Assembly: GCF_006345805.1 (NCBI RefSeq)
Contig: NW_021824803.1
Location: 1-17,232 of the forward strand
DNA: 17,232 nt
Reading direction: 5' to 3'
Source of the DNA: Octopus sinensis
Lineage: Eukaryota
Part shown: piece by piece, positions 1 through 17,232 of the stretch
Numbering within the stretch: position 1 is the first letter of the stretch
How the letters are laid out: each line of letters opens with the position of its first letter
Made by a program: the position numbers and the translations under genes
Notes under the pieces: model-generated
What the model saw: the letters and a program-made list of their open reading frames with translations, nothing else
What the model was told of the DNA's origin: nothing
Databases searched by the model: none

Positions 1-129
1 AGATACCCTTTCCCTCCACCCCTAACCCTAAAAGAGATTGAAATACAATAGATCGATTCTAGGGTCATAATGTGTGACAATTTCATATGACACCGCTAGA
101 AAAAACTGCCGTTCAAACCGAAAAGATCC
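1..129 (+). mobile_element. Right end of MITE family M (copy 1, cut by the window edge)
   Basis: Ends in CTGCCGTTCAAACCGAAAAGATCC (106-129), identical to the right TIR at 2287-2310; the body matches 2133-2310. Confidence 0.9.
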
Positions 130-191
130 GAAAACAGTATTAACCTTTTTACCAGGTTGTAATTATTTAATTATTCATACATATTTTAAAT

Positions 192-916
192 CAATAGTTC
201 TCAACCGGGTCCATTTAAGATTCTGGGGGCGGGGGGCACGTAGCAAAATAGTAAATTGGGGAACCACAATATTTTAAGGACCCCTGAAAAGCTTTCACTT
301 TAGATGTATGTATTGGTATGTATTGTAAGAAACGGGTTTCTTTCTTTAACATTTTACATAGTTCAATGGAGTCGCAATGGGCCAGTGGTTAGGGCAGCGG
401 ACTCGCGGTCATAGGATCGCGGTTTCGATTCCCAGACCGGGCGTTGTGAGTGTTTATTGAGCGAAAACATCTAAAGCTCCACGAGGCTCCGGCAGGGGAT
501 GGTGGTGATCCCTGCTGTACTCTTTCACCATAACTTTCTCTAACTCTTACTTCCTGTTTCTGTTGTACCTGTATTTCAAAGGGCCGGCCTTGTCACTCTC
601 TATGTCACGCTGAATATCCCCGAGAACTACGTTAAGGGTACGTGTGTCTGTGGAGTGCTCAGTCACTTACACGTTAATTTCACGAGCATGCTGTTCCGTT
701 GATTCGGATCAACCGGAACCCTCGTCGTCGTAACCGATGGAGTGCTTCCATCCATATAGTTCAACCCACGCGAGTTAATGTGTGAAAAACAAAATAGGAA
801 TTTTGAAAGCAGAGTCTATAAAATTCGTTTAAAAAACATCGAATGGTTATGAGGGTCCACCAGAAAAGAATAGTAATCAAAGGGGTCCATGGATGAAAAA
901 TAGTTGAGAACCCTTG
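192..916 (+). mobile_element. Old hAT/Charlie-like non-autonomous element, interrupted by a SINE at 367-755
   Basis: Termini CAATAGTTCTCAACC (192) and AGTTGAGAACCCTTG (902-916) are imperfect inverted repeats resembling the Charlie-type CAGTGGTTCTCAACC TIR. The TSD is not clearly preserved. A related left end, CAGTGGTTTTCAACC, occurs at 13688. Confidence 0.65.
367..755 (+). mobile_element. tRNA-derived SINE family A, tail type 1 (resembles octopus OR-type SINEs)
   Basis: tRNA-like head with A-box-like TGGGCCAGTGG and B-box-like GTTTCGATTCC. 9-bp TSD ATAGTTCAA at 358-366 and 756-764. Near-identical to 2502-2887 and 11867-12244. Confidence 0.9.
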
Positions 917-939
917 ATCTCGATCTTATACACAACCAA

Positions 940-1344
940 TACTCTTTTTACTCTTGTACTTGTTTCAGTCATTTGACTGCGGCCATGCTGGAGCACCGCC
1001 TTTAGTCGAGCAAATCGACTCCGGGACTTATTCTTTGTAAGACCAGTGCTTATTCTATCGGTCTGTTTTGCCGAACCGCTAAGTGACGGGGACGTAAACA
1101 CACCAGCATCGGTTGTCAAGCAATGCTAGGGGGACAAACAAACACACGCACACACATATATATATATATATTCATATATACGACAGGCTTCTTTCAGTTT
1201 CCGTCTACCAAATCCACTCACAGGGCATTGGTCGGCCCGAGGCTATAGCAGAAGACACTTGCCCAAGATGTCACGCAGTGGGACTGAACCCGGAACCATG
1301 TGGTTGGTAAGCAAGCTACTTACCACACAGCTACTCCTGCGCCT
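940..1344 (-). mobile_element. tRNA-derived SINE family B with central microsatellite
   Basis: On the minus strand: tRNA-like head (GGTTCAGTCCC B-box-like), CORE-like CTTGGGCAAGTG, internal (TA)/(TG) tract, and a 3' stem-loop CAGTCA-AA-TGACTG with short repeat tail. Matches 10790-11175. Confidence 0.9.
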
Positions 1345-1565
1345 AGTCATATTTTCCACTTCTACATACACACACACCAAATGGTTCCCTCGTAGCTGTG
1401 CTGTAGTCGATTACGGCCTACGGCGTTCGAGGAGATAACTCTGTTATAGGATAAATGGATTTTACCAAATAACAAAAACTCCTGCAAGATCATAAAGGAT
1501 ACTTCACGAAACTGCATAATCCGAAAATGCCTTTATCATTCAAACTGCAGCCGATTGTTTTAGTT

Positions 1566-2310
1566 GGATCTTTTCGGTTTGAACGGCAGCTTTTTAACAT
1601 AATTTCTAGGTAACTAAAAAATTTTAAATTTCGTATACTGGTAGAATGTGTTTATAAAACATCTTTTTCTCTTGGCTTTATTGAGAAAATTCTAGAGTTT
1701 GTAAGATATTTGTTGTTTTTTTTTCTTCAGTTTCTGCAATTTCAACCAATCACTGACGTATATTGAGTTAAAAAGCATTCTGTGCCGTATGAATATGTCC
1801 CTCGTTTAAGAAACAGATTGGGTTTATTTACATTTGTGAAGAAAAAAAGATGCCCTTCTCCCCACCCCTAACCCTAACCCTAACCCTAACTAACCCTAGA
1901 TAATCCTAACTAACCCTAACCCTAAAAGAGATTTTTATAAAACATCTTTTTCTCTTGGCTTTATTGAGAAAATTCTAGAGTTTGTAAGATATTTGTTGTT
2001 TTTTTTTCTTCAATTTCTGCAATTTCAACCAATCACTGACGTATATTGAGTTAAAAAGCATTCAGTGCCGTATGAATATGTCCCTCGTTTAAGAAACAGA
2101 TTGGGTTTATTTACATTTGTGAAGAAAAAAAAGATACCCTTCCCCCCACCCCTAACCCTAACCCTAACCCTAACTAACCCTAACTAATCCTAACTAACCC
2201 TAACCCTAAAAGAGATTGAAATGCAATAAATCGATACTAGGGTCATAATTATGGATGACAATTTCATATGACACCGCTAGAAGAAACTGCCGTTCAAACC
2301 GAAAAGATCC
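1566..2310 (+). mobile_element. Complete MITE family M with internal tandem duplication
   Basis: Perfect 24-bp TIRs GGATCTTTTCGGTTTGAACGGCAG (1566-1589 and 2287-2310). 8-bp TSD TTTTAGTT (1558-1565 and 2311-2318). No ORF. Confidence 0.95.
1866..1925 (+). repeat. Imperfect telomere-like (CCCTAA)n tract inside MITE M
   Basis: CCCTAA units mixed with CTAA variants; duplicated at about 2149-2208. Confidence 0.9.
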
Positions 2311-2501
2311 TTTTAGTTTCCTGTCAAACAGATTTCTATTAACAGTGCAGAATCCTCCTTCGCCGCTTCTCAACCTCACTGAATGCAAATATTAAAGAAA
2401 TTAATGGAAAGAATAAGCCTGATGATTGCGCGAAGGCACCAGACGTTTTATAAAATGCTGTCTGAATTGTTTTTTATCGCGTAAAACTATTAGTAGATCA
2501 T

Positions 2502-2887
2502 GTGGAGGCGCAATGGCCCAGTGGTTAGGGCAGCAGGAATCGCGGTTTCGATTCCCAGACCGGGCGTTGTGAGTGTTTTTTGAGCGAAAACATCTAAAGC
2601 TCCACGAGGCGCCGGCAGGGGATGGTGGTGATCCCTGCTGTACTTTTCTCTTCACCACAAACTTTTTCTCTCACTCTTACTTCCTGTTTTTGTTGTACCT
2701 GCTTTTCAAGGGCCGGCCTTGTCACTCTCTGTGTCACGCTGATATCCCCGAAACTACGTTAAGGGTACACGTGTCTGTGGAGTGCTCAGCCACTTACACG
2801 TTAATTTCACGAGCAGGCTGTTCCGTTGATTCGGATCAACCAGAACCCTCGTCGTCGTAACCTCGTCGACGGAGTGCTTCCCCCTCC
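2502..2887 (+). mobile_element. SINE family A, tail type 1
   Basis: Matches 367-755 with a small deletion in the head. TSD TAGTAGATCAT/TAGTAGGTCAT at 2491-2501 and 2888-2898. Confidence 0.9.
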
Positions 2888-2926
2888 TAGTAGGTCATAA
2901 AAATATACGACCCGTTTATTGAATAA

Positions 2927-4028
2927 CTAGCTGAGGTACTCGGTAAAAAAATTACCGTTAATAAGATGTTTGTTTATCGGCATGAAACATTTTTCGGCAA
3001 ATTTCGATATTTTTCAAAAATTTAAAATCCATATTAATGGGTAAAACCAATTTGACGAAAAAATGAGCGGAATCTGGTAACGAACCGTGTTGTCGTCATT
3101 TTTGTAACACGTGCGTAAAATGGCGAAATTTTACGCTTTGGGGCAGATTTTGTCAAATTGATGTCACTACGGCTAGTGTGTAAAATGCATAAATTTTGCT
3201 TGTGAAATAGAATGCTTTTACCTAATCAAAACCTGAAACGCCGGGAAATTCAAACAACGAATTGAAATAACAAGTTTTAGCAGATCAAAACAATTCGCAT
3301 TGGAATGAAGAATTAGCAAATACTAAATAGATTACCGTTAATAAGATGGCTGTCTATACACATGAAACATATATCGTCAAATTTCGTGAAATTGATATCA
3401 CGATGGCTAGTGCGAAAAATGCCGAAAGGATCTTTTCGGTTTGAACGGCAGCTTTTAACATAATTTCTAGGTAACTAAAAAAATTTAAACTTCGTATACT
3501 GGTAGAATGTGTTTATAAAACATCATTTTCTCTTGGCTTTATTGAGAAAATTCTATGGTTTGTAAGATATTTGTTGTTTTTTTTTCTTCGATTTCTGCAA
3601 TTTCAACCAATCACTGACGTCTATTGAGGTAAAAAAAACATTCTGTGCCGTATGAATATGTCCCTCGTTTAAGAAACAGATTGGGTTTATTTACATTTCT
3701 GAAGAAAAAAAGATACCCTTCCTCCTAACAGATTGAAATGCAATAGATCGATACTAGGGTCATAATTATGGGTGACGATTTATATGACACCGCTAGAAAA
3801 AACTGCCCCGAAATTTTACGATTTTTGAAAAATCGATGCTGAGGAAAAATCATTTTTTTAAAAATTCCACGTAAGTAACCGCGTGGGCATAAGCCCCCCC
3901 CCCACACACACACACACATACACACACAAACACATCGTTTCAAGTTTCATCAAGGTCTGTCGGATAGTCTTTGAGGAGTTAAAGTAACAAATTCACAAAC
4001 ACACAAACTTGCCATTTATTATAATAGA
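2927..4028 (-). mobile_element. Non-autonomous Helitron containing a nested MITE M
   Basis: Minus strand starts A|TC at 4029/4028 and ends CTAG|T at 2927/2926. Subterminal hairpin CGGTAA-AAAAA-TTACCG at 2941-2957, 10 nt from the CTAG. No TSD. Internal diverged repeats (2951-3006 vs 3331-3386). Confidence 0.8.
3428..3807 (+). mobile_element. MITE family M (copy 3), right TIR mostly deleted
   Basis: Left TIR intact at 3428 and body collinear with 1566-2310 without the duplication. Ends at CTGCC, after which host sequence CCGAAATTTTACG resumes. Confidence 0.9.
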
Positions 4029-4170
4029 TATTTATCTCTCACCAGAAGGTGAACTTTTTTTTTTTGTTGATCTTACCTTCACATAACAGTATACTATAAT
4101 ATGAGTGTGTGTATATGTATGTGTGTATGTGTGTGTGTATGTATGTATGTATGTATGTATTTTTTTTTCT

Positions 4171-4300
4171 TTCTAGTTTCAGCTCAGAGCTGCGGCCATG
4201 CTGATGCACCGCCGCTAAAAAACAAATTGATTTCGCTAAGAAATGGAATCGAAACCGTGTCTTTGTGGTTTCGAAGCAATAGTTTTAACCATTCGGCCAT
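4171..4300 (-). mobile_element. Short SINE-like remnant (tRNA-like head next to a family-B-like tail)
   Basis: 4242-4300 reverse-complements to ATGGCCGAATGGTTAAAA...GGTTTCGATTCC. 4171-4213 resembles the family B tail (CTGCGGCCATGCTGATGCACCGCC). Confidence 0.55.
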
Positions 4301-4309
4301 ACTACGCTC

Positions 4310-4340
<31 letters not shown>

Positions 4341-4663
4341 TGTATGTATAAACGCTACTCCACTGGAGTAGAGCTTATAGAGCCATCATGGGAGGTGTCC
4401 AAATATTGGTAGAAATCCTTTTGTCAAAGAACCGAGAGATTCTGAAGATTTACTCTCTTATGTCACTCATCGGCGTGCTTTTGCACTTGAGAAATCTGGT
4501 GAAAGCGATGCTGTTACGTTTGACATCAGCAAAGCATTCCAACTATGTCTGGCATCCATATCTCCTTTGCTAAACTGCCTGTTACTGCATTCCACGTCTC
4601 CCAGCTCTTGGATCAGTGGCTTCCTGTCAGACCGTACCATCACATGTGCTGATGGACCCACCC

Positions 4664-4699
<36 letters not shown>

Positions 4700-4719
4700 C
4701 TCTCTCTAATCTATCTATA

Positions 4720-4762
<43 letters not shown>

Positions 4763-4820
4763 ATTATATATCTATCTATCTATATCTCTCTACTCTCTCT
4801 CTCTCTCTCTAATCTCTATA

Positions 4821-4854
<34 letters not shown>

Positions 4855-5130
4855 CACTATCTCTGTCTCTCTTGCCCTCTCTTTCTTTCTTTCTTTCTCT
4901 CTCTCTCTCTCTCCCTCTCTCTCTCTCTATCTATCTATATATCTATATATATATATATATCACTGTCTCTGTCTCTCTTGCCCTCTCTTTTTTCTTTCTT
5001 TCTCTCTCTCTCTCTCTCTCTCTCTCCTTTGTCAATTTGCCTATATCACTGTATATTTTTGCCTTTTTCTCCTTCCTTATCCCCCCACGTCTTTCCCTCT
5101 CCCTTTCCTCCCCCCTCTCTCTCTCTCACT
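4664..5130. repeat. Compound microsatellite (CT)n/(TATC)n/(TA)n/(CTTT)n
   Basis: Read directly; contains a ~106-bp higher-order duplication. Confidence 0.95.
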
Positions 5131-5447
5131 CGTATCAACTCTGATTTAGCCCAAATTTCGGTTTTATTCCCCAGCTGATAGCAAGCAAATCGTTGATGTA
5201 GAGCCCTACATCAACGGTTTACTCGCTACCACCTACACACCAACACTCATTCCTACGCAGATGACAGACACTATACTTCACTTTCCCCTAACTCTCCCAC
5301 ATTAGTTCCATTCATACACAATTTAGACATCTCAAACGCACCCTGCCCAAACTGCATAAACAAACCCCAACGGATCCTTCAACGGGATCATGTCAATTTC
5401 GTTTCCTTCAAAAACACAAAAACAATACCTACACATATCAAGAAAAC

Positions 5448-5842
5448 AATCGTTAGCACACCAGGAAAATTCCTTAGCGCCATTTCGTCCATCTTTACGT
5501 CCTGAGTTCAAATTCCATCGAGGTTCACTTTGCCTTTCATACTTCCGGGGTCGATTAAATAAGTACCAGTTACGCACTGGGGTCGATATAATCGACTTAA
5601 TTCGTTTGTCTGTCCTTGTTTGTCCTCTCTGTGTTTAGCCCCTTCTGGGTAATAAAGAAATAGGTATTTCGTCTGCCGTTACGTCCTGAGTTCAAATGCC
5701 ACTGGGGTCAATTCTGCCTTTCATCCTTTCGGGGTCAATAAAATTAATAGAAGCCGAGCACTGGGGTCGATCTAATCGACTTAGCCCCCCCCCCCCCCCC
5801 CAGCCCGCCGAAATTGCTGACCTTGTGTCAAAATCTGAAACC
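5448..5842 (+). mobile_element. SINE family C, two tandem units with different tails
   Basis: The shared body (CTGAGTTCAAAT...GCCTTTCAT...GGGGTCGAT..AATCGACTTA) occurs twice, at ~5481-5599 and ~5665-5783. The first tail is also present reversed at 17168-17232. Confidence 0.8.
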
Positions 5843-6365
5843 GATAATAATTACTAAGTCTACACAAAGTTCGAGTGAAACTTATAGCAGAGTGCAATTC
5901 CCAGGATTCTGGTACGGTGCTGCTACACATACTTGACTGAATACCTGGTCACCTAAAAGCCGTTCAACTGGTCGGCTTGAAATAATTTACCAACGCTCTC
6001 CAGCCTCTGAACGACAGAATGTGCTGACCCCTCACTCTGCTTTTCCTAGCACTAACACACTATAGTGTGGCATCAATTCCTCGGAGCTGGTTGGTCTCGA
6101 ACCACCTTACCATATGGTTGCATCATCCATCTTTACTGTTTCTGTTACCCATATTCTTTCTCTTCCAGGCTCGCCACTTGACTCTTATCCCAGCGCTGCT
6201 CTTGTAAAATGTTCTGGGAATTTCCTTGCTGTCCATATTTTTTGTTGCCACTTTTCAAGTGGAATACCGACCGTGTCGACCTCGTCGGTCTCGGAGATAG
6301 GAGTTGGGAAGGAGAGGACAGCGAAGGTTATGGTGGCAGACCTATTCCCTTAGACTAAACCACTG

Positions 6366-6487
6366 GAAAAAAAAGAAGAAAAAAAACAGAAAAAAGAAGA
6401 AAAACAGAAAAATAAGAAAAAACGGAAAAAAGAAGAAAAACAGGAAAAAGAAGAAAAAACAGAAAAAAGAAGAAAAACAGAAAAAAA
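6366..6487. repeat. A-rich minisatellite, ~18-19-bp unit (AAAAACAGAAAAAAGAAG), about 6 copies
   Basis: Read directly from the sequence. Confidence 0.85.
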
Positions 6488-7178
6488 GGTCATTTGCTAA
6501 CAATTATGTTTAAAGAGAAATTCTATAAACTGTTTTGTTTATTTTCTTCTCAATTTCGTTCATTTGACATTCTAAATCAATATGTTTACAGATTTACGCC
6601 ATCACAGACAACTCCATCCACCCTCTAGCCTGCTTAAAGAAGTGTGTGATCGCTGACAGTATGTGCATGATTATGTTTGTGTACGGTGGTGGGTGATGAC
6701 GGGTGTAACCTTGACTGAATGAAGACAAGATGTTTATTTAGTGTATCCCCTTGACCTCAATGTAAAAACTCCATTGTTTACTGAGAGAATTAGACAGACT
6801 CGCTCAGACTACATACGTCAAGCGATCTCTACCAGACGTTTGATAGACAGAAGCTAACAATACAAAAAAGACAGTTAGCTAGACAGTTGGCAGGTGGACA
6901 TACAGATAACTAATCATCTTTCTAGATCTAATCGGATGCACGAGCAGACAATTACCCCACATCCTATAAATAAATAATATTCATTTAAAAACAAAATTTA
7001 AGGAATACGATGACTGTAAAGCACTTGAGTCGAAAGACTTGTCCAAAGAAAAAAATGCGGAGTTTTCAGGGTTTTTACCAAGGCACAGCTGTCAGTTCTT
7101 CTCACAACTTGGGCAAAAACGAAAATGGATTGATGAGTGACTATGTTGTCGCTTAACCTGTTAGATGTATCAGCCAAG

Positions 7179-7312
7179 CAGTGGCCTGACGTGCGATGTT
7201 TAGTGTGCGCGGACTGCACGGAACAGCCACTTTACATAAGAATGTTTGCTATAGCCGAAGAGATGTTACGCTTAAAGGAAGGGGGCGGTCAAAATCCACG
7301 ATGCAAGTGCAC
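7179..7312 (+). mobile_element. Possible old hAT-like MITE
   Basis: Starts CAGTGGCCTGACGTG and is flanked by 8-bp near-direct repeats CAGCCAAG (7171-7178) and CAGCCAAA (7313-7320). The right TIR is degenerate. Confidence 0.4.
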
Positions 7313-7369
7313 CAGCCAAATCTCCCTACCATCTTAAATAGTGAAAGGACACTTTAGGTCATGTAGCCA

Positions 7370-7395
7370 TGTGTGTGTGTGCATGCATGTATATT

Positions 7396-7427
<32 letters not shown>

Positions 7428-7506
7428 TGTATGTATGTATGTATGTTTGTGTGTGCATATATATATATATATATAATATATATATATATTGTGTGTGGTG
7501 TGTGTG
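7370..7506. repeat. Compound microsatellite (TG)/(TATG)/(TA)
   Basis: Read directly from the sequence. Confidence 0.95.
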
Positions 7507-7800
7507 TGGAGGTGCAATGGCCTTGTGGGTTAGGGTAAAGCGACTCGCGGTTTCGATTCCCAGACCGGGCGTTGTGAGTGTTTATTGAGCGAAAACACTA
7601 AAAGCTCACGAGGCTCCGGCAGGGGGTGGTGATCCCTGCTGTACTCTTTCCCCACTCTTTCCTCCCACTCTTTCTTCTGTTGGCCTGCTCGCTTAGCCAG
7701 CGGGTGTGGCGTCATTCGAAGGCTTAAAAAACTTGCGAACACATTGTGACCAGCGATGTGTAAGTACATCTGATGGACTGGTCGGTCACGTGATGATGAT
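7507..7800 (+). mobile_element. SINE family A, tail type 2
   Basis: Head and core match family A up to ~7670, followed by an unrelated tail ending in (TGA)n. Confidence 0.85.
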
Positions 7801-7851
7801 GGTGAGATATATATATATATATACTTTAATTAAAAGCAGCAGAAATTCAAC

Positions 7852-7898
7852 AAAACCTGTTACTCGGAGTTTCATGTTCCCGTTCGTCGGACGGTTTT
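7852..7898 (-). ncRNA. Variant minimal type I hammerhead ribozyme motif (Penelope-like end)
   Basis: Minus strand reads AAAACCGT-CCGACGA-ACGGGAACAT-GAA-ACTCCGAGT-A-ACAGGTTTT. The core has U4C, stem II has one mismatch, and the triplet is GUA. Confidence 0.55.
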
Positions 7899-8107
7899 TG
7901 TTAAAATAGAACCGATATGCCAATTCTATCAAGACTAGTATAAACGTTACACCTTTAAAAATGGACTTGTTTGATTGGTCCTTTCAAATAACGGTCATAT
8001 TCGACCGAGCTCAATATAAAATATAAAAAATATATAAAATTATAAAAGTCGAAGAAAAAACCTTACATCGAATCTTTGGTTAAAATACATATTGTCATTA
8101 ATAAAGA

Positions 8108-8336
8108 AAACGGGGGACATATTCATACGGCACAGAATGTTTTCACCTCAATAGATGTCATTGATTGGTTGTAATTGAAGAAAAAAACAACAAATATCTT
8201 ACAAACTATAGAATTTTCTCAATAAAGCCAAGAGAAAAAGATGTTTTATAAACACATTCTACCAGTATAGGAAGTTTAAAATTTTTTAGTTACCAAGAAA
8301 TTATGTTAAAAATGCCCGTTCAAACCGAAAAGATCC
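8108..8336 (-). mobile_element. MITE family M (copy 4), left part only
   Basis: Reverse complement of ~1566-1808, with the TIR ending at 8336. Confidence 0.85.
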
Positions 8337-9041
8337 ATATATATATCTATATCTATCTATATATAATATATATAATATATAATATATATATATATATATA
8401 ATATATATAATATATATATATATAATATATATATTATATATTGTTGCCTCTAGGGAGAGATCATTTTGTTTTAATGCCATATTTATTAACACACTCGCCG
8501 GTTTAATTTATACTCGGTTATTTATTTAGTTTTCTAAACTTTTCTTGCAACCTCTTCAATAGTTTTGTTGACTGTCCGTCATTGGAGCTGCGTCCTTTTT
8601 GTTTGTTTGTGCGCAATGTATGTGCATCAGTGTGCATGTGCACGCTTGTATGTATGTATGGTATGCATGTATGTATGTATGTTATGTAATGTTATATATG
8701 TATATATATATATAATATATATATACCATATATATATATTATATATATATATATATATAATATTATATATATATATATATAATATATATGCATATATATA
8801 TATATATGCAAATATATATATATATGCGCACATACACGCACGCACACACACACACACAACACACACACACACACCACACACATATATATGATTAATCAGC
8901 CGAAATTACTACGATGATCCGGTTCTTGACTGAAGACTGAGGGTTTCGAATGTCCTGTCCGTGTTTATTGTATCGTCTTCTAAGAGTTATACGTTCTTGT
9001 CCATGTTGTATTTTTCTACATACCTTAATATATATATATAT

Positions 9042-9084
<43 letters not shown>

Positions 9085-9103
9085 TAGTAGTAGTAGTAGT
9101 AGT
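8337..9103. repeat. Microsatellite-rich block, (TA)/(TATG)/(CA)/(TG)/(GTA), with short complex inserts at 8441-8583 and 8890-9027
   Basis: Read directly from the sequence. Confidence 0.9.
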
Positions 9104-9189
9104 TGTAATAATTGCAACCCCCTCTGCTACTATTATAATTCTTTCATTTGTCGGCCATATTTGTATATCATCCTCGTCACATATGTTGC

Positions 9190-9800
9190 TGCTTTAAAGT
9201 TAAAATGTCATTACCATGAGAGCCAAACAATTCCTTAGACACTTGTAACCTGGGTTGCAAAGTTTTCTTCCTAAAGCCAAGTAACTTTCATTAAACATTC
9301 GTTTCCCAAACAATACCGTTTCAAGAACATTTATAAATTGTTCAAAATAACCACCGTCTTCAATATGTCTTCTCAATTCAGCAAGATATCTGACTGATGT
9401 ATTATCGTCTGCACTGCACTTTCCCTCTAGCTACAATTTAATATTATGGATTTCAAATCGTCGGCTAAACCTGTCGAACCATCTAGAACATCCAGAAATG
9501 TTTCGTCGATGATTCGTCTTTCATTTTCGTTTTCTTTGGACTGGAATGGCAGCCTTCGTTTTTGATAGTCATTTGACTTAAAGGAATGGACTTTTGATAG
9601 CAATCTTTGATCAAACTTAACAAAAGACGTTTCATTTTAATCTTTGCAATGCTTTTGATGTTTGGAGATTCGATGATGAAGCAACAGTTTGTTCGTTTTC
9701 TTTATAAAACTCTGTGTTCTAAATAATTTTACGTGCTGTTCATTCCCCGATAACATCAATTCAGCCTGTATTAGCTTTTTTTCGTTCTACTTTTCATTAT
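9190..9800 (-). pseudogene. Decayed Tigger/pogo (CENP-B-like) transposase
   Basis: Minus-strand translation gives MKRLLLSLIKDCYQKSIPLSQMTI, WFDRFSRRFEIHNIKL (W codon 9481-9479) and YLAELRRHIEDGGYFEQFINVLETVLFGKRM. These match the pogo-family GWF..FK.R and Q.FN.DETGLFWK.M motifs. Stops are present and the boundaries are approximate. Confidence 0.8.
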
Positions 9801-9977
9801 TGTTATTTCCTTAGCAATAATATTTCTATGGTTGAGAAGCGAACTTTTAACAACACAATCATACATTTATGTGTGTGCACGCGTACTCTAGTTGTAAGAG
9901 GACCAGTACAGTGTAGATTATGATTAACTAAACATCCCTAAACCTAAATATATATTTTGCTTCACCATAAAAAAATG

Positions 9978-10263
9978 GTCCAGCGGTTAGGGCAGCAGAC
10001 TCGCAGTCGGAGGAACGCGGTTTCGATTCCCAAACAGGGCATTGTGTGTGTTTATTGAGCGAAAACACCTAAAGCTCCACGAGGCTCAGGCAGGGGGTGG
10101 TGGCGACCCCTGTTGTACTCTTTCGCCCCAACTTTCTCGCTCTCTCTTCCTGTTTCTTGAGTAACGCTGCGATGGACTGGCGTCCCGCCCAGATGGGGGG
10201 AACACATACGCCACAGAAACCGGGAAACTGGGCCCATGAGCCTGGCTAGGCTTGAAAAGGGCG
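9978..10263 (+). mobile_element. SINE family A, tail type 3, slightly 5'-truncated
   Basis: Family A head and core followed by a third tail (GCGATGGACTGGCGTCCC...CAGAAACCGGG). Perfect 12-bp TSD CATAAAAAAATG at 9966-9977 and 10264-10275. Confidence 0.85.
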
Positions 10264-10462
10264 CATAAAAAAATGTTTAATTAGGTCCCGTGGTTAGATT
10301 GTGTAACATTTTTGACACCTCGGAACCAAACGGTTTCATTTTCTTTCCTTTTTTAAAAGTTTTAACGACTTACTGGATTCACTTACCTCTGCTTCCGAGG
10401 CGGCTGAGCAAAGCAATGTTATGCCAGCTATAATGGTACAATGCGGACAAAATTAAATGTAC

Positions 10463-10615
10463 GACGTGGACGAACAGTTAAGAAGGTCGCTCCGCAATCT
10501 CAGAATCCCGCGTTCAATTATACTGTGTATAGCATCTTAGGTCTTTTGCTATAAGCACGCGTCAATCCAAACCTGTGAGCGATTTGGCGTAGATGGAAAC
10601 TATATGGAGTCCGTA
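10463..10615 (+). mobile_element. Old diverged 5' half of a family-B-like SINE
   Basis: Weak collinear similarity to the family B head and core, e.g. GTGAGCGATTTGGCGTAGATGGAAACT vs GTGAGTGGATTTGGTAGACGGAAACT. Confidence 0.55.
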
Positions 10616-10789
10616 GTAATGAATTGAGCTCGTCATTAAATGGCCAAGCCTTATCATACTGTATCACACCATTATCATACTGTCTCATATATGGATAAAG
10701 ATGCATCTATGCATGTGTGGCAGAAGCAGACAGACAGTGAGATATGCAGAGGTACAGAGTGGTCTCTATGTGTCACTAAGACAGTCATG

Positions 10790-11175
10790 TACTCTTTTAC
10801 TCCTTTACTTGTTTCAGTCATTTGACTGCGGCCATGCTGGAGCACCGCCTTTAGTCGAGCAAATCGACCCCAGGACTTATTCTTTGTAAGCCTAGTACTT
10901 ATTCTATCGGTCTCCTAGGCCAAACCGCTAAGTTACGGAGACGTAAACACACCAGCATCGGTTGTCAAGCGATGTTGGGGGAACAAAGACACACACACAC
11001 ACACACACATACATACGACGGGTTTCTTTCAGTTTCCGTCTACCAAATCCACTCACAAGGCTTTGGTTGGCCCGAGGCTATAGTAGAAGACACTTGCCCT
11101 AGGTGCCACGCAGCGGGAATGAACCGGCAACCATGTGGTTGGTAAGCAAGCTACTTACCACACAGCCACTCCTAC
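10790..11175 (-). mobile_element. SINE family B
   Basis: Near-identical to 940-1344, with a central (CA)n tract. Confidence 0.9.
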
Positions 11176-11250
11176 ATACTACATAGAAAGAAATCTGTGT
11201 GCATGAGCGTGTGTATGTGTATGTGTGTGAAACACACGAGCTGTTAAACA

Positions 11251-11465
11251 CGAGGGAGTGGTGAAAAGTCCCTGGCTTTAAGGGTATCGCGAAAGCCCTT
11301 AGTGGATGTCCAACCTTCCGAGTTCTTTCACAGGGTTTTGAAAAACTGAAGGACCGCTGCAATAAGTGTGAATCTGAAAGGGGAATATGTTGAATAAAAT
11401 CATAATCAACTGATTTTCCTGTATTTTCTTTTCCCCAAAGCCTGGAGCTTTTCAACATTCCCTCG
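11251..11465 (+). mobile_element. Mariner-derived MITE
   Basis: Imperfect ~29-bp TIRs (CGAGGGAGTGGTGAAAAGTCCCTGGCTTT and AAAGCCTGGAGCTTTTCAACATTCCCTCG). Retains a frameshifted transposase C-terminus, GFEKLKDRCNKC/NLKGEYVE*. Confidence 0.85.
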
Positions 11466-11734
11466 TGTGGCACGAAGATGGTTACGTGTGTGACACTGGA
11501 AAAGCTTTACGTGTGAGATACAAGGACAGTTATATATCTACGTCCTATACTAATGTGATACAGAAATACACAATACAACCAGAACAACAATAACAATTGC
11601 GTGAAATAATAAATCCTCATATTATCAGAAATGTACCACACACGTATAGGGAGCGGTATGTGTATGTGTGTTTGCTAAACTGAATCTGCTTCAGTGCATG
11701 GTTGATAATTAAGTTTTTGACTAAAGACAGATGA

Positions 11735-11840
11735 AAGCTAGACCTAAATTCTAACATGATTCGAACCCAGAAGATAATGAGGCAGGAGTTTATACGATAA
11801 AGCATTTATCCATTTGGGTGCTGTACCGTCTCTGCTACTC
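11735..11840 (-). mobile_element. Old diverged fragment of a family-C-like SINE head
   Basis: Weak reverse-complement similarity to 5448-5530 (ATTCGAACCCAGAAG...AAGCATTT...GTGCT). Confidence 0.4.
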
Positions 11841-11866
11841 TTCACTATCTAAGCATTGGCTATAAT

Positions 11867-12244
11867 GTGGAAGCACTCCGTCGGTTACGACGACGAGGGT
11901 TCCGGTTGATCCGATCAACGGAACAGCCTGCTCGTGAAATTAACGTGCAAGTGGCTGAGCACTCCACAGACACGTATACCCTTAACGTAGTTCTCGGGGA
12001 TATTCAGCGTGACACAGAGAGTGACAAGCCGCCCTTGAAATACAGGTACAACAGAAACAGGAAGTAAGAGTGAGAGAAAGTTGTGGTGAAAGAGTACAGC
12101 AGGGATCACCACCATCCCTGCCGGAGCCTCATGGAGCTTTAGGTGTTTTCGCTCAATAAACACTCACAACGCCCGGTTTGGGAATCGAAACCGCGATCCT
12201 ACGACCGCGAGTCGGCTGCCATAACCACTGGGCCATTGCGCCTC
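11867..12244 (-). mobile_element. SINE family A, tail type 1, full length
   Basis: Reverse complement of 367-755. 13-bp TSD CATTGGCTATAAT at 11854-11866 and 12245-12257. Confidence 0.92.
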
Positions 12245-12784
12245 CATTGGCTATAATATTAAACATTTAAATCAGGTTGGTCGATTATTTAGTTTGGATT
12301 ACTTGCTAAGGTTATCTCTACAGATATTCAATAGAAATTATAGCCATGTCTGATTTTTGTTACGACGTCTCGGATATGAAACGTCGTAACAAAAGTGCAC
12401 TGCTAACACAGTAGAACACGGTATTGACTTCTAATATCGGCTCCATATTGACTTATAAAAAATTTTTAAAAAAAAACGTTTAATTTACTTTATAGTATAT
12501 TATGGTTGCATTATGAAAAACTGCGTCCCTATAAGTCATTATTTTGGGTCATGGCAGTTGGGTTGGTAATGAGGTAATGTCCGAAGTGAAATGCCCATAA
12601 CACTTTGCTGGAACTCCGAGATTGTTGGAGGGCAGGTGTAATTTATCTTCAGACTGGAGACCGTGTCCGAATTCTTACAATAGCATGGACTCTGGTGATG
12701 GCACTCAGGAGCCAGACAATGTCGTTAAATCAGGCGGCATATTAAATCTACCACTCAACGACGAGAGAGGTCCTTCCTCCACAC

Positions 12785-12925
12785 TGTTTCCGCCTTCCAA
12801 ATTCCACTGACAAGGAATTAGTCAAACTAAGGCAATGGTAGAGACACTTGCAAAAGGGTACCGAGCTGTGGAATGGAACCCGAAACCTCATAGTTACGGA
12901 GAGTACTTTTCACTGCACAGTTATA
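12785..12925 (-). mobile_element. Old diverged family-B-like SINE 5' half
   Basis: CCAAATTCCACTGACAAGG...GACACTTGC...GAACCCGAAACC aligns with 1208-1330. Confidence 0.6.
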
Positions 12926-13764
12926 TCTACAATTTACGCTTGTGTTTTTGAGAGAAGCAAGGACACCACAATCTCATTTACCTTTCATTTTGAATCAGGA
13001 TTTTCTGCTTAAATATTCTTAATCGTAACCCATAAAACGGTGGAACGAGACGTGTGCTTGCATTGTGCCCATCTCAGACACTTAACTCTACTTTCGCAAA
13101 GTTTCATACCTATTGAATACATTAGTGCTTAATTAATTGTATCTCATTAACGCATTTGAGTCACATAAAATTGAAGTTGTCTTGACGTGGTGTGGATTGA
13201 ATAATGAGACTTTCAGGTCCGAGGTACTTAAAACCATTGATAGATTCAGTAGAAATAATATCTTAAATGACTCCGACATCTCTTATGGTGTATGTCGGCG
13301 CTAATTCTAGCTGCAAACATTAAAATAGTGAACGAGTTGAACTCGCAAATCTCTCTAATTAAGCAGAAGACTATCTCAGCATTATCTCAGCTTTTGATCT
13401 TTCACACCAATTCAACCTCTTAAAATTACGAACTTCGTCAACAAAGAAAATCTAAACTCAATAAAATGTCTGCAATAGCAATGTTTAGTCTAAGCAGGAA
13501 TTTCTTCCTTCTATGAAAATGTAGAATACATACAGTTCTTGCTGTTGTTATTGACTCATGGTGACACACGCCACCACTAGTTTCCCCTACTTCAGTGACT
13601 GCATTTCAATATATTTGTACTTTATGAATTTTTATTGTCATACGTTGCAGTCATACGTTACTGTGGCACGTCGTAGACGTTTTAACCCAGTGGTTTTCAA
13701 CCAGGGCCCACATATGATTTCGTTGGTAAAACTTTGTGCGATAAATTGGCTATATACTTCTATA

Positions 13765-14049
13765 TACTCTTTTACTTGTTTCAGTCATTTGACTGTGGCC
13801 ATGCTGGAGCACCGCCTTTAGTCGAGCAAATCGACCCCAGGACTTATTCTTTGTAAGCCTATAGTACTTATTCTATCGGTCTCCTTTTGCCGAACCGCTA
13901 CATTACGGAGGCGTAAACACACCAGCATCATCGGTTGTCAAGCGATGTTGCGGGGGACGGGGGAGGGTGGGGCAAACACAGACGCAAACAGTGGAACTGA
14001 ACCCAATACCACATGGTTGAGAAGCAAGTTTCTTTAACTACGGCCACGC
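13765..14049 (-). mobile_element. SINE family B with internal deletion
   Basis: The tail half (13765-13987) joins directly to the tRNA head (AGTGGAACTGAACCC...); the core segment is missing. Confidence 0.85.
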
Positions 14050-14425
14050 TGGAGCCACTCACGCTTCTACATATTAAAAAAAAAACAAAAAGATCCCCCA
14101 AAACAAGCATTCTTTCTCGTCATCGAGGATTTTTTTTTCTCTTTCATTTATTTTTTCCAGTCAAATCGGTTATGGAAATAGTGGAATTGAAGTTCTGAAG
14201 AAACTACCGCGTCTGTTTTTAAACAGCAATGCTACACAAGTAACCCTCTCCTCGCCGCTTTCTCAATATATGGAAGCTATATATTTCACAGAAAATATAT
14301 TGAATCTAATCGATAGTCGCAAACATATCTTCAGTTGTTTAACTGAAGGCTATGGCCTCTTGCAGTCTGTCCCTGAATACTAGTATAGCCTATAGTCATG
14401 TCCATAACGAAGTGCGCGACAGCTA

Positions 14426-14428
<3 letters not shown>

Positions 14429-14469
<41 letters not shown>

Positions 14470-14653
14470 CTCTCTCACACACGCGCGCGTACACACTCAC
14501 ACACATACACAAACACACACACTATTTATCTCTCATATCTATCTTTTATATCACCAATATTTATAGATTGTTTTGTTCTGTCAAAAGGAATGCTAACGCT
14601 CAACACACACGCACGCACGCACGCACGCACACGTACGTACGTACACATGAAGA

Positions 14654-14691
<38 letters not shown>

Positions 14692-14870
14692 CATGACACA
14701 CACGTAATAACACATGCTTACACACACGCGACATGCACATACACCACTACATTCTCTTCTCACATACATATACAGCTGTAAAGAGACCTCCAAATGTTTC
14801 CATGTGTGTTGTGTGTGTGTGTGTGTGTGTGTATGCGTGTGTGTGTGTGTGTGTGTGTGTGATTGTGTGC
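14429..14870. repeat. Compound microsatellite (CT)/(CA)/(CACG)/(TG)
   Basis: Read directly from the sequence. Confidence 0.95.
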
Positions 14871-15158
14871 GTATACACCACTCGGTACACTATGTGTGAC
14901 TCAGTCTTTGTTTAAATATAATAATTGCATTATAAATATGATTTAAAAGTCTTATAGTTTATGATTGAAGACTGTTGCTATGATACGGCATGTAGGGTGG
15001 CTGGGTAGAATAATGAAAGTCACATGACTAGTGTTTAAAACCACCAGGAAACGGGACTGTAAACTGTGACCTCCACCTTTAATTGTATGGGCTTTGGGAG
15101 CACGTGACATATACTCATGTCTCTAAGCTAGCGCCGGGTATGCATAAACCGAACGAGG

Positions 15159-15231
15159 ACAGTTGATCGAGAGAACAGTTTACCGAAAACAGTTGACCGA
15201 AAAGAAGTTGATCGAACTAACGGTTTCTCGA
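15159..15231. repeat. Five ~15-bp-period repeats with core ACAGTTGAYCGA
   Basis: Units start at 15159, 15175, 15189, 15204 and 15220. Confidence 0.8.
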
Positions 15232-15351
15232 AGTGTTTAATAATCAAAATTATAACAATTTCTTTTTTTTTTCTTTTGTAAATGTTATATTGTCACGATG
15301 TATTTAAATATTTTTAAGAATTAGAACATAAAAACCAATGCAGTTTATAGT

Positions 15352-15392
15352 CGTGTGTGCGTGCGTGGTGCGTGCGTGCGTGCGTGCGTGCA

Positions 15393-15484
<92 letters not shown>

Positions 15485-15487
15485 TGT
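15352..15487. repeat. (TGCG)n microsatellite, about 30 units
   Basis: Read directly from the sequence. Confidence 0.97.
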
Positions 15488-15978
15488 GATATTTGTAGTT
15501 GGCCCTAATGTGAGATTATAATGCCTTTAAAAAAATTGTTGAACTGCTACTTTTTTCGTTCATGAAAAACACGAGCAGCACTCTCAAATATTGATTCAGT
15601 TATCACGGATTTTGAACCAGCTTTGATCAAGGTCTTCAAAAGATATTAAGATAAATTACACCCCTTTCCATACATAAATATGATACACACACAAGCACAT
15701 ACGAACACACACACAGTATACTTTTATTCTTTTACTTGTTTCAGTCGATTTGACTGCGGTCATGCTGGAGCACCACCTTAAAGTGATTTTTTTTAGTCGA
15801 AGCACTCGACCCCCAGGACTTATTCTTTGTAAGCTTAGTACTTATTCTATCGGCCTCTTTGGCCGAACCGCTAGGTTACGGGGACGTAAACACACCAACA
15901 TCGCATGTCAGGTAATGGTGGTGGGGACAAACACAGACACAAAGACACACACACATAAATATATATATATATATATAC

Positions 15979-16317
15979 AAAACAAATATAAGAGAGTGGT
16001 CAATATATTGCTCACTCTAGCACCAGTTAATCCAAAAGGTTTCAACCACGAAGATACATGTTTCCCATGAAAGCCAGTACTACTGTTAGCTCACACGGAC
16101 AGGGCAAGTAAAAAAATAACAAAAATACAGATTATTTTGGGACAATTGTTTCGCTATTAATGAATTATTAAATGTAATATTACTTAAAAAAATCCATTTG
16201 TAGCTCGTCAGCCAAGACTATCTGATGAAATCCACTCAATCACACGCCAGATTATACCATAACGATAAATACGCGTGCGGTTCAATGATTACATCCGACG
16301 TTATAATTCAAATGCCC
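15979..16317 (-). mobile_element. Hammerhead-bearing insertion (Penelope-like pseudo-LTR or retrozyme-like)
   Basis: Unique ~340 bp flanked by TATATATATATAC (15966-15978) and TATATTTATATAC (16318-16330). Contains a full hammerhead motif and no convincing ORF. Confidence 0.65.
16137..16215 (-). ncRNA. Type I hammerhead ribozyme motif
   Basis: Minus strand reads stem I TTGG, core CTGACGA, stem II GCTA..(44 nt)..TAGC, GAAA, stem III ACAATTGT (sharing the last A), C17, stem I CCAA. GUC triplet; predicted cut between 16141 and 16140. Confidence 0.85.
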
Positions 16318-16534
16318 TATATTTATATACGACGAGTTTCTTTCAGTTTCCGTCTACCAAATCTACTCACAAGGCTTTGGTCGGCCCGAGGCTATAGTAG
16401 AAAACACTTGCCCAAGGTGTCACGCAGTGGGACTGATCCCGGAGTCATGTGCTTGAAAAGCAAGCTTCTTACCACACAGCCACGCCTGCACCTATAATAT
16501 ATATTTTTTAATATTTTAATTAAGCATGAAAATG

Positions 16535-17167
16535 CGAGAGTGGGCTGCAAAAGTTCATGGGCTGACTAAGAAGGAGTTATCATACATTAATTAAATTTGG
16601 CATGCATTAAATTCAATCTTAACTAATACTAACTGCATTTTTTTTCTTTCCAGATAAGCCCACATAGGATACAGAATTGAGGACTTGGAAAAGTGATACA
16701 AGAGACATTTCTTGAAAACGGACAAATTTGGCACCGTAGTGTTATCAAATATTTGCAAAATATGGGGTTAGCCCCCAAAGACATTCATGCTGACATGGTT
16801 TCTACATTAGGGGATGATGCTCTAACTTTATCAATTGTGGGTTGTTGGATTCAAGAGGGGTAGGAAGAGTCTTGAAGATGACCCAAGGTCCGGACGTCCT
16901 GCCACAGCCACCACCCAAGAAAACATCGACGTGATAGATGACAGACGTTTAAATGTTAATCAGATAGCTAATAGGGTCCTTCTTCATCAGGACAATACTC
17001 CTGCACACAAGTCTGTGTCTGTAATGGCTACTGTGATTTGTCACCATCTGATTATTTTCTGTTCCGTAACATGAAAAAACAAAACTTGGCTGGGAAACAG
17101 TAACGGACCGATGATGAGGTTATATCGGCTGTTGAGGTCTTTTTCGAGGGTCAGGATAAGAGCTTCT
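16535..17167 (+). pseudogene. Internally deleted mariner transposon with decayed transposase
   Basis: Left TIR-like CGAGAGTGGGCTGCAAAAGTTC. Translations: HRSVIKYLQNMGLAPKDIHADMVSTLGDDA, FKRGRKSLEDDPRSGRP, VLLHQDNTPAHKS, SDYFLFRNMKK, DDEVISAVEVFFEGQDKSF. Frameshifts and deletions are present, and a SINE cuts it at 17168. Confidence 0.9.
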
Positions 17168-17232
17168 TATTTCTTTACTACCCACAAGGGGCTAAACACA
17201 GAGGGGACAAACAAGGACAGACAAACGGATTA
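17168..17232 (-). mobile_element. 3' tail of SINE family C (continues beyond the window)
   Basis: Reverse complement of ~5598-5662. Confidence 0.88.

Follow-up and report, generated by a model that had tools for sequence, protein, structure and literature searches.

The window, by which we mean the whole 17,232-nt stretch of Octopus sinensis DNA analysed here, carries on its minus strand a complete type I hammerhead motif that can be read directly from the letters. The motif lies in a lone fragment of a tandem repeat unit, and this fragment splits a SINE-like host repeat. The features concerned, with the evidence for each, are as follows.

16128..16224, minus strand: type I hammerhead motif together with its distal stem I helix (direct reading, Rfam, covariation)
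16205..16211, minus strand: hammerhead core CUGACGA (C3 to A9, with N7 = C; relaxed hammerhead scan)
16153..16204, minus strand: stem II, a 4-bp base and a 44-nt AU-rich extension (fold and scan)
16142..16149, minus strand: stem III, 2 bp and an AAUU loop, self-complementary 8-mer ACAAUUGU (fold and scan)
16140..16141, minus strand: predicted cleavage site, after C17 (from hammerhead numbering)
15976..16317, minus strand: single 5'-truncated arm of a 535-bp unit (BLAST to the natural unit of locus L017, 94-99% identity)
15956..15990, minus strand: fixed 'short' 3' end of the unit (unit position ~160-164), merging into a (TA)n target (BLAST, end mapping)
15716..15955, plus strand: left half of the SINE-like host repeat (77-81% identity to three other window copies)
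16318..16500, plus strand: right half of the SINE-like host repeat (88% identity)

All of the hammerhead elements listed in a preliminary description of this DNA are present on the minus strand. In stem I, UUGG (16215-16212) pairs with CCAA (16140-16137), and we find in addition a distal helix (16224-16220 with 16132-16128) that was absent from that description. The base of stem II is formed by GCUA (16204-16201) and UAGC (16156-16153), the GAA of the core occupies 16152-16150, and C17 is 16141; the cut that had been predicted between 16141 and 16140 agrees with hammerhead numbering, and the 8-mer of stem III at 16142-16149 is indeed self-complementary. The conserved core, the three stems and the open stem I are those of a type I hammerhead. 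The motif is not a minimal hammerhead (no or 1-bp helix III and a bulged base before helix II), as helix III has 2 bp with a tetraloop and G10.1 is followed directly by its pair with C11.1. A 191-nt search with Rfam model RF00163 gave 27.3 bits (E 5.5e-5), a score that is under the gathering score of 34 because of the long stem II insert, and a whole-window Rfam search at E≤1 did not report the hammerhead. The relaxed hammerhead scan found a single match in the whole window, with no second hammerhead there, and the fold has a z score of -3.13, with 3 of 200 shuffles folding as well as the motif. The motif is real and more than chance; the hammerhead as such is ordinary.

Stem II had been described as unusually long and as capped by a palindrome. 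The long extension is present, but the cap is not a family trait: it occurs in 81 of 204 sampled intact copies, against 112 with a non-palindromic variant, and the window copy has small stem II indels relative to most family copies. The AAUU loop of stem III, by comparison, is found in 198 of the 204. Nor is a long stem II a peculiarity of this family, since at least three unrelated hammerhead families of the same genome, chance neighbours in the stretches that we fetched, have stem II regions of 50-65 nt. Long-stem-II hammerheads lie at L162:335-441, L162:5652-5763, L169:9328-9432, L055:1695-1804 and L217:452-563, and standard searches would probably miss such motifs.

With unit position 1 defined as the first base after the predicted cut, the 342-bp window arm consists of unit positions 358-535 followed by 1-164, and we infer that its fixed short 3' end is a reverse transcriptase (RT) start site. 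The two halves of the SINE-like repeat are contiguous in uninterrupted window copies (~946-1345 and 10794-11176), and the insertion target was the central CA/TA run of this repeat. No host gene was recognised on the 17-kb contig, and the window's lone copy is probably inert. Elsewhere in the window, we noted several copies of another SINE-like repeat (364-703, 2499-2830, 7528-7607, 9974-10145 and 11914-12249), which has a tRNA-like GGTTCGA box, and ARAGORN found no tRNA gene over the window, this repeat included. We also noted a 283-bp direct duplication at 1651-2209, which contains (CCCTAA)-like repeats of telomeric type at 1866-1925 and 2150-2209; inverted copies related to it lie at 3428-3709 and 8181-8336. 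A decayed, stop-riddled transposase-like fragment at 16650-17130 (plus strand) has a weak HTH_32 match (E 0.0019, below cut-off), and its motifs resemble those of mariner/Tc1 elements.

The repeat unit from which the window arm derives is 535 bp long with 33% GC, is arranged in head-to-tail tandem, and contains one type I hammerhead. It has no ORF; the longest stop-free frames are 58 aa (sense) and 87 aa (antisense). A similarity search of its own genome (2.72 Gb) yielded 830 candidates and 41 scored matches, 40 of which are other copies with 95-96% identity, many of them spaced 535 bp apart. Exact patterns, which give lower bounds, match at least 900 intact cores genome-wide. Similarly, there are at least 1711 exact matches to unit positions 269-291, at least 556 junctions of position 291 with TA and at least 257 junctions of position 164 with TA; the reversed control is 0 in all four cases. 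Insertions of the unit are almost all in (TA)n, and its mobility is evident from the insertion that splits a SINE and from the dispersed end junctions. The unit thus combines the features of retrozymes: tandem units with a hammerhead in each, no coding capacity, GC below 45-50%, and dispersed mobile copies. The 124 clusters that we mapped contain unit sequence only, and an RT and a GIY-YIG endonuclease between pLTRs are absent from them. We assign the unit to the non-LTR retrozymes with high confidence.

Folded as a circle, the unit reaches -153.4 kcal/mol, compared to -108 ± 5.6 kcal/mol for 40 shuffles (z -8.1), and seven control stretches gave z scores from -3.2 to +2.5. A sister retrozyme family (L201-L220; 28 exact motif matches) has a ~502-bp unit that is ~70% identical over the whole unit, and it retains both ends described below, the TA targets, the inverted arms and a similar fold. 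A loose end in the read pile-up that had been considered as a link to an ORF was traced to this sister family instead.

The genomic copies have a distinctive architecture. The 124 clusters were mapped from 101 stretches chosen in four ways; they sample the places that were listed first, most of which are on the largest contigs. Before counting, we removed the second, duplicated cluster of L043 as well as L176 (the same as L124) and L093 (the same as L181), and three clusters cut by a stretch edge were excluded. There are 40 one-armed clusters, which end at position 291 (33 clusters), at position 164 (6, the window included) or elsewhere (1). The remaining 81 are two-armed insertions with their arms head to head, and their outer ends are unlike: 72 are 164/291, 8 pair 291 with another position and 1 pairs 164 with another position, while like-with-like pairs are found in 0 of 81. 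In the subset that was chosen by hammerhead only, and hence blind to the ends, 164/291 pairs make up 27 of 29 insertions and homotypic pairs are absent (p = 7e-9 if the ends were chosen independently); in the subset chosen by the 164 end, the count is 14 of 15. The two fixed ends are 127 nt apart, and both finish in TATA, which merges with the (TA)n flank. One apparent 291/291 insertion, L128, was rejected, as its real end is position 330, with an inverted flank duplication. At this insertion (L128:430-1250), the host DNA around a TA run is duplicated in inverted orientation, which reflects either a complex repair event or an assembly artefact.

The arms, which are up to 3.3 kb long, cross the predicted cut site in 50 of 79 and 80 of 113 cases (130 of 192 in total), and none of 202 5' ends falls at unit positions 1-3. 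An initial pile-up of 5' ends at the cut site was a BLAST artefact that the refined count, 0 of 202, removed. Thus, the template was not a cleaved linear monomer.

The same genome carries young elements that encode an RT with a C-terminal GIY-YIG domain in intact frames of 775 and 781 aa, which we take to belong to the Neptune clade of Penelope-like elements (PLEs) from their CxxxxCxxC linker. One family (L221-L250 and L261) is very young, with a 4.27-kb unit, the 775-aa ORF and many copies that are 99-100% identical. It has a minimal hammerhead variant (L261:1756 and 6028, plus strand) in which position 4 is C and the base of stem II is mismatched, as seen in all 29 copies listed. The second family (L163:674-4374) has two overlapping ORFs, one of 479 aa with no Pfam match and one of 781 aa with RT and GIY-YIG, and our scans did not find a hammerhead in it. 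In one of these two families (L169), a minimal hammerhead variant lies 142 nt before the short end; the corresponding distance in the retrozyme is 164 nt. Both Neptune-type families terminate in (TA)n at two sites ~26-30 nt apart, and two-armed copies with both outer ends visible combine a tailed and an untailed end in 8 of 8 cases (L252 was read by eye, and L256 was left out, with one outer end beyond view). Therefore, the retrozyme shares the integration footprint of the Neptune-type elements, with a tail of 127 nt, and the Penelope-type link that the preliminary description had drawn is supported.

We searched 100 PLE-containing loci by BLAST and nhmmer/profile for an autonomous partner that shares unit sequence and found none. 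These loci represent mostly two families and the best-scoring candidates only (147 matches to the GIY-YIG query among the best 150 of 5029 candidates, and the best 150 of 19166 candidates for the Neptune C-terminal query), and the search yielded only separate retrozyme insertions near Neptune copies. Two long-stem-II hammerheads, in L162 and L169, were rejected as Neptune pLTR ribozymes, because they are outside the sequence common to Neptune copies; that of L169 is in a separate short TA-flanked piece. As side observations, a retrozyme array is inserted directly in the TA run that ends a Neptune copy (L176:5441-5460), and L250 holds a Neptune pair inserted tail to tail; retrozyme and Neptune elements reuse each other's TA ends as targets. 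We consider it very likely that the retrozyme is mobilised by Penelope machinery.

Many aspects of this arrangement have counterparts in known systems. As described in PMC8557442, PMC3846280 and PMC4209133, EN+ Neptune-clade PLEs likewise form partial tandems, are truncated at the 5' end, have a second, inverted copy that is itself 5'-truncated, are tailed at one end only, insert into microsatellites and carry a hammerhead upstream of their ends. The one-ended tail and inverted arm of these elements are thus known in qualitative terms; the origin of tandem, inverted, tailed PLE insertions is called undefined in PMC8557442. The retrozyme differs from the Neptune PLEs so described in that it has no ORF, a tail of 127 nt rather than 30-40 nt, and a canonical hammerhead with a long stem II, whereas PLE hammerheads are minimal. 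In L1 twin priming, both target ends prime on one RNA to generate an inverted arm, as here. However, the second site of L1 is variable and its arms are non-overlapping, while the retrozyme has two fixed sites, and the same stretch can be repeated several times in both of its arms. A parallel to the two sites comes from the anole Poseidon element PAc (PMC11167929): two internal RT start sites define and bound the tail, the targets are AT-rich, and the Penelope protein, modelled as a dimer, cuts and extends both strands. In that study, the start sites used in vitro are alike on both strands and one site per end is not proposed, whereas the genomic pairing of the retrozyme implies that start site and target end are coupled in each event.

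With respect to other retrozymes, those of metazoans in PMC7229834 (coral, Mytilus, axolotl) and bioRxiv 10.64898/2026.07.22.740005 (31 vertebrates, 3 insects and 1 coral) are likewise non-coding tandems whose units each contain a single type I hammerhead; they have less than 45% GC (33% here), are highly self-paired and co-exist with PLEs. The unit of 535 nt is longer than the 170-400 nt of the PMC7229834 retrozymes and inside the 51-972 range of the bioRxiv set; its 52-nt stem II region is a further difference, and neither source describes, in its available text, two-armed insertions, fixed ends or (TA)n targeting. In both sources, the use of Penelope enzymes or circles by retrozymes is so far based on co-occurrence and pLTR homology.

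The predicted folds bear on how the RNA might be processed. The lowest-energy fold of the monomer (-21.1 kcal/mol) is 5.6 kcal/mol below the hammerhead fold (-15.5 kcal/mol), and this preferred fold is predicted to pair GACGA of the core with the cleavage triplet. Stem III is predicted at +2.4 kcal/mol as a hairpin and -6.4 kcal/mol as an 8-bp duplex, which amounts to a predicted dimerisation gain of ~11 kcal/mol per ribozyme pair. These predicted energetics would suit cleavage in multimers and a stable monomer circle, and cleavage as a dimer is plausible. A short palindromic helix III is considered a dimer design in PMC4209133, but only 1 of 9 Xenopus retrozyme dimers cleaved in vitro in bioRxiv 10.64898/2026.07.22.740005. 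The invertebrate retrozyme hammerheads of PMC7229834, by contrast, are described as cleaving efficiently as monomers, and we regard the chances that the ribozyme is active mainly as a dimer as even.

Covariation, the check on the stems named in the preliminary description, is observed between families. We aligned 14 hammerheads (~4 lineages) from the retrozyme family, the sister family and three unrelated long-stem-II motifs; 89% of the cells pair, and 9 of 15 pairs have double changes, which 0 of 500 shuffles reach, although this count is not a probability because the rows are related. The sister family mostly lacks pair G10.1-C11.1, with a C-C or A-C mismatch in its place, and 7 of 14 alignment rows are unpaired there. 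Within the young family, purifying selection on the core is not detectable: of 42 subfamily variants, one (U4C, in 7 sampled loci including L181) falls in the core, which is about what chance would give.

Every one of the 30 unit bins is covered by contigs from five small sequencing runs, four of them presumably of RNA and the fifth of unrecorded kind. Two of these runs have an excess of A>G changes (X1, 11 A>G and 0 T>C; X20, 29 and 9), whereas X2, X6 and X7 have none at the listing threshold, with one X2 contig carrying 19 differences, and two large runs have 1-2 A>G places only. The excess in X1 and X20 is a hint of edited sense-strand RNA rather than proof, because the organism label is unlike that of the large runs. 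In X20 and X2, A>G changes are seen inside the hammerhead at L017:1634-1657, including A15.1 (L017:1643) and stem II, on contigs that extend across the cut site; editing in the hammerhead could switch the ribozyme off.

We propose the following route. Arrays would be transcribed, and neighbouring hammerheads would cleave, probably as dimers. The monomers may be ligated into 535-nt circles, whose ribozyme is predicted to misfold and to be inactive; circular templates have been proposed before (PMC4209133 and PMC7229834). The Penelope enzyme likely makes cuts in the two strands of a (TA)n run, and the protein, probably a dimer, would engage unit positions 164 and 291, both of which are AU-rich, end in UAUA just 3' of a predicted helix and could pair with the TA end of the target. 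Each RT would then copy one unit-length RNA over a variable distance, either by running round a circular molecule or by template jumping on a linear one with terminal redundancy, and the two truncated cDNAs would be end-joined head to head. Where one cDNA aborts, a one-armed insertion such as the window's would result. That a Neptune-type Penelope RT/GIY-YIG endonuclease mobilises the unit by priming both target ends at two fixed sites is probable, and repeated copying of a unit-length RNA template is favoured slightly less strongly.

The units and arms of one insertion carry a single haplotype, in keeping with one template per insertion, and the insertion L181 is informative about this template. 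All four of its rare insertion-wide changes are A>G, and they are present in 9-10 of 9-11 units and in both arms. Exact patterns spanning three of the four changes have all their genome matches (8 of 8 each) inside L181; among the sampled loci, one change is unique to L181, one is also in L082, and two recur in a locus with a divergent sister-type piece. The simplest reading is that one A-to-I edited RNA stretch was copied about ten times. The outermost 291-end unit is without two of the four changes, which is not predicted by a pure single circle, and this gap could be due to terminal redundancy, editing during synthesis, gene conversion or assembly polishing. Rare insertion-wide variants have no general A>G bias (6 A>G versus 6 T>C), so L181 is a single case. 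The combined reading, in which one RT dimer engages both cut ends and copies one RNA of about unit length repeatedly from two dedicated sites, and in which L181 derives from an ADAR-edited RNA, is one that we put forward tentatively, at somewhat under even chances.

If instead Penelope priming at the two sites used an uncleaved multimeric read-through transcript, there would be no circles and the hammerhead would be a passenger inherited from a pLTR. Such a template is in keeping with arms that freely cross the cut site, with an outermost L181 unit that differs like a separate copy, with the continued spread of U4C copies, and with the dispensability of the anole hammerhead, mutants of which leave in vitro insertion unaffected (PMC11167929). 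However, the L181 haplotype is at no other locus, hence there is no donor array with it; independent editing of each unit would not hit the same four sites in 9-10 units; and the hammerhead stems covary between families that are 70% alike. We therefore consider a read-through template unlikely.

Sequence variation within insertions bears on whether short retrotransposed insertions grew and were homogenised afterwards, satellite-like, by unequal crossover and gene conversion, a scenario proposed in bioRxiv 10.64898/2026.07.22.740005. Block-wise sharing of variants, typical of later DNA-level duplication, is indeed found in L082 (16 segments, 61 variable columns), L087, L088 and L105. At 167 of 187 sites, in turn, subfamily variants extend to every unit of the two arms, and unit-private differences are mostly transversions, which suggests sequencing noise; within-array identity could be inflated by assembly polishing. 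What makes DNA-level growth improbable as the general origin of the arrays is that the inverted arms of one insertion (0.45% divergence) are at least as alike as the units within an arm (1.0%; between insertions, 3.3%), that no more than one column varies in 20 of 61 multi-segment insertions, and that an all-A>G set across inverted arms is unexpected from DNA mutation.

The inner junctions address a further possibility, which has been proposed for rotifer Penelope elements (PMC3846280): fold-back self-priming on an antisense template, rather than priming at the second target end, would give rise to the inverted arm. A hint of antisense RNA comes from some T>C changes in one of the small runs, and both 5' ends are within 10 nt of each other at 7 of 81 junctions. 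This number is near the permutation mean of 3.9 (p = 0.09), so palindromic junctions are not enriched, and most junctions are blunt or have 1-6 nt of microhomology between unrelated unit positions. Fold-back, which would also leave the constant unlikeness of the outer ends unexplained, is very improbable. Least credible of all is a regulatory role of the window copy in a minus-strand host transcript, which the preliminary description supposed could be self-cleaved if it spans the site. The core and stems of this copy are intact, but the family to which it belongs has 900 copies, among which it is young and ordinary. It is a single truncated arm that lies in a SINE, no host gene was recognised on the contig, and its monomer fold is predicted to be inactive.

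In the literature consulted, which included few subscription journals, we did not find descriptions of this family, of two-armed retrozyme insertions or of one start site per target end, and the family could be listed in published supplementary element lists or already have a name in Repbase or Dfam. The element belongs to a known retrozyme class, in which its Penelope-type two-ended insertions and its long tail stand out. As a short, young, high-copy element free of ORFs, it displays an integration footprint that it has in common with intact Neptune elements of the same genome, and it provides a 535-nt substrate and a prediction for the existing in vitro assay, namely one start site per target strand. 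If copying by one RT dimer from two dedicated sites is the correct reading, it would explain together why PLEs and retrozymes have an inverted arm, a tail at one end only and tandem arrays, and at L181 an ADAR-edited RNA would have given rise to about ten genomic copies in one event.
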